The notes below the pieces were generated by a model, which saw only the letters and a list, made by a program, of their open reading frames with translations, did no database searches and was not told where the DNA came from. DNA of 64,000 nucleotides from a virus, in the IMG/VR virus record IMGVR_UViG_3300050821_006672, positions 32,001 to 96,000 of that record; one strand, 5' to 3'. The position numbers and the translations under genes are program-made. The stretch's first letter is position 1. Each line of letters starts with the position of its first letter. Positions 1-64,000 of the stretch are shown here, in pieces.

Positions 1-1182
1 GGCCGAGTAGTTGAATTCGTAGAACACGATGATCTTGTGCTCGGGACGAATGCTCTCGATGAGACTCAGCAACATGTCAAGCTTTGGGTGATCCTCGAAC
101 TCGAACTGTGCTTTGGTGCCTTCATCGTCATCGTAATAACCCAGGTAGCCGGATGAAATCTGTCTCATGCGGAGAAATGCATTCTTCATCAAACGATAGT
201 CGCCACGCGCATTGAGCAACGCCTGTTCCGTGCGTTCAGCGTAAACGAGAGCATCAACAGGAAGCTTGATTGCTTTCTTGATTTCTACGACTTTGGGCAA
301 GTCGGCGGCGTTTGCTTCATAGCCCAGGCTACGATTAGCCAGCATGCGATTGAGAGTACCATTCATCTTCTCTTTGAATGTGTAGTCAATTCCTCCCCAG
401 TAATTGGGTTTGCTAACAAAGAACGTCTCGCGGAATAGTCCTAGGGTCTTCCCTAGTGTCTTGCCCTGATCCACTAGGTACATCTGCGACCAGAGATCAA
501 TGGGATCGTCAAATGGGGTACCTGAGAGCGCGAAGACGATCTCGGCCTTCTTTGATATTTGTCGACAGATACGAAAAGGCAGCTTCCCACGGGTCTTCAC
601 CATGGTGGAGGCTTCTTCAAGGATGAGACCGTTCACGACCGAAAGAAGCTCTTTCAACTTGCCCTTGTCGGGAATGAGTCCATTCCTGTCTTTTTTATTC
701 TTGCGTTTGATTACTCCTAACGTGCAGACCATGTGGAGCAGACCAGCGTAGGTCGTAATGGCAATCATGTAATTGCCATCCAGCAGCGCACGCCACTTCT
801 CTTTTGACGATCCTTCCAGAATGCAGTAAGTGGTTTTTGGGGAATGCTTCTCGATCTCGAGTGCCCACTCGGTCACAACGGACTTTGTGGGAGCAAGGAC
901 CAACGCACACTTGAGTGTCTTCAGCTTTTTGAAATATCGAACCAACGCTACAGACAAAAGCGTCTTGCCGGTACCCGTGTCACACATGTAGTATAAGCGT
1001 TTGAGTTTCGCGCCAGCGATGAAACACACTTTCTGGTGATGGTACAGCTTGAACCAGATTGGAGGCTGTACGGGCAGCCGATCCATTCGATTGTCGAGCT
1101 GCTCGTCGGAAAGGGCTTTGTATGCATTGCAATCGCGCAGAGGCCTTTGTAGGAACGTTTTGATTGTTCTGCGGGGGATCAT
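1..1182 (-). CDS. SNF2-family (SF2) helicase, 3' end runs off the window
   Basis: Not in the ORF track because there is no stop in the window. Hand translation from the ATG at 1182 gives MIPRRTIKTFLQ..., Walker A YYMCDTGTGKT, Walker B-like GLILEEAS, motif III ALSGTPFDDPIDLWSQ and C-lobe HPKLDMLLSLIESIRPEHKIIVF. Confidence 0.85.
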   Translation of the reverse strand, partial: MIPRRTIKTFLQRPLRDCNAYKALSDEQLDNRMDRLPVQPPIWFKLYHHQKVCFIAGAKLKRLYYMCDTGTGKTLLSVALVRYFKKLKTLKCALVLAPTKSVVTEWALEIEKHSPKTTYCILEGSSKEKWRALLDGNYMIAITTYAGLLHMVCTLGVIKRKNKKDRNGLIPDKGKLKELLSVVNGLILEEASTMVKTRGKLPFRICRQISKKAEIVFALSGTPFDDPIDLWSQMYLVDQGKTLGKTLGLFRETFFVSKPNYWGGIDYTFKEKMNGTLNRMLANRSLGYEANAADLPKVVEIKKAIKLPVDALVYAERTEQALLNARGDYRLMKNAFLRMRQISSGYLGYYDDDEGTKAQFEFEDHPKLDMLLSLIESIRPEHKIIVFYEFNYSA

Positions 1183-1206
1183 AGGCCTGGAATGGCAAAA
1201 CCGTGT

Positions 1207-1383
1207 CTACGAGCGTCCTTCGCGGGAATTAGGGCGCCGCAATGTCTGTACAATCCTATCTCGCTCCCATAAATTCAATCCGAGAAGAAAACCTCGATAG
1301 TCTTTCCCGGCAATTTCGTGTCGATAGGGTATCGCTTCCAACTTGGTTGCTAGTTCTTCATCTTTTGGGTCTGTTGCTGTCAT
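1207..1383 (-). CDS. small hypothetical protein
   Basis: ORF between the two helicases. A GAGGAGG RBS lies about 6 nt upstream of the ATG at 1383. Confidence 0.45.
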   Translation of the reverse strand: MTATDPKDEELATKLEAIPYRHEIAGKDYRGFLLGLNLWERDRIVQTLRRPNSREGRS

Positions 1384-2824
1384 AGTCATCCTCCTCGTCT
1401 TCGTCGCCACCACTCCCCTTCATATCCTTTAGGAAGTCGAAGTATTTGGGCTCCAAAAGCATCGAGTCAATACAGAATTGTCCAACCTTGTAGTTCTGCG
1501 TAATCAGCACACCAAAGTGATCTTCTTCCGATCGGGCCTTGGCGATGTACATCCTGGCCAGCCCACGTTTGCGTTCTTCATCTGTACATGAATACACGGC
1601 AACCTGATCGGCGCTGTTGGTCAAGGCCCACGCCTCTGAGATTTGCGTCATTGACACCGTAGTTGATAATGCACTGATTCGTCCTGTCTGCTGCGCTGTG
1701 ATACCTGCGACGTTACGTTCTTCACAGAGCCCTTTGAACTCTTCTCCAATACGTCCCAGTGAGTTCGTGTGATCACGTGGGTCGGTCCGGGTTACGCCTA
1801 TATAATCCAAAAGAAGCATGTCCGGGATGAAATGTTCGACGACCTCGAGATGATCCAGGTAAGCCCGCAATCCATTCATGGTCAGCGAACGCATCGGAAA
1901 CTTGCGAATGATGATGTTGTCAAAGCGCGTACCGACATGGCTGATACGTGTTTGCAACTCATCCGAGATCGTCGGGTCCTCCCACGCAAAGTCGGGTTCG
2001 ATGATCTCTTGTTCAGCGCTTTCGAAGCGTCCCAGTTTGTCCACGTTGAGTGTCGTCGATAGAAACTCTTTCTCCTGGCGTTTTGGCATCGAGAACAAAC
2101 GTTGGTAGTAGCGTTGCGCGACTTCATCTTCGGTGAGTTCAAGAGTAATGTGCGCGATCTTCTTGCGTTGGAGGAATGCACGAGCACCCTGATCGATTAA
2201 GTACCAGCTTTTGCCAAATCCCGTAGGCGCCAGAAACAACGTGACGGCTCCGCGTGCCGGTACGAAGCGCCTTCTGTCGAACTGTTCAATGCCTGAAATG
2301 AATTCGACCTGGCGGTTCTGTAGGTTCTCAATGACGCGTTCGTAGTTGCTCAGGTGTAGTCCGGGTTTGAAGTCAATCTCGCGGGTGTGAAGAATATCAT
2401 TCCAGATTTCCTCGACCTCGGCGATTGCCAACTCGTTGTTGGATTCGAGGCGCTGGGCCGAGCGCAATACCGCGTCTTTCAACCGTTGCGTGCGATGAAA
2501 AGAACTGAGCTTGTTTACGACGTATTCCCCGTTGATGCTCTCGGATAACTCCAGCATTGCAACGAGGATGTTGTTATAAGTCTGCGCCTTTCGGTTGTTG
2601 GGATCATCGATGATATCGGCAACGAGGTCCTGCGTGTGCTGTTTGGGTGCCTTACTGTGCTGGCGCCAGTAATCGATACAGCGTTCTACAATGATACGTA
2701 GTTCGCCCTCGAACAACTGGGGCTCGATCAGATTGACAACAATTTTTCCATAGATGTCGTTATGCGCAATGACTGTCGCCAGGTTCTCCTGCAACGTCCT
2801 TGTCAGGAGTTTCTTATCTGCCAT
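1358..2824 (-). CDS. replicative DNA helicase, DnaB/SF4-like
   Basis: 488 aa. Walker A LAPTGFGKS, ITLEL, Walker B LLLDYIG, TAQQTGR and IAKARS motifs, acidic tail. Confidence 0.88.
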   Translation of the reverse strand: MADKKLLTRTLQENLATVIAHNDIYGKIVVNLIEPQLFEGELRIIVERCIDYWRQHSKAPKQHTQDLVADIIDDPNNRKAQTYNNILVAMLELSESINGEYVVNKLSSFHRTQRLKDAVLRSAQRLESNNELAIAEVEEIWNDILHTREIDFKPGLHLSNYERVIENLQNRQVEFISGIEQFDRRRFVPARGAVTLFLAPTGFGKSWYLIDQGARAFLQRKKIAHITLELTEDEVAQRYYQRLFSMPKRQEKEFLSTTLNVDKLGRFESAEQEIIEPDFAWEDPTISDELQTRISHVGTRFDNIIIRKFPMRSLTMNGLRAYLDHLEVVEHFIPDMLLLDYIGVTRTDPRDHTNSLGRIGEEFKGLCEERNVAGITAQQTGRISALSTTVSMTQISEAWALTNSADQVAVYSCTDEERKRGLARMYIAKARSEEDHFGVLITQNYKVGQFCIDSMLLEPKYFDFLKDMKGSGGDEDEEDDYDSNRPKR

Positions 2825-2825
2825 A

Positions 2826-3494
2826 TCAATCTGTACTTTCCCACGCCGCTATGCAAACAGGCGTAACGCCTCTTGCCAGTTCCTTCATGGCGTCAGCGTA
2901 AACCCTTATTTCATACTGTGCATGGGTGTCACAGCGCAGAGTTAAAAATCGAAGTAGATTGAGTAGATTCACCGTTGCAAACATATGAGAGTAGGTCGCA
3001 ACCGGCAATACCGACCGCGCTAGTTCGCGGGGAACATCCTGCGCCAAAAGAGAACGATACGCTGCAAATGCCGCACGGCAACTGTGATCGATCATGGATG
3101 GGACTAACATGTCGCGTTCAGTAGACAAGTCACGACCTTGTTTGTTCGATTTCGACTGTGATCCAATATGTTCAGGCCTTGGTACGTAGAACACCTCAGG
3201 CAATTCTTTGTATCTAGCACTCAACTCGTTGTAACTGAAAGTTCTGTGGCGATGCCACTGCCGAAAGACAAAGATCGGAGCCATTACCTCGAACGTAAAC
3301 GTCACTGCTTCGAACGGTGTAGTGTGCTTGTGTTTCCACAAGTAGTTGATCAGGCGTGTATCAGATTTCTCATCCTCACCTGCGCGCCACGCAGCATCGT
3401 AAGACACGCGCGCAGCCCGCACTACTGACAGGTCGGAACCCATACTATCGACAAGTCGTACAAAACCGTGATCTAGCACGTCAATTTTTTGCAT
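2826..3494 (-). CDS. thyX: FAD-dependent thymidylate synthase
   Basis: ThyX motifs AARVSY, HTTPFE, RHRTFSYNELSARY, ELARSVLP and HAQYEIR. Confidence 0.96.
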   Translation of the reverse strand: MQKIDVLDHGFVRLVDSMGSDLSVVRAARVSYDAAWRAGEDEKSDTRLINYLWKHKHTTPFEAVTFTFEVMAPIFVFRQWHRHRTFSYNELSARYKELPEVFYVPRPEHIGSQSKSNKQGRDLSTERDMLVPSMIDHSCRAAFAAYRSLLAQDVPRELARSVLPVATYSHMFATVNLLNLLRFLTLRCDTHAQYEIRVYADAMKELARGVTPVCIAAWESTD

Positions 3495-3718
3495 TGTTGC
3501 TCTCCAAGTTGGAAATCTCGCGGTTAAGATACCATCTCGCCTTTTTCAGGTCCTCAAGTGCCGAATCTTTCTTTCCGGCTCGGCAGATGTACTTGACACA
3601 GTTCCCAAGCGGGAAATTAAGACCCCACGCCTCGATAACCTTGATCGCTTCGTAAAGGTTGTCGGCACCGCCGTAGTTGTGGAGGATGGTTGATCTTTTC
3701 AGATGGGCTGTCTGCCAT
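3481..3718 (-). pseudogene. DUF3310-family (T7 gp1.7-like nucleotide kinase) gene with a +1 frameshift
   Basis: ATG at 3718 reads MADSPSEKINHPP. One extra A (CCA CAAC TAC instead of CCA CAC TAC) shifts the frame. The shifted frame continues YGGADNLYEAIKVIEAWGLNFPLGNCVKYICRAGKKDSALEDLKKARWYLNREI to the TGA at 3481. Span is 238 nt (3n+1). Confidence 0.8.
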
Positions 3719-3723
3719 AGCGT

Positions 3724-3888
3724 TTATTCTCTAAACGCCATCTGGAACTGCTCGCGTACTAGCCTTGTAGTTTCGTACACGACACGTTGTGCCTCTGTCA
3801 GCATCTCACGGTCACCCGCTTGCATACTCATAGTCGCGGGGGCGAACTGATGGAGTACGGCAAGAGCCTCGGGGAGAGTCAGTGTCAT
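3724..3888 (-). CDS. hypothetical protein (54 aa)
   Basis: ATG overlaps the upstream stop (ATGA coupling at 3885-3888); MTLTLPEALAVLHQF... Confidence 0.5.
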   Translation of the reverse strand: MTLTLPEALAVLHQFAPATMSMQAGDREMLTEAQRVVYETTRLVREQFQMAFRE

Positions 3889-4358
3889 TTCGTGGTCTCC
3901 TGTCTGACGATAAGCTTGAGTAATCCAGCTTTCGCATATCCGGGGAAGTTCTGGTCGATCACAGCAGGAATACGGTTCAGATTGCGTAGTAAGGTATTCC
4001 CTGTGGTTGGCACACGTTGGCGGGTCATATATTGCCATAACAGGTCAATTGCAGTTGTGAGTAATGCTTCTTGCTCGAGGCGGGTACTGACGGCTTTCTC
4101 GGCGAATGAAATGGCCAGGTTGATCTTGTTAAGCTGCCCAGTCTTGTTGACTGCGAACTTTGGGCATTCGATCCCGCGGGCGTTGAGCACAGAACAAATC
4201 ACATTGACCACAATGTCTGGATCAAGGCCACCATTGACCTTCTTGACAACAGGCTGTGTAGACCCTTTCAAGGCTTTTATCCGTTGGTGTAATGCATCCA
4301 ATTCCCGGGCAGACAGGAACGGCAATTTGGAGATGATCTCATGTAAATCGGAACGCAT
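3885..4358 (-). CDS. hypothetical protein, first gene of the leftward operon
   Basis: 157 aa ORF, translationally coupled to the next gene. Confidence 0.6.
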   Translation of the reverse strand: MRSDLHEIISKLPFLSARELDALHQRIKALKGSTQPVVKKVNGGLDPDIVVNVICSVLNARGIECPKFAVNKTGQLNKINLAISFAEKAVSTRLEQEALLTTAIDLLWQYMTRQRVPTTGNTLLRNLNRIPAVIDQNFPGYAKAGLLKLIVRQETTK

Positions 4359-4449
4359 GCATCTTCTTCATACTACGTACAAATACAATACTACATGAGA
4401 GTAGCATAGCAGGCATACCTACCCTACCCGTATCCCCTCCCCTCCCGCA

Positions 4450-4491
4450 GTTTAAGTCTGCGTTTGACGTAGAGCGAAGGCAGACTTAAAC
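4450..4491. repeat. perfect 12-bp inverted repeat in the divergent intergenic region
   Basis: GTTTAAGTCTGC (4450-4461) and GCAGACTTAAAC (4480-4491). Confidence 0.8.
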
Positions 4492-4790
4492 GTATATTCG
4501 TAGCTCTTTATCCTGCGTTTATCGCTCCGCCATGTATCGGTGGCCAGCCGCCTCCCCACCCATTACGTATGCCGGGCCAGCATGAGGGGGTAGTACGGGA
4601 TTTACATCCCAGGAGCATTTATCCCTCAGGGCAAGCTACACCCAGTCGGGCCGTCGGGTTAACCGGCGCAGGTATGACTAGAATCTTTGATGGGATGTTT
4701 ATGGGCTTTGGAGGGGTTGCAACCAGGAACTCAATCGACTATAAGCCGGGTTCCGGTTGGATGCTCGCCGTCGGAAGCTCCATCCAATCA

Positions 4791-4827
4791 GCCCCGGCAA
4801 GGTCACTCTTGGCCGGGGCATCTTTTT
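4791..4827 (+). terminator. Rho-independent terminator
   Basis: GCCCCGGC...GCCGGGGC stem followed by ATCTTTTT. Confidence 0.7.
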
Positions 4828-4840
4828 GTATAGACCCAAA

Positions 4841-4868
4841 TTGATTTGTCGACAACCCTCTGTATGAT
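4841..4868 (+). promoter_or_regulatory. putative sigma70-type promoter of the rightward que operon
   Basis: TTGATT-N16-TATGAT, followed by a GGGAGG RBS and the ATG at 4897. Confidence 0.5.
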
Positions 4869-4896
4869 AGTCATGAATTCAATGGGAGGTTGATAG

Positions 4897-5190
4897 ATGT
4901 ATTCCTTGACCAATGTTCCCAAGAAATCCGACGATCTCGAAATCAAAGGCATCGTTGATGGTGAGAACATCCGCATTGTTTGTGCTAAGCGCCACGCAGA
5001 TGCTAATGATGATTGGTTAGGTATGGCGGATAGCTATCTAGGTGACCACATGCTCACGAAACCCGCTGCTTTGCGTAAGATGTATGCAGACGATTTGGTG
5101 ACTGCTATTCGTCTGGCCCGTGATGCCGGTTATGCACAAGCCCAACACGACATTCGTTTGGCGTTGGGCATTTCTCGTGAAAGGATTTAA
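4897..5190 (+). CDS. hypothetical protein
   Basis: 97 aa ORF with a GGGAGG RBS. Confidence 0.65.
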
Positions 5191-5192
5191 CC

Positions 5193-5651
5193 ATGGACCT
5201 TTCAGAACTCACCCAACTCGGCAGTGTCAGCGAAATCCCTGAGTCGCCGGATAGAGCAGTCATCGAGATCGTCAACAACCCTTATCCGCAGTTGCCCTAC
5301 ACGTGTCGGTTCACCTGTCCTGAAATGACCTCTTTGTGCCCACGGACGGGTGCTCCCGACTTCGCAACGATCGTCATCGACTACCAACCCAAAGAGTTCC
5401 TGATCGAATCCAAATCCCTCAAACTGTTCATCGCGTCGTTTCGCAATCACAGAGGCTTCCATGAAGTCTGTACCGTCATGATCTGTGATCGCCTCTATCA
5501 AGCAGTTTCACCATGTTGGATTCGTGTCGTCGGTATGTGGATGCCGAGGGGCGGAATTCCTATCGACGTTGTGATCGAGGTCGGTTGTCCTGAAGGCGAT
5601 CAGCTTCCTCCCGAGATGCCAATCGACCTTCGTGCTTATCGGGCAAGGTGA
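5193..5651 (+). CDS. queF: NADPH-dependent preQ0 nitrile reductase (unimodular QueF)
   Basis: [12 protein letters not shown] (catalytic Cys and Asp), QueF motif [11 protein letters not shown] and PRGGI. Confidence 0.92.
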
Positions 5652-5654
5652 GAT

Positions 5655-5954
5655 ATGGCCAACATTGCGGAGTTGATCACACAGATTGAAACTTTTCTGG
5701 AAGATGCTGATCGTTTCGAACTTGCTGATGACAGTGTGGTTGATATCTGGCCGGCTACTAGAGCACTGGATGAGTTGAAACTCGTCCTCGCCGCGCAGGC
5801 GCAGGAGATCGAGCGGCTAAGAGACGCACTAGAGGCCTGTCGCCAACATGTCCGGCATCACAACAATTCGGGAAGTTGGTGGAACGATCCAATAGTTTGG
5901 AAATTAATGCGAGAGAAAATTGACCCAGCACTTGGAATAGAGACGCGAGAATGA
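5655..5954 (+). CDS. hypothetical protein
   Basis: 99 aa with a coiled-coil stretch (AAQAQEIERLRDALE); coupled to its neighbours. Confidence 0.6.
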   Translation: MANIAELITQIETFLEDADRFELADDSVVDIWPATRALDELKLVLAAQAQEIERLRDALEACRQHVRHHNNSGSWWNDPIVWKLMREKIDPALGIETRE

Positions 5955-6871
5955 CTCTATCATTCGGGGCAGAGCACGAGTGGGCCGACTTCCCACTCGA
6001 TGGGGTATTTCCTTATGGATTCAAGCATAACAAGAAAGATCACACCGTCGTCAATTCTAATGGCATTGCCAATGACCCGTCTGGTAGGCTCTACAAGTTT
6101 GGTGGTGAGATCAATTCCCCACCGACAGATTCGATAGGCGATCAACTCGACATCACCGAGAGATTAATTGACTACTTGGACATGGCGAAAGTGAACTATC
6201 GCTCCAACTTGCATATTCATCTACGTGTTCCCGGGTTGCGTGATGATCTTGCCATGCTCAAACAGGTCCAGAGATACACTCACACGAACATGCCTGCCGC
6301 GTTGCAACTCATCGAGCCCATTCCCAAGCCTTCTCATCGGGACAAACAATTCGAGAATCATTTCCAAGCTTACGAAGGTGCTCTGCGCCGCTACAAACGC
6401 AGGTGCGTCAGTCATCACACGTTGCTGACGCCTAAACGTCTGGCCTACCAACTCGAGGCCAGGACATGCGATGAGTTCTTCAGGCTAGAAGTTCCTGCCG
6501 CCCCCAATGGACGCGTGCTATGGCATCTCCAACCAAGACTGTGTGTGTCTTTGAGACAAATGCTGGAGACCGATACGATCGAGTTTAGGCATTGGCCGGG
6601 TACGCTTGATATAGACGAGTTATCGACATGTTTCCAATGGTGCAAACGTTTCATCATTGCGGCGATGAATGATCGGCCTATACTCGACTTGTTGGCATGG
6701 GCCAGGAAACAAACGTTCCCGAAGTTCCCGGATTACGTCCACTGGATGGAGTTACGTTATCGTGCCACGGTCCATGATGGGTCCCTGTCCAAGGACGAGA
6801 TCAAGCGTAATATCGCGAGAATACTCGATGGTAAGTTTGATGAACACGGAATAGGCGAGTCATTGCCATGA
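5951..6871 (+). CDS. amidoligase (COOH-NH2 ligase, glutamine-synthetase-like fold)
   Basis: Motifs SFGAEHE, GGEINSPP, SNLHIHL and TIEFRHWPGT are typical of the phage amidoligase family. Confidence 0.8.
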   Translation: MTLSFGAEHEWADFPLDGVFPYGFKHNKKDHTVVNSNGIANDPSGRLYKFGGEINSPPTDSIGDQLDITERLIDYLDMAKVNYRSNLHIHLRVPGLRDDLAMLKQVQRYTHTNMPAALQLIEPIPKPSHRDKQFENHFQAYEGALRRYKRRCVSHHTLLTPKRLAYQLEARTCDEFFRLEVPAAPNGRVLWHLQPRLCVSLRQMLETDTIEFRHWPGTLDIDELSTCFQWCKRFIIAAMNDRPILDLLAWARKQTFPKFPDYVHWMELRYRATVHDGSLSKDEIKRNIARILDGKFDEHGIGESLP

Positions 6872-7320
6872 ACATCCTCGTTGTCTGCCTTGGTAACATC
6901 TGGCGCTCGCCATTGTGCGCAGCGGTCCTGTCACGTGAAAAAGGATTAAGTGTCAAGTCCGTGGCGTTCCTCAAAGGAGGCAGGCGTGCCGCTCCCGGTG
7001 CGAGAGATTATGCACAAAACAAATTGAACGTGGACCTATCCGAACACCGCTCGCAGCAGATTACCGCGGCTGACATTGGCTGGGCCGATATCATAGTATG
7101 TATGAACGAAAGGCACATTCAACGTTTGAAGGCACTCGTCCCGCGTAAACAACTGTGGTGGGTGCGTAATCTCGGGGATTACGCCGATCCTGTAAGATCG
7201 TCAATTCCCGATCCCAACTTCATCTCTGATCCGATCCGCCTTGCGAAAACGTTGGATTTGATCTACAAGGCGTCTACCAACTTGGGAAGGCAACTCGTAG
7301 CCAAGACGGTGTCAAAATGA
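6868..7320 (+). CDS. low-molecular-weight protein phosphatase (LMWPc/ArsC fold)
   Basis: P-loop VCLGNIWRS (CX5RS), HRSQQI, ADIIVCM and IPDP. Confidence 0.88.
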   Translation: MNILVVCLGNIWRSPLCAAVLSREKGLSVKSVAFLKGGRRAAPGARDYAQNKLNVDLSEHRSQQITAADIGWADIIVCMNERHIQRLKALVPRKQLWWVRNLGDYADPVRSSIPDPNFISDPIRLAKTLDLIYKASTNLGRQLVAKTVSK

Positions 7321-7514
7321 CCGTCGTTATTTTCCGTGATGTTCAGATTGGTGATATGATCTTGGCTATTCGAGCAGCAAAATGGTTGTTGGCGCAGGAC
7401 CTAGGTCAGAAAGATGCTATACTGGCTTATGGTAAAGGTGATGATGAGAAAAGCTTCTATGTCAAACGCAACAAAAGCAGCATTACGGTGAGGTCGTGCT
7501 CCCGATCTTTGTGA
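7317..7514 (+). CDS. hypothetical protein
   Basis: 65 aa, ATGA-coupled to the upstream gene. Confidence 0.5.
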   Translation: MTVVIFRDVQIGDMILAIRAAKWLLAQDLGQKDAILAYGKGDDEKSFYVKRNKSSITVRSCSRSL

Positions 7515-8239
7515 ACGAGATATTTGGCCCAACTATCCAAGGCGAGGGTCCGTCAGCGGGAATGCCTTGCATGTTCTTGCGGACAGCATACTGCAATTTA
7601 TCTTGCCGGTGGTGTGACACCCCCTACACGTGGAATTGGATTGGTTCGGCGCCAGGAAATCATCCAGACAAGTTCATTCGTGAGAATGAAGTTCATAAGA
7701 TGACGGTTGATGAGGTGCTTACCCAGTTGGGGGAAGTTTCAACTTCAACAATAAGAGTACTTCCTCCTGTTCGTTCTTTGGTGATCTCGGGTGGAGAACC
7801 TATGCTGCAACAGCGCCGACTCATGCCTGTAGTTAGTATGTTGGTGATGGCAGGTTGGTGGATCGAGATCGAGACAAATGGGGCGGTCATGCCCATCGCG
7901 GCATTCACGGGGATGTTGGATCAGATCAATTGCTCCCCCAAGTTGTCCAACTCAGGAGACTCGCTAGAGCGGCGAATCAAAGAAGGACCATTGCAGGCTC
8001 TTGCGAAGGACGATAAGACAATCTTCAAGTTCGTAGTAGGCTCGGAGCCGGACCTGGATGAGGTCAATGCATTGGTCAGACAGTTCTGTATGAGGAACGT
8101 GTGGCTCATGCCGCAGGCGCGGACCAAGGAAGAGTTGGAGAAGAACTATCCGTTGGTCTGTGCATGGGGGAAGCAACTCGGGTACAATGTGAGTTCGCGT
8201 AAGCACATTGAATTGTGGGGGTCAAAACGGGGTGTTTGA
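7496..8239 (+). CDS. queE: 7-carboxy-7-deazaguanine synthase (radical SAM)
   Basis: EIFGPTIQGEG, CNLSCRWCDT, SGGEP, ETNG, SPKL, KFVV and C-terminal HIELWGSKRGV. Confidence 0.93.
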   Translation: MLPIFVNEIFGPTIQGEGPSAGMPCMFLRTAYCNLSCRWCDTPYTWNWIGSAPGNHPDKFIRENEVHKMTVDEVLTQLGEVSTSTIRVLPPVRSLVISGGEPMLQQRRLMPVVSMLVMAGWWIEIETNGAVMPIAAFTGMLDQINCSPKLSNSGDSLERRIKEGPLQALAKDDKTIFKFVVGSEPDLDEVNALVRQFCMRNVWLMPQARTKEELEKNYPLVCAWGKQLGYNVSSRKHIELWGSKRGV

Positions 8240-8433
8240 TGGCAGGATTACTTGAGCCACAAAGACTTGACTACTGTAATTGGTATTACGAATACCCGAC
8301 GTATATGCTACTTGTTCATGAGGTAAGGGATAAAAAGGGCAAGCTGCTCACTACTGATAGCATTAAAATTCAGTGGCGTAAGATTCAGGCTTCATTGAAG
8401 CGCAGTTACAAGCCTAAGAGAAAGCCGCGTTGA
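8239..8433 (+). CDS. hypothetical protein
   Basis: ATG overlaps the queE stop (TGATG). Confidence 0.45.
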   Translation: MAGLLEPQRLDYCNWYYEYPTYMLLVHEVRDKKGKLLTTDSIKIQWRKIQASLKRSYKPKRKPR

Positions 8434-8439
8434 AGCCTC

Positions 8440-8468
8440 TTGCAATTTTATTGCGCATCCTCTATTGT
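8440..8468 (+). promoter_or_regulatory. putative sigma70-type promoter for the NusG-like gene
   Basis: TTGCAA-N17-TATTGT, ending 9 nt before the ATG at 8478. Confidence 0.55.
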
Positions 8469-8477
8469 ATTCGACCC

Positions 8478-8969
8478 ATGACAGGCGGACGTTGGATAGT
8501 CGCGGTCACACAACCCAACCGGGAGGGCTGGGCACTCGAAAATATCGAGCGCCAGTCCTACAAATATTACTTCCCGCAAGTAGCCGAACGCGTCAAGACA
8601 TCCCGACATTTGATGGAGTTCCGTGCCCGCCCATTATTTCCCAGACACGTGTTTGTCTACATTGAAGACAAGTGGCATTCGCTCCTGAGTACATTTGGTG
8701 TCAGGAGTATTATTATGTTCGGAGGCAATGTCGCTGTCGTTCCAGAGCGCGACATACAAAGAGTCCGTGCCATGGAAGATCAGATGGGATTGGTAATACT
8801 TCCCAGACTCCGTGAAGGTCAAGAGGTAATCCTCAAACGTGGAGCCTTCTCAGGCCAACGCGGTATCTACCAGGGTCAAAGTTCGAAAGATCGTTGTAAA
8901 GTGTTGCTTGCTTACCTGGGTCGTGTAGTTCCGGTTTTGGTTGATAGTGACATACTCAAAGCAGCTTGA
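8478..8969 (+). CDS. NusG/RfaH-family transcription antiterminator
   Basis: NGN domain WIVAVTQPNRE...PLFPRHVFV...GVRSII and KOW domain GQEVILKRGAFSGQRG...RCKVLL. Confidence 0.88.
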   Translation: MTGGRWIVAVTQPNREGWALENIERQSYKYYFPQVAERVKTSRHLMEFRARPLFPRHVFVYIEDKWHSLLSTFGVRSIIMFGGNVAVVPERDIQRVRAMEDQMGLVILPRLREGQEVILKRGAFSGQRGIYQGQSSKDRCKVLLAYLGRVVPVLVDSDILKAA

Positions 8970-8981
8970 GTATGATAAGAT

Positions 8982-9230
8982 GCAAGGGGCACCAAACGTC
9001 GGCCCTTGACTGCCCAGCAACCGATTAGGTGCCTAAGCTGGGAATAGTAAGATCGGTCAAGGCCGCCGCGGTCAGGCCTAGCAGTTCTAATAGAACTGCC
9101 CTTGCTGAGGAGGCGTTATCCCAGCACCCGGACGGTAGTGCACCTTCAAAGTAGAGATGTGGGCTGGCCAGACAGGACATACGCCGATGCGCGCAGGGTT
9201 TGGCGACGACGCAGCCCACATCTGTACTTT
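8982..9230 (+). ncRNA. highly structured intergenic RNA or late-operon leader (family unknown)
   Basis: Multiple stems: 8982-88/9099-105, 8988-93/9028-33, 9004-10/9056-62, 9013-18/9037-42, 9081-89/9091-99 and 9155-66/9212-23. A TATGAT box lies at 8971. Confidence 0.5.
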
Positions 9231-9240
9231 GGGATGAAAA

Positions 9241-9465
9241 GTGGGAATCCTGATTACGGGTCTCAACAAAGGCCCCTACCCGCGTAAGAGTTGGATCATT
9301 CTAACTTGTGATGCACGCCACTCTGGATTTCTTGGCGTACCAAATCAGAGATTTGATCAGGACGGCTTCATCAAACAGTATTCTGCCGCGATGAAAGCGG
9401 GTTGGAAAGACACATTTCGTAATGGTGACCGTGTATTTCTTTGTCCCGGTTGTTCAGGAAAATGA
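9241..9465 (+). CDS. small putative Zn-binding protein
   Basis: CDARH...CPGC. Confidence 0.5.
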   Translation: MGILITGLNKGPYPRKSWIILTCDARHSGFLGVPNQRFDQDGFIKQYSAAMKAGWKDTFRNGDRVFLCPGCSGK

Positions 9466-9468
9466 GAG

Positions 9469-10116
9469 ATGGTGAATACGTTCCGTCCAATTCGAGAGCG
9501 TGCAGAGCTGTTGCTTGTTAAGCAAGCCTTGGCCATCAAGGCCGGTTGTGTTTACGCCTTATGCGATAGTAAAGGCTACGCATTCTACGTTGGCAAGACG
9601 ATACGCCCAAAGCGGCGATTTGCTGAACATGTATGGTCTTTGAAAGGAGGTCATGCGAACGTTGCCTTGCACAAGAAGGTAACGGAGCTTGGTGATGATA
9701 TTCGTGTTGCCATATTGACTTACGGTCGGACATCAGAGGAATTAAATAAGTTAGAAAGAGAGAACATTGCCCGCCGTCCCTGGACATTGAATTTGATTGG
9801 AGCGGATCATTGGGCATGGAGTTCCCGTCATGACACCAAGCCTTGGATGGCGGGTACTGGGGTACGAATGCCGTCTCAGTTACTTTTAGAGGGTTGCAGT
9901 AAAGGTTTTCGACAATTCGTTGCTCGTGACCTAAAAAGAATGAATGATGTCGATCGCTGTCGTATGGAAATTGGTATTTTTCAGAAGCTACCATTTTTTA
10001 GACAGAAAAGAGCAGAGAAGTGGTATGCTATAGTATATTGGAAACTCCTTAAATTTGTGGAAGCGGCTGCTAAAGCAGGTATTGGTTATGGCCCAATCAT
10101 TGTTTCTGGGAACTGA
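9469..10116 (+). CDS. GIY-YIG endonuclease (free-standing, homing-type)
   Basis: GCVYAL...FYVGKT...RRFAEH...LE...LN motif; sits immediately upstream of terS. Confidence 0.75.
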   Translation: MVNTFRPIRERAELLLVKQALAIKAGCVYALCDSKGYAFYVGKTIRPKRRFAEHVWSLKGGHANVALHKKVTELGDDIRVAILTYGRTSEELNKLERENIARRPWTLNLIGADHWAWSSRHDTKPWMAGTGVRMPSQLLLEGCSKGFRQFVARDLKRMNDVDRCRMEIGIFQKLPFFRQKRAEKWYAIVYWKLLKFVEAAAKAGIGYGPIIVSGN

Positions 10117-10120
10117 TACC

Positions 10121-10687
10121 ATGGCGGCTCCGAAAGGGAATAAGTTCGCCGTTGGCAATCGTGGTGGTAGTGGTCATCCGTCACAGTATAAGCCGGCTTA
10201 CGCAGATCAAGCTAAAAAAGCCTGTGAGGCCGGCTTCACTGATAGTGAGTTGAGTCAGTTGTTTGGTGTGTCAGAAATGACTATCAATAATTGGAAGTTG
10301 GCTCATAAAGACTTTGCTTTAGCCCTAAACGCTGGAAAGGGTGTTGCTGACAGCCGCGTCGAGCGCAAGTTATATGAGAGAGCTTGCGGATTTTGGGTCA
10401 AGACTGAAAGGTTGTTTGTGCTCAAGGAAGATACCCTCGATAAGAGGGGGAAGGTTGTTGGATCGAAGCAATACGTGCATCACGAGCCAACAAAAGACTA
10501 TTATCCTCCAGAGGTAAGTGCCATGATATGGTGGCAGAAGAACCGCCAGCCCGATAAGTGGCGAGACAAGCACGAGATCGACGGCACGATCCGCAATGAG
10601 CATGTCTTCACCTTCAATATATTTGAGAACGATCTAAGCGCCGGTATGAAGACGATAGAAGGTAAGAAATCGGAGCGCAGACCGTGA
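10121..10687 (+). CDS. terS: terminase small subunit
   Basis: MAAPKGNKFAVGN..., HTH region ELSQLFGVSEMTINNWK, and YYPPEVSAMIWWQKNRQPDKWRDK. Confidence 0.88.
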   Translation: MAAPKGNKFAVGNRGGSGHPSQYKPAYADQAKKACEAGFTDSELSQLFGVSEMTINNWKLAHKDFALALNAGKGVADSRVERKLYERACGFWVKTERLFVLKEDTLDKRGKVVGSKQYVHHEPTKDYYPPEVSAMIWWQKNRQPDKWRDKHEIDGTIRNEHVFTFNIFENDLSAGMKTIEGKKSERRP

Positions 10688-10950
10688 GTGAATTTGAGCA
10701 GGACGCAAAACGCTGGCGTGAGTTCTGCCGCCTTGCATCGTTTCAGCGCGAGGGCTTCAACAGCCGCGACGAAGAGGGATTTACTATTCGTGTCAAGGTT
10801 CCATTGGATTGGGACTTATCGTTCGTCCAGGCAATTGATGCTTCGATAAGAGCGCAGATCGTGAAGAGGATTCTAAATGAAACTGTTGTGGTGGGAACAG
10901 ATAGGGCAGCAACTAGGCCGTCCGATGAAGATGCTGCCGCAGGAACTTGA
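10684..10950 (+). CDS. hypothetical protein
   Basis: GTGA-coupled to terS. Confidence 0.5.
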   Translation: MSEFEQDAKRWREFCRLASFQREGFNSRDEEGFTIRVKVPLDWDLSFVQAIDASIRAQIVKRILNETVVVGTDRAATRPSDEDAAAGT

Positions 10951-11052
10951 AAAGGGAGAGGCGCAGTTCAGGCGCTTCCTGGAAGATCAGGATCAGGCTT
11001 TCCAGATAGCGCTAGCCGATGCGGTGCGGAAGGGATTAGAGAATACGCCCAA

Positions 11053-11484
11053 GTGCCCGAGCCTCGACGAAATATTAAGCTAAATCCGATGCGCGTCTTA
11101 GTCTGTGGGGGTCGCAATTTTAATAACAAGGATTTGGTTGTGCAAACTTTGAATGCGATAGCGGATGAGTTCGAGCTTTGGGCGCCTCCGGACGAATACG
11201 GCAATACGCTTCCTTTAGGCTTAACGATTATTGCTGGAGGGGCTTCTGGCGCCGATCGACTTGCTGCTGAATATGCCGCAGTAAATTGGGCGGGGTATAA
11301 GGAATTTCCTGCCGATTGGGTTAAGTATGGGCGATCGGCCGGTCCCGTCAGAAACCAGCAGATGCTGTTTGAAGGCAAGCCCGATATGGTTGTGGCTTTT
11401 CCAGGAGGACGGGGGACTGCCCATATGGTTACGGTAGCCCGACGAGCAGGCGTCCCCGTTCGTGAGATTGGGACCGATGGCTAG
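11053..11484 (+). CDS. SLOG/YspA (DUF2493)-family nucleotide-binding protein; alternative start at 11089
   Basis: RVLVCGGRNF, GGASGADRLA, YGRSAGPVRNQQML and VVAFPGGRGTAHMV. Confidence 0.85.
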   Translation: MPEPRRNIKLNPMRVLVCGGRNFNNKDLVVQTLNAIADEFELWAPPDEYGNTLPLGLTIIAGGASGADRLAAEYAAVNWAGYKEFPADWVKYGRSAGPVRNQQMLFEGKPDMVVAFPGGRGTAHMVTVARRAGVPVREIGTDG

Positions 11485-11674
11485 CGAAGCTGAGGTTGAG
11501 GCGGCTGCGAAGATTATTGAACGGCTTCTGCCTCGCGATCTTGGTCGTGCAAGGCAATATGCCTCTGCTGTTCTCGAAGCTGCCGAGCGAGTGCGTGAAG
11601 AAGAATTTGCCCGCAAGACTGATTGCGATGAAGCGACTGAGCGTGTTCGCAAGGTGCGCGCCAAGTTTGGTTAA
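11477..11674 (+). CDS. hypothetical protein
   Basis: MASEAEVEAAA...; the stop overlaps the terL ATG (TAATG). Confidence 0.5.
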   Translation: MASEAEVEAAAKIIERLLPRDLGRARQYASAVLEAAERVREEEFARKTDCDEATERVRKVRAKFG

Positions 11675-13005
11675 TGCCAGAACCGCGCCGTAATATTAAG
11701 CTGAGCTACACTCAGCCCTATCTCTATCCGAAGCAGAAAGCGGCGATATTTGATGCGCACCGTATCTCCGTTATCGAAGCTTCCACGAAGTCGGGCAAGA
11801 CCTCGGGATGCATCGTTTGGCTGCTTGAACAGGCTTTCGCAGGTAAATCAGGACAGAATTATTGGTGGGTAGCGCCGATCTCCCGAGTAGCACGTATCGC
11901 TTTTACCCGAGCCATGCGGGCTATGAACAAGGACCTGTACGTTGCCAACCTGGGAGATCACACTCTTACTCTTGTTAATGGGGCCATCGTTTGGTTTCTT
12001 GGCGCTGACAATCCTGATTCCCTCTTTGGTGAAGATGTTCACGCGGCGGTCATTGACGAAGCCTCCCGAATGAAGGCAAGCGCCTTCCATGCTATTTACA
12101 CGACGCTTACGGCGACCCGAGGCAGGCTGAGAATTATCGGAAACGTGAAAGGCCGGCAGAACTGGTTCCACGAAAAGGCGAGGTACGCCCAGCAAGGGAA
12201 AGACCCAGAATATGCCTACCACAAGATCATCTCGCACGACGCAATCGAAGCCCACGTCCTTACCGAGGACACTGTCGAAGCAGCAAAGCGTTCCTTGCCT
12301 GACTCAGTATTTCGTGAGCTCTACCTCGCGGAGGCTAGTGATGATCAGGGAAATCCCTTCGGAATTGAGGCAATCCGAAAATGCATTGGTCCTATGTCTA
12401 CGGCCAAGCCTGAAGTGTGGGGTTGGGACTTAGCCAAGAGCCACGATTGGACGGTGGGGATTGGGCTAGATAGTGAAGGTCGGGTATGTCGGTTCGAGCG
12501 CTGGCAGTCTCCTTGGGAAGCTACCCATCTACGTATAACTGGCCTTACGATGAGAGTGAGGGCATTGGTCGATAGCACAGGCGTAGGAGATCCCATCGTG
12601 GAACGCCTCCAGAAGGTTGTTGGATCGAAATACGAAGGCTACAAGTTCACGGCAGGTAGCAAGCAGCAGCTTATGGAGGGGTTAGCGGTCGCGATTCAGA
12701 CTAAGGCGATTACGTTTCCTCCCGGCCCGATCGTTGAAGAACTAGAGGTTTTCGAATACACCTACACGGGGCACGGTGCTTCTAGGAATGTGAATGATGA
12801 AGAGTTTGAGCCAAAAGGCCACGGTATTCGCTATAGTGCTCCTGATGGTTATGACGATGATTGTGTTATGGCGCTTGCCCTTGCTGTCTATCATCGCTCT
12901 CATTCCGTGCCGCGCTTGCATGTGACGCGCGATATTGTCAATAAGTCGAAGCTGCGGGTATTTGGTAATCAAGGCTTTCATATCTCTCAGATGGGGAGAT
13001 GGTAA
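11674..13005 (+). CDS. terL: terminase large subunit
   Basis: LYPKQ Q-motif, ASTKSGKT Walker A, VIDEAS Walker B, and nuclease motifs GWDLAKSHD, VDSTGVG and DDCVMALALA. Confidence 0.95.
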   Translation: MPEPRRNIKLSYTQPYLYPKQKAAIFDAHRISVIEASTKSGKTSGCIVWLLEQAFAGKSGQNYWWVAPISRVARIAFTRAMRAMNKDLYVANLGDHTLTLVNGAIVWFLGADNPDSLFGEDVHAAVIDEASRMKASAFHAIYTTLTATRGRLRIIGNVKGRQNWFHEKARYAQQGKDPEYAYHKIISHDAIEAHVLTEDTVEAAKRSLPDSVFRELYLAEASDDQGNPFGIEAIRKCIGPMSTAKPEVWGWDLAKSHDWTVGIGLDSEGRVCRFERWQSPWEATHLRITGLTMRVRALVDSTGVGDPIVERLQKVVGSKYEGYKFTAGSKQQLMEGLAVAIQTKAITFPPGPIVEELEVFEYTYTGHGASRNVNDEEFEPKGHGIRYSAPDGYDDDCVMALALAVYHRSHSVPRLHVTRDIVNKSKLRVFGNQGFHISQMGRW

Positions 13006-13169
13006 TGTCAGAAATCTGGCTAGCGGATTTGGAAGCCCGGTTAGTACAGCAGGAGAGAATTACAGAGCAATTGTTGACCACGATTGAATACCTGAATATA
13101 AGCGTAGCAAATTTGGACAAAGCCTTGCAGCTGTTGCTGAAGCGGCAAACTGCTGATCTGCCTAACTGA
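13005..13169 (+). CDS. small coiled-coil protein, weakly SlyX-like
   Basis: Hand-translated 54 aa MSEIWLADLEARLVQQERITEQLL..., coupled to terL (TAATG). Confidence 0.4.
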   Translation: MSEIWLADLEARLVQQERITEQLLTTIEYLNISVANLDKALQLLLKRQTADLPN

Positions 13170-13183
13170 AGGAAACTTTGGAT

Positions 13184-13975
13184 ATGACCTACAGACTTCG
13201 CCAACTCGATCGCGATCCCGGTAAATCTGTATCTCCGATAGGAGGACGTTTCGGCGGACGTGCGAGCGAGAAATCTGGCCAGCGTGATAGTGCAGTGGCG
13301 ATGGATGAGTGGTCTCCTGAGGCAAGGGAGGCTGCTGCAAAGGCTCGTGGGTCAAAGTCGAATTTTTCAACCCGACATCCCGAGGCAGTTAGCCATTCTG
13401 AGCATCAAGCGATGGTTCAGAAGATGAATCGGGAAATGTCTCAGCGTAAAGCCTTGAAAGCTGGAGGCAAAGATGCCCAAGGCTCCTCCGAACTCGAAAA
13501 CGAATACAACGAGGGCACCGACGAATACCGCGACGAAGCTGCCGAAGCCGCTGCGGAATCTCGCGGCCGTCAAGATGATCGTGAGCAGGTAGCGACTGGT
13601 CCCACTAACGAATTCAGGGAACCAGTAGGTATCGCCGATGCGCGGACAAGGCGCTTTGGTGGTCGCGGCTCGGATAAGGCGGGTGGGAGGGATGTAGAGT
13701 TTTCAAGGGAAACCCACGCTAAGCTTGCCAAGCATTTTGAGGAAATGGCCGCAAAGTCGCAGAACTATCCAGACGCGCAGAAGAGGCATAAAGAGTTAGC
13801 TGAGCATAATAGGAGAAAAGCGGAAGAATTGGGTCGCGATCTTGCTATGGACCCGCTGGAGAAAGGCTCTGGCAAAGAAACGATTTCGCACAACATTAGC
13901 GAGATGGTACACAGCGGCCATCCACAGAACCAGGCTATTGCTGCCGCGATGCATTCTGCGGGCAAGTCGCGCTAG
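13184..13975 (+). CDS. charged modular protein, probable internal head protein
   Basis: Short modules separated by AMD/GRD/GKD motifs, including DEWSPEAREAAAKARG and PLEKGSGKETISHNISEMVHSGHPQNQAIAAA. Confidence 0.65.
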   Translation: MTYRLRQLDRDPGKSVSPIGGRFGGRASEKSGQRDSAVAMDEWSPEAREAAAKARGSKSNFSTRHPEAVSHSEHQAMVQKMNREMSQRKALKAGGKDAQGSSELENEYNEGTDEYRDEAAEAAAESRGRQDDREQVATGPTNEFREPVGIADARTRRFGGRGSDKAGGRDVEFSRETHAKLAKHFEEMAAKSQNYPDAQKRHKELAEHNRRKAEELGRDLAMDPLEKGSGKETISHNISEMVHSGHPQNQAIAAAMHSAGKSR

Positions 13976-14637
13976 TGACTATTTCAATTACTGCTATCGG
14001 TACCGGAACCACCTCCATCTCCATAGGCGCGGGCGGTGTGCCTGCCGGATCGCAAATTGTTCTTTGTTGCTGCGATGATGGAAACGGGAGCATTGCGCAA
14101 GCTACCGTTACAGACACAGCAGGGAACACCTACGTCTCGGTTACAGGCTCGACGCTGGCTGCTCCTTACGTTGATATCATTCGTGCCCGCACAGGTCTCG
14201 CTCTAGTTAACGGCAATACGATAACCTACACGCGTAGCAGTGGCGGAACGCATTCCAACATTGAAGCCTTCTACGCAACTGGCCTCGCTAATGTCGTTGC
14301 TCAGGCTCAAGCTACGAATAGTGGAATAGCTGGAGCGTCGCCTACAGTGACTTCAGGAACTCCTAACGATGTAGGCTTCTTGTTTGTGGGAGTAGTGGGT
14401 GGTTCTGCTGCTATTTCATCCTTCACTCAAGATAGTACAAATGCGGCTTGGGGCTCTCCCCCAGGACAAGTATCGATTGCATTGCCCCCGCTGGGGGGCG
14501 GTACTGTGATTAATAGCAACAAGTCGGCGTTGACATATAATCCTGCTTTTGGAACGCCTACGAATTGGGGTGCGGTGATCACCGCTCTGCGCGGCGAGTT
14601 TACAGATATGACCAGCCGCGCTTTAATGATGTCCTGA
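13975..14637 (+). CDS. G/S/T/A-rich putative virion decoration or fibre protein
   Basis: Beta-rich, low-charge composition; located in the head module. Confidence 0.55.
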   Translation: MTISITAIGTGTTSISIGAGGVPAGSQIVLCCCDDGNGSIAQATVTDTAGNTYVSVTGSTLAAPYVDIIRARTGLALVNGNTITYTRSSGGTHSNIEAFYATGLANVVAQAQATNSGIAGASPTVTSGTPNDVGFLFVGVVGGSAAISSFTQDSTNAAWGSPPGQVSIALPPLGGGTVINSNKSALTYNPAFGTPTNWGAVITALRGEFTDMTSRALMMS

Positions 14638-14638
14638 G

Positions 14639-16273
14639 ATGCTCGACCGCGTAACTAAGCCAAAACCCATACGTAACGCTTCACCTAAGAGGGTGAAAGT
14701 TACTCCATGGATAGTCGCGCGAGATAGGCTCCACGCTAATCTGCTTAAGCAGCGCGAGCGCAGGCAGTCTAGTCAAACTAAGTTATTCGAGCCCGCACCT
14801 AACATCTTTCCTCCCGAGGTCGGACCAAAGGTTGCTCCCAATATGCCTAAGCTGGCGATGGACGACAATATGTCGTCTACGCTGTCGTGGGCGCAGAATG
14901 CGATACAGTCTACATTTGCGGAAGGCTTGACATTCCTCGGCTACGCTTTCCTTGCACAGCTTGCTCAACGTCCAGAATATCGCCGAGCCGCCGAAATCCT
15001 TGCGGAGGAGATGACTCGCAAATGGATCAAGCTGCAATCGGTAAGCGACGATATCGACAAGACGGATCGCATCAAAATACTCACCGATGTCATTGATAAG
15101 TTCAAGATCAAAGATCATTTCCGCAAGCTCGCCGAACAAGATAACTATTTTGGTCGCGCGCATCTCTACGTTGATCTTAAAGGAGCGAAAGACGACCACG
15201 ACGAGCTGAAGACCTCGATTGGTACGGGCCGCGACGATACATCTAAGCTCAAAGTCGGTCAGGGGAGTTTGCTAGGCTTTAAATGCGTTGAGGCTGTGTG
15301 GTGTTATCCGACTACTTACGACTCCTACGATCCACTAGCGGGCGATTGGTACAATCCCACTCTGTGGTACGTAATGGCGAGGCCTATTCATGCCACCCGA
15401 CTTCTCAAATTTGTCTGCCGAGAGGTCCCCGACCTCCTCAAGCCCGCTTACGCTTTTGGAGGGTTGTCGCTTTCGCAGATGGGCAAACCTTATGTCGATA
15501 ATTGGCTTAGAACGAGACAGAGTATTGCCGATCTTATCCACTCATTCTCCGTATTTGTTCTTAAGACCAACTTATCTTCGTCTCTCCAAGACGGAGGCGA
15601 AGAGTTCTTCGAGCGATTGAACCTCTTCGTATCCAACCGCGATAACCAAGGCGTGATGGCGATCGATAAGGATACGGAGGATTTTGGTAATGTCTCGGCC
15701 TCGATTGCTGGCCTCGAAGGACTGCAGGCGCAGACGCAGGAACATCTGTGCGCGGTTTGGGGTATCCCCGCTATCAAATACCTCAACATCCAGCCAGCGG
15801 GCTTTAATGCAAGTTCCGAGGGTGAAATCCGAACGTTCTACGATACCATCTTGGCTTTGCAAGAGCGTTTCTTCCGACCTAACTTGACGCGGGTACTCGA
15901 TTTCATAATGCTCCATCTGTGGGGCGAGGTCGATCAGGAGATTACATTTGCGTTCGAACCGCTATGGTCGCTCGATGAAGAGCGTATGGCGGCTAAGCGC
16001 AAGACAGAGGCGGATACGGATGTAGCGCTTATGGATGCGTCCGTACTTTCTCCGGAAGAAATACGTAAGCGCGTAGCGGCTGATCCCAATTCTCCTTACT
16101 CGTCGATTGACGTAGACGACTTGCCTGAGCCGCCTGCTGAGGAAGGGATGGGAGGCGAAATGGAGGGAGAAGGTGGTGAAGAAACCGAAAACTCTGAGGC
16201 CCCTTCATCCGAACACAGGGATCGAGGCGGCGTATCGCAAGAAGATAATGGCCCTAGTAGAAGAGATGAATGA
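14639..16273 (+). CDS. portal protein (DUF1073 type)
   Basis: FLGYAFLAQLAQRPEYR, IHATRLL, YAFGGLSLSQ, GFNASSEGEIRTFYD and FEPLW; positioned after terL. Confidence 0.92.
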   Translation: MLDRVTKPKPIRNASPKRVKVTPWIVARDRLHANLLKQRERRQSSQTKLFEPAPNIFPPEVGPKVAPNMPKLAMDDNMSSTLSWAQNAIQSTFAEGLTFLGYAFLAQLAQRPEYRRAAEILAEEMTRKWIKLQSVSDDIDKTDRIKILTDVIDKFKIKDHFRKLAEQDNYFGRAHLYVDLKGAKDDHDELKTSIGTGRDDTSKLKVGQGSLLGFKCVEAVWCYPTTYDSYDPLAGDWYNPTLWYVMARPIHATRLLKFVCREVPDLLKPAYAFGGLSLSQMGKPYVDNWLRTRQSIADLIHSFSVFVLKTNLSSSLQDGGEEFFERLNLFVSNRDNQGVMAIDKDTEDFGNVSASIAGLEGLQAQTQEHLCAVWGIPAIKYLNIQPAGFNASSEGEIRTFYDTILALQERFFRPNLTRVLDFIMLHLWGEVDQEITFAFEPLWSLDEERMAAKRKTEADTDVALMDASVLSPEEIRKRVAADPNSPYSSIDVDDLPEPPAEEGMGGEMEGEGGEETENSEAPSSEHRDRGGVSQEDNGPSRRDE

Positions 16274-16961
16274 CTCTATCCGACATTGGCTTGAGGCTTC
16301 TTATCGCAAGAATGAGCCAATACTGGCGCAGGATGCCTTGCCGGCAAACAAGCTGCGCAAGACTAGGCAAGAGTTGCGCAAGCGCTGGGAGAAGCGTTTC
16401 GATGATATGGCGCCGAAGCTGGCTGAGTATTTTGCGAAGACTGTTTCACGTCGTTCGGATTCGACGCTCCAACGTATCTTCAACCAAGGCGGCGTGTCCG
16501 TTAAGTTCAAGGCAACAAAGGCGCAGAACGATGTATTACAAGCCTCGGTACATGAGAATGTATCTCTTATCCGATCGATACCAGCGCGACATCTGGACGA
16601 GATTGAGGGCTTGGTAATGCGTTCGGTACAGCAAGGCCGTAACCTGGGCGAGTTGAGCAAGGAGCTAAACAAGCGTTTTGGAGTAACGAGGCGTAGGGCG
16701 GCTCTTATCGCGCGAGATCAAAACAATAAGGCTAGCGCCAGCTTCCATCGTGTAAGACAGCTTGAGTTAGGAATAACTCGCGCTTTGTGGGTTCACAGCG
16801 GCGGTGGTAAGCATCCTCGTCCTACTCATGTAAAAAATAATGGCAAATCTTTCGACGTAGCCAAGGGATGGCTCGACCCTGCTATCGGCAAGCGCATATG
16901 GCCTGGTACTGAAATTCAATGCAGATGCGTCAGCCGCGCAGTAGTTCCTGGATTTAGTTGA
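16173..16961 (+). CDS. head morphogenesis protein (Mu gpF/SPP1 gp7-like)
   Basis: RRAALIARDQNNK, WVHSGGGKHPRPTH and PGTEIQCRC. Confidence 0.9.
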   Translation: MVKKPKTLRPLHPNTGIEAAYRKKIMALVEEMNDSIRHWLEASYRKNEPILAQDALPANKLRKTRQELRKRWEKRFDDMAPKLAEYFAKTVSRRSDSTLQRIFNQGGVSVKFKATKAQNDVLQASVHENVSLIRSIPARHLDEIEGLVMRSVQQGRNLGELSKELNKRFGVTRRRAALIARDQNNKASASFHRVRQLELGITRALWVHSGGGKHPRPTHVKNNGKSFDVAKGWLDPAIGKRIWPGTEIQCRCVSRAVVPGFS

Positions 16962-17770
16962 TGCCTGGCGGCTATCCCTTTGGTATAGAGTGCTGTAATG
17001 CGCAGGACGTGGGCACGATATCCAGCGGCTCGGTTGGAACGTCCGTTACTTGCGGTACGGCAAACGTCAAGGGCGGCTGGACACAGCTTATCTCGTCTTT
17101 AGGCGCCGATTGTTGCTGGACAGTAGTAGAATTGGCCTGCTTATCGCTTGCCAAAAGCGTGTTGGTGGACATCGGTATTGGCAGTCTTAATAATGAACAG
17201 CCTGTAGTAAACAATTTATGGTTTAGAAGCCCGGCTGGGGTTGGATCAATTGATGTTGTTAAGTACTGTTTCCCTCTACAAATACCCTCGGGCTCTCGGA
17301 TATCTGTAAGAGGTCAGTCGAATACTGCGGCACAGGTATTTACAGCGAAGATGTCCTGCTATGATGGCGCTTTTACTATGATGGAGGGCGCTGCTAGGAT
17401 CGATATGGTAGGGGTCAGTACCGCCACCAGCAGTGGTACTGCAGTTATGCCAAACGCAACGGCTAACACGAAAGGGAGCTTTGCCCAATTAATCCTTTCC
17501 ACAACTAAGGACTATTGTGGACTAATTGTGGTAGTAGGTTTGATAGGTACAGTATCAACTGATTACCTTTTCGATATTGCTATTGGAGGGGCTGGTAGCG
17601 AACAAGTAATTATTCCAAATATACACGGAATGCCGCAGACCTCTGCCCCTATGATGACCGTTTTTGTGCCAATCCCTGTACCGAGTGGGTCGAGACTATC
17701 GGCTAGAGCCCAGGCAAATGGAGCTTCTGCTGCCAACTGTCAAATTGCGGCGGGAGGGATTTATATATGA
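16958..17770 (+). CDS. putative virion protein with a two-fold internal repeat
   Basis: TANVKGGWTQL...DIGIG...IPSGSRISVRGQ is repeated as TANTKGSFAQL...DIAIG...VPSGSRLSARAQ. Confidence 0.6.
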   Translation: MMPGGYPFGIECCNAQDVGTISSGSVGTSVTCGTANVKGGWTQLISSLGADCCWTVVELACLSLAKSVLVDIGIGSLNNEQPVVNNLWFRSPAGVGSIDVVKYCFPLQIPSGSRISVRGQSNTAAQVFTAKMSCYDGAFTMMEGAARIDMVGVSTATSSGTAVMPNATANTKGSFAQLILSTTKDYCGLIVVVGLIGTVSTDYLFDIAIGGAGSEQVIIPNIHGMPQTSAPMMTVFVPIPVPSGSRLSARAQANGASAANCQIAAGGIYI

Positions 17771-18096
17771 CTTGGACACTCTCCCAAAGCGGTACTACAT
17801 CGGCGCTTTCCATAGGCGTCGAAACAACTTTGGCTACAGATACCAATAACGCTACATTTGTGTTGGAGGTGGATACGAGCAATCTGACGCTTGGGGATGA
17901 ATTGGAGATACGTATTTACACCATTATGTTGGGTGGGGGTTCTCTTACTCAGGCGTGGAAGGGTGCGTACCAACACGCACAGATAAATAACCACAAGATC
18001 AGCCCCCCAGTTGCTAGTGACCAGTCGATTAAGTGTACGCTTAACCAGACGGCTGGGACTGGACGAACGTTTGCTTGGAAGATGTTGAGAATATAG
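17767..18096 (+). CDS. putative small virion protein
   Basis: 109 aa, beta-rich, ATGA-coupled. Confidence 0.55.
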   Translation: MTWTLSQSGTTSALSIGVETTLATDTNNATFVLEVDTSNLTLGDELEIRIYTIMLGGGSLTQAWKGAYQHAQINNHKISPPVASDQSIKCTLNQTAGTGRTFAWKMLRI

Positions 18097-18101
18097 CGAA
18101 G

Positions 18102-18251
18102 ATGTTCAATTTACAGAATTACGGACTGACTACGGAATTGCCAGCTGCTAGTACTTCTTCGAATACTTACGCTCAGGGATTTTTCATGGTCCCATGCTTA
18201 ACTTGGTTTGTGTTGTGGATTAGCGTCGTGGGTGCGGGCGTATGGCTCTGA
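18102..18251 (+). CDS. possible small membrane protein (49 aa)
   Basis: Hand-translated MFNLQNYGLTTE...CLTWFVLWISVVGAGVWL; fills the intergenic gap. Confidence 0.35.
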   Translation: MFNLQNYGLTTELPAASTSSNTYAQGFFMVPCLTWFVLWISVVGAGVWL

Positions 18252-18898
18252 TATTTAGAGGAGGGGGTTTTATTCCTCCAGCAATTGCGGGTGGCCTTGT
18301 TGTATTAGATGCTGTCGGTACTGTAACTCAGCATACAACAACTTATACTGGAATGACAGTTGGTTCTGGGTTAGTTGGTGGTGCACTGGTAATTGTGATA
18401 AATACTGCGACAGCTCAAACGGTTACGTCTGTCCCTGTGTGGGGTTCACAGACAATGACGTTGATAGGCTCCGTAAATCTTGGTAATGTTGGGGTAACTG
18501 GCGCAACAACATACATGTATGGATTATTAAATCCCCAGTCTGGTAATCAAACTGTGACGTATGCATTAACTGGTAACAACGCTAGTGTTTGTGGCATCTC
18601 ATTCAGCGGAGTCAATTCGGTATTTGGAACAGCGTTCCAACACTATAATTCTAACGGTGCTATTGCGTCGTCAATTTCTACGTCCATTGTGAGTGCTACC
18701 AACCATATGGTTTTGGGTGTGGCTGGAGACCCGCAAAACAGCATCAACACCATTTCTGGTACGCAAAAATGGCTTAGCAATGCTTTCATTGTTGATACTG
18801 CAGGCTGTATCAATCCGGGTGCGGCCAGTGTCAATGTTTCAGCAACATTCAGTGCGGCAGATCAAGTCGGCGTAGCTGGTGTGGACATAAGCTTCTAG
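18242..18898 (+). CDS. G/S/T/V-rich putative virion decoration protein
   Basis: Composition and context; locally lower GC. Confidence 0.55.
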   Translation: MALIFRGGGFIPPAIAGGLVVLDAVGTVTQHTTTYTGMTVGSGLVGGALVIVINTATAQTVTSVPVWGSQTMTLIGSVNLGNVGVTGATTYMYGLLNPQSGNQTVTYALTGNNASVCGISFSGVNSVFGTAFQHYNSNGAIASSISTSIVSATNHMVLGVAGDPQNSINTISGTQKWLSNAFIVDTAGCINPGAASVNVSATFSAADQVGVAGVDISF

Positions 18899-18899
18899 G

Positions 18900-21800
18900 A
18901 TGTCACTCGACGCTGAAAATGTTTCAGGCCAAGGTGGCGGTTCCAATCTTGTGTATAGGAACCTGCGTTCTTCTGCCTTTGGGGATTTTCCATCCTATAA
19001 CACAACTGACAGGCCGGCGCGTAGTTCTGCCGATTGGTTGCATATGGATGGGTTACTATTGTGTTATCCTTACGACCTCACTGCGATGGGGACGTGGGGA
19101 ACTAACATATCGACAGCGAAGGGTTTTCGTTATGTATGGTTCATAGCCCCTGACCATGATTCTGAATATGCGTGGGGCCTTGACGCGGAAATGATTTATC
19201 GTGGGTTCAGTAATGACCCAACAATACTGCCTGATCCCTCGACGCTTGTTCCTATCGTTTCAGTGCTCGGTACCACGCAGACGGGCACGGCTGCTAGTTT
19301 TACGGCGTCTATTGCTGGCGATGGAGTAACATTGAATGTATCTGGAATCTCGTCGGGCATTATTGCTTTAGGCTATCAGATTGCTGGTACAGGTATTACC
19401 GGATCACCCCATATTGTGTCTATGGGAACTGGGATGGGAGGTACGGGTACTTACGTCTTATCGGTTAACCAGGGTGGAGCTATTGGTAGCGAGGGGATGA
19501 CGGCCACTGTGACAGGCAGTGGGCTATTTAATGGCCACTTTTTTCCGTGGTTTGTGTTCAATGCAGATACCAATCAGGGTCATCTCTATCTCCAATGCAT
19601 CGTCACGTCCGGCATCAATGATAACGCTTGGAACGAAGGCTGTTGGACGACAACAGATATTGATAACTACACTTTCCAAGGCATTGCGTTTACTAACAGT
19701 CTAAACCCCGGTTTCGGCTTTGCCTCGGGGATGACGGTGTATCGTCTCGGCGTCAATAATTGGATAGCTTTTGGGTCGGCGGACACGGGTTCTAACGACG
19801 GCAAAAAAGGCTACTGGACATCAACAGATGGCCTGCGCTTTACGTTCCAGGGGCAGATAACCGGCAAGGTTGGGTCTAGTGTTTATACTATCCAGGGGGC
19901 GCCTAAGTTCACGGTCGGGGGGCAGGATTATGTTCTGACGTGGGAGGACGCGAGGGGCAATGCATGGAGTAGTTCGACGACTTATGCTATTGGAGATCGC
20001 GCAAATATTATAACTTACAGCGGACCTCGCAACGAGCATTATTACGAGTTTCAGACTTACCAGTCGTTGACTAACGGTAATCTGAATAACAACCCATCTA
20101 CTAGTCCGGCGAATTGGGTCACTGTGACTGATGGTGGGCAGTTTCTCGCGCAAGTCGTAATCGATTCACATGGCAACGTTTTAGCCTCTCCTGCTCCGGT
20201 TAGACAGTCGGCTATGTATACGGGAACGTTTCCTGGCCCTACTTACGTCAGCTATGTTAGCGGCATCATGGAGAGTGGTTTTTGCGTTGCGCTCGTTCTT
20301 CATGGATTTTACCCAGCACTGAATCCAGCGACACTTCCTGCGCCCTATATTCAGGGCGGTGGGTTGAGTGAAGAATACCTAGACGTATATCCGGTTATTG
20401 TGGACGCAACAGCAGCACCTAACGCTGCTCCATTTGGAGTTAGGTGTTCATGCGCTGGTGGCAACATCCTGATCCGTTGGTTTGATATCAGCCCTGGACA
20501 CAATTACCGCGTCAAGCGTGCGACGAGTCTTGGGGGCACCTACGCGAACCTCGCTGACGTGACAGTTGGACAATACATTGATACGACTGGGACGCTTGGG
20601 ACGGTTTACTATTATAAGGTCGTGACGCTCAATGGTGGTGTTGAAAAAGATTCGCGTACTGTCAGCACTTATTGCGGTCAGTATGACAGCTTCACTTGCG
20701 CTCATGTGACGCGCGCTCTGGCGGCTGGTGCGGATGCGACAACGATATCTGAGTGGCGCATTGCCAAGGTGGTGCGGTGGCTCATTGAGCATGATAAGCT
20801 CAAGCACCTCCGTGTGGGGACGGCTGCTTGGATGGGCGTCGTTCAGGATGGCAGTCACAACATCAGCAGGATATTCGATCTCGGCACTACTCTCTTGCCC
20901 CGGATGGGCGACCTAACACCAACAACGGCTACGGGGACGACTTACAGTGCGACAGCGATCAATTCAGTAACACCGGGATGGATTAACGCCAACAATAACT
21001 CATTTGGAATGTACGGTAATTTTGGCAAAGGGACAGGATCGCAGGGGCGTTTGAATAATATCCGTAAGTGGGATGCCTGCACGTTCTTTGCCAGCTACCA
21101 AAAGTCAAATGCTAATCAGACAACATTCGTGTCCACTGGGGAATTTAACAGCGGCTTGACGCTTCGAGTCGCAGCAGGTTCACCCGGCACGCCGCAATTC
21201 CTGATGGCAGACAAGGTGACGAGCCACACTGCAACGGGGCCGGCGTTGTCTGGCGCAACACCCCACATCATTGCCGGCACTTACGACGGGAATGGTACGG
21301 CCAAGTGCTATACAGAAGGTGTGGCCGGCACTCCTGTTACTGGGATTGCAGACAATTCGGTATTGCTTGGGCAGACAGGTGTGGCGGTTCTTAATTTTTT
21401 CTTAGGGACTGGGACTACGAGCCTAAAGTTTGGTGCCAATTCCTCTCCCCCAGGGCCAGGGGGAACCTATGTATTTGAGAACAACGAAGCTCAGTATAAC
21501 GGGCATGCGAATTTTGGATTCGACGTACTGTTTACCGATCCCGAGATTGCTTCGTTCACCCAACTACTTCGCGACGATACGACGGCCACTATAGTTGACG
21601 ATATTAAGGCCACCTACGGCGCGAAGGGTGATGGCCAGAAACTGCTGTCTACCTGGACTACTAGCGGGATGACGCTGACGTGCAATGGCACCAGCCCATT
21701 TGTTTCCGGCGACACTGGCAAGTATTTTGCGTTGAGTGGTGCTGGCACTGCTGGCGGCATATTAAGTGGAACGCTGACTTTTGTTAGTTCCACTCAGGTA

Positions 21801-23702
21801 ACAATGAGCGTCAGCGCTATCACGCCTTTGACTTCTTCGTCGCAGACATTAGAATGGGGAACGAACGATAGCGCCACTTTTGCTGCTTTTAATACTGCGA
21901 GGGCGGGCAGCACATCTCCGGTTGAATTGGATATTCCTGCTGGGCGGTATTGCTTCATGGGGGCTGGGTTGGGGATTGGTTTTACTTGGAACGTAAAAAA
22001 TCTTCGCGTTGTTGGTAGCGGAACTGCGGTGTTCACGGATATGTCCGGAACAGGGAGAGGATGGTTCTTGGGCGGTTGCGCGGGAGGTCAATCGAATAAT
22101 AACACGAGTCAGGCTCGTACCAGTACCGCGAACGCCGGTAGTTCGATGATCACCCTGAAGAACTCCTCCGATGCCTCGCGGTTCTCTCCGCCATGTTGGG
22201 CATTGATGACCGGATTAGATATACAAGGATTCGGATATCCGAGTAACCAGCAATTTTATGAGTGGGTATACGTTACGTCGATTGTTGGCGCGGCTGTTAA
22301 TCTGCAGTCGCCGCTCGTCAACACTTACAAAGATACGTGGCCGGTATTCAACGCCGGCAATGCTAGTAATGTAGACTGTGGGGGTCCTGCTACGCTCTAC
22401 GCGATCGAGGCGGGGTGGGATTGTGACCATGAATACGTCAACATCCAGCAAGAATCGACTGGGCAAATAAATAGCATCGGCCGTAACGTCACTTATACTG
22501 GAGGTGGTTCCATCGCCGGCAACAGTGCGGGATGTTGTGTCTACCCTTCGAGAAATAAGGTGTGGACGTGCAATGGCGTGGACACGACGGCTGGTAGTTC
22601 TGAGATCGATAAGTTGATTGCCAACGTGGTCGTGAATGGTGGTCATTGGAGTAGACCAAAAACCCAGAGTCCATCCCCAGATAGTATGACGTTTGAGAAC
22701 GTTGTCATGAACAGCAATATGCTGGGGTCACCGAAGAATACGAGTCTCAAGGGCTGCTACCTCAACGGCGGCGCGTCATTTGGGCCAACTGCTTTTGGCT
22801 ACGGAACGTCTGTTTATTCCGAGGCGTGTTCTTTTGCTAATGTGGGTGCCAGTAGCGGTTTTATCGGCGGAGTAGCTGAGAGCGACGTGTTGGGGGCTGG
22901 GGCGTACCAATTCATTGGCGGCGGGATCATCAAGAGACTTAAGTCTGGTGGATCAGGATCGCCCCCTCAATGGGGAACTTCTAATGGAATTTGTTTCATC
23001 GGCACTAATTCTCTGACCACAGAATATATATTTCAAGTCACAGATATTTACGAGGATGGGACTTATATTTACATTCGAACTACACTGGACGGATTTCCGA
23101 CTATTCCTGGCCCCACGTGGAACATTCACACTCACCCGTGCCCGCAGCTTACTATGGTTGCGTGCGTAGGCTGCGTTGATGCAATCGATATGTCGGGGGC
23201 ACCGACTGCTAGAGCACCGATATACTCATACACCAAGCGGACGTTCTCAAACTGGGCTGCTCAGCAGCAGAGCACATCTTGGATTTGGGGAAGGTTGGTA
23301 TCGTATACGCTTGGCGGATATCCAGGAGATACACCTTATACGGGTGTGTTAGGTACGCTAAAGCTGGAGCCTGCAGCACAGTTGGGAGCGGCCTGCGTTT
23401 CTCCTACGGGAGGAGCCTCTATATTCTATGATCCAGTGTTAAACATGATAGTTGGAGGGCAGCGTATTCTACTACCTGGGTCTGTTTCTGCACAATCAGG
23501 CGATGTCCTTGGCGCAGCTCCAGGAGCATTATGGTTTACCAAGAGCGTGTCTCCATTTCTAGACAGTAGCATTTCGGGAGAATCCTCTTCTGTTTGGCCA
23601 ACGATTACTATTGAGCTAGTAACTGATCAGACTGTTATTCAAGTTCCTTACCAAACTAATCTACCTAGCAGCCAGCGTGGTTTTTTCCGTCATGTCGTCT
23701 AA
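18900..23702 (+). CDS. 1600-aa multidomain fibre/spike or receptor-binding protein, possibly glycan-binding or a depolymerase
   Basis: Asp-box-like WTSTDGLRF, CBM5/12-like AWSSSTTYAIGD...PANW, FN3-like YRVKRA...YIDTT...YYYKVV, LamG-like HIIAGTYDG...CYTEG, and beta-helix start YGAKGDG...NDSATF...IPAGRY. Confidence 0.7.
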   Translation: MSLDAENVSGQGGGSNLVYRNLRSSAFGDFPSYNTTDRPARSSADWLHMDGLLLCYPYDLTAMGTWGTNISTAKGFRYVWFIAPDHDSEYAWGLDAEMIYRGFSNDPTILPDPSTLVPIVSVLGTTQTGTAASFTASIAGDGVTLNVSGISSGIIALGYQIAGTGITGSPHIVSMGTGMGGTGTYVLSVNQGGAIGSEGMTATVTGSGLFNGHFFPWFVFNADTNQGHLYLQCIVTSGINDNAWNEGCWTTTDIDNYTFQGIAFTNSLNPGFGFASGMTVYRLGVNNWIAFGSADTGSNDGKKGYWTSTDGLRFTFQGQITGKVGSSVYTIQGAPKFTVGGQDYVLTWEDARGNAWSSSTTYAIGDRANIITYSGPRNEHYYEFQTYQSLTNGNLNNNPSTSPANWVTVTDGGQFLAQVVIDSHGNVLASPAPVRQSAMYTGTFPGPTYVSYVSGIMESGFCVALVLHGFYPALNPATLPAPYIQGGGLSEEYLDVYPVIVDATAAPNAAPFGVRCSCAGGNILIRWFDISPGHNYRVKRATSLGGTYANLADVTVGQYIDTTGTLGTVYYYKVVTLNGGVEKDSRTVSTYCGQYDSFTCAHVTRALAAGADATTISEWRIAKVVRWLIEHDKLKHLRVGTAAWMGVVQDGSHNISRIFDLGTTLLPRMGDLTPTTATGTTYSATAINSVTPGWINANNNSFGMYGNFGKGTGSQGRLNNIRKWDACTFFASYQKSNANQTTFVSTGEFNSGLTLRVAAGSPGTPQFLMADKVTSHTATGPALSGATPHIIAGTYDGNGTAKCYTEGVAGTPVTGIADNSVLLGQTGVAVLNFFLGTGTTSLKFGANSSPPGPGGTYVFENNEAQYNGHANFGFDVLFTDPEIASFTQLLRDDTTATIVDDIKATYGAKGDGQKLLSTWTTSGMTLTCNGTSPFVSGDTGKYFALSGAGTAGGILSGTLTFVSSTQVTMSVSAITPLTSSSQTLEWGTNDSATFAAFNTARAGSTSPVELDIPAGRYCFMGAGLGIGFTWNVKNLRVVGSGTAVFTDMSGTGRGWFLGGCAGGQSNNNTSQARTSTANAGSSMITLKNSSDASRFSPPCWALMTGLDIQGFGYPSNQQFYEWVYVTSIVGAAVNLQSPLVNTYKDTWPVFNAGNASNVDCGGPATLYAIEAGWDCDHEYVNIQQESTGQINSIGRNVTYTGGGSIAGNSAGCCVYPSRNKVWTCNGVDTTAGSSEIDKLIANVVVNGGHWSRPKTQSPSPDSMTFENVVMNSNMLGSPKNTSLKGCYLNGGASFGPTAFGYGTSVYSEACSFANVGASSGFIGGVAESDVLGAGAYQFIGGGIIKRLKSGGSGSPPQWGTSNGICFIGTNSLTTEYIFQVTDIYEDGTYIYIRTTLDGFPTIPGPTWNIHTHPCPQLTMVACVGCVDAIDMSGAPTARAPIYSYTKRTFSNWAAQQQSTSWIWGRLVSYTLGGYPGDTPYTGVLGTLKLEPAAQLGAACVSPTGGASIFYDPVLNMIVGGQRILLPGSVSAQSGDVLGAAPGALWFTKSVSPFLDSSISGESSSVWPTITIELVTDQTVIQVPYQTNLPSSQRGFFRHVV

Positions 23703-23988
23703 ATCAATCTTTAACGGCTCCGGCTACTTCCTCAGCGACAACCGCGCTTCGGGTGGAAAGCTCGAAGAAGATGATCTCTTAGGGTGTGGGCACTGCCCCC
23801 GTCCTGTCAAGAAGCGTAAATGGTCTCTTAAAGGGGGAATGTGTTTCGTTTGTGCTAACGCGCTGTGTTTCGAATGCTATTCAAAAGTTCACATAACCGG
23901 TTGTACGGGGCCGGATGTAGACAAACTCCTGCGGGCGGTTAACGAAGAATACCGCAAGCAGCAGAATGCCAAAGTGCTTGGCATTTGA
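23692..23988 (+). CDS. Cys-rich putative Zn-finger protein
   Basis: CGHC, CFVC and CFEC pairs. Confidence 0.55.
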   Translation: MSSKSIFNGSGYFLSDNRASGGKLEEDDLLGCGHCPRPVKKRKWSLKGGMCFVCANALCFECYSKVHITGCTGPDVDKLLRAVNEEYRKQQNAKVLGI

Positions 23989-24033
23989 AAGAGGCCTGGA
24001 GTGGTGACTAGGCATGACTAAAGGAGCAAGACA

Positions 24034-24507
24034 ATGCCTACGATGACTTCAGGTAACGGTGCTTTCACGCCGAGCACCAGCACCGACAATTGGACTTGGG
24101 ATACCCAAACCGCCAACGTATTTGGCAAAGTGGTCGCGATTGGTTGGGGTGGTCGCCTTACGACCTCGACCGCATATCGTACTCGATGGACCCGACCGAC
24201 CACCGCCGCTGCCGGTACCTTCACGGCCTTGACCTCTGCGTTCCATCAGCCGAACTACACTTCATTCGGTTCTCGCGTTGGTACTTTCAGCAACGCTGCG
24301 ACGCTCGCGTCCGATCCTAGTGGCAATCTTTGGGCGCAAGATTGGAACGCGCAAGGCGGTGTCGGCATGATCGTCATGCCCCTTGCAAACCCCTGGTGGT
24401 GCGTTGGTGCGGCGGGTGCTGGCGCTTTGCAAGGCCAGATTTCATGCCGCAACATCGCTGGTACTGACGCTTCCGGCAGTAGCTATGAAGTCACGATCGA
24501 GGAGTAA
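24034..24507 (+). CDS. putative virion protein
   Basis: Strong AAGGAG RBS; T/G/A-rich. Confidence 0.6.
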   Translation: MPTMTSGNGAFTPSTSTDNWTWDTQTANVFGKVVAIGWGGRLTTSTAYRTRWTRPTTAAAGTFTALTSAFHQPNYTSFGSRVGTFSNAATLASDPSGNLWAQDWNAQGGVGMIVMPLANPWWCVGAAGAGALQGQISCRNIAGTDASGSSYEVTIEE

Positions 24508-24512
24508 TTGCT

Positions 24513-24800
24513 ATGGCAGTCAACATCAAGTTTAGAGGCGTCAATCGCGCCGATGCCTTCGACGAACTGGCACACGCGGATAACGTTCCTTCGGGTCTGC
24601 GCCAACTTGTTCACACTGCAATCGACCAGCTTCCCGAGTCTGAACTGGAAGTCGAGATTGCCTACGATAGAGACGATAGCGGCGTGACGGCGAGTGTTGC
24701 TGTAAAAGTGCTGGGCCTTGCGCGACCGATGCCAGTGACTTTTACGCGTGATCAAGTGGTCGAACAGCGTAATCGAACCGGCACGATTATGAAGGGCTGA
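24513..24800 (+). CDS. hypothetical protein
   Basis: GAGGAG RBS, in operon. Confidence 0.55.
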   Translation: MAVNIKFRGVNRADAFDELAHADNVPSGLRQLVHTAIDQLPESELEVEIAYDRDDSGVTASVAVKVLGLARPMPVTFTRDQVVEQRNRTGTIMKG

Positions 24801-24802
24801 CC

Positions 24803-25105
24803 GTGCCGGGGTTTAGCTTACAAGTGGGGTCAGGCGCACGTCGCCTGACCATCCATTGTCGTTATTGCGGGGCGACGTTACCTTGTCCTCCTGAAGAAGC
24901 TGATTTGTGGGTTTGGATGAAAAAGGACGATGTAAAGGAATTCTATCGTTCTCACAGAGAGCATGCTGGCGTCTTTGCGGACAAGCTCGTCGGTGCTGAG
25001 ATTGAGTTCGATGAGGATTTGGTTCCCAAGAAAAAAGAGGACTTACCACCTCTCATGAACTTACTGAGTCCTGAAGGCATGCAAGCTATCGCGGCGAATA
25101 AGTAA
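24803..25105 (+). CDS. hypothetical protein with CxxC
   Basis: HCRYCG; coupled to the next ORF. Confidence 0.5.
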   Translation: MPGFSLQVGSGARRLTIHCRYCGATLPCPPEEADLWVWMKKDDVKEFYRSHREHAGVFADKLVGAEIEFDEDLVPKKKEDLPPLMNLLSPEGMQAIAANK

Positions 25106-27186
25106 TGTTTGTTTTATCATCAACTCGCCAGATACCGCAAGATCATCCTCTGCCGCGGATGTTTGCTGGGGTGCAGGGGCCTAATGTCGCTCCGCCCCCA
25201 CAGATTGGCTCGATTGTCCTTAAACAGGAATATCCAGAGCGTCTGAGCTCAACATTTGCGAGTGGTGTAGCTCCGGTGCCGGCAGTTGTGTTGATGAACG
25301 GCATATTTGTTGATGCCGAACAGCCTACTTTGTATACTTCAATACTCAATACTTTAGTAGTAAGCTCTGTAGTACTATCACCAGTAGGAAAGTTGTTTAC
25401 ATCTCAGGAGCAACCTTTCCATCCGCTTCCACGCTTTAATCCAGCCGTTATCCCCGGCAATGTCGCAGCAATACCTCAGATAGGTCGGTTGGTAACAGTA
25501 CAAGAACTGCCTGCTCAGCCTCCATCTATATTGGCGGTCGGTCCTCCCGCCCTACCTTCCTCTGTGTCCCCGGTTGGGGGAATACTTGTACGAGAGGCAG
25601 AAGTCGCTCCTCGACCCGTTCTGAGATTTGTGTTCGGCGTATTTCTGACGACGCCAACTCCACTAGTTACATCTCCTTTACTAGTAAAACAAGAACAGCC
25701 GATTCAGCCCACATCGTCGTTAGCGGCTAGTGGTTCGTTCGTTGCTCCGGCAATAATTCCGCCGGTATCTACTCTAGTATTGACATTGCAAGAGCGACCC
25801 ATTCAATCCCCGTCGTTCGTTGCTCCAGGAAGATTCTTGGGCGCGGCTGCTATTACGTTGCCTAGTGTACTGCCAATTCTGGTTAAGCAAGAATTTCAAG
25901 ATCATCCAATTCCTAAGATATTTAGCGGTCTGCCCCCAGTACCAGCCTCAGTCCTGATGAATGGCGTATTCGTTGATGCCGAGCAGCCTACTTTGTATAC
26001 TCCAATAACTAATGCTGGAGTTCAAACGCCGGTTATTGCGACTTCTCTCAGTCCCGGTTTCGTTTTTGGTAAAGCAGAGGTTCCAACCTACTCGCAACTT
26101 GCGTTGGTGTTTGGTGTTCAGGGCCCAGATGTAGCACTTATTCCCTCTCCGCTGATTTCTGTCCAGGAACAACCACCCCGCTCTTATTCGAACTTGGTAT
26201 CTAGCACTATATTCTTACCTCCGATTACCCTACCACCGTTCCGCGCCCCTATTCTAACTGCGCAAGAGGGACCTTTCCATCCCGCACCTCAGATGCGAGC
26301 TAGCATTCAGGGGCCTAATGTCGCCGCTCCCCCGCAGATCGGTGAAATACTGATAACTCAGGAGCAACCTTGGCATCCGTTGCCTTCGTTGCGAGCTATT
26401 CTGCCGCCCCCCATAGTCCCTGTAATAGGAACGCCAGAGACTAGGGTTATAGTAGTAAAACAAGAATTGCCGTCCCACCCTTACCCGCAAATGAAAGCGA
26501 GTATTCAAGGGCCGAATGTGGCCCAGCTGCCCTTGGTCGGCAGGATACAGATTACACAGGAATTGCCGTTCCATCCCGGTTCAATATTTACGTCTGCGGT
26601 AATTCCTGGCAACGTCGCCGCGCTTCCGCAGGTAGGGCGCTTGGTTACGGTGCAAGAGCTTCCTGACCATCCGAAACCGTCTCTGCGAGCGCCCGCGCCG
26701 CCTTCGGTCGCTCTATTGCCTCAAGTAGGGGCAATAGTCACAACGCAGGAAATACCGTTCCATCCGTCCTCCAAGATAAGTCCTGCTCTTATCCCGGGTA
26801 ATGTTGCTGCGCTGCCCCAGGTAGGTCGGTTGGTAACAGTGCAGGAGTTACCATTCCACCCCAACTCGCAGTTCAACCCAAGCGTATTCCCGCCGCCGCC
26901 TCCGGTATCGCCCGTCGGACGTACGATCGGTTCACAAGAGCAGCCATACCATCCGGGTCCGAGGTCTTGGTCTTATCCGCCGACTTCAGTTCCCTTTACT
27001 GGAACCGGCGGTCAGTTGATGCCAGTGCAAGAATACCCGTACCATCCACCTTCAATGTTGTTCTTTACGGGATACGATCCCGAGTTCGCATCTCCCGGTC
27101 CTAACTTTGCGCGGCTGCTATTCAACACTAAGATTCGCGTTCGTACCCTCGTCAATAAGACCCCGCGCACGATTAGGTACAACTGA
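25105..27186 (+). CDS. Pro/Val/Gln-rich repetitive protein (fibre shaft or adaptor?)
   Basis: Many ~31-aa degenerate repeats with core V-x-Q-E-x-P-x-H-P and linkers QGPNVA / IPGNVAALPQVGRL. VLMNGxFVDAEQPTLY occurs twice. Confidence 0.7.
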   Translation: MFVLSSTRQIPQDHPLPRMFAGVQGPNVAPPPQIGSIVLKQEYPERLSSTFASGVAPVPAVVLMNGIFVDAEQPTLYTSILNTLVVSSVVLSPVGKLFTSQEQPFHPLPRFNPAVIPGNVAAIPQIGRLVTVQELPAQPPSILAVGPPALPSSVSPVGGILVREAEVAPRPVLRFVFGVFLTTPTPLVTSPLLVKQEQPIQPTSSLAASGSFVAPAIIPPVSTLVLTLQERPIQSPSFVAPGRFLGAAAITLPSVLPILVKQEFQDHPIPKIFSGLPPVPASVLMNGVFVDAEQPTLYTPITNAGVQTPVIATSLSPGFVFGKAEVPTYSQLALVFGVQGPDVALIPSPLISVQEQPPRSYSNLVSSTIFLPPITLPPFRAPILTAQEGPFHPAPQMRASIQGPNVAAPPQIGEILITQEQPWHPLPSLRAILPPPIVPVIGTPETRVIVVKQELPSHPYPQMKASIQGPNVAQLPLVGRIQITQELPFHPGSIFTSAVIPGNVAALPQVGRLVTVQELPDHPKPSLRAPAPPSVALLPQVGAIVTTQEIPFHPSSKISPALIPGNVAALPQVGRLVTVQELPFHPNSQFNPSVFPPPPPVSPVGRTIGSQEQPYHPGPRSWSYPPTSVPFTGTGGQLMPVQEYPYHPPSMLFFTGYDPEFASPGPNFARLLFNTKIRVRTLVNKTPRTIRYN

Positions 27187-27497
27187 TGTACTGCGGTCAG
27201 GATTGGGACCCGATCGACGCCAACGAGACGGATGTGTTCTCGATGGATTTTCGTAACGACGTTAATCCCGGTGAGGGCATAGTCTCGGCGAGCTGGTCCA
27301 TTGGTGTCAGCTACGGTAACGATCCCGTGCCTGCTATGCGCCTAGTAGGTAATCCCGGTGTATTAGGTACGATCACGTCCCAAACGCTGACTACGGCACA
27401 GTCTGGCGTCATTTACTGGTTGGCTGCACTTATAGTTACGACTACGGGCCGCAAGCTTGAGTTGTGGGGGCATGTTCCCTGCGTTATTCCGATGTGA
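27186..27497 (+). CDS. fibre-adaptor-like virion protein
   Basis: DPIDANETDVFSMDF...IVSASW...IVTTTGRKL pattern, seen in small phage fibre adaptor proteins. Confidence 0.55.
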   Translation: MYCGQDWDPIDANETDVFSMDFRNDVNPGEGIVSASWSIGVSYGNDPVPAMRLVGNPGVLGTITSQTLTTAQSGVIYWLAALIVTTTGRKLELWGHVPCVIPM

Positions 27498-27507
27498 GGT
27501 GAGACAT

Positions 27508-27807
27508 ATGGAAGCCCTAATGCCAAAGATGCGGCCCAATCAGAAATTGATCGAGGCGCTTAAGACGATGCTTGCGAAAGCGCAGTTGGGTGAGATTACT
27601 GACGGCGTTTTGCTTGGAAAAGGCTATGCCGATCCTGGCGGCCAGGAACCTTGGTTTCATCATTTTTCTATTGAGCGCGACGAGGACGTTGTGACGTTCG
27701 TTGGTGAATTGGATATATTCAAGGATGTGATGAAAGCGAATGTTCACAATACTCGCAATCGCGCTGCTGGCGTCGGCCGTATCAAGTCGATTGGTGGTTT
27801 GTCATGA
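27508..27807 (+). CDS. hypothetical protein
   Basis: GAGGTG RBS before the ATG at 27508. Confidence 0.5.
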   Translation: MEALMPKMRPNQKLIEALKTMLAKAQLGEITDGVLLGKGYADPGGQEPWFHHFSIERDEDVVTFVGELDIFKDVMKANVHNTRNRAAGVGRIKSIGGLS

Positions 27808-28004
27808 ACGAACCCGAGGAATATCTGCTTCAGTTCTTTGCTTACAGCCATCTTAAGCCTGAACTACAAGAGTTCAGCAAGCCATTTGGGGAACTTGCAA
27901 GCTCGCTTGTTGTAATGCTCCCCCGCAATCCCGAGCGAACGACAGCGCTTCGCAAGCTGCTAGAGGCCAAGGACTGCGCAGTTCGGGCTAAATTGTATAA
28001 GTAA
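27804..28004 (+). CDS. small phage helical-hairpin protein, possibly Acb2/Tad1-hairpin-like
   Basis: LQFFAYSHL...SKPFGELA...LPRNPERTTALRKLLEAKDCAVRA. Confidence 0.6.
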   Translation: MNEPEEYLLQFFAYSHLKPELQEFSKPFGELASSLVVMLPRNPERTTALRKLLEAKDCAVRAKLYK

Positions 28005-31000
28005 TGCAACCTGCTTTAAGTACCCTCCCCAACTCTGGTCTTCCACTTGCTAGGAAGCCTGTGGAAGACCAGCTTGTTCGCGCGGCGGGACTTATGGTCG
28101 TAACGCCGAACGGCGAGGCGCTATTTCTGCGATATGCGCCCGACCACGATCACAGCGGCGAGTGGGCTTGGCCGGCAGGAGGGCTAGAAGGCGATGAGGA
28201 AGCACGTGACGCAGCGGTCCGGGAAACCCGTGAAGAAACCGGGTGGATACCAAATGAAGAAATCAAGGAAGTCGATAGCTCTCAAGACGAGATCGATTTT
28301 ACGACGTTTGCGACAACTACAGGCAACCAGTTCATCCCTGAATTGAGCAGCGAACACGATAGCTGGTGCTGGGCGCCTCTTACTAACCCTCCTGAGCCTT
28401 TGCACCCCGGCGTAAAGCAGCTGTTGGCTAACGATCAGGCGCCTATTGCTCATCCCGCCGCTGCAAACATTGCCTCGCGCTCCGAACTTAATTCTATTGG
28501 ACCACCTTCTAAGCAGCCCAAAGAGACGCGCGCCATCAACGTCGCTTACGCGCATGGCGGGACTACTGGGCCCGAAGCTAAGCAGTCGTCTCAGGCAAAT
28601 CGCTACATAGACTCCGGTGGCTTGACGGAACACGACCGCGAGCGAACAGGAAAGAGCAAAGCCGTGTTGGGGAAAGATGCAGTGAAGAAGGAAGCGAGCA
28701 AGGGCCGTTTCTTTGATAGTGCGAGCGATGCTGGCGTTATTAACTACAAAGGCTATGAGATTCGTGCCGTACCTGGTGGCGATTTTCGTGTCTACAAAAA
28801 CGGACGCGAAAAAAAGAATATGTACAGCCTTTCATTAGCTGATGCTAAGCAAGGCATTGATTTTGTTGCTGGCGTCGAGAACGTAGAGCGAGAAGAGGGG
28901 CCGCTTCAACGAAACAAACTTAGCAGAGACGCCGAATACGTCGAAAAGCCTCATATTGGCCGCCTTCCGCCTCGCGAAGCTGAGCGATTGTCGCGGGATG
29001 CGGCTGAGGATGCCTCACAGCAAGTCGAGGCTTACAAGAAAGCTTTGCATGAGGGGAAAATTACTCGAAAGGAATTCGACGGTTTTATGGAAGCTCTCGG
29101 CGAGAAAAATCTGAGTGAGCAGCACAAGGAAGCTTTCAAGAATCGTCCTGCCAAAGACGCTGAGGACTACCGCTCTGAGCGAGGTTTTGTCGCTAAGCTT
29201 ACCGACGAAAAGGGCAGCACAATTGAAACCTCGCCGCTAATGATTTCGCGTAATAGTGCGCAGCGATGGCTCGACGAAAAGGCAGCAAAGTTGAAGCGCC
29301 TCGGCCGCGCGGTGCAAGGTACTATCCGCGAAAGTTTTATGGACCCTGCTTACATTAATGCCGACTCGATTGCCTTCGATGAAGGTTCTGTCCGCACTAC
29401 CGACCCAGACGGCCGCCTTCACGTCTCGACTACCAACATCTCCAAAGCAGTAGTCAATCCTTACAAGGGCAGTGAAATACCGGATTATGAGAAGCTCGGC
29501 TTAGAGCCCGACAAAATTTATCACCTGTATCGCGATCCGGACGAGTTAGCGAAAGCGGCCCCGACGTTCAATAATCTCCCCCTGCTCAAGCAGCATGTCC
29601 CTATTACTGCGGACACCCACAAGCCTGAGCTTGTATTAGGCTCGACGGGGACAGACGCTTCTTTCGAACATCCTTTCCTTAAGAATAGCCTGGTTCTGTG
29701 GAGTAAGGACGGTATTGACGATGTTACGTCCAATAAGAAAAAAGAACTGTCGTCGGCATATCGTTACATAGCAGATATGACGCCTGGTACTTGGGAAGAC
29801 CCAGAGACCGGCGAGCAGAAACCCTTTGATGGAATAATGAGGAATATCGTGGGCAATCACGTCGCCCTCGTAAAGGAGGGTCGTGCGGGTCACGACGTAG
29901 TTGTAGGAGACAGTGCAGCCGGATTGGTGGCCGGACGTAAACGAAAGAGGCGGGTCATGAGCACTATGACAAAAACGGCCGCCAATACGGTACTCGTTCT
30001 GAGTTCGTACATTCGGCCCAAACTGGCCCAGGATCAGAAGGTGAATCTGCTTCCTGTGGTTGAGGGCCTGACGGCCAAAAACTTTGATGAGCGTCGTTCC
30101 GGTATTATCCGCGAGGTCCGGAAATTGACGAAAGGAAAGCTCGCGAACGACGCTTCGATTGGTGAGATCGCAGAAGTACTCGATTTGCTCGAAGCCCACC
30201 CCGATACTGGCGAGGACGCGCCTGTTACGGATGTACAGGAGGCAATGATGTCAGAAATGACGGATGTGCCTGGCGCCTCTAACGTTAGTGGTCAGGGCAG
30301 TCCAGGCGGCGACCGGCGCGCGCGTGATACTCGTCGTGCTCGCGATACTTACGATCGTAAAGCACGGGATCGGAAAGCGCGAGATGCTTTCCCCCCTCCA
30401 CAGGACCGGGAAGATGATCGCGATCAGGAAGGCGAAGATCGTCGCGCGCGCGATGCTGATCCTACTGCCGCAGTCGAGTCCTTCTTGAAGGACAAGGTTA
30501 GCGGCTCCGATCTCCAGCACGTCTGCAATCTCATGCGCGGGGGCGCTACTCAAGACGATACGCTTTCGGATGGGGGTGACACTGAGCCCCATGCCGAGGG
30601 CGAAGAGGTTCTCGAGGAGCTAGGCGCTTCGCATGGTGCAGAGGACAATCCCGATGATGTACCGGATCGCAGCGATATTGATCGCTCTCGCGAATGGCAC
30701 GTCGGCGAGGGCGAGGAACCTGGTGCTGGTCATTCCGGCAAGACGGTTCAGGACCGCAACGCTTACGACAAACGCGGCGCGAAGGATCGCCGCGCAAAGG
30801 ATCGCAAACGGGCTCACGACGAGCCGCCTCCGTTCAAGGGAATGCCGAAAGTGGGTGAAGGTCCCGATAAGCGAGCCATGGATACCGCAGTAAAGATTGC
30901 GGTCGAACAGGCTACCAACAATCAGCGCGAAATCCGCAAGGCCGAGCGCGATGTGCGTCCGTGGGTTGGTGAGCTCGCGATGGACGAGGCCAAGTGCCCC

Positions 31001-31207
31001 GAAGATGTCTACGCCGCTGCTCTCAAGGCGCGTAACATCAAGATCGATGGAGTTCATCCGTCGGCTTACTCTGTCATCCTCAAAAACCTTCCGCTGCCGG
31101 GTCAGGGCGCAACTCGTAGTTCGTCGCCGCGTGTGGCTATGGATGCCGCAACTCGTGCTTCGTTCAACGATCGCTTCCCGAACGTTGGCCGGATTGGCCT
31201 GTTGTAA
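28004..31207 (+). CDS. DUF2213 head maturation protease/scaffold protein with an N-terminal Nudix hydrolase and inserted modules
   Basis: Nudix box [25 protein letters not shown]2213 core [15 protein letters not shown]...FNNLPLL...KELSSAYRY...[13 protein letters not shown]. Charged scaffold C-terminus. Confidence 0.9.
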
Positions 31208-31221
31208 AGGAGGGCCAAACC

Positions 31222-32217
31222 ATGCCTGATTTCCCCAACCAAGTTAACACTGTTCCGGCTCCGGCCGTAGAGGGCGACTTTGCCGACACCAATCCGCGGT
31301 TCACGGCTGCGGCTGGTCCTGGCGGACTGGTCGCGGGTCCTAGTGGCGTTACCATCGGTCGTTTCTGCTGGTTCTTCGGTAGCACTTTCGACCCCGATCA
31401 AACGCCTCAGCAGGTCACGAACACTTTGCAAGGTGTTCAGCCGTTTGGTGGTACCAATGCGACGGCTCAGACTAACGTCGTGGGTCTCGTGGGACGCGCT
31501 CAGCAGGGCCTGATCACTACCTACCTGACGGCCTCGGGAATGCTCATTCCTGCTGGCTTCCCGGTCACGGTGTTCAGCGGTGGCGATTTCTTCGTTAAGA
31601 ATACTGGCACGGGTGCGGCTATCCTTGGAATGAAGGCTTACGCCAACTTCTCCAATGGTGCCGTTACGTTCGCTGCGACGGGTTCTCCCACAACCGGCTC
31701 TTGCACCGGCTCTATCGGCCCGCAGACGGTCTCGTTCACGGGCTCGATCGCCGGTAACGTGCTGACGGTCTCAGCCGTTTCGTCGGGCACGCTCGTCGCA
31801 GGCGCCGTCCTTTCCGGCGGCACAGGTATCGTAACGAACACTACGATCGTCTCGCAGATTTCGGGAACGACGGGAGGTGTTGGAAGCTACGCCGTCAACA
31901 TTCCCGAGCAGACGGTGGCTTCAGCGGGTCTTACAGGCTCCTACGGCCTCCTGACGGTCGCTACGATGACCTCGGGCACCCTTGGGGTAGGCGATACCCT
32001 GACAGGTACGGGTGGTGGCGGTGTCACTGCGGGCACGTACATCTCGCAACTCGGGACGGGTACCGGCGGGGCTGGCACCTACTACGTCTCGCCGACACAG
32101 ACTGTGTCTGTGGGCACGGTAATTACGTTCGCGTTGAACGTTGAAACTAAATGGTACGCCATGAGTGGTGGTCTGGCGAATGAACTTGTAAAAATCAGCT
32201 CGCACCCGTTGGGCTGA
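31222..32217 (+). CDS. capsid cement/stabilising protein with inserted G/T/S-rich double module
   Basis: FPNQVN...[15 protein letters not shown] and [16 protein letters not shown]; lies between DUF2213 and the major capsid gene. Confidence 0.8.
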
Positions 32218-32234
32218 GGCCAGGAGAAACCACT

Positions 32235-33353
32235 ATGAACTTCCAAGAAGCTCGTGCAGCTTGGCTGGCCGACGCGCCTGAGTTTGCGGCTCGCGGTGTA
32301 AGCCTTCCTAACGTCCTCGCCTATCTGCCGGAAGAGTTCAAGCGGGATGAACATCTCGCCATGGACGCGATGATGCAGATCGGTATGGACGCGCAACCTA
32401 CATTGACGACCGCGGTCAACTCCGCGGTCCCGGCGTTCCTCACTACGATGATCGACCCTGCGGTATTCAAAATCCTGTTTGCGCCAAACAGGGCAGCGAT
32501 CATTATGGGCGAGGTCCGAAAAGGAACGTGGCTGGATGAAACAATCATGTTCCCCACCATCGAGTATACAGGTGAGGTCTCATCCTACGGTGACTTTGCC
32601 GACTCGGGTCGTGCTGGCGTCAACACCAACTGGCCCCAGCGGCAGGCCTACCTGTTCCAGACTATCAAGCAGTACGGTGATCGCGAACTGGAGCGTGCTG
32701 GTCTCGCAAAGATCAACTACGTCTCCGAGATCGATCAGTCCGCTGCTTTGGCACTGAATAAGTTCAGCAACTTCTGCTACTTCTTCGGCGTTGGGAATGG
32801 TTTGCAGAACTACGGTCTGATCAACGATCCCAACCTGACGGCTTCGCTTACGCCTGCAACCAAGGCTGCTGGTGGTACCAAGTGGATTACAACTGGCGGC
32901 GTCATGAATGCGACGGCCAACGAGGTCTACGCGGATATTCAGGCGATGTACTACCAGCTTATCCAGCAGACTGCGGGTCTCGTCGAGGCCGACAGCAAAC
33001 TGGTGTTGGCGATGTCGCCTGGATCGGAGGTCGCGTTGACGATTACCAACAGCTTCAACGTCAACGTGTTTGATCTTCTCAAGAAGAACTTCCCGAACAT
33101 TCGCTTCGAGACGGCGGTTCAGTACGGTGTTACGACTACCGCCAACTCTCAGGGCAATGCGGCGGGCAACATCGTCCAGCTTATCGCTGAGGAGATCGAA
33201 GGCCAGCAAACCGGCTACTGCGCGTTCAACGAGAAGATGCATGCACAACCGATCGTGCGCTTGCTATCGTCCTTCCGGCAGAAGGTGTTGGCTGGTGTTT
33301 GGGGCACAGTGATTCGGCAGCCTCTAGGAATCGTAAACATGCTGGGTGTGTGA
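32235..33353 (+). CDS. major capsid protein (DUF2184 type)
   Basis: DAQPTLTTAVNSAVPAFLTTMIDP, GEVRKGTW, GEVSSYGDF and NYGLINDPNL; strong RBS and codon bias. Confidence 0.93.
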   Translation: MNFQEARAAWLADAPEFAARGVSLPNVLAYLPEEFKRDEHLAMDAMMQIGMDAQPTLTTAVNSAVPAFLTTMIDPAVFKILFAPNRAAIIMGEVRKGTWLDETIMFPTIEYTGEVSSYGDFADSGRAGVNTNWPQRQAYLFQTIKQYGDRELERAGLAKINYVSEIDQSAALALNKFSNFCYFFGVGNGLQNYGLINDPNLTASLTPATKAAGGTKWITTGGVMNATANEVYADIQAMYYQLIQQTAGLVEADSKLVLAMSPGSEVALTITNSFNVNVFDLLKKNFPNIRFETAVQYGVTTTANSQGNAAGNIVQLIAEEIEGQQTGYCAFNEKMHAQPIVRLLSSFRQKVLAGVWGTVIRQPLGIVNMLGV

Positions 33354-33354
33354 A

Positions 33355-33469
33355 TTCTTGCGGCGGCGTTGAAAGCAGAAACGCCCCCATCACCAACTAC
33401 GATGGGAGAAGACGCGCCCGAAAGGGAATATGCAAATCTTTAGTCGGAGTAGCGCCCGGCCCGCAAGAA
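33355..33469 (+). ncRNA. structured RNA resembling the skipping-rope motif
   Basis: Closing stem TTCTTGCGG/CCGCAAGAA, 5' hairpin GGCGTT-GAAAGCAGA-AACGCC, 3' hairpin GTCGG-AGTAGCGC-CCGGC, variable linker with a CCC-GAAA-GGG hairpin. The family name is from memory of the motif, not from a search. Confidence 0.55.
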
Positions 33470-33488
33470 CTTTTAAGAGGAGTAAATC

Positions 33489-34013
33489 ATGGTAGCGCGT
33501 GTAAGTGCGAAGAGGCAAGAACCAATCGAGGACCGGGTCAAGCCAGTCCCGCAGCCTGCGTCAGGTACTGAAACGGTAGTCATTGGCTGCAAACTGCCCA
33601 ACGGCATCATGTTGCGTCAGTTCCGCATGGTGAAGAAGACCCGCAATATCGGCGGCCACTACTTTGATGAGCAAATGGCTGAGGATACGGGCCGACGTTT
33701 TACTGTCCGGGGGCCAGCCGTACCTTTTGGCCAAATTCCCAACATCCAGATTGTCGGGGGTTACGCCTTGACCCCCGGCGTTCCCCAAGACTTGGCTGAA
33801 ATCTGGTTCGATCAGAACAAGGATGCCGATTGCGTCGTCAATCAGCTTATGTTCTGGGAAAGTGACGTGGATCGCGCTGCGGCTCGCGCTCGTGAACTCA
33901 ATGCAGTCAGGTCGGGCCTAGAGCCGGTCGATCCCAATAAGACTATTCCTGGTTTGGGAAAAGTCACTAAGGCCGATTTGAGCGATAAGGATATGGGTCT
34001 TGCGAACAGCTAA
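33489..34013 (+). CDS. post-capsid structural/assembly protein
   Basis: VVIGCKLPNGIML...GGYALTPGVP...SGLEPVDP; GAGGAG RBS; typical position after the major capsid gene. Confidence 0.7.
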   Translation: MVARVSAKRQEPIEDRVKPVPQPASGTETVVIGCKLPNGIMLRQFRMVKKTRNIGGHYFDEQMAEDTGRRFTVRGPAVPFGQIPNIQIVGGYALTPGVPQDLAEIWFDQNKDADCVVNQLMFWESDVDRAAARARELNAVRSGLEPVDPNKTIPGLGKVTKADLSDKDMGLANS

Positions 34014-34028
34014 CCGCACGCGTATGAT
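34000..34028 (+). promoter_or_regulatory. putative sigma70-type promoter
   Basis: TTGCGA-N17-TATGAT; shares GCGTATGATTAG with the promoter at 52850. Confidence 0.6.
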
Positions 34029-34175
34029 TAGGTTGTAGCGGGTTCAAGGTGTAATAGCTTTGTACTAATGTGGTGTCCGGCGATGTCGGAGTTAACACTG
34101 ACAAAAGTCTTGGTGTGCCCAACGGCAGGAATTGCAAACGGTTCGCCCATGCAAAACCTAACCAAGAGCCCGCGA
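34029..34175 (+). ncRNA. structured intergenic RNA (family unknown)
   Basis: GCGGGTTC/GAGCCCGC closing stem, TCCGGC-GAT-GTCGGA hairpin, TCTTGGT/ACCAAGA stem and TGCC-CAAC-GGCA hairpin, directly after a promoter. Confidence 0.45.
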
Positions 34176-34183
34176 GGATTTAG

Positions 34184-34615
34184 ATGGGCGTTCAAGTAGG
34201 CTTCAACCTAACAGCGTGGCGGGCGCGTTATCCGGAGTTCGATGACGTACCCGATCCGCTGATTCAGCAGTACTTTACTGAGGCCACGATCTTTCATCGT
34301 AATGATGGTGGTGGTCCTGTGAGGGATAGCAATCAGCAGTTGGTCTTGTTGAATATGGTGGTTGCTCACATTTGTAAGCTGAATGCGCCTGTGCGTGGCG
34401 AACCTTCTCCTGATATCGTCGGTCGTATCTCCAATGCAAGCGAGGGTAGCGTGAGCGTCGCTACGGAAATGGACTTGCCTCCTGGGTCTGCACAATGGTG
34501 GGGACAAACCAAATATGGGATTGCGTACTGGACTGCATCCGCGCCGTTCCGACAAATGAGATATAGGGTTGGTCGTCAGCGAAACTTCAACCCATGGTAT
34601 CCGGCAGGTTATTGA
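34184..34615 (+). CDS. head-tail adaptor (DUF4054)
   Basis: WRARYPEF, LLNMVVAHI, VGRISNASEGSVSV and WWGQTKYG. Confidence 0.9.
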   Translation: MGVQVGFNLTAWRARYPEFDDVPDPLIQQYFTEATIFHRNDGGGPVRDSNQQLVLLNMVVAHICKLNAPVRGEPSPDIVGRISNASEGSVSVATEMDLPPGSAQWWGQTKYGIAYWTASAPFRQMRYRVGRQRNFNPWYPAGY

Positions 34616-34624
34616 TTTTTCTGT

Positions 34625-34828
34625 GTTGGGGTTAGCTGGGATCGGGCTAGGTATGTTATGTTTGAGGTACGGTATGGTCTTTTTCCTTAGTCAATTTTAC
34701 CTTTGTGTTGAGTTGTGGCTAGCTAAGGTGTGGTATGTTACGTTGAGGTGAGCTGCGGTAGGTTTCGTTTTCGGGTAAGTTGAGTTCTGCTAAGCTCAGG
34801 TTTGGTACATTCTGGTAAGGTAAGTTTT
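34625..34828 (+). repeat. three tandem 5-nt-period G-N-Y/NN arrays (candidate guide RNAs)
   Basis: A 34625-34680: GTTgg GGTta GCTgg GATcg GGCta GGTat GTTat GTTtg(a) GGTac GGTat GGTct. B 34707-34771: GTTga GTTgt GGCta GCTaa GGTgt GGTat GTTac GTTga GGTga GCTgc GGTag GTTtc GTTtt. C 34774-34828: GGTaa GTTga GTTct GCTaa GCTca GGTtt GGTac ATTct GGTaa GGTaa GTTtt. Confidence 0.88.
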
Positions 34829-34847
34829 TGCTTCTCGTATGGTAGAG

Positions 34848-34980
34848 ATATCGCGGCGACTAACGCGATAGAAACGCGGCACCAATACACGAACCTCCTT
34901 CGCGTTCGGTGTCGCTGAAAGGTGACCCCTGTAACTCGCGTTTCCGGGCTTAGTCGGCTGGGCGCGAAGGAGACACAGCT
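34848..34980 (+). promoter_or_regulatory. structured 5' leader with an anti-Shine-Dalgarno element
   Basis: Stems 34857-63/34950-56 and 34871-78/34937-44, plus a GTCGCT-GAAA-GGTGAC hairpin. CTCCTTCGCG (34895-904) is complementary to CGCGAAGGAG (34963-72), which contains the RBS. Confidence 0.65.
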
Positions 34981-35598
34981 ATGGTAGCCAAGGCTAAGGT
35001 AATTCACATCAATGAGCCGACTGATGGGGGCAACGAGGCAATCGGCTATTCGGAACCTTACTCGGTTCGCGTCGCGCTAGAAGGCGCAGCCGATTACCTG
35101 TTTCATCGGTACAACTGCGAATCAGTTGAGGCTAAAAGCAACGCGGCAAAGGGTTCGAAGGCCAAGAAGACTGACGACATTGAGAGTTACGTTTGGCGGA
35201 CGAACGACGGGCAACTTGCCATTCCTGGCGAACATCTTCGCGGAGCGATCATCAAAGCCGCTAAGTTCCGCCAAGACCCGCGCTCTCCGCGTAAGTCGGC
35301 AATGGATTTGTTTAAGGCCGGCATCGTGGTTACGACAGGATTAGCCCCAGTGGGAAAGAAGGATTGGGATTACCTCCACAAGGGGCGGGTAGTTGTGCAC
35401 GGAAGCGCTATCCCCCGCGTCCGTCCTGCGCTTCGGCAGGGTTGGAAGGTAGCTTTTGATGTCTCAGTAATCTTGCCGGAGTACATTGATAAAAACTCTC
35501 TGCGAGAGACTATCGAGGCTGCGGGTCGTCTTTGTGGCCTTGGCGACTATCGACCAACCTTCGGCCGATTTGGGATTATTTCTTACCAATCAGCTTAG
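34981..35598 (+). CDS. stand-alone Cas7/RAMP-superfamily RNA-binding protein (Vipr-like)
   Basis: First beta strand VRVALEGAADYLFH, then LAIPGEHLRGAIIKAA (equivalent to the RAMP IPGSSLKGALR motif) and C-terminal glycine-rich loop GRLCGLGDYRPTFGRF. AAGGAG RBS. No other cas gene in the window. Confidence 0.8.
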   Translation: MVAKAKVIHINEPTDGGNEAIGYSEPYSVRVALEGAADYLFHRYNCESVEAKSNAAKGSKAKKTDDIESYVWRTNDGQLAIPGEHLRGAIIKAAKFRQDPRSPRKSAMDLFKAGIVVTTGLAPVGKKDWDYLHKGRVVVHGSAIPRVRPALRQGWKVAFDVSVILPEYIDKNSLRETIEAAGRLCGLGDYRPTFGRFGIISYQSA

Positions 35599-35662
35599 GT
35601 CTGGTGTGGTTAGTTGGGGTCAGGTGGTGTTTGGTAAGATTTGATCGGGTAAGGTAAGGTCT
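35598..35662 (+). repeat. fourth 5-nt-period G-N-Y/NN array, starting at the stop codon of the RAMP-like gene
   Basis: GGTct GGTgt GGTta GTTgg GGTca GGTgg TGTtt GGTaa GATtt GATcg GGTaa GGTaa GGTct, then TTG. Confidence 0.88.
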
Positions 35663-35730
35663 TTGCGTATGTCTAAGTTAGTCTAGGTTCTGTTCCCCCA
35701 GTCCTCCCCCCGCAGCAGGGCCTAGATGTA

Positions 35731-35793
35731 CCCGCGTCGCTCCCTTCCCCCTCCCCCCGAGCCTGGGAGCGACGCGGGGAACTCTTTCGAGAG
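35731..35793 (+). other. 14-bp perfect hairpin with a C-rich loop, plus a TTCG-loop hairpin
   Basis: CCCGCGTCGCTCCC (35731-44) pairs with GGGAGCGACGCGGG (35765-78). CTCT-TTCG-AGAG at 35782-93. Confidence 0.7.
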
Positions 35794-35802
35794 GACCAGC
35801 CC

Positions 35803-36033
35803 ATGATTACAGGGTTATTCACCGATGGGCAGTCCGTTGAACTTTCGCTTCCTTGTGACGCGACACTTGCAGTGCGTTATCTAGGGAATGAGGACGACGT
35901 TCTTGTGCCGAACGGCTCTTGCGGTGTTGTGGTATCAGTGCTTGAGTATAATCTAAATACGTTGGCTACTGTCAAATTCGATGGACTCAAGCGTGATCTT
36001 GTAATCCCCACCAAGTATTTGAAGGCATGTTGA
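35803..36033 (+). CDS. small hypothetical protein (SH3-like beta pattern)
   Basis: GAGGA RBS; VPNGSCGVVVSV...ATVKFDG. Confidence 0.5.
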   Translation: MITGLFTDGQSVELSLPCDATLAVRYLGNEDDVLVPNGSCGVVVSVLEYNLNTLATVKFDGLKRDLVIPTKYLKAC

Positions 36034-36179
36034 TATGAGCGAGTGCCTTTTCAAGCTTTCAGAGGCTCACGGAGCATGGTGCTACAGTTGGCGGCCTGTT
36101 CCTATGGTCGAAGGTGCTCCACGCCTCAAGAAAGTTCCATTTGGCTACGTTTTGATGCGTTACGAAGGGAAGCGTTTAC

Positions 36180-36716
36180 ATGGCTGACCGCAAATACCTC
36201 CCGACTTTCGCCGATCTCGTTGATAGGCTCTGCATTACGCAGATGAAAGCGATCTTCATCCCTGAACGGCAGGGCGAATACGTTGAAGAAATGTCGTTGA
36301 TTATGCATGACATCGATCTTATCTTGGAAAGTCAAGCTAAGACGATTGCCGCTACTGACGTTCGTGCGATGCTTGTGCTTATGTTGAGCAACCGTTTCAT
36401 ATGGGAGAATGAAACAAAAGCGCGAGCGGGCGGGACGGATCAGGACAAGCTTCTTAAATTGACTCATAGTATAAATGGCGTGAGGAATACAGCTAAGAAT
36501 GCATTGGCCCATATTGATGGCGGTCGGAGAGACTTCAAAACGGATTGCTTTGCTGCGGAGTTAGTTGCTGACTTCGGTAATTGGAATGTATTTGGAGTGC
36601 AGAACGGCGAGGCTCGATGGGAAACCGATCAGAGAAATTATACTCAACTGGCGGATAGACGGGATAAATCTGTGCATGGTGGGGCTGGGCGTGTTCTGCC
36701 CTCGTCGGATTATTAG
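36180..36716 (+). CDS. helical hypothetical protein (DUF4254-like), first gene of the sugar island
   Basis: ADLVDRLCI...NRFIWENE...INGVRN pattern. Confidence 0.6.
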   Translation: MADRKYLPTFADLVDRLCITQMKAIFIPERQGEYVEEMSLIMHDIDLILESQAKTIAATDVRAMLVLMLSNRFIWENETKARAGGTDQDKLLKLTHSINGVRNTAKNALAHIDGGRRDFKTDCFAAELVADFGNWNVFGVQNGEARWETDQRNYTQLADRRDKSVHGGAGRVLPSSDY

Positions 36717-36721
36717 GCAAG

Positions 36722-37336
36722 ATGCTCCAAATCGTAGCTAGAAACCGAATAACGCGCAGCGACTTGCAGGAGTTTACGCAGCGCGTTGCCGACGCGTTCA
36801 ATGCTGGCGAAATCCACGCTCCCGTCCACCTTAGCGGCGGCAATGAAGATCAGCTGATTGATATCTTCTCGGAGATCGCTCCAACCGACTGGGTATGCTC
36901 AACATGGCGTAGCCATTATCATGCGATCCTCAAAAACATTCCTCAAGAACAACTGATGTCGGACATTCGTGCGGGACGCTCGATCTCATTGTGCTATCCA
37001 GAACACCGTCTTATTTCCTCGGCAATTGTTGCGGGCTGTTTGCCCATTGCGGTGGGTCTTGCCTGGTCCATCAAGAATGCCGAGAAGGATGAGCACGTCT
37101 GGGCCTTCTGTGGTGATATGGCAGCGACAACCGGAATATTCTCCGAGTGCACTCGATACGCTGAGAGCTATCGCCTTCCCGTTACGTTCATAATTGAGGA
37201 TAATGGCAAGTCGGTCTGTACGAATACCAAACAAGTTTGGAACGGACAACACGATAATTGGCAAAGCAATGTGCGGTATTACTCCTACAAACTGCCATGG
37301 CCCCATAGTGGTGCCGGCAAACGAGTGAACTTCTAA
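36722..37336 (+). CDS. TPP-dependent dehydrogenase/transketolase E1 alpha-like subunit (short form)
   Basis: HLSGGNE, STWRSHYH, SAIVAG and TPP motif GDMA...IEDN. Confidence 0.88.
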   Translation: MLQIVARNRITRSDLQEFTQRVADAFNAGEIHAPVHLSGGNEDQLIDIFSEIAPTDWVCSTWRSHYHAILKNIPQEQLMSDIRAGRSISLCYPEHRLISSAIVAGCLPIAVGLAWSIKNAEKDEHVWAFCGDMAATTGIFSECTRYAESYRLPVTFIIEDNGKSVCTNTKQVWNGQHDNWQSNVRYYSYKLPWPHSGAGKRVNF

Positions 37337-37374
37337 CCGGCGAGTGGTGACGCCCCTCTTCCGGGAACAGGAAC

Positions 37375-37959
37375 ATGAACCTTAACCTTTGGGATTCAAG
37401 CAGAGGCACCGTTACAATCGGATTGCCGATGGACCTAGCTGCGGGGGCTTCGCAGACGGTGGCCGGTCAGGTACAGCTATCTTCTGCTGGGGTAAGCCCC
37501 GGTGCGACAGGCGCCGACAACGTGCTGGCTGTTTTCTCAATCCCGCCGGGCTCATTTGCGGCTGCTGGGAACGGGCTTTACATTGCGGCCTATGGCACAT
37601 TTGCTAACAACGGCAACAACAAGCGGGTGAAGATCATATTCAATCCTGCAACTGCCGTAGTTGGAGCGACTGTTGGGGCAGGCGGCACAACTATCGCTGA
37701 CACAACGACTTACTCCACCTCTGCGCTGTCCGCTTTCACGTTGGAGGCTACAGTTTTCAAATATGGTGCGGCGGGGAGCAATACGCAGATAGGCATAAAT
37801 GGTGAAAACACCGTAGCAGCGGTTAGCGAGACCCTCATTGTGCCTCAGCTTATTACTGCAAATGAGGCTGCGGTGATTCTCATTGCGGTTACTGGGAATG
37901 CTGGATCGGCCGTCGCAGACATCCTATTGAATGCGCTTGCGATAACTCCTATTTCGTAG
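37375..37959 (+). CDS. A/G/T-rich putative virion protein
   Basis: Composition resembles the decoration genes at 14-24 kb. Confidence 0.55.
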   Translation: MNLNLWDSSRGTVTIGLPMDLAAGASQTVAGQVQLSSAGVSPGATGADNVLAVFSIPPGSFAAAGNGLYIAAYGTFANNGNNKRVKIIFNPATAVVGATVGAGGTTIADTTTYSTSALSAFTLEATVFKYGAAGSNTQIGINGENTVAAVSETLIVPQLITANEAAVILIAVTGNAGSAVADILLNALAITPIS

Positions 37960-37969
37960 AGAGGCAGTC

Positions 37970-38266
37970 ATGGCAAGTTCACTTCCGCTCCAATTGAATG
38001 AAGACACTATTCCTGTGCTTCTCGCCAGAATGGGGACCCCCCTCAAAGGCGATGGGCAACTCCACCTTATGGCGGGCATGGCCTTTCGCGTTGGCGACGT
38101 ACTGTCTGAGGCGTCTGTTACTGCCATAGTTCCGGCTGTTGTAGCTACTCCCGCCAAGAACGGCATTCCTGCTCAGAACTTTACGGCGAGCGAGGCTGCT
38201 TTGCTTGTAGCGGAATTGCACAATAGAGGGGCGACTGTGGAAAGTAAGGGGAAGAGCAAAAGGTAG
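37970..38266 (+). CDS. hypothetical protein
   Basis: GAGG RBS; the stop overlaps the next start. Confidence 0.5.
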   Translation: MASSLPLQLNEDTIPVLLARMGTPLKGDGQLHLMAGMAFRVGDVLSEASVTAIVPAVVATPAKNGIPAQNFTASEAALLVAELHNRGATVESKGKSKR

Positions 38267-38787
38267 TGGGCTACTTTTCCAACCTCTGCGCTGCGATGCA
38301 ACTAGTCAGCGAGCATCCGCAGTCTGTCTTTATGGGACAAGCGGTTGCGTGCGAAGGAACGGCTATGTTCCGCACGCTCGCTGATGTTCCAATAGAAAAG
38401 CGCCTTGAACTACCAGTCGTTGAAGATATGCAGATGGGGATGGCAATTGGCATGTCCCTTAGCGGCCATCTCCCCGTTTGTATCTATCCAAGGTTCAATT
38501 TCCTGCTTCTCGCGCTGAATCAGCTTGTTCTGCACCTCGACAAGCTGCCTTTAATGGGCGATTACAAGCCGAAGGTGCTTGTCAGAACGGCTGTAGCAAC
38601 CTCGAAGCCGCTTTACCCTGGGCCGCAGCACATCGGAAACTACACGACTGCGCTCGCACATATGCTGGATACAGTAGCTATTGACCGGCTTGAGCACGCA
38701 GATGATATTGTCCCCGCGTATGAAAGAGCGTTGGGGCGCGACGGTTCGACGCTCTTAATCGAATATCATGAGAAATACGACGCTTAG
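38266..38787 (+). CDS. TPP-dependent E1 beta-like subunit (pyrimidine-binding domain only)
   Basis: FMGQAV, ELPVVEDMQMGMAIG, FLLLALNQL and GPQH. Confidence 0.88.
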   Translation: MGYFSNLCAAMQLVSEHPQSVFMGQAVACEGTAMFRTLADVPIEKRLELPVVEDMQMGMAIGMSLSGHLPVCIYPRFNFLLLALNQLVLHLDKLPLMGDYKPKVLVRTAVATSKPLYPGPQHIGNYTTALAHMLDTVAIDRLEHADDIVPAYERALGRDGSTLLIEYHEKYDA

Positions 38788-38795
38788 GGAGGTGC

Positions 38796-39566
38796 TTGGT
38801 GATACCTCGGAATAAAGACACGCTCTTCTATTTCAATGCGCTTAGGCTGTTGCCGCGACGCGCCTATGGCGTTGTATACTTACTTACGAACATAGACACG
38901 GGGCGATCTTATGTAGGGCAGACTACACAAGCCGTTCCTTTTGATCGAATATTTACACATCGAAAGAGCGCCCTAAGCGGGAATAGCAGTAACATCCTGC
39001 ATCGGGCCATACGAAAGTACGGTTGGTCGGCATTTCGAATTGAAATTATTGCCAACTGCGATAACCGAAAAGCGTTGGATGCTGCTGAAGCGTATTTTAT
39101 TGAACTATACCAGACGATGTCCCCAAACGGCTATAATATGAAGCATGGGGGTGCCAAAGGGCGATTTTCTGAACAATTTAAGCGCAAGCTTCGAAGAGTC
39201 CACTCTGCTCCTAAAGTCAGCCAAAAGCATCGAGAAACTATCACTGCATGTTGGGCCGACCCAGCGCATATGGCGAAGCTAAAAGTAACTTGGAAGGTCA
39301 AAAATGCTTTGTCGGCTCCCGCACGCGCAGAAAAGAAGCGTGTTAAAAGGGAAGCGTGGATAGCTACTAAGCCCGAGCGCCTTGCTAAGAAAAATGCAGC
39401 TATAAAAGCTGCGCATAGCAGGCCTGAGGTAAAAGAAAAAGTCGGACGTGGTACAAGAAATAGCCGATGGATTTGTAGGGGGATAGCGTCGCAACGATTA
39501 AAGCTGGGAGAACCCCTTCCTAAGGGTTGGAATTTCGGAAGGGGAGCTTCTTATGAGCGCTCGTGA
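38796..39566 (+). CDS. GIY-YIG homing-type endonuclease
   Basis: GVVYLLTN...SYVGQT...R...H...LHRAIRKYG...E...PNGYN; basic C-terminal DNA-binding region. Confidence 0.88.
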   Translation: MVIPRNKDTLFYFNALRLLPRRAYGVVYLLTNIDTGRSYVGQTTQAVPFDRIFTHRKSALSGNSSNILHRAIRKYGWSAFRIEIIANCDNRKALDAAEAYFIELYQTMSPNGYNMKHGGAKGRFSEQFKRKLRRVHSAPKVSQKHRETITACWADPAHMAKLKVTWKVKNALSAPARAEKKRVKREAWIATKPERLAKKNAAIKAAHSRPEVKEKVGRGTRNSRWICRGIASQRLKLGEPLPKGWNFGRGASYERS

Positions 39567-40686
39567 ATTTTGGTTTCCTACTGGGTTCAAATATTGGGGA
39601 GTGGAAGAAGACGAAGCCATTGCTAGAGTGATATCTAGCGGCTGGTTTACATACGGCAAAGAGGTTGCAGCTTTTGAAGAAGAGTACGCTGCTTACCACA
39701 AGCGCAAGTATGCGGTTATGGTGAATAGCGGCAGTTCCGCTAACTTGATTGCTGTAGCTGCTCTTTGTAATTTGCGATCTCGAAAGCCGTTATCCCGCGG
39801 GGATACGGCCCTTGTTCCCGCGGTTGCTTGGTCAACAACCTATGCTCCCTTAATACAGCACGGTCTAGAATTGCGGCTGCTTGACGTAGACGATACTTGG
39901 AATGCATATCCTTATGGGGGTACTGAGTCCTTTAGGCTAATCGTCGGGTGCTCCATATTAGGTAGTCCTGCTCGACTGGAAGAATGCCAAAAGTTTGCCA
40001 ACCGTAACGGAGCGTATTTCATCAATGATGACTGCGAATCTCTAGGTGCCTCGATTGGAGGACGAACAACCGCATCTTTCGGTTTGATGGCAACCAGTAG
40101 TTTCTTCGCTTCCCATCAGATATCTGCTATCGAGGGCGGCGCTATTTTGACAGATGAGGATGAATGCTATAGACTTTGTCGTATGCTGCGCAGCCATGGG
40201 TGGACGCGAGACGTTGAGCCTCCAAAGAACTTTGATGAAGAATATTCGTTCGAACTTTTCGGTCTAAATGTTCGTCCAGTCGAGATGCACGCGGCTATAG
40301 CTCGGGAGCAGTTGAAGAAGCTTTCACATATGATCGATGCACGTCAGAAGAACTTGGATCATTTTTGGAGGCTGATGCAGGGCCTACCAATCGCATTGCA
40401 GGGTCATTATCTAGGGACTAAGCGATCGTCCTTTGGCATCGCCTTTACGGTAGCGAACAAGAACATTCGATCTAAGCTGGCCGACGCGCTACGCGCTGAG
40501 GATATTGACTGTCGCTTACCCACGGGAGGGTCATTCCGTATGCATAAGTATGGTGAGCGGTGGAGAGCGCAGGCAACGCCTAATGCTGACCGCATCCACG
40601 AGACTGGGTTGTTCCTTGGGCTTGCGCCGTTCCCAATTGAGGATAAAATCGAGCGTGCTGTGAATGTTATGAAGGGGGTATTGTGA
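39553..40686 (+). CDS. PLP-dependent DegT/DnrJ-family enzyme, ColD-like NDP-4-keto-6-deoxyhexose 3-dehydratase
   Basis: VNSGSSANL and DDCESLGA. SSFFASHQISAIEGG has His at the usual Schiff-base Lys position. RSHGW is present and the Fe-S Cys motif is absent. Confidence 0.85.
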   Translation: MSAREFWFPTGFKYWGVEEDEAIARVISSGWFTYGKEVAAFEEEYAAYHKRKYAVMVNSGSSANLIAVAALCNLRSRKPLSRGDTALVPAVAWSTTYAPLIQHGLELRLLDVDDTWNAYPYGGTESFRLIVGCSILGSPARLEECQKFANRNGAYFINDDCESLGASIGGRTTASFGLMATSSFFASHQISAIEGGAILTDEDECYRLCRMLRSHGWTRDVEPPKNFDEEYSFELFGLNVRPVEMHAAIAREQLKKLSHMIDARQKNLDHFWRLMQGLPIALQGHYLGTKRSSFGIAFTVANKNIRSKLADALRAEDIDCRLPTGGSFRMHKYGERWRAQATPNADRIHETGLFLGLAPFPIEDKIERAVNVMKGVL

Positions 40687-40920
40687 TGTCTCGTCCTAAA
40701 GCATCCTACCGTGCCGAGCGACGACGTACTTGTCGCCAAATGCGAATGATTTGGAGCGAATTTCAAAAGCGCCACCCAGTAGAATCGCTGCGACCTAAGA
40801 AGAAACAATACAAAGGGACATCAGGCTGATGTCTCTTATGCAAGGTGTCGTTGTAGGATTATTGATAGAGGCCGAAGCGGTAGTTATTACCTTGCTGATT
40901 TTTCATCTTTTTGGAGCTTT

Positions 40921-41232
40921 GTGGTGATGTTAAGCAGATTTTGGTTTTGGGTTAATCGTATTGACATAATTTCGGAGGCTGAGGGCGAAGACTGGGCGCG
41001 TGAGTGGATGCGAGAACACGGTTGTAAGTGGAACGGGTTTTGTAGTTACTGGTTCAAATGGGAAGAGGTGCTTAATGATGAGGTTCGACAAGGATTAAAG
41101 CCTGAGCCGCTTTTATGGCAAATTCAACGCGAGAGTACGCAGCGAAAACGTAGGCGTCGCGATAAATACGATTGCTGGGATCGGCTAATCGGTAACGACC
41201 TCTTCGATACCATTCACGGTGGTATTTTCTGA
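40921..41232 (+). CDS. hypothetical protein
   Basis: Trp-rich ORF whose stop overlaps the epimerase ATG. Confidence 0.4.
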   Translation: MVMLSRFWFWVNRIDIISEAEGEDWAREWMREHGCKWNGFCSYWFKWEEVLNDEVRQGLKPEPLLWQIQRESTQRKRRRRDKYDCWDRLIGNDLFDTIHGGIF

Positions 41233-42206
41233 TGCGCTGTTTGATAACTGGCGGCGCTGGCTTCATCGGTAGCGTTCTCGTCCCCTCCCTTCTCAACGAA
41301 GGCTTCGCTGTTACTGTCGTTGATAACTTTATGTATGGCAACTCGCTATCGCTAGCGGCTTGTTGTACCCATTCCAAATTCGACGTTATCCGAGGCGATG
41401 CGCGCGATCCAAGGGTAATCGGCCCGCTGCTCGCTAAGCACGATGTAATTATTCCCCTTGCTGCGATCGTCGGCGCTCCTGCTTGCGATAACGATGTGTG
41501 CGCTACGGGGACAACGAATGTCGTTGCTATCGAGAATATGGTATCGAAGCTTTCCGCCGACCAATGGATTATCGCGCCTATCACTAACAGTGGCTATGGG
41601 ATCGGTTCGCAGGACGAGTGCACCGAGGAATCGCCTCTGAACCCCGTCAGTCTTTACGGAAAGTCAAAGGTCGAAGCAGAGAAGGCAGTTCTCAGCCACA
41701 AGAATGGGATTAGCCTGCGCCTTGCGACGGTGTTTGGTATGTCGCCTCGGATGCGTCGTGACCTGCTGGTGAACGATTTTGTCTGGCGTGCTGTAACCGA
41801 CCGCGCGGTGACGTTGTTTGAGGCCCATTTCCGCCGTAACTACGTGCACGTGCGAGATGTGGCTAGGGCCTTTTTGCATGTATTTAGCTGTTTTGCTGGT
41901 GAGGAAAATAAGTATCTAGCAGTTCTTCCTCCTGTGGGCCTTCCGCTTGCGTCAGGCGCTTACAACATTGGTCTTAGCGATGCCAATCTGTCCAAGCTCC
42001 AGCTTTGCGAAAAGATCAAAGAACACGTTCCCGGCTTTGTGTTCTGGGAAGCGCCTGTGGGTGAGGATGCGGACAAGCGCGATTACGTCGTAAGCAACAA
42101 GAAGATCGAAGCCACTGGATTTCGATGTGAGTACAGCCTGGACGACGGTATTCGCGAGCTAGCCAAAGGCTATCGGATGATGCGGAGGGAGTACTCGAAT
42201 GTATAA
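41232..42206 (+). CDS. NAD-dependent epimerase/dehydratase/reductase (extended SDR)
   Basis: TGGAGFIG, YGKSK and LRLATVFG. Confidence 0.93.
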   Translation: MRCLITGGAGFIGSVLVPSLLNEGFAVTVVDNFMYGNSLSLAACCTHSKFDVIRGDARDPRVIGPLLAKHDVIIPLAAIVGAPACDNDVCATGTTNVVAIENMVSKLSADQWIIAPITNSGYGIGSQDECTEESPLNPVSLYGKSKVEAEKAVLSHKNGISLRLATVFGMSPRMRRDLLVNDFVWRAVTDRAVTLFEAHFRRNYVHVRDVARAFLHVFSCFAGEENKYLAVLPPVGLPLASGAYNIGLSDANLSKLQLCEKIKEHVPGFVFWEAPVGEDADKRDYVVSNKKIEATGFRCEYSLDDGIRELAKGYRMMRREYSNV

Positions 42207-42516
42207 GCTCGTATTCAAAGTCATCGATGATGAAACAAAAGAAGATGTCTTTCCCTATCAGCAGACATTGCTTGAATTGTCCGAGGACATTTTACGCAAG
42301 GCCGACGAGAAAGACGCCGATGCGATCAAGAAAGAAATTGAACTCCTAGGCGGGCAAGAGATGTATGCTACCTATGTCCGTAACGGACGAGGTAGAGTGG
42401 TTAGAGATATTTGCCAAGCTGCTGGGATCATCGTTAGCAGAGTCATTGAGAGGCATTTAGCTACTCGTCTTGGTTGTAAGCACATTGCGCTGCTTGATAA
42501 GGCGAAGGAGCGGTGA
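42199..42516 (+). CDS. hypothetical protein
   Basis: GGAG RBS; overlaps the upstream stop. Confidence 0.5.
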   Translation: MYKLVFKVIDDETKEDVFPYQQTLLELSEDILRKADEKDADAIKKEIELLGGQEMYATYVRNGRGRVVRDICQAAGIIVSRVIERHLATRLGCKHIALLDKAKER

Positions 42517-42552
42517 GTTCGTTTGGGAAGGGACTGACGAGAAGGTGGGGGC

Positions 42553-42807
42553 GTGAGTATTAAGCTAGCCAAGCCTGAGCACGAGGTTCTTTATCAGGAT
42601 TTGTGTAATCTTGTTGGTAAGCACGGGGATAAAGTTGATGCATTTGAAATGCTGGCGATTGCGGCGAATATGATAGGCAAGCTTATTGCTATGCAGGACC
42701 AGAGGAAGATTACAAGGGAAATGGCGCTAGATTTGGTAATTCGGAATATTGAAGAAGGGAATAAACAAGTGCTGGAGCAGCTACATAATACTGTTGGGCG
42801 AGGGTAA
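42553..42807 (+). CDS. hypothetical protein
   Basis: 84 aa helical ORF in operon. Confidence 0.55.
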   Translation: MSIKLAKPEHEVLYQDLCNLVGKHGDKVDAFEMLAIAANMIGKLIAMQDQRKITREMALDLVIRNIEEGNKQVLEQLHNTVGRG

Positions 42808-42811
42808 ACAG

Positions 42812-44329
42812 ATGTATGAAGCAGACGCTCTCGTCGGTGACAACTACAGCTACGATCTCGCTATTATTCACCCGTGGCCTCGCGGTATTTATAGTCACCT
42901 TGAAGACGAGTTCGCAGCGGTCGAGCCGCCTTTGTGGGTGCGACTTATTGGGGGATACATTCGCGACCAGCGCTATTCGGTTGCAGTCATCGATCAGGAA
43001 GCCGAACAGCTCAACGATGTCCAGGTAGCGGCAAGGGTCTTTTCCTATCGACCTCGTGTCGTCGCTATCGTCGCTTACGGCCATCAGCCTTCGGCCTCTA
43101 CTCAACAAATGGTCGGAGTTCGCAGTGTTGCGAAAGCCGTGCGGACCGTAACCCCCGCGAAGATCATTATTGTAGGAGGTCACGTTTCGGCGCTTCCCGA
43201 GCGCACGCTGAAAGAGGAAAGCGTTGATTATGCTTGCGTGGGGGAAGGTCCGTTGACTATCCTTGGACTTTTGCAAGAGAAAGTCCTTGGCGAAATCCCT
43301 GGGTTGGTATGGCGAGATAGCGAGCAGAAGGCTGTTAAAAATATGCCAGCAATGCTTTTGGAGCCCTACTTTCTCCGCGGAAGCCTGTGGGACAAATTAC
43401 CGCTCCAACGCTACCGCGCCCATAATTGGCAATGTTTCGGTGATATCTCCGCGCGCCAGCCCTATGCTTCAATCTACACAAGTCTGGGGTGTCCCTTCAA
43501 ATGTCACTTTTGTTGTATCAACGCGCCCTTTGGGAACAGCAGCTACCGGCTCCGATCTCCTGTGGACGTAGTAGAGGAAGTTGACCGTTTATACAGGTAT
43601 GACGGCGTCAAGACGTTCAAAATTATTGACGAGATGTTTGTTCTTAATCCAAAGCACTACGTCGCGATTGCGGAAGGCTTATCCGCCCTGCCCTTCGCAG
43701 ACGATCTGAATTTCTGGGCTTACGCTCGCGTCGATACCGTTAAGGAAGGGCATCTAGCGCTCTTGCGAAAAGCAGGCATCCGTTGGCTGGCATTAGGTAT
43801 TGAGTCGGCAAGTCAGTACGTCCGCGACGGCGCTGACAAGCGCTACTCCAACGAGGATATCGCCGAGGTCGTACGTGCGGTGCAGAAGGCTGGGATCAAT
43901 GTCATCGCCAATTATATTTTTGGCCTGCCCGATGATGACCTCAATTCGATGCGAGCCACCCTGCAAATGGCGTGCGATCTCAATACCGAGTTCGCTAATT
44001 TCTACTCAGCGATGGCCTATCCTGGCTCTCCGCTATACCAGCAGGCTTTGTCGGAGGGGTGGAAGCTACCGGAGACATGGGCAGGCTATTCACAACACAG
44101 TTACGAGACTTATCCGCTGCGGACGAAGCATGTAGATGCGGCGACCGTACTGAAATTCCGGGACGAAGCATTTGACATCTACTTTACTCGTCCTGATTAT
44201 CTCGACATGCTCTTGGATAAGTTCGGTATCGAAGCTGTTGAGCACGTCCAGCGTATGACCAAGAGTAAGCTGAAGCGTCGCCTGTTGGAAGATACTTACG
44301 CTCCGAAAGAGCGAGTGTCGTCGCATTGA
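42812..44329 (+). CDS. cobalamin-dependent (class B) radical SAM enzyme
   Basis: B12-binding region IVGGHVSALP...GEG, TSLGCPFKCHFC, LGIES, YIFGLP and AYPGSPLY. Confidence 0.92.
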   Translation: MYEADALVGDNYSYDLAIIHPWPRGIYSHLEDEFAAVEPPLWVRLIGGYIRDQRYSVAVIDQEAEQLNDVQVAARVFSYRPRVVAIVAYGHQPSASTQQMVGVRSVAKAVRTVTPAKIIIVGGHVSALPERTLKEESVDYACVGEGPLTILGLLQEKVLGEIPGLVWRDSEQKAVKNMPAMLLEPYFLRGSLWDKLPLQRYRAHNWQCFGDISARQPYASIYTSLGCPFKCHFCCINAPFGNSSYRLRSPVDVVEEVDRLYRYDGVKTFKIIDEMFVLNPKHYVAIAEGLSALPFADDLNFWAYARVDTVKEGHLALLRKAGIRWLALGIESASQYVRDGADKRYSNEDIAEVVRAVQKAGINVIANYIFGLPDDDLNSMRATLQMACDLNTEFANFYSAMAYPGSPLYQQALSEGWKLPETWAGYSQHSYETYPLRTKHVDAATVLKFRDEAFDIYFTRPDYLDMLLDKFGIEAVEHVQRMTKSKLKRRLLEDTYAPKERVSSH

Positions 44330-44685
44330 CCCCCGTCTACCAAACGAAATCGGGTCCAGAGGTCGGCAACTGTTATCAAGCCTCGGTTGCCAGCCTTTTG
44401 GGCCTTCCTCTCGAAGATGTTCCTGACTTTGGGCAAGAGGATGATCCAGAGCGATCCTATAAAGACTTTGTCTACGGGCTCGGTTTTGTTGTGCTCAAAC
44501 CACCGATTACTCTTAAGCCGAATTGCTATTACCTCGCTTTTGGACCCTCGATTGTTACTGGACGGCCGCACGTTGTCGTCTATCGCGCCGGTCGTCTCGA
44601 ACACGATCCCCACAAGGGCCGTAACGGATTGAGTTCGGTTGAGGTAATTCACCTATTGGTTCCGATGGAGATTGATCTGTCGTGA
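44326..44685 (+). CDS. small papain-like (C39-like) phage protein
   Basis: GNCYQASVASLL...HVVVY...HDP, giving a Cys-His-Asp pattern. Confidence 0.55.
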   Translation: MTPVYQTKSGPEVGNCYQASVASLLGLPLEDVPDFGQEDDPERSYKDFVYGLGFVVLKPPITLKPNCYYLAFGPSIVTGRPHVVVYRAGRLEHDPHKGRNGLSSVEVIHLLVPMEIDLS

Positions 44686-45395
44686 GCTTAGCGACTGACG
44701 GAGGCTTTTGGGAATTGAAGGACGGCGATTGGCACGGTCCTGACGTTATCGAGCATTTGATAGATGCCGAGACTTGCGTCGTTGCTTTTGCCTCAAACGA
44801 GGGCGAGTTCTCTGTCGAGATGCCTCATTTTGAATTCGGTAAGACGTTGCGGGGAATGGGCGTTGCTTACGTCCTAGTACGAGACTCCACAGGCTATCGG
44901 CAGCATTACGGTATTCAAGGTATTGGAGATCGCGCAGCTGTTGTAAGTTACCTGCTTCAACTTGGCGATAAGTATCAACGCTTAGTCCTAGTCGGTCTGT
45001 CCTCCGGCGCGCTAGCTGCAATGATGTACGGTCAGCTGATGGCAATGGATGCACTATTTATTCACGACGGTTTAGAAGTCATTGCGATCTCGCCTTATAG
45101 CGACGTAGGCGATCCTCCTGGCGCGTATGGTAAAGATTGGCAATCTCGCGGACCTTGGGACGTGTTGAGTATGAGTTTACTATCAGACATCAAGCCTATC
45201 TTCGAGGGCGGTCCCAAAGTAAAAATCCGAGCATTCTACAGTGACGGCATTGGGACGGAGTATGACTTTGAGCAGGCGCATCGGATTGGAGTTACTGACT
45301 TGACGCTAGTTCCTGGAGCTTCCCACTCTGGACTAGGGAAGCTTATGCGCGACAAGGGCTTGCTGCAAAAGGTATTGCTGGGGAAACAGACTTGA
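44682..45395 (+). CDS. alpha/beta-hydrolase-fold protein (esterase/acyltransferase-like)
   Basis: Nucleophile elbow VGLSSGA, a downstream Asp and GASH. Confidence 0.65.
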   Translation: MSLATDGGFWELKDGDWHGPDVIEHLIDAETCVVAFASNEGEFSVEMPHFEFGKTLRGMGVAYVLVRDSTGYRQHYGIQGIGDRAAVVSYLLQLGDKYQRLVLVGLSSGALAAMMYGQLMAMDALFIHDGLEVIAISPYSDVGDPPGAYGKDWQSRGPWDVLSMSLLSDIKPIFEGGPKVKIRAFYSDGIGTEYDFEQAHRIGVTDLTLVPGASHSGLGKLMRDKGLLQKVLLGKQT

Positions 45396-46294
45396 GAGTT
45401 GTCGTCCTTACTACTCACACTAACAACACGCCGATCTTGTATTCGGCGCTGGCGGCAAGTCGTAGTGTTTCCGTCATCACTTACGATCGAATGCACTCTT
45501 TCGACTATTTGTCGGAACAGGTGGAGCAACTCAATCCCGACTGGGTTCTCTACATCGGCGCTATTCCCGAACACCATCGCTTGCGTGTTCCGTCTATTCC
45601 CGAGTTGAAGGCAATCCAACGCAAGAAAGTTCACTTATGCTGTGATGGTGCTGACGATGCGTGGTGGTCTCTTCTGGGTGATTACCATACCCACAACGTC
45701 TTCGATTTGCAGATCAATATTGATGGTGTGAAAGCCGGACCTATTGGCGATCACGGCTGGACGACTATCGCCCCGATCGATCCTTCAGGCTTTGGCGAGC
45801 CCATTCCCTGGTCGCAGCGTAAGACGTTCGCAGGCTTTGCAGGATTAGTGATGGGGGGTGACCGTGCTGAGACGTTACGAGCCCTAGTCGCCAAAGATTT
45901 GATTACTTACCGCTCTCGCGATGAAAAAGGCTCTGGCGATTATATCAGTTGGTTGAAGGATTGCTGCGTAATTTGGAATCATCCCGAGACCGGGGGAATG
46001 AAATCTCAGCACGTCAAGGCTCGTGTAATTGAAGCGGCGTTGGCTGGATGTCTTGTGCTGGAGAAATTGGGTTCGCCCTTAGAAAATTGGTTTGAACCGG
46101 GAATTGAATACTTTGAATGGATAGACGTTGAGCAGATTGTCTTGATATTGGATTGGGTTAAAGAGAACCCCTCCTATGCTGAGAGCCATGCGCGTAGAAT
46201 GCGTAATAAAATACTTACTCAGTACAACGTCGAGACTTTCTGGCAGCGTGTCGAGCGGCGGATAGGAGTTAGGGATTTGGAATGCGTGGCTTGA
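45392..46294 (+). CDS. CgeB-like glycosyltransferase (GT-B)
   Basis: HVKARVIEAALAGCLVL...WFEPGIEY C-terminal motif. Confidence 0.75.
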   Translation: MRVVVLTTHTNNTPILYSALAASRSVSVITYDRMHSFDYLSEQVEQLNPDWVLYIGAIPEHHRLRVPSIPELKAIQRKKVHLCCDGADDAWWSLLGDYHTHNVFDLQINIDGVKAGPIGDHGWTTIAPIDPSGFGEPIPWSQRKTFAGFAGLVMGGDRAETLRALVAKDLITYRSRDEKGSGDYISWLKDCCVIWNHPETGGMKSQHVKARVIEAALAGCLVLEKLGSPLENWFEPGIEYFEWIDVEQIVLILDWVKENPSYAESHARRMRNKILTQYNVETFWQRVERRIGVRDLECVA

Positions 46295-47166
46295 TTTTTA
46301 CGACCGGTTCTCGCGATACCGAGAAGATGTATCAATCTTTTACCTACCAATATCCAGACTCTATGGTTGTCCAATACGACAAGCCTAACCTTGATATGGT
46401 GCACATTGCTCAGTCGTTTAGGCCGGATATTATCGTTTGGATTGGCGCGCATCGCGGCTCGCATCACATTCCCGGCGTGCGTCCAGTTCCCGATACGGCA
46501 GAACTCGTGCGCGTTGGACGGGTTGCGCCGATGGTTCATCTGTGTCCGGACTCAGGCGACACGCCTTGGTGGCCTGAGATCGAGGATTTCCATCGGGCCG
46601 GTGCTTTCCGTCTTCAAGTAGGAATTGATGGGTGCCACGACTCGCCTATCGCCAGCTTCGGGATGGTAGCGCTTACCCCAATTGATCCCGCTTTCTTCCC
46701 TGATGTGCCTTGGGAGCATAAAATCTACAGATGCGGTTTCTCTGGCGGCGGGGGCTTTCGAGAGCAGATGCTTAATGGTCTTCAACAAAGAGGCTTTTTG
46801 ACCCGCTTTCAGGATAGTTCCTACAAGGATATGTGCATTTCCTACACACAGTGTAAACTGATCCTTAACGATGCACGGACGGGCACAGGCACCAAGCGCC
46901 ACGTCAAGGGAAGGTTTGTAGAGGCTGCATTAGCCGGCGCGGTTCCTATTGAGCCCCACGATGCCCCGACGCATAATTGGTTCAAGCCCGGTGAAGAGTA
47001 CTTGGTGTGGGCGAACGAAGGCGAAATTGAAGCGCATATTGGCAGAGTGCCTGAGTTAGACGAACAGTATCGCGCTATGGCTGCGAACCTGCGCAAGCGT
47101 ATGATAGAAGAGCACTCGGCCCCCGTGTTTTGGGGCAAGGTGCTTAAAAGGATGGGGTTGCAATGA
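46282..47166 (+). CDS. CgeB-like glycosyltransferase, paralog of 45392
   Basis: HVKGRFVEAALAG...WFKPGEEY; VHLCPDSGDTPWW here versus VHLCCDGADDAWW in 45392. Confidence 0.75.
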   Translation: MRGLIFTTGSRDTEKMYQSFTYQYPDSMVVQYDKPNLDMVHIAQSFRPDIIVWIGAHRGSHHIPGVRPVPDTAELVRVGRVAPMVHLCPDSGDTPWWPEIEDFHRAGAFRLQVGIDGCHDSPIASFGMVALTPIDPAFFPDVPWEHKIYRCGFSGGGGFREQMLNGLQQRGFLTRFQDSSYKDMCISYTQCKLILNDARTGTGTKRHVKGRFVEAALAGAVPIEPHDAPTHNWFKPGEEYLVWANEGEIEAHIGRVPELDEQYRAMAANLRKRMIEEHSAPVFWGKVLKRMGLQ

Positions 47167-47333
47167 CTCCTTACGAACGAGCGCAGATACGCTTGCAGGC
47201 ATTTAAGCTTTTAGCGGGGTGGGGCACCACCTTTCCTGGTGCAGAAAAATTGGAAGATCGATTTAAGCCCTGGGAATTGGAAAAATTAAAAAGTGAAGCC
47301 ACTGTGCTCGCTGATTGGGCGGTTAGTCCTTGA
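47163..47333 (+). CDS. hypothetical protein (56 aa)
   Basis: Hand-translated MTPYERAQIRLQAF...; overlaps both neighbours by 4 nt. Confidence 0.45.
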   Translation: MTPYERAQIRLQAFKLLAGWGTTFPGAEKLEDRFKPWELEKLKSEATVLADWAVSP

Positions 47334-48496
47334 TCTTCAACTTTTCGCTTTACAACTACACTCCTGGCGGCTTTGGGACGTATGAGGATATCATTCGTCC
47401 AATCAAAGCTATTCTGGAGGATTTGGGGCACGTCGTTACCCGTGATAATACGCTGCATCCGCCCCCGATTATCAACATCCTGTTTGAAGGCTTCGACCAG
47501 CCAGTTAACCTAGATGTTCTTAAGCGGGCTCGCGCTGTTGGGTACCGTTTTGTGCTTGTGGCAACAGAAATGCCTACCCACAAGACAGACCATTCATTCT
47601 ATTGGAACGATCATCGCATTACGTATTGGCTGGATCGAGCGAGCGGGTTCGTTGTGGCGCTGCCTTACGCTGATGCTGTTTGGTGTGTGGTTCAAGGAAC
47701 TGCTGAGTACCTTCGCAAATTTCATCCCCATACGGCCGATATTGAGTTGGGGTATAGTCCTCGACTGGTAAATTCAACCCGTGTTGAACCTCATTACAAC
47801 TTTTGTATCTATGGCTCGCCTTCTGAACGACGTTTCGAGATTACGGCTCAGCTGCGTAGTAGAGGGCACGGAGTAATTGAGAACTACACATTTCCCTTTG
47901 TTGAAGAGCGTAATCGCCTAGTGTTATCATCGCGGGTTGTTTTGGACGTCAAGCTTAAGCCTCACCTAACAGTTGTTTCTACGTCACGCATCGTTACGTC
48001 ACTCCATCTGGGCCGGCCTTGCATCTCGGAACCGCGCGGACCAGAAGCTACCCAAGTGCAGCGGTGGAAGCGCGCTACGAGGTTTGCTTACAGTGACGAT
48101 ACGTTTATCGATGAGGCTATTTCTATGTTGCCTCACTGGAGAGAGGGCCATCGCGAGCAGTTCGAGGCTCTAAGAAACATGCAGGCGATTGACATTCTCA
48201 ACGACGCAGTCAAGATTATCCCCGACAAATTCCCCGACGTTGTCGAGGGTGTATTTCAGATGCCGTTGCCTGGGAAGGTGCTAACTATCCATCAAGCTTC
48301 TGCGCCAGATAGCGCAAGTCCATATTTGCTGTGTTCTTACAACTACCACAATATAGTCGCTTATGGGCACGAGTACTTTGTGATACCGCAGGGGATTGGT
48401 GAGGTCAATCTAGCATTAGCGATTGATCGCGCTCGGCCTGGCATCCAGCGTTTTCCTTCCGAGCACGAGGCTAAGATGGCTGTGGGGGCGATATGA
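47330..48496 (+). CDS. glycosyltransferase-like protein with an extra C-terminal ~55-aa domain
   Basis: DLGHVV, FCIYGSPSERR, ERNRLVLSSRVVL and SRIVTSLHLGRPCISEP. Confidence 0.65.
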   Translation: MIFNFSLYNYTPGGFGTYEDIIRPIKAILEDLGHVVTRDNTLHPPPIINILFEGFDQPVNLDVLKRARAVGYRFVLVATEMPTHKTDHSFYWNDHRITYWLDRASGFVVALPYADAVWCVVQGTAEYLRKFHPHTADIELGYSPRLVNSTRVEPHYNFCIYGSPSERRFEITAQLRSRGHGVIENYTFPFVEERNRLVLSSRVVLDVKLKPHLTVVSTSRIVTSLHLGRPCISEPRGPEATQVQRWKRATRFAYSDDTFIDEAISMLPHWREGHREQFEALRNMQAIDILNDAVKIIPDKFPDVVEGVFQMPLPGKVLTIHQASAPDSASPYLLCSYNYHNIVAYGHEYFVIPQGIGEVNLALAIDRARPGIQRFPSEHEAKMAVGAI

Positions 48497-49515
48497 AGGT
48501 CGGGTTGGCAAATCAATTAGAACCTACTCGGTTCGACGAAGCGGTCGCTTTGGGCGAGCGGATTATTGAGTCCGTAGAGACGCGACCTCAGCTTATTGAA
48601 AAACTTGGCGTTGATCCTAGGTTTGGCTTTCCTGATGCAAATTGGCATCCTAAAGAGCAAAACGATTTCCGCGAGGGATACAATCTTCTTGCTACGCTCA
48701 AATGGGACGAGGTCAAATACTTGCGCTTTCGGGCGCAGAATTTCAATGGGTTTAGCTTACTGCATATGGCCTATGGTGTTGGGAGTTCTAGTGAGCCAAT
48801 ACCTGTTGACTACGATACGCGGTTGTCAGAAGAGTGTTTGGATGACTTGGTTGGACGTTGGCGTGAGAGAATTACGGGGCTTCCTCTTCAATTTATATTT
48901 CGTCCAAAAGCAATGCTTGGCGAGGTTGGCTGGCAATGGTTTGATGCTTCGGTTACGGGTGTACTGATCAATGCCGACACTGTTGCGTATCAGGAGCGGA
49001 TGTTTTTACTGTACAATGGTGCATTGCTGGAAACCCCGGATAAGGTATTAGAGATTGGTGGGGGGTATGGAGCACTTGCCTACGCCATAACTAACGGCCT
49101 TCCTGAAACCGAGTATTGGATTTGTGACTTGCCTGAGTCGCTTCTGTTCTCTGGCTTGTACTTGACGATGACTACGAATCGAGATGTAAAGCTTTGGCCT
49201 GAACGCGGCTCAATCACGCTAGTCCCTAATTATCTATTCGGACAGATCAAAGACAAATTCGATTTGTTTATCAACACACTTTCTCTAGCCGAGATGACTG
49301 AATATCAGGTTAGGATGTACGTGCAAGGAATACGCGACCTGATGAGCCCTGGAGCTAAGTTCTTCGAACAGAACCACCTCAACAACGATCTACCGGACGG
49401 TACTCACCAAGCTACAGTGAAGCAGATTTGTGCTGAGACATTCTCGGGAAGGACTAGCCTTCTTCATACGCCTTTTGAGATACTCAACGGTCCTGCCGAC
49501 GTGTGGAGTACGTAA
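48493..49515 (+). CDS. SAM-dependent putative sugar O-methyltransferase
   Basis: VLEIGGGYGALA, ICDLPESL and FDLFINTLSLAEM. Confidence 0.82.
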   Translation: MKVGLANQLEPTRFDEAVALGERIIESVETRPQLIEKLGVDPRFGFPDANWHPKEQNDFREGYNLLATLKWDEVKYLRFRAQNFNGFSLLHMAYGVGSSSEPIPVDYDTRLSEECLDDLVGRWRERITGLPLQFIFRPKAMLGEVGWQWFDASVTGVLINADTVAYQERMFLLYNGALLETPDKVLEIGGGYGALAYAITNGLPETEYWICDLPESLLFSGLYLTMTTNRDVKLWPERGSITLVPNYLFGQIKDKFDLFINTLSLAEMTEYQVRMYVQGIRDLMSPGAKFFEQNHLNNDLPDGTHQATVKQICAETFSGRTSLLHTPFEILNGPADVWST

Positions 49516-50282
49516 TGGCTGACGCTCCCGATCCGCTTTTCCTTTTGCAGCAGGACGGCATTTACGTGCCGTCTGAGCCTGTACTATCTCTAACGCAGGC
49601 TTTCGAATTCCGTTCCTATCTCAGCAGCGTCCCGGTTTACAGGCATCACATAGCGGGCAAGGCGACGGAGTCAGCCCCTAATTTTGCAACGGCCTGGAAA
49701 CAGGGATGGTCAGTGTTCGCTCCTAAGACGGAAGACGTCATCAAAGCGCCACACTGGTTCGAAACTGCGCTATCCTACATGTCCCTTGCCAAAGCCTATT
49801 TTCGTCAGCAGCCGCGTATGTATTCGATAAGCGCCTTCTGGACGACGCCGGCTGAAGGTCCGTTGTATGGCGATACGCAGACTTGGCATCGCGATCAGGA
49901 TGACAAGTTCCAAATGACGCTGTTTATGTTGGGCTCTGATGTGCCCGATCCTTCTGAGGGGGCGCACTTATATCAGCGGGGTACGCATAGGACACCTGAC
50001 GCAGACTTAGGGCGTGACCCTCCTTCGCCGCCCCCCTGCGGTATCGTTTCTACTGTCTACGGGCCTGCTGGAACGCTCGTCGTTGCAGATACCTGGGGAT
50101 TACACAAGGCCATTAGGCCAGCTAAGCTGCCCCGCTTACTTGTGTGGGCACGGTATGCAGTCGCCAATCCGCCCTTCACGTATGTTAACGATGGGCTCGC
50201 TCCGGTGAGTAGGGATTTGTTGGGCGACCGCTATCCGACCGATCCGGAGCTTCAGGAAGCAGTGAGGCTTGTCGCGGTATAG
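49515..50282 (+). CDS. 2OG-Fe(II) dioxygenase (PhyH-like)
   Basis: WHRDQD (HxD), YQRGTH, GPAGTLVVADTWGLHKA and a distal Arg. Confidence 0.8.
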   Translation: MADAPDPLFLLQQDGIYVPSEPVLSLTQAFEFRSYLSSVPVYRHHIAGKATESAPNFATAWKQGWSVFAPKTEDVIKAPHWFETALSYMSLAKAYFRQQPRMYSISAFWTTPAEGPLYGDTQTWHRDQDDKFQMTLFMLGSDVPDPSEGAHLYQRGTHRTPDADLGRDPPSPPPCGIVSTVYGPAGTLVVADTWGLHKAIRPAKLPRLLVWARYAVANPPFTYVNDGLAPVSRDLLGDRYPTDPELQEAVRLVAV

Positions 50283-50459
50283 AGCGGGAGAGGCCCTACA
50301 ATGGGACCGACAGAACTTAATAGCAGTATTTCTTTTCTTGAGAAATCAGTTAGGAACCTTATCCAAGAGGTTGTGCGGCTAGAAAAACGTATTGAAACCT
50401 TGGAAAGGGAACGCCGTCCTACAGACGCGATTTCTCCAACTCATTGGATAAGCGGGTAA

Positions 50460-50984
50460 ATGGCTACGATCCACGGTGGTGATAAGCTTAGGAACGCGCT
50501 AGTCAAGTTGACGCGCAACATCTCTAACGGCGCGACGCTGCATGTGGGCTTCTTGTCTGGTGCTACTTATCCCCAGCAAGCAAGGGCTGCGCTGCGAGCG
50601 CGCTATGCTAAGCGACGAAAGAAAGGTGTACAGGGAGCAGTAAAGGGTTCTGCTGGAGGTGTATCTGTAGCAATGATTGCTGCGATACAGGAATTTGGTG
50701 CTCCTAGCCGCAATATCCCCCCGCGTCCGTTCTTTCGGAACATGGTAAAAAACAAGAGTAAAGAATGGCCTGCGGCGATAGCTGCTCTGTTGAAGGCAAA
50801 CAACTACGATGCAAAGAGAACATTGGAGTTGACAGGGCAGGCGATTGCCGGTCAATTGCGGCAAAGCATAGTTGATACGAATAGCCCGCCGCTGAAGGCC
50901 ACTACAGTTAAACGGAAGGGGTTTGCCAAGCCCCTTGTTGATACTTCGCACATGCTCAATTCAGTTGACTATGAGGTCAAATAA
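50460..50984 (+). CDS. neck/tail completion protein
   Basis: LHVGF, IAAIQEFGAPSRNIPPRPFFR and KPLVDTSHMLNSVDYEV. Confidence 0.85.
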   Translation: MATIHGGDKLRNALVKLTRNISNGATLHVGFLSGATYPQQARAALRARYAKRRKKGVQGAVKGSAGGVSVAMIAAIQEFGAPSRNIPPRPFFRNMVKNKSKEWPAAIAALLKANNYDAKRTLELTGQAIAGQLRQSIVDTNSPPLKATTVKRKGFAKPLVDTSHMLNSVDYEVK

Positions 50985-51175
50985 TGGAGGAGGTTGCTAT
51001 GGTGTGTGAATATGTTTCCGCCGACCTCGGGCCGTGTCCGTACTGTCATCGGTGTGGAGATGTTTTGGAGAAGAACGGAAATACTTTATCCTGTCCCGGA
51101 TGTGGGGCAGTTCGCGATTGGGCGGATAAAGTCGCCGCCCGGCAGGCAATAAGAAAGTTGGAGCGTCTGCGATGA
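50984..51175 (+). CDS. small Zn-ribbon protein
   Basis: CHRCG...CPGCG. Confidence 0.5.
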   Translation: MEEVAMVCEYVSADLGPCPYCHRCGDVLEKNGNTLSCPGCGAVRDWADKVAARQAIRKLERLR

Positions 51176-51458
51176 TCCCCCGCAAACCAACTCCGACCGA
51201 GCCTGACTATCGCGTCCTCCGCGGCTGCTGGGTAGGCAGCGGTATGGCCTGCCGCGTATGGTATATTCAAGGCGGTCAGGTCCGTATGGTTTTCTCAAGT
51301 GGTATGTCGGAATGGGAAATCCACAAAGCGATTATGGAAGCGAGACGATGAATATTTTTGGGTATTTTGTAATGCTTGTGGTAGGAGTAACGTGGATTTT
51401 AGTACTTGCCTTAGCTGGGCGAGTGATTTTGGATCATATACCCAAAAGATAAGATACT

Positions 51459-51653
51459 ATGAACGAGCGCAATGGAAATACCGATACGCGCCGACCGAGA
51501 ATGGTAGCGCAGGCGACGCAGACATATGAAGATGCATTTCCCTATCCCTCGCCTAGCGAGATGCGCGATTTGCTGTCTAAGCTTCTGACTGAGCAGATCA
51601 AGACGAATTTGCTTTTGGCGAAGATCGAGAAGCTTTTGGTGGATGGTGCCTAA
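51459..51653 (+). CDS. hypothetical protein
   Basis: 64 aa, abuts the next ORF. Confidence 0.45.
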   Translation: MNERNGNTDTRRPRMVAQATQTYEDAFPYPSPSEMRDLLSKLLTEQIKTNLLLAKIEKLLVDGA

Positions 51654-51857
51654 ATGCGCGAATGGCTTGTGATTGAAAAGACTATTAGTCGATCTCCATT
51701 TGCGAGGGACGAAGAGCGCAAGCCGTCGGGGTACATACCCCGCGACGCTGCTGAGGCGTTGTTGGGACGCGATCTTGGTAAGGTGACTTTCTTTCGGCGA
51801 GACGAAAGTGAAAAGATGCGTCAGCATCCTGAGTGGTGTGAGGCTTTAGACGAATGA
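51654..51857 (+). CDS. hypothetical protein
   Basis: 67 aa, ATGA-coupled to the next gene. Confidence 0.5.
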   Translation: MREWLVIEKTISRSPFARDEERKPSGYIPRDAAEALLGRDLGKVTFFRRDESEKMRQHPEWCEALDE

Positions 51858-52870
51858 GCGTCTTTCTCGTTTGGTTAGGAAATCACACTCCAACGGGCCA
51901 GCGCTCGCTTGAAGATGTTGTCGGAATTTTCGGCCATCAACTTCGTGCTCTAGGTCACGAATGCATTTGGGACCCAAAGAACGATCAGTTCCTTACTCAG
52001 GATATGGGCTACAATATCATTGTCGAAGGCTTTACTGATGCGTCCATCTCCCTTATCGGTGCAGCTCACCAACAAGGCGCGCGTTTTATATGTATAGCTA
52101 CAGAGGAACCGACGCCAAAAGGCTTCAATCACGGCCGCGACCGCGAGATGGTAATGCGCCAGGAAAAGTTCCCGATGGCGGCGCAGTTCTTCGATGCGAT
52201 ATTTCACCTAGTCCCGGGGAATCATATAACGAACTGGTACGCTCAATATGCGCCTTCGGCTTACGTTGAACTTGGTTACGCCCGAACGCTCTATCGCCCT
52301 GATATTTGGCCTTTGTCTCTGCAGGAGCCTGTATACAACTTTGGGTTCTTCGGTTCGCTCACCCCACGTCGCCTTAAGATACTCAAGCGCCTAGCGCGGG
52401 CGATAGGGACGAAAGATGCTGTACGAATAGAAGCAACTTTCGCTACGCAGGAAGAGCGCGATAGAATCATGCGCGAGGCACGGGTAATCGTCCAGCTTCG
52501 CAAACATGAGGAGATGGGCCTTGTCTCTAGTTCTCGTTGCAACACTGCTCTGCATCTCGGTCGTCCCGTCGTTGCCGAGCCTCATCTTTTGGCTGATCAA
52601 TGGAATAGCATCGTCAAATTCTCGCAACATTGTGACGCCTGCGCCTCCGGACAAACAGTCAAACGGTCGCGTAACGAGGTCTGCGACCGGTGCGTCGAAA
52701 ACTTCATTAACGATTGTCTCCTGGCCCAGGCAATGTGGAAAGGCTTGCACGGTACGCAATTTGCGGCGTTCAAAGAGCGCATGACACCTGAGTACTGTGT
52801 CGGTCGCGCGTTGAAGGAAGTAGGACTGCGTCTGACTGTAAATTCACCGTTGAAAGTCTTCGCGGCCTAG
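51854..52870 (+). CDS. glycosyltransferase-like protein, paralog of 47330, with a CxxC...CxxC insert
   Basis: NIIVEGF, IATEEPT, ELGYA, FGFFGSLTPRR and SRCNTALHLGRPVVAEP; CDAC...CDRC insert. Confidence 0.65.
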   Translation: MSVFLVWLGNHTPTGQRSLEDVVGIFGHQLRALGHECIWDPKNDQFLTQDMGYNIIVEGFTDASISLIGAAHQQGARFICIATEEPTPKGFNHGRDREMVMRQEKFPMAAQFFDAIFHLVPGNHITNWYAQYAPSAYVELGYARTLYRPDIWPLSLQEPVYNFGFFGSLTPRRLKILKRLARAIGTKDAVRIEATFATQEERDRIMREARVIVQLRKHEEMGLVSSSRCNTALHLGRPVVAEPHLLADQWNSIVKFSQHCDACASGQTVKRSRNEVCDRCVENFINDCLLAQAMWKGLHGTQFAAFKERMTPEYCVGRALKEVGLRLTVNSPLKVFAA

Positions 52871-52878
52871 CGTATGAT
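52850..52878 (+). promoter_or_regulatory. sigma70-type promoter upstream of the tail genes
   Basis: TTGAAA-N17-TATGAT. Confidence 0.7.
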
Positions 52879-52884
52879 TAGATG

Positions 52885-53164
52885 TCTGAGTGGCTTTTCG
52901 CTTAGGGGGATTGATGCCGGTGGCGAATAGGCGCGTACAAGTCAATCCCCCACTAACTTATGGAGGTGCCAGCCGTGAAATCGCATCGCACTGGAATGTA
53001 AATTGTAGCTTTTGCGACCGGCCTGTTTTGTGAATGATGATGAAAAGGCGCTCCGCCTTTGAGGAGATTGGACTAGGGAGGCTGTCATGTAGTGAGGATC
53101 GCGGCGGTGGGTTGATAAAGCCAGCCTTTAGAATGCCCTTCAGCCCACCCGCCCCCACTGCATG
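52885..53164 (+). ncRNA. structured leader or ncRNA (family unknown)
   Basis: Stems GGGGGATTGA/TCAATCCCCC, CATGTAGTG/CACTGCATG and GGCGGTGGGTTGA/TCAGCCCACCCGCC; about 300 nt with no convincing ORF. Confidence 0.45.
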
Positions 53165-53171
53165 ATTTGAT

Positions 53172-53546
53172 ATGAACCTCCACAAAGTCGTTTCCGGCAC
53201 TATCTCTGCGGTCAACCAGAACCGGCGCGCTACGTTGCAGATTTCATCCGGCTATACGACTAATCCCGATGGCTCTCGCACGCCGCAGTACAGCAATCCA
53301 ATTATGGTGACAGCGCAGATACAGGCTTTGACGACGCACGACCTTCGGCATCTTGAGGGCTTGAATATTCAAGGCTCCCAGCGTTCGATCTATCTTAATG
53401 GCGCATTGAACGGCGCGCAGCGGCCTAGCGCTCTTGGCGGCGACTTGATTACGATCTACGACGGCACGCTTTGGCTTACTACGGCCGTTTTGGAACAGTG
53501 GGACAGCTGGGTAAAAGTCGCGGCCACGTACCAGAACAATGCGTAA
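53172..53546 (+). CDS. head closure (head-tail joining) protein
   Basis: MNLHKVVSGTISAVN...DGSRTPQY...QIQAL...GGDLI...VLEQWDSWVKV; position in the neck module. Confidence 0.8.
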   Translation: MNLHKVVSGTISAVNQNRRATLQISSGYTTNPDGSRTPQYSNPIMVTAQIQALTTHDLRHLEGLNIQGSQRSIYLNGALNGAQRPSALGGDLITIYDGTLWLTTAVLEQWDSWVKVAATYQNNA

Positions 53547-53684
53547 GAAAACATCAAAGCGACGTTGGAAAAAGCGGCTGCATCTTGGGCGCCTCATTCC
53601 CCGCTTAGTTTTTGATCAGTATCCCGACTTACAATCGCGGTTAGTTGGCGGTGTTTGGGACGATACATTTCTGGTTTGGCGAAG

Positions 53685-54419
53685 GTGCCTTCCCTTTCCG
53701 TAACCCAATCGGCCGCGCAAACGGTCCTGCGTTCGTTTCTAACGACGTTGCTACCGAATGCTGACGTTATTGAAGCTCAAAATAATCGCGTCCCTGAGCC
53801 CGCTAATGTCAACTTTATCGTTATGACGGCCATACGCCGCGACCGCATCGAAACCAACACGGATAGCTATGTCGACGTCCTCTTCACCGGTTCAATTGCA
53901 AATACTGTGCTCACCGCGAGCAGTTTCAACTTTGGTTCCCTATCAAACGGTAACCCTGTGTTCGGTATCAACGTTGCTCCCACCACTAGCATCGTCGGTC
54001 AGCTATCCGGTCCGGTTGGTGGGCCTGGAACCTACACCGTCACACCAAGTCAAAACGTCGCCTCAGAACTCCTAGCCTCCGGAACCCAATCGCTCCTTTC
54101 GCCCACAGAACTCACTTATCAACTCGATGTGCATTCCAACACTGTCGATACCGCTGCAACAATGGCGCAGATAATTACTACGGCTTTTCGTGACTCCTAC
54201 GCCTTCGATTTCTTTACAGCCCAAAATCCTAACGTTGTCCCGCTCTATGCTGATGAGGCCAAGCAGATAGGGTTTATTTCGGGAGAGGACCAATGGGAGA
54301 CACGCTGGATTATTGAGGCTCATCTACAGGTGAACGCTGCGCTCATCAATCTGCCGCAGCAATTCGCTGGTGCGCTAAGCGTCGGTTTGGTGGACGTGAA
54401 CGCTACGTACCCTCCGTAA
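53685..54419 (+). CDS. tail terminator/completion protein with an inserted G/T/S-rich module
   Basis: VIEAQNNRVPEP, YQLDVH and PLYADEAKQ...QWETRW; immediately before the sheath. GTG start inferred. Confidence 0.75.
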   Translation: MPSLSVTQSAAQTVLRSFLTTLLPNADVIEAQNNRVPEPANVNFIVMTAIRRDRIETNTDSYVDVLFTGSIANTVLTASSFNFGSLSNGNPVFGINVAPTTSIVGQLSGPVGGPGTYTVTPSQNVASELLASGTQSLLSPTELTYQLDVHSNTVDTAATMAQIITTAFRDSYAFDFFTAQNPNVVPLYADEAKQIGFISGEDQWETRWIIEAHLQVNAALINLPQQFAGALSVGLVDVNATYPP

Positions 54420-54434
54420 GCGAGGACCAATACA

Positions 54435-56375
54435 ATGCCTACCATTCCGGCCTCCACACTCGTCGCGATCAATCCTAGCGTTGTCAGCGCTGGCGGCACG
54501 GCGCTCGACCTGTCGGGATTGATCCTTACCCGCAGTACTCGCGTTCCTATAGGTACGGTGGCGTCCTTCCCAATTGCGGCGGCAGCCTCGGCATATTTTG
54601 GCGCCACCGATCCGCTTGCAATTGGGGCTGGGGTGTACTTCTCGGGCTTTGATGGGTCCGATGCTAAGCCCGCAGCGATGCTCGTCGTTCAGTATCCTGC
54701 GTCTGCTGTATCTGCGTATCTGCGGGGCGGTAACATTTCAGGAATGTCTAACGTCTCCTTGCAGGCGTTGAGCGGATCACTGAGCATAGTCGTAGACGGA
54801 TATACTCGGACCAACGCCTCTATCTCGCTGTCCGGCGCCGCCAGCTTCTCGGCTGCGGCTACGATTATTGCGGGTGCTCTATCGGTCCCGACTATCGTAA
54901 CGGGCATTACAGGCTCGATCGGCCCAGGCACGGCTTCCTTTACAGCCTCGATCTCGGGCCAGACGATGTACGTAACTGCCGTAGCAGCTGGTACGATTGT
55001 TGATGGGGGTACGGTAGCCGGTTCTGGGGTTCTGGGTGGCACAATCATTACGGGCCAGCTATCGGGCGTAGCGGGTGGGGCAGGCACCTATGCGGTAAAT
55101 CTCACCCAGGTCGCGGCCAGCGCAGCGATGACAGAAGCCTACGGGATATTTACGGCGTCTGTCGTCGGTGCCGGTGTAATCGCTATCGGGCAGACGGTCA
55201 GCGGTACGGGCGTGACCGCCAGTACAGAAATTACCCAGCTAGGAACCGGAACCGGGGGTACTGGCACTTACTATGTCGCACCATCGCAGACGGTACCCAG
55301 CCAAGCGATGACGATGACGGCGACGCCTATCACAGTGACTTACGATTCGGTCAGTGGTGGGTTCCTGTTTACGTCGGGAACTATGGGGTCAGAGGCTACC
55401 ATAGCCTTCGCAACGGGCACTCTCGCCGCACCTTTGTTGCTTACCCAGTCTACAGGTGCAGTCCTCTCGCAGGGCGCGGAGCCGACTACGCCGGCAGCGT
55501 TCATGAGTTCGATCGTAAACCTGACCCAGAACTGGGCTACCTTCATGCTTCACTGGGACCCTGATGGCGGAACAGGCGGTGGAAACGTTCAGAAGCAGGC
55601 GTTTGCAGCTTGGAAGAATACTCAGAATAATCGCTTTGGCTTTGTGTGCTGGGATCAGGATTTGTCTCCGACCACAACTGTTCCTGCAACGACCTCGCTA
55701 GGGAATATCTTACAGAATAACTCCGACTCGGGAACATGCCTAATCAATACCACAGACGTGCTCAAAGCATTCTTTGTCTGCGGTGCGGCGGCTAGCATCA
55801 ATTTCCAAGGGTTGAATGGCCGTATTACGTTCGCCTTCAAGTGGCAAGCGGGATTGACTGCCGACGTAACCGACCCAACCGTTGCATCGAACTTGATTGC
55901 GAATGGTTACAACTACGGTGGCGCTTACGCGACTGCGGCTACGAACTTCACCTTCTTCTACAACGGACAGGTTACAGGACCGTTCAAATGGTTTGATGCC
56001 TTCGTCAACCAGATTTGGCTTAGCAACGGAATGCAGCTTGCCTTGGTTAATCTGCTGACTCAGGTCAAGTCCGTGCCTTACAATTCCACAGGCAATGCGC
56101 AGATTGAGGCGGCTCTGTTGAGCATCATCAACCAGGCCCTTAACTTTGCTATGTTCGCGCCGGGCGTAGCTCTGTCGTCCTCGCAGATTGCGGCAGTTAA
56201 TGCCCAAGCGGGAACTAACATTGCTACGACGCTACAGAACCGGGGCTGGTACTTGCAAATCCTGCCGGCCACTGCCCAGGTACGAGCGGCGCGCGGTACA
56301 CCTCCGATGTCGTTTTGGTATTCGGATGCTGGATCGGTTCAAAAGATTAGCTTGTCTTCTATTGCGGTGCAGTAA
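54435..56375 (+). CDS. contractile tail sheath protein (DUF3383 type)
   Basis: TIPASTLVAINPSVVSAGG, TQNWATF, NGRITFAFK, WFDAFVNQIWL and FWYSDAGSVQKI. Confidence 0.92.
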   Translation: MPTIPASTLVAINPSVVSAGGTALDLSGLILTRSTRVPIGTVASFPIAAAASAYFGATDPLAIGAGVYFSGFDGSDAKPAAMLVVQYPASAVSAYLRGGNISGMSNVSLQALSGSLSIVVDGYTRTNASISLSGAASFSAAATIIAGALSVPTIVTGITGSIGPGTASFTASISGQTMYVTAVAAGTIVDGGTVAGSGVLGGTIITGQLSGVAGGAGTYAVNLTQVAASAAMTEAYGIFTASVVGAGVIAIGQTVSGTGVTASTEITQLGTGTGGTGTYYVAPSQTVPSQAMTMTATPITVTYDSVSGGFLFTSGTMGSEATIAFATGTLAAPLLLTQSTGAVLSQGAEPTTPAAFMSSIVNLTQNWATFMLHWDPDGGTGGGNVQKQAFAAWKNTQNNRFGFVCWDQDLSPTTTVPATTSLGNILQNNSDSGTCLINTTDVLKAFFVCGAAASINFQGLNGRITFAFKWQAGLTADVTDPTVASNLIANGYNYGGAYATAATNFTFFYNGQVTGPFKWFDAFVNQIWLSNGMQLALVNLLTQVKSVPYNSTGNAQIEAALLSIINQALNFAMFAPGVALSSSQIAAVNAQAGTNIATTLQNRGWYLQILPATAQVRAARGTPPMSFWYSDAGSVQKISLSSIAVQ

Positions 56376-56416
56376 GGATAACGTATGGTAATTTTGAAAT
56401 ACAGGGGGGAGGGGAG

Positions 56417-56881
56417 ATGGAAAACAAGGTATTGGGTAATGCTAAGCAAGCCGGTAAGGATTATTTTTGCGATAGTCCAAATTCTAGCTACGCAACGGCC
56501 GAACGCGCCGCTCGCAAGAGATACACAGTTCTCATTGAGCGAGAACTTTTTGTGGAGGGCTGGAATCAGGCGTTTTGGGATGAGCAGGAGCGCGTACTGA
56601 AGGAGAGTACAAATATGCAAGGTCGATGGGGCGGTAGAGCTTCTAATAAATCGGGCGGGAGGGACGGCGGTCCTGGAAGCGGTCCTCGCGAAAAGACTGC
56701 TGCGGACCCTGTGCCAAAACTCGACGTTCTAGAAAACAAATACATGAATGCCCTCTCAAATTACAGGCTGCTTAAAGTAAAAGCCGAATACGACCGTTCC
56801 GTTGCGCCAAAACTAATTAAGGCCGAACAGCAGATGAACGCCGCTAAATCTGCATTTGAGGCAGAAAAGACAAAACGGTAG
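56417..56881 (+). CDS. hypothetical protein sharing a motif with 13184 (probable internal head protein)
   Basis: GRWGGRASNKSGGRD followed by GGPGSGP; strong RBS. Confidence 0.6.
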   Translation: MENKVLGNAKQAGKDYFCDSPNSSYATAERAARKRYTVLIERELFVEGWNQAFWDEQERVLKESTNMQGRWGGRASNKSGGRDGGPGSGPREKTAADPVPKLDVLENKYMNALSNYRLLKVKAEYDRSVAPKLIKAEQQMNAAKSAFEAEKTKR

Positions 56882-57060
56882 TCTGTTGGCACGCAAGGAA
56901 AACGACTGCTCTCCTGAAACCGACGAGCTAATCAAAGAGTTCTGTCGAGAGAACGACGTTGGGAAAATGGCGGGATGTCCTAAGTGCGGTATGACAGGAA
57001 AAGATTTGACGCTGTGCTTCCTTTGCTTGCATGAATATTGTCCGATAAGGGAGTGGAGAA

Positions 57061-57381
57061 ATGCTAAAGGTTCCTGACAAGCAATGGCGTAATTGGGGCG
57101 AGCGTATTCTTGCTGGCGAGCACTTGGAAGAGGAAATGCAGAACGCAGGCGTTCTCCCAAACGCCAATACGCCGCTCCCGCCGACGAATGCGACAATTCA
57201 TATTCTTGGGGGTGAAAGCGGATATGGTACTCCCGAACGGGAGTTTCTCACGATTTGTGGAGTTACTTGGAAAGCGCGAGAAGATACCGGCGAACACAAG
57301 CACGTTATGCAAAGCGAGCCCCATTGGTTTAAGCACGTCAACTGTGCTAGCTGCCGTCGCTTATACGGCTTGGAGCTATGA
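57061..57381 (+). CDS. hypothetical protein
   Basis: GGAG RBS; H...C...CxxC pattern. Confidence 0.5.
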   Translation: MLKVPDKQWRNWGERILAGEHLEEEMQNAGVLPNANTPLPPTNATIHILGGESGYGTPEREFLTICGVTWKAREDTGEHKHVMQSEPHWFKHVNCASCRRLYGLEL

Positions 57382-58299
57382 TTGAATGGGCCTCATCTCG
57401 TTTTATCGCGAGGCAAGCATAACGTTGTCAAGTACAACGACCAATACTACGTCGTCCCGCAGCGTTATGGCACGTTGCACCTCGACGTAGTTCAAGACCG
57501 CTGCCGCCCAAACATAATCTGCGTCGGTACTCTCAACGAAGCCTTAGCACATCTAGGAGATAAAGTGACAATACCTGTTATTTTTGTAGTAGGTGCCGAC
57601 AAAGGCGGAACGGGAAAGACCACGCTATGCCGCGTCCTTCTCGATTGGTTGGACGAGCATCTTCCTCCAGGCAGCATCCTTCGCACGTTTGATACGCAGC
57701 TTCCTCTAGGCAACCTCAAGCGCTTCCGATCCGGCGTCGATGTTGTAAATATCAACGATGTTGAGGATCAAATGAAGGTCTTCGATAATGTCGAGGACGC
57801 GCAGGCGACCGTTGTAGACGTTTGCGCCGGCAATCTGTTCTCTATCTTGGAAACCTTAGACAAGGCTGGACTGCTAAAGGACATCGCTTCGGGCGCAGTA
57901 CGAATGGTCGTTATGCATGTGGTTGGTCCTAACATCGCCTCGATGGAAGAGATTGGCGAGGTAATGGCTAGGATTGGTGGCGGCGCGGTTCGCCCTGTCC
58001 TAATCAAAAACCACTACACCAAGACTAAGTTCAAGGTTGCTGAAGACCCGCGCTATGCTGAGGCCCTACGCCTCGCCGCTCCCGGAACGATCAACGTCCC
58101 GCAGCTTGCATCCGAGGCGATGGAAGAGATCGAGATGCAGGGCGTTGGGTTCGCGCAGTTCATTAAGGGGCTCGATGTAAACAATCAGCCCTTGCCGAAG
58201 CGCAATTCGCGTATGCTGGTAGGTTACACAGCCCAGTGGCTACAGAGTGTGTGGGGTGAGTTCGATCGTGTCAACATTGCAAATGTCTTCTCAAGTTAG
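57382..58299 (+). CDS. ParA/MinD-superfamily P-loop ATPase with an N-terminal accessory domain
   Basis: Deviant Walker A VGADKGGTGKTT, FDT and VVDV. Confidence 0.8.
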   Translation: MNGPHLVLSRGKHNVVKYNDQYYVVPQRYGTLHLDVVQDRCRPNIICVGTLNEALAHLGDKVTIPVIFVVGADKGGTGKTTLCRVLLDWLDEHLPPGSILRTFDTQLPLGNLKRFRSGVDVVNINDVEDQMKVFDNVEDAQATVVDVCAGNLFSILETLDKAGLLKDIASGAVRMVVMHVVGPNIASMEEIGEVMARIGGGAVRPVLIKNHYTKTKFKVAEDPRYAEALRLAAPGTINVPQLASEAMEEIEMQGVGFAQFIKGLDVNNQPLPKRNSRMLVGYTAQWLQSVWGEFDRVNIANVFSS

Positions 58300-58407
58300 A
58301 AATGGCCGGTGACGGGGTCGCGAGGCCGCGGCAGGAGCCAGATCGATATGCAGTGCTGCATAATAACGCCACCCGCTGCATGTTGAAGACGAAAAGGACT
58401 AAGTACA

Positions 58408-58839
58408 ATGGCTAGTATCACAGACGCAAACGCGCAAATCCTGATATCGATCCCCTCCCTGTTCCCTGTCCCACAGAACCTTCAAGGGTTTGCGGTGGAG
58501 GACATATTCGACGTCGATCCTATCGAGCCCGTCGAGACGCTGATGGGAGTGGATGGCATCCTTTCGGCAGGGTTCGTGTTCGTACCTATCAACCAGACCT
58601 TTGCTTTACAGGCCGACTCGCCCTCGATCGTGATCTTCGATACGTGGTGGACGGCAATGCAGATCGTCAAGGATGTGTACTTTGCGTCGGCTACCATCCT
58701 CCTGCCCGGTCTCAGCAAGAAGTGGGCGATGAATCAGGGAGTGCTGACAAACTATAAGCCAATGCCTGATGCTAAGAAGGTATTACAACCTCAACGCTTT
58801 CGGATTACATGGCAGTCCGCCCTCCCCGCGGTCGCATAA
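58408..58839 (+). CDS. tail tube protein
   Basis: LFPVPQNLQGFA...ETLMGVDGILSAGFV...LQADSPS...KKVLQP; lies between the sheath and the chaperone. Confidence 0.85.
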   Translation: MASITDANAQILISIPSLFPVPQNLQGFAVEDIFDVDPIEPVETLMGVDGILSAGFVFVPINQTFALQADSPSIVIFDTWWTAMQIVKDVYFASATILLPGLSKKWAMNQGVLTNYKPMPDAKKVLQPQRFRITWQSALPAVA

Positions 58840-58995
58840 GGTCCAAATACCAGCCCTCACGAAAAAAGGATACGTTGTCCCCCGAGAAGCGCCAGCAGGT
58901 TGACCGCGCTCGACATTGGCTGCTTAGGGCTTGGGAAGAAGGCGACGAGAACTTGATAGCAAGCGCGACAATCCTACTACAGAAACTGATACGAG

Positions 58996-59463
58996 GTGAC
59001 GGTGCGTAAAACAACGTTCGTTCAAATCTCACAAGAAGAAGGCAATCGTGACTCAGGAAAGATATTCTTCATCAAGGAAATGCCAGCGCTACAAGCCGAG
59101 AAATGGGCGCTAAGGCTTATATTGGCATTGTCACGAGCGAACGTGGATATTCCCGATGACGTTGCTAACGCAGGTATGGCGGGTGTCGCTACCTTGGGTT
59201 TGAAGATGCTGGGGCAGATGTCCTTTCCGGATGCGGAAAGTCTCCTAGACGAGATGATGTCATGCGTGCGCCATATTCCCGATCCTAGCCGAGTTGAGGT
59301 TACTGTTCCGCTTATTATGCAGGGAGGTGACGGAGATACGATTGAGGAGATTACGACACTTACCAAGCTCCGATTGGAGGTGCTGCAATTGCACGCTGGT
59401 TTTTTTACCAGCGCACTCCAGTCGAATTTTGGGAAGCCGAGTTCGACGCCCCCCGTGGTCTAA
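58996..59463 (+). CDS. tail assembly chaperone (G product)
   Basis: RDSGKIFFIKEMPALQAEKWALR...LLDEMMSCV...IEEITTLTKLRLEVLQLH; precedes the tape measure gene. Confidence 0.85.
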   Translation: MTVRKTTFVQISQEEGNRDSGKIFFIKEMPALQAEKWALRLILALSRANVDIPDDVANAGMAGVATLGLKMLGQMSFPDAESLLDEMMSCVRHIPDPSRVEVTVPLIMQGGDGDTIEEITTLTKLRLEVLQLHAGFFTSALQSNFGKPSSTPPVV

Positions 59464-59639
59464 AATCCTATATAAACGTGCCCCGCAGTATTGCAGCAGT
59501 GGTTTCATCTGGAAAAGCGACATTGCACGAATGCTCGACGATCTACAGCGTCGAAGACGTATACGACCTGCTGGAGATTATTCTAGTGGATGCCCATAAC
59601 AAATACGTATGCGAAAAGCAGGCGAGGACCAGACTATGA
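59400..59639 (+). CDS. -1 frameshift extension of the tail chaperone (G-T product)
   Basis: Slippery T TTT TTT at 59400-06. The -1 frame is open as YQRTPVEF...YINVPRSIAAVVSSGKATLHECSTIYSVEDVYDLLEIILVDAHN to the TGA at 59639, which overlaps the tape-measure ATG. Confidence 0.8.
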   Translation, partial: FFYQRTPVEFWEAEFDAPRGLKSYINVPRSIAAVVSSGKATLHECSTIYSVEDVYDLLEIILVDAHNKYVCEKQARTRL

Positions 59640-61123
59640 CTCTCGACCAGCTCGTCATCGAACTGATTTTGGACCCAAAGAAGCTAACGCGTGGGCAGCA
59701 GCAGGCTATTGCGTCCTTCAAACAAACCCAAGAACAGTCAAAGAAGATCGCCGAGTCGATCGAGGAAGCCGGCAAGCGCATCATCGATGTCCTCTACAAG
59801 ATACGTAGTCAATTCATTTCATTTACTGCAGCGGCTTTAGAGGCGTCGGGCGTTGAGCAATTCTTTTCGAACATCGTTAAGTCCAACGCCGATCTTGGCC
59901 GTCTAGCTCGCTCACTGGGCCTTACAGTCGAGGAAATGTCTCAGTGGCGGATAGCCATTAAGCTTTCGGGTGGGGCCGCTGAGGATGCGGATCAGGCCAT
60001 TGGGAGCCTCGTAGATCAAATTCAATTGATGAGGATTGATCCAACCCAGGCTACCCACCTGTTGACGTTCCTACGCGCTCTATCGGGGGCCTCGGGGGTT
60101 TCCTTTGCGAAGGAATTGCAGGATGTACAAGAAGGCAAGGTCAACGCTCTTACAAACCTGATTCTTAAGATCGCTCAAGCCGGGGGAGGTCGTAACGTCG
60201 CACAGATGACGACGTTCTTCCGACAGATGGGATTTCCCCCTGGATTTATACAAGCCCTTACTCAGGGTGAAGGTGCGCTTCGACGATATCTTGACCAAGC
60301 AGCGAGGTTGCGTCCACAGACAGAGAGCGACATCAGGATATCGCGCGAGTTCGAAGCATCATGGGATCGCATATCGACTGCCATGATCCGCTTTGGCGAG
60401 GTGCTCGTTATTCAGGTAGCTCCTAAGCTCGCTTCATTCTTTGACTGGCTGTTGGATAAAGTCCACATTGTAGGTGGGGTAATCGTTGGTAGCGGTCTCG
60501 GCGCTTTGATTGGCTCGGTTGTTCCTGGTGTGGGAACTGTAGCGGGCGGCGTTATTGGCGGTCTGATGGGAGGGGCAGTTGGTGCGTTGCCGGCAATGCG
60601 CGGCGGCGGTCTAAACCAGGATTTCCTGCGACGCCTCGACGAAGCTCGTAAGGCGATGCCTTCGGGTATGTCTTTTTCGATAGGTAGTGGCTTTCGTACT
60701 TACGAGGAACAATCGCGTCTCTATGCTAATCGCGGTTCTAACCCCTATCCCGTGGCTCGCCCCGGAACCTCTGCGCATGAGAGCGGATTGGCTGCCGATC
60801 TCAAGTTTAGTTCGCCCGCCGCAGAAGCCTGGTTCCGCTCCCATATGGGACAGTTTGGTATCGGGGCTCCGGTCGCCAATGACCCCGTTCATTTTGAGCT
60901 GGCCAAGAAATACGCAGCTATGGCGGGGGCCGCTTCCTCGATGTCGGCAGCAACCGGACGTACGACAAACAATAACGCGTCGTCTGAGGTCAATATTGGC
61001 TCTGTCAACTTTAATGGCACTAACATTAGAGATGCGCGAGGCGCCGCTCAGGAGTTTGGCCCATTCTTGACTGCACAGCAGCGTCGTGCGTTGGGGATAG
61101 CCGCAAATGGCGGATCAAATTAA
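59636..61123 (+). CDS. tape measure protein with a C-terminal M15 (D,D-peptidase-like) domain
   Basis: Helical N-terminal region and a Gly-rich hydrophobic segment, then SGFRTYEEQ...PGTSAHESGLAADL...DPVHFE. Confidence 0.88.
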   Translation: MTLDQLVIELILDPKKLTRGQQQAIASFKQTQEQSKKIAESIEEAGKRIIDVLYKIRSQFISFTAAALEASGVEQFFSNIVKSNADLGRLARSLGLTVEEMSQWRIAIKLSGGAAEDADQAIGSLVDQIQLMRIDPTQATHLLTFLRALSGASGVSFAKELQDVQEGKVNALTNLILKIAQAGGGRNVAQMTTFFRQMGFPPGFIQALTQGEGALRRYLDQAARLRPQTESDIRISREFEASWDRISTAMIRFGEVLVIQVAPKLASFFDWLLDKVHIVGGVIVGSGLGALIGSVVPGVGTVAGGVIGGLMGGAVGALPAMRGGGLNQDFLRRLDEARKAMPSGMSFSIGSGFRTYEEQSRLYANRGSNPYPVARPGTSAHESGLAADLKFSSPAAEAWFRSHMGQFGIGAPVANDPVHFELAKKYAAMAGAASSMSAATGRTTNNNASSEVNIGSVNFNGTNIRDARGAAQEFGPFLTAQQRRALGIAANGGSN

Positions 61124-61132
61124 TGGTGGAGT

Positions 61133-61363
61133 GTGACTTTATCTAACACCGACCGTGCAAGGCTGCTTGCTGAGACAGTTTTGAAGGTAGACGCAGAACT
61201 GCGAGAAGAGGAGCGTAAGACAATGGACTTCGCACTCGAACTCGAAGAGCTTGTCAAGGACTACCTAACCTGGAACTCGACGGTTCCGGTTGAAGAGCGC
61301 CGCGCTGAGATCATCAAGACATTAGAACAACAGATTGAGTCGCTGAAAAATGGCGTTCCCTAA
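61133..61363 (+). CDS. hypothetical protein
   Basis: GGAG RBS; 76 aa, helical. Confidence 0.45.
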   Translation: MTLSNTDRARLLAETVLKVDAELREEERKTMDFALELEELVKDYLTWNSTVPVEERRAEIIKTLEQQIESLKNGVP

Positions 61364-62084
61364 CGTCCCGTTCGTTCCTGGCGTGCCTGCGGTCCCGCGT
61401 CCGCCTGGGTTTGTGCAGAGTTCGCTGTCGTTGCTCGTCAACGATACGATCCAATCATTCCTTACCAACATCTACGCGCTTCAGTGGGGCATTTGGAAAG
61501 ACGGTAATCCCATCATCATTCCCAACAGTATCATCTCCCTGGATTTCAAAAAGGACTATACGATTTCGTCTTATCCGGTAGAAGGTGGATTCAATACGGG
61601 CGGAACGACTGCCGCTGGCTTCCAAAGCTACGATAAGGTACAGACGCCTTTCGAAGCGCGGGTGCGGATGTCCTTCAGCAGTGGCATCTCGCTTGGCCCA
61701 TTTTTGCCCAGCATCTCTGGCATTCCCGGAACTGGCGCTGCGGGACGCGCTGCCTTCTTGAATACGCTCGAGGCGATTGCAGGTGACCTTAACCTTTATG
61801 ATGTAGTCACGCCTGAGAAGACTTACGAAAGCGCCAATATCCATCACTACGATTATCAACGTACTGCTGTCAATGGGGCTGGTATGATCGTTGTGGATGT
61901 TTGGCTTACGCAGGTCGTGCAGGTATCGACTACAGTGTTTTCCAATACACAAAACCCAGGCAGCGCAGATCCGATTTCTGGTGGCCAGGTAGAGGCCAAG
62001 CCTCCAGGTTCGAACTTGCCCACGCCCCCATTGTTGGGTGCGATAGCAAATTCCCCCACACTTGCACGTAACAACATTTTTTGA
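61350..62084 (+). CDS. baseplate / tail tube initiator protein
   Basis: QWGIW, ISSYPVEGG, SYDKVQTP and LYDVVTPEKTY; follows the tape measure gene. Confidence 0.8.
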   Translation: MAFPNVPFVPGVPAVPRPPGFVQSSLSLLVNDTIQSFLTNIYALQWGIWKDGNPIIIPNSIISLDFKKDYTISSYPVEGGFNTGGTTAAGFQSYDKVQTPFEARVRMSFSSGISLGPFLPSISGIPGTGAAGRAAFLNTLEAIAGDLNLYDVVTPEKTYESANIHHYDYQRTAVNGAGMIVVDVWLTQVVQVSTTVFSNTQNPGSADPISGGQVEAKPPGSNLPTPPLLGAIANSPTLARNNIF

Positions 62085-62094
62085 GGGAGGTAGG

Positions 62095-62670
62095 ATGCAT
62101 CTAATCCTTATTGTGGCAGTTCTCTTCTTGTCCTCCAGCGCAGCCGAAGCAAAGCGGCATCACCAACATCATCATTTGCACAAGCAATCCCAGAAGCCCA
62201 AACCGCGAAGACACGTACCTGTAATTAAACACGCACAGCACGATGTGGACGAGCTTCACGATTCGCCTGAGCCCCAACCCTTGATTGAGACTGCGCGGCA
62301 ATTCCTTGGAGGCAATCCTACGGGTTGGGCTCATCAGTGGTGTGGTGCGTTTTTGCGGCTTATTGTGAGGTCTGTGGGGTTGCCAGATTTGCCCGATGGG
62401 AATGCCGCAATTGCCTGGGCACGTTACGGGCGCGCAAGCGAGCCAAAGCCCGGGGCTATATTGGTTTACCCGCACCATGTGGCCTTGATTACAAAAGTTC
62501 TTGATATGAAGAAGGTTGTCGCAATTAGTGGTAATGACTGGGATGCAAACCATCGTCCGAGGGTTCTAGAGCGTGCGCGGTCTCTTGCGGGCGCTGTGGC
62601 TGTTCGGGAGGTAATAGTAGCAGTGTTGCGTCGATTTGAGTTAGCTCCAGCTTTCACATTCCGTGCATAA
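62095..62670 (+). CDS. TIGR02594/CHAP-like peptidoglycan hydrolase with a signal peptide
   Basis: GGGAGG RBS. Signal-peptide-like MHLILIVAVLFLSSSAAEA, then GGNPTGW..WCGAF...HHVALI...ISGN. Confidence 0.75.
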   Translation: MHLILIVAVLFLSSSAAEAKRHHQHHHLHKQSQKPKPRRHVPVIKHAQHDVDELHDSPEPQPLIETARQFLGGNPTGWAHQWCGAFLRLIVRSVGLPDLPDGNAAIAWARYGRASEPKPGAILVYPHHVALITKVLDMKKVVAISGNDWDANHRPRVLERARSLAGAVAVREVIVAVLRRFELAPAFTFRA

Positions 62671-62672
62671 AA

Positions 62673-62996
62673 ATGCAAGTCGTCCCGCTTCAATCCGTTC
62701 CTAACCAGATTGTGAACGTTGGCTTGACGAATCAGCAGTGCACCGTTTCGCTTCATCAGAAAACGACTGGTTTGTTCTTTGATCTATCAGTTGCGGGCGG
62801 GGTTATCATTACAGGGGTGCTTTGCCTCGATCAGAATTTGTTAGTACGCAATACCTATCTTGGATTTGTAGGCGACCTGGCCTTTTTCGATACTCAGGGA
62901 ACCAATGATCCTGACTACACAGGTCTCGGCGGGCGCTACCAATTGGTCTACCTAGCGCCCGGTGACATTACGGGCCTTCCGCCTGGGGTAAGTTGA
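62673..62996 (+). CDS. small baseplate (plug/wedge-associated) protein
   Basis: VPLQSVPNQ...YLGFVGDLAFFDTQGTNDPDYTGLGGRYQLVY. Confidence 0.8.
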   Translation: MQVVPLQSVPNQIVNVGLTNQQCTVSLHQKTTGLFFDLSVAGGVIITGVLCLDQNLLVRNTYLGFVGDLAFFDTQGTNDPDYTGLGGRYQLVYLAPGDITGLPPGVS

Positions 62997-62997
62997 C

Positions 62998-63951
62998 TTG
63001 GTTCTCAACGTAGGAACCATAACTCCGACTCGTCTTCTAGGAGGACAACCGTCTTTCGTCCAACGACTACTTAGGTTCACGTTTACGCTTGCCTCACAGC
63101 AAGTATCCGGCAAGCTCAACACATTTACGAGTTCTGGTGGGGCAAATACAGCAGTCGTTTCTAACCTCAGGTCCTCTGCTAGGATCACTGGCGCAGGCAG
63201 TCCCGTTCCCGGAAGGCTCGACTTACAGATTTGGGGCATGCCCCAGAACTTGATGGATAATCTCTCGACGTTGGGAATGATTATCAATATTGGAACTCGT
63301 AACACGGTGACGATAGAGGCCGGCGACAACGTAAATGGCTTCGCTACTGTCTACATTGGCCAGATTGTGAACTGTTGGGGCGCCTACGAGAACGTCCCGG
63401 AGGTGCCTTTCCATATAGAGTCACAGACTGTCGTGGGCGACCAAGTAATCCCAGCGTCTCCCACGACCGTCCCGGGCTCGGCCGACGCGGCAACTATCTT
63501 GTCTGGGCTGGCCCAGCAGATGGCCCTGCGGTTTGAGAATAATGGCGTCAGTGTCAAGCTATCCAATGCTTATTACTACGGGTCGCCCTGGGATCAGGCG
63601 CAGCAGGTTGCTCGCGACGCAGGCATTGGTATGGTCCGAGAAAACGGTGTTTTAGCGATCTGGCCCCAGAATGGTTCACGCGGCGGCGCAATTCCCCAGG
63701 TAGACCCAAGTCACGGACTAATTGGTTATCCAACTTACGTTGCGAACGGGATAGAGATCAGGACCGTATTCAATCCTTCGATTACTCTGGGCGGGCAGAT
63801 TAGTGTGGAGAGCACGTTGAAAGAAGCGAGCAAGACATGGCGGGTATTCGCCCTTAACCACTCGTTGGACTCGCTCCTGCCTAATGGCCTGTGGGAATCA
63901 CGAATAGCCTGCTCGCCGCTTGCAACAACGCCCATCTTACCACCATTCTAA
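62998..63951 (+). CDS. baseplate hub protein
   Basis: LQIWGM, VTIEAGD, FENNGV, GLIGYPTY and HSLDSLLPNGLW. Confidence 0.82.
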   Translation: MVLNVGTITPTRLLGGQPSFVQRLLRFTFTLASQQVSGKLNTFTSSGGANTAVVSNLRSSARITGAGSPVPGRLDLQIWGMPQNLMDNLSTLGMIINIGTRNTVTIEAGDNVNGFATVYIGQIVNCWGAYENVPEVPFHIESQTVVGDQVIPASPTTVPGSADAATILSGLAQQMALRFENNGVSVKLSNAYYYGSPWDQAQQVARDAGIGMVRENGVLAIWPQNGSRGGAIPQVDPSHGLIGYPTYVANGIEIRTVFNPSITLGGQISVESTLKEASKTWRVFALNHSLDSLLPNGLWESRIACSPLATTPILPPF

Positions 63952-64000
63952 AATAGACTATGACTGGGTTCTATCTCAATGAGAGTTTGCTCCTGGGAAT

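What the first reader, a model, noticed from the sequence alone, without database searches (positions are those of the whole stretch)
34625..34828. Decoding the arrays: discrete guide units with a shared 3' end and predicted gapped targets
Seen in sequence: the arrays are separate units set off by phase shifts or T-rich linkers, and they end alike (A GGTAC GGTAT GGTCT TTTT; C GGTAA GGTAA GTTTT TG; D GGTAA GGTAA GGTCT TTG; B GGTAG GTTTC GTTTT). This suggests a constant 3' handle or processing signal. Variable dinucleotides are A: gg ta gg cg ta at at tg ac at ct; B: ga gt ta aa gt at ac ga ga gc ag tc tt; C: aa ga ct aa ca tt ac ct aa aa tt; D (35598-35662): ct gt ta gg ca gg tt aa tt cg aa aa ct. 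Inference: if every third target base is skipped, targets look like GAnGTnTAnAAnGTnATnACnGAnGAnGC (B) or CTnGTnTAnGGnCAnGGnTTnAAnTTnCG (D). Such a 2-of-3 register could align with codons and ignore wobble positions, making targeting resistant to synonymous escape. I saw no self-target by eye, but that search was not exhaustive.
Basis: partly seen in the sequence, partly recalled or inferred. Interest (0 to 1): 0.85.

Follow-up and report, generated by a model that had tools for sequence, protein, structure and literature searches.

The report
Phage VIPR guide-RNA arrays

Summary
Four + strand tracts of 11, 13, 11 and 13 pentamers (G 46/48, G 26/48, Y 48/48, N, N) flank a 205-aa ORF at 34981-35598, and nothing else in the 109-kb phage genome resembles them.

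The ORF folds as a Cas7-type RAMP. It aligns to the experimentally studied Vipr of Escherichia phage phiSUSP1 (28% identity, E 5e-14). Of 88 related loci, 83 carry same-strand pentamer tracts beside the gene, with unrelated NN letters.

This matches VIPR (bioRxiv 10.64898/2026.04.26.720920, .720927, 2026.10.15.759431). Vipr polymerises on GGY-NN vrRNA, and the NN pairs read DNA with one base skipped, usually the codon wobble base.

I found no target for this phage's own four guides in its genome, five relatives' genomes, IMG/VR, metagenomes or GTDB genomes. Matches were no better than shuffled guides.

The skip-1 rule does hold in this clade. Relatives' guides hit rivals' vipr genes. One 18-unit guide (L011/L012) matches this phage's virion gene at 62882-62929 in 29 of 32 positions (shuffled maximum 23), with skipped bases on wobble positions.

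Differences from SUSP1: relaxed second G, short U-rich tails, and no conserved accessory (vap) gene.

Earlier notes of this scan that hold VIPR-type words number 307, in at least 251 genomes. Verdict: new member of a known kind.

The parts
34625..34685 (+). vrRNA A repeat tract: 8 in-phase G-N-Y-NN units, one extra A (34665), then 3 units (GGTAC GGTAT GGTCT) that are probably a 3' handle, then the first Ts of the T-rich run that follows
   Evidence: no stable fold (z -0.14)
34686..34706 (+). Short U-rich tail of vrRNA A. It contains CTTAGTCAATTTT, also found in the tails of close relatives (L002/L016: GGATACTTAGTCAATTTT)
34707..34771 (+). vrRNA B repeat tract, 13 units. The last three (GGTAG GTTTC GTTTT) are probably handle. 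It abuts C across a 2-nt CG junction
34774..34828 (+). vrRNA C repeat tract, 11 units (one unit reads ATT). It ends GGTAA GGTAA GTTTT
34829..34980 (+). Structured leader between array C and the vipr start codon. Role not resolved here
   Evidence: MFE -53.7 kcal/mol, z -1.5
34981..35598 (+). vipr gene: 205-aa single-domain Cas7-like RAMP with G-loop GLGDYRPTFGRF
   Evidence: Foldseek top hits are all Cas7/Csm3/Cmr4. BLASTP to the phiSUSP1 ORF flanked by that phage's GGY-NN arrays gives E 5e-14. PHROG 4652. 6137 homologues
35598..35662 (+). vrRNA D repeat tract, 13 units, starting on the last base of the vipr stop codon. It ends GGTAA GGTAA GGTCT
35663..35790 (+). Tail of D plus two long hairpins with C-rich loops. 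Candidate cassette terminator or stabiliser
   Evidence: MFE -57.2 kcal/mol, z -3.9, 0 of 200 shuffles fold as well
62882..62929 (-). Predicted target site of a rival phage's vrRNA (first 16 units of the last guide of L011/L012). It lies inside the 107-aa virion structural gene 62673-62996 and encodes FFDTQGTNDPDYTGLG
   Evidence: 29/32 NN positions under skip-1, against 19-21 under other skips or in other genomes and a shuffled maximum of 23. Skipped bases fall on codon position 3. PHROG 349

Best explanation
The region 34625-35790 is a minimal VIPR (Viral Interference Programmable Repeat) cassette. It has one vipr gene (a Cas7-like RAMP) and four vrRNA genes, three upstream (A, B, C) and one downstream (D), all on the + strand inside the phage's head-neck operon.

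By homology with the SUSP1 system, the mechanism would run as follows. The tracts are transcribed and cut into RNAs of about 55-90 nt. One Vipr protomer binds per pentamer, forming a helical filament. The G-N-Y bases are flipped into protein pockets and the two N bases are presented. The NN pairs then read double-stranded DNA as NN-x-NN-x, and the bound complex represses transcription of the target.

The targets are expected to be genes of rival phages or other mobile elements. The skipped base usually falls on the codon wobble position, so synonymous mutations give no escape.

Shown here: the architecture, the RAMP fold, homology to SUSP1 Vipr, conservation of the pattern with hypervariable NN, and natural skip-1, wobble-aligned targets of relatives' guides. 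One of those targets lies in this phage.

Inferred only: transcription, processing, RNP assembly and repression at this locus, and what guides A-D target.
For: Architecture:
- Tracts of 11, 13, 11 and 13 units fall within the published 9-16 range.
- They are unique in the genome and unstructured as RNA.

Protein:
- The AF2 model (pLDDT 72) gives 49 PDB hits at E<=1e-3. Those listed are Cas7-family subunits of type III, IV and VII effector complexes or Cas7-11.
- BLASTP to phiSUSP1 Vipr gives 28% identity over 162 aa, E 5e-14.
- In that alignment, the G-loop D and R and the thumb R-P that bind GGY in the cryo-EM structure are present, and they are invariant in 37 homologues.

Family:
- 83 of 88 related loci have same-strand tracts, with the nearest tract a median of 31 nt from the gene. 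In-phase run length has its mode at 11 units. Sequences are unrelated.

Targeting rule in this clade:
- Eleven-unit windows of relatives' guides gave 87 hits with at least 9 perfect units under skip-1. The reversed-order control gave 2, and skips 0, 2 and 3 gave 5, 9 and 7.
- L071's last 11 units match the KKTDDVESYV codons of rivals' vipr at 21/22, but its own vipr at only 16/22.
- The L011/L012 guide matches this phage at 29/32 but its own homologous gene at only 23/32.
- In the three cases worked through, the skipped base sits on the wobble position.

Literature.
Against: - No target of this phage's own guides was found. Best skip-1 matches in its own genome (65-73%), in 570 kb of relatives' loci and in four whole relatives' genomes were no better than shuffled guides.
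- Exact-seed scans of IMG/VR, JGI metagenomes and GTDB genomes gave zero hits or chance-level hits. These lay in unrelated genes, mostly with the skipped base off the wobble position.
- The second G of GGY is G in only 54% of units.
- No SUSP1-like pseudoknot tail is present, and B and C abut with only 2 nt between them.
- No vap accessory gene is present.
- No promoter or terminator was predicted for the individual RNAs.
- There are no expression data.
Confidence: 0.9

Rival explanations
1. A decaying or retired VIPR cassette. The gene and tracts descend from a working system, but the guides have drifted (second G lost in nearly half of the units) and no longer direct anything useful.
For: Position 2 is G in only 26/48 units, against about 76-82% in relatives. 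No target was found for any of the four guides. There is no accessory gene.
Against: The ORF is intact, and in the SUSP1 alignment the residues at the GGY-binding positions are present and invariant in the clade. G1 (96%) and Y3 (100%) are kept almost perfectly over 48 units, which neutral drift would not do. The preprint reports frequent internal degeneracy and relaxed consensus variants in working types. Failure to find targets is expected for an uncultured phage whose rivals may be unsampled.
Confidence: 0.07
2. A regulatory RNA track for an oligomeric RNA-binding protein that controls the phage's own late operon (TRAP-like 3+2 geometry). On this view it is not a DNA-targeting guide system.
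For: The period-5, 11-13 unit geometry resembles the 11 (G/U)AG-NN repeats bound by TRAP (from my own knowledge, and my first hypothesis). The tracts lie inside the structural operon, directly before and after a gene.
Against: The adjacent protein is a RAMP homologous to SUSP1 Vipr, not a TRAP-like ring. The NN letters are hypervariable between relatives while the context genes are not shared. Relatives' NN strings spell other phages' coding sequences under skip-1 far beyond controls. A cis-regulatory track would not do that.
Confidence: 0.02
3. A G-rich structural element (two-tetrad G-quadruplex string, or bent DNA) with no guide function.
For: GG every five bases could in principle form two-quartet G4s.
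Against: Of the 48 units, 22 lack GG. The RNA folds no better than shuffles. The pattern is strand-specific and always sits beside a RAMP gene.
Confidence: 0.01

Closest known systems
Type II VIPR of Escherichia phage SUSP1 / phiSUSP1 (Vipr + vap1 + four vrRNAs); bioRxiv 10.64898/2026.04.26.720920, 10.64898/2026.04.26.720927, 10.64898/2026.10.15.759431
   Same: Both have a roughly 200-aa single-RRM RAMP with the same G-loop motif (GxGD[WYF]RPxFGRF) and thumb R-P. Both have vrRNAs of 9-16 pentamers on both sides of the gene, on its strand. NN is hypervariable. Neither has a CRISPR array. In the clade, targeting is skip-1 and wobble-aligned, includes rivals' vipr genes, and self sites score lower than rival sites.
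   Different: Protein identity is only 28%. The second G is relaxed (G-N-Y here). Tails are short, U-rich and clade-specific instead of a roughly 40-nt pseudoknot. B and C abut. No vap1 homologue is present, and no conserved neighbour gene exists in 88 loci. The cassette sits in the head-neck structural operon. Targets of this phage's guides are unknown.
'Staggered' vrRNA arrays and alternative repeat consensuses (NNNGG, YNNNG, NNNNG) mentioned for other VIPR types in the same preprint
   Same: Relatives carry long in-phase tracts (up to 119 units) in which one guide ends where the next begins. The B/C junction here is almost tail-less. The GGY consensus is relaxed.
   Different: Here the conserved letters are G1 and Y3 (YNNGN in the preprint's notation), a combination not listed in the text I could read. 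The preprint's figures and tables were not available, so the type could not be assigned.
Class 1 CRISPR-Cas backbone subunits (Cas7 / Csm3 / Cmr4; type VII Cas7)
   Same: The RAMP fold is shared (Foldseek E down to 8.5e-6). According to the VIPR preprints, the protein polymerises along a guide RNA and flips bases out periodically.
   Different: There is no CRISPR repeat-spacer array, no other cas genes and no adaptation module. The flipping period is 5 nt with 3 bases sequestered, rather than every sixth base.

Membership tests
VIPR (Vipr + vrRNA) | Small stand-alone RAMP (RRM core, G-loop, thumb) homologous to Vipr | tested here: met
   AF2 model plus Foldseek: the listed hits are Cas7-family subunits. 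BLASTP to the phiSUSP1 ORF that is flanked by that phage's GGY-NN arrays gives E 5e-14. In that alignment the residues at the SUSP1 GGY-binding positions (G-loop D and R, thumb R) are present and invariant in the clade; the SUSP1 Trp is Tyr here and Phe or Tyr in the clade.
VIPR (Vipr + vrRNA) | Non-coding tracts of about 9-16 GGY-NN pentamers beside vipr on its strand | tested here: met
   Tracts of 11, 13, 11 and 13 units lie within 0-153 nt of the gene. The consensus is relaxed at G2 (54% G). The preprint allows 'a related consensus'.
VIPR (Vipr + vrRNA) | GGY conserved and NN hypervariable among related systems | tested here: met
   Across 249 tracts from the 88 related loci (83 of which carry a tract), positions 1-3 are G 94-100%, G 76-82% and Y 92-100%. 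Positions 4-5 are mixed, and tract sequences are not alignable between loci.
VIPR (Vipr + vrRNA) | Conserved structured 3' tail after the repeat tract | tested here: inconclusive
   All four tracts end alike and run into T-rich sequence. A's tail shares CTTAGTCAATTTT with close relatives. Other relatives have hairpin tails. No SUSP1-like pseudoknot is present, and B has at most a 12-nt tail. There is no Rfam model for vrRNA.
VIPR (Vipr + vrRNA) | Accessory vap gene next to vipr (six vap families over seven types) | tested here: not met
   There is no homologue of SUSP1 vap1, or of the gene after vipr in phage DSL-LC04, in this genome. Apart from vipr and spurious ORFs overlapping vipr or the arrays, no ORF cluster is shared by more than 6 of 89 loci. 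The preprint calls two genes 'typical', not universal, so this does not exclude membership.
VIPR (Vipr + vrRNA) | NN dinucleotides match natural DNA targets with one skipped base, usually the wobble base, and self sites score below 80% | tested here: inconclusive
   Met for the clade: skip-1 gave 87 hits against 2-9 in controls, and the L071, L079 and L011 guides hit rivals' vipr or this phage's virion gene. For this locus, there is no self-target of 80% or more, but no external target was found either.
VIPR (Vipr + vrRNA) | vrRNAs are expressed, processed and co-purify with Vipr, and the RNP represses targets | not testable with these tools
   This needs sRNA-seq, pull-down and reporter assays.
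CRISPR-Cas (class 1) | CRISPR repeat-spacer array and further cas genes (cas1/2, cas5, cas6, large subunit) | tested here: not met
   The 64-kb window has no direct-repeat array with a period of 25-40 nt. The ten ORFs scanned around the locus, from 28004 to 37959, are phage structural or unassigned genes.
TRAP-type RNA-binding attenuation | An 11-mer TRAP-fold ring protein, and (G/U)AG triplets in a leader that competes with a terminator | tested here: not met
   The adjacent protein is a RAMP. The triplet is G-N-Y, and no terminator or antiterminator was found on the + strand.

The most novel reading that the evidence does not exclude
This very abundant Vipr clade (more than 6000 metagenomic homologues) may be a distinct VIPR type. 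It would be vap-less, with short U-rich or hairpin tails, abutting or 'staggered' guides and a relaxed G-N-Y scaffold, carried as a two-part cassette in unrelated genome contexts. Related lytic-type phages would use it against each other. Guides silence rivals' vipr genes and virion structural genes, and each phage's own alleles escape by a few non-synonymous changes. This phage would be both armed (guides A-D, targets unsampled) and a target (site 62882-62929).
Probability: 0.4. Interest if true: 0.5.

Novelty: new member of a known kind. Interest (0 to 1): 0.35.

Why it matters
VIPR is a newly described way of reading DNA with RNA, and a proposed ancestor of CRISPR. Natural examples outside the two studied clades (SUSP1 and P. 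fulva) show how far the scaffold can vary, and here it varies in three respects: G-N-Y instead of GGY, Tyr or Phe in place of the G2-stacking Trp, and no accessory protein. They also show what the system is used for.

The cross-targeting found here gives independent bioinformatic support, in an unrelated environmental clade, for three published claims. These are the skip-1 rule, its alignment with codon wobble positions, and the 'phage against phage' role, in which self sites score lower than rival sites. In this clade, guides are aimed at rivals' vipr motifs and at a conserved motif of a virion protein.

For the finding as submitted, the main value is closure.

Tried and rejected
1. TRAP-like ring-protein track and G-quadruplex string were my first ideas. 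I dropped them after the fold search and the literature, and because 22 of 48 units lack GG.

2. Rfam and tRNA scans of the window gave nothing. Rfam on 20 related loci, including SUSP1, also gave nothing, so there is no vrRNA model and no hammerheads.

3. Self-targets: the best skip-1 matches were 65-73%, equal to shuffles.

4. IMG/VR exact scans:
   - B units 1-11 and 1-10, and D units 1-10, gave 0 hits.
   - A units 1-8 gave 7 hits (4 distinct sequences). They lie in a K+ transporter gene or ORFs I did not identify, none homologous to this phage or to four relatives, and the skipped base is off the wobble position.
   - C units 1-9 gave 1 hit, in an AT-rich phage.
   - C units 1-8 gave 47 hits, mostly one protein family of AT-rich phages, with the skipped base on codon position 1 in 37.

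5. Metagenome scans: B 1-11 gave 0 hits. D 3-11 gave 12 hits. Two reach 23/26 (88%), but only 5 of the 8 bases outside the forced seed match, they lie in short ORFs with the skipped base off the wobble position, and I did not follow them further.

6. GTDB genome scans: D 1-11 gave 0 hits. B 2-10 gave 10 hits in unrelated bacterial genes (LacI, HlyD, iPGM and others). These are in frame only because the pattern is codon-like.

7. Window guides against 570 kb of relatives' loci and four whole relatives' genomes gave nothing above shuffles.

8. The L044 guide hit in this genome (window 9819-9854) does not extend beyond 8-10 units and is compatible with chance.

9. Apparent minus-strand arrays in GC-rich relatives are mirror readings of GGC-NN tracts, not separate arrays (reasoning).

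10. Tools that were not available:
    - The preprint's figures and supplementary tables are not held, so the VIPR type could not be assigned.
    - The host remains unknown.

Full report
**What is there.** The window is bases 32001-96000 of a complete 109,475-bp IMG/VR phage record with direct terminal repeats. All nearby genes are on the + strand and belong to the head-neck module:
- a NUDIX-protease fusion;
- a minor head protein and the major head protein;
- a DUF4054/PHROG 302 adaptor gene (34184-34615);
- a 205-aa ORF (34981-35598, PHROG 4652, no Pfam match).

Around that ORF lie four non-coding tracts with strict period 5:
- A: 34625-34680 (8 units, one extra A, then 3 units);
- B: 34707-34771 (13 units);
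- C: 34774-34828 (11 units);
- D: 35598-35662 (13 units, starting on the last base of the stop codon).

Over 48 units, position 1 is G in 46, position 3 is a pyrimidine in 48 (T in 46), position 2 is G in only 26, and positions 4-5 are mixed.

In the whole genome, both strands, 11-unit windows with 9 or more G..Y units occur 16 times, all on the + strand. In-phase runs of 8 or more units occur only at these tracts. As RNA, the tracts fold no better than shuffled sequence.

**What it is.** Seven, then 80 more, IMG/VR loci encoding 51-69% identical homologues of the ORF were fetched, plus phage DSL-LC04 from GenBank.
- 83 of the 88 loci have at least one same-strand tract of 8 or more units. The nearest tract lies a median of 31 nt from the gene, on either side.
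- In-phase run lengths peak at 9-15 units (mode 11) and reach 119.
- Tract sequences are unrelated between loci.

A full-text search for the pentamer pattern led to the preprint describing VIPR systems (read). These consist of a small Vipr RAMP protein plus vrRNAs of 9-16 GGY-NN repeats followed by a 3' tail. The NN pairs recognise double-stranded DNA with one skipped base per unit. That base is usually the wobble base of a coding target, and natural targets lie in competing phages and satellites. Two companion preprints give the cryo-EM mechanism and the satellite conflict.

**Membership tests.**
- An AlphaFold2 model of the ORF (37-sequence alignment, pLDDT 72, pTM 0.67) finds Cas7-family RAMPs in the PDB: type VII Cas7, Csm3, Cmr4, type IV and Cas7-11. 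There are 49 hits at E<=1e-3, the best at 8.5e-6.
- tblastn against GenBank phages hits phiSUSP1 and its relatives. The matching SUSP1 ORF is the 195-aa gene flanked by that phage's own GGY-NN arrays, one upstream and three downstream, as the preprint describes.
- Pairwise BLASTP gives 28% identity over 162 residues, E 5e-14.
- In that alignment, the G-loop Asp and Arg and the thumb Arg that hold the GGY bases in the cryo-EM structure are present here and invariant in the clade.
- The Trp that stacks on the second G is Tyr here, and Phe or Tyr in relatives. I note, as inference only, that this could go with the relaxed second position.
- The family is very large: 6137 homologues at E<=1e-3 in the metagenomic protein collection.

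**Differences from the studied systems.**
- There is no vap gene. Neither SUSP1 vap1 nor the gene following vipr in DSL-LC04 has a homologue in this genome.
- An all-against-all clustering of ORFs from 89 loci found nothing shared by more than 6 loci, apart from vipr itself and spurious overlapping frames. In this clade the conserved unit is therefore just vipr plus arrays, dropped into varied contexts.
- Tails are short and clade-specific. Close relatives end their guides with GGATACTT-W-R-T-Y-R-ATTTT, others with small hairpins that show compensatory changes, and the last guide of an array often runs into a U tract.
- In the window, A's tail shares CTTAGTCAATTTT with L002/L016, and B is separated from C by only CG.
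I think these last units are handle rather than guide, for two reasons. A's +1 phase shift falls exactly before them. In the one relative's guide with a clear target, the two terminal units (GGTAA GGCAT) are the ones that do not match.
- On that view the guides proper are 8, 10, 8 and 10 units.

**Targets of this phage's guides.** None was found.
- In its own genome, the best skip-1 matches are 65-73% and equal to shuffled-order guides. The only perfect matches are the trivial skip-3 self-matches. This agrees with the published absence of self-targets.
- Exact-seed scans of IMG/VR, JGI metagenomes and GTDB genomes returned either nothing or numbers of hits expected by chance. The hits lie in unrelated genes, do not extend convincingly beyond the seed, and mostly have the skipped base off the wobble position.
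- Mismatch-tolerant local searches of 570 kb of relatives' loci and four complete relatives' genomes were no better than shuffles.

**Does the rule hold in this clade?** Yes.
- I took all 11-unit windows of the 300 tracts in relatives and searched the relatives' loci plus this genome, with arrays masked.
- At 9 or more perfect units, skip-1 gave 87 hits from 20 guide windows. The same guides in reversed order gave 2. Skips 0, 2 and 3 gave 5, 9 and 7.
- The hits reduce to a few independent cases. All those worked through are in coding sequence with the skipped base on the wobble position.

The independent cases are:
- **(a) L071.** The last 11 units of a tract in L071 spell the antisense of the KK(T/S)D(D/N)VESYV codons of vipr. 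They match 12 relatives at 21/22 and 15 more at 20/22. L071's own vipr scores 16/22, and this window's vipr 18/22.
- **(b) L079.** A guide in L079 spells the RPAMKAGW motif of vipr.
- **(c) L011/L012, against vipr.** A guide in L011/L012 spells the antisense of the DLLFHRWN motif of vipr.
- **(d) L011/L012, against this phage.** The last, 18-unit guide of L011/L012 matches this phage at window 62882-62929 (minus strand) in 29 of the first 32 positions. Under other skips or in four other genomes the best score is 19-21, and 200 shuffled guides reach at most 23.

The site in case (d) encodes FFDTQGTNDPDYTGLG in a 107-aa virion structural protein (PHROG 349, 62673-62996). L011/L012 carry their own 53%-identical copy of that gene right next to the array, and its site matches the guide at only 23/32. 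This phage is thus a predicted victim of a relative's VIPR. The pattern of rival sites scoring above self sites mirrors what the third preprint reports for SUSP1-family phages.

**Verdict.** My word search of this scan's earlier notes returned 307 findings in at least 251 genomes, and the eight shown were all VIPR-type loci in other genomes. Two earlier first-reader notes on this genome make the same RAMP-plus-array reading.

This locus is a new member of a known kind, with variant features worth recording: a G-N-Y scaffold, short tails, no vap gene, and a location in a structural operon. Its own targets remain unidentified.

Noticed in passing
window 62882-62929 (- strand), inside ORF 62673-62996: Predicted protospacer-like site for the last vrRNA of a related phage (L011/L012). 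It matches 29/32 NN positions under skip-1, with skipped bases on wobble positions. The attacker's own copy of the gene matches only 23/32.
   Followed up: yes
L071:2411-2466; L079:3118-3418; L011:2395-2465 (targets: vipr genes of many related loci): Three independent relatives' guides spell conserved Vipr motifs (KKTDDVESYV, RPAMKAGW, DLLFHRWN) of rival phages. L071's own vipr has diverged at that site (16/22). The window's vipr scores 18/22 against the L071 guide.
   Followed up: yes
window 35681-35790: Two long hairpins with C-rich loops lie directly after array D (MFE -57.2 kcal/mol, z -3.9). This could be the cassette terminator, an RNA stabiliser, or part of D's tail.
   Followed up: partly
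window 36141-36175: A weak 7-unit G-N-Y-like tract (GCTAC GTTTT GATGC GTTAC GAAGG GAAGC GTTTA) overlaps small ORFs 36035-36187 and 36043-36246. It could be chance or a remnant of a fifth guide.
   Followed up: no
L071:1728-2322, L082, L044 and others: Some relatives carry in-phase tracts of 60-119 units without phase shifts. The L071 case shows that an 11-unit guide is embedded at the 3' end of a 30-unit tract, so long tracts are probably concatenated ('staggered') guides.
   Followed up: partly
window 35803-36033 and 36035-36187: Two small ORFs (76 and 50 aa) lie between array D and the sugar-gene island. They have no Pfam or PHROG match and no homologue in any of 88 related VIPR loci. They are not a conserved vap gene, and their function is unknown.
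   Followed up: partly
window 28004-31207: A 1067-aa protein combines an N-terminal NUDIX hydrolase domain with a prohead protease domain (PHROG 2229).
   Followed up: no
L010 (phage DSL-LC04, OR003939.1) 3001-3618: The Vipr homologue of this GenBank phage (55% identical to the window's) is annotated as 'helix-turn-helix transcriptional regulator', which is probably a mis-annotation. GGY-NN arrays lie upstream of it.
   Followed up: partly
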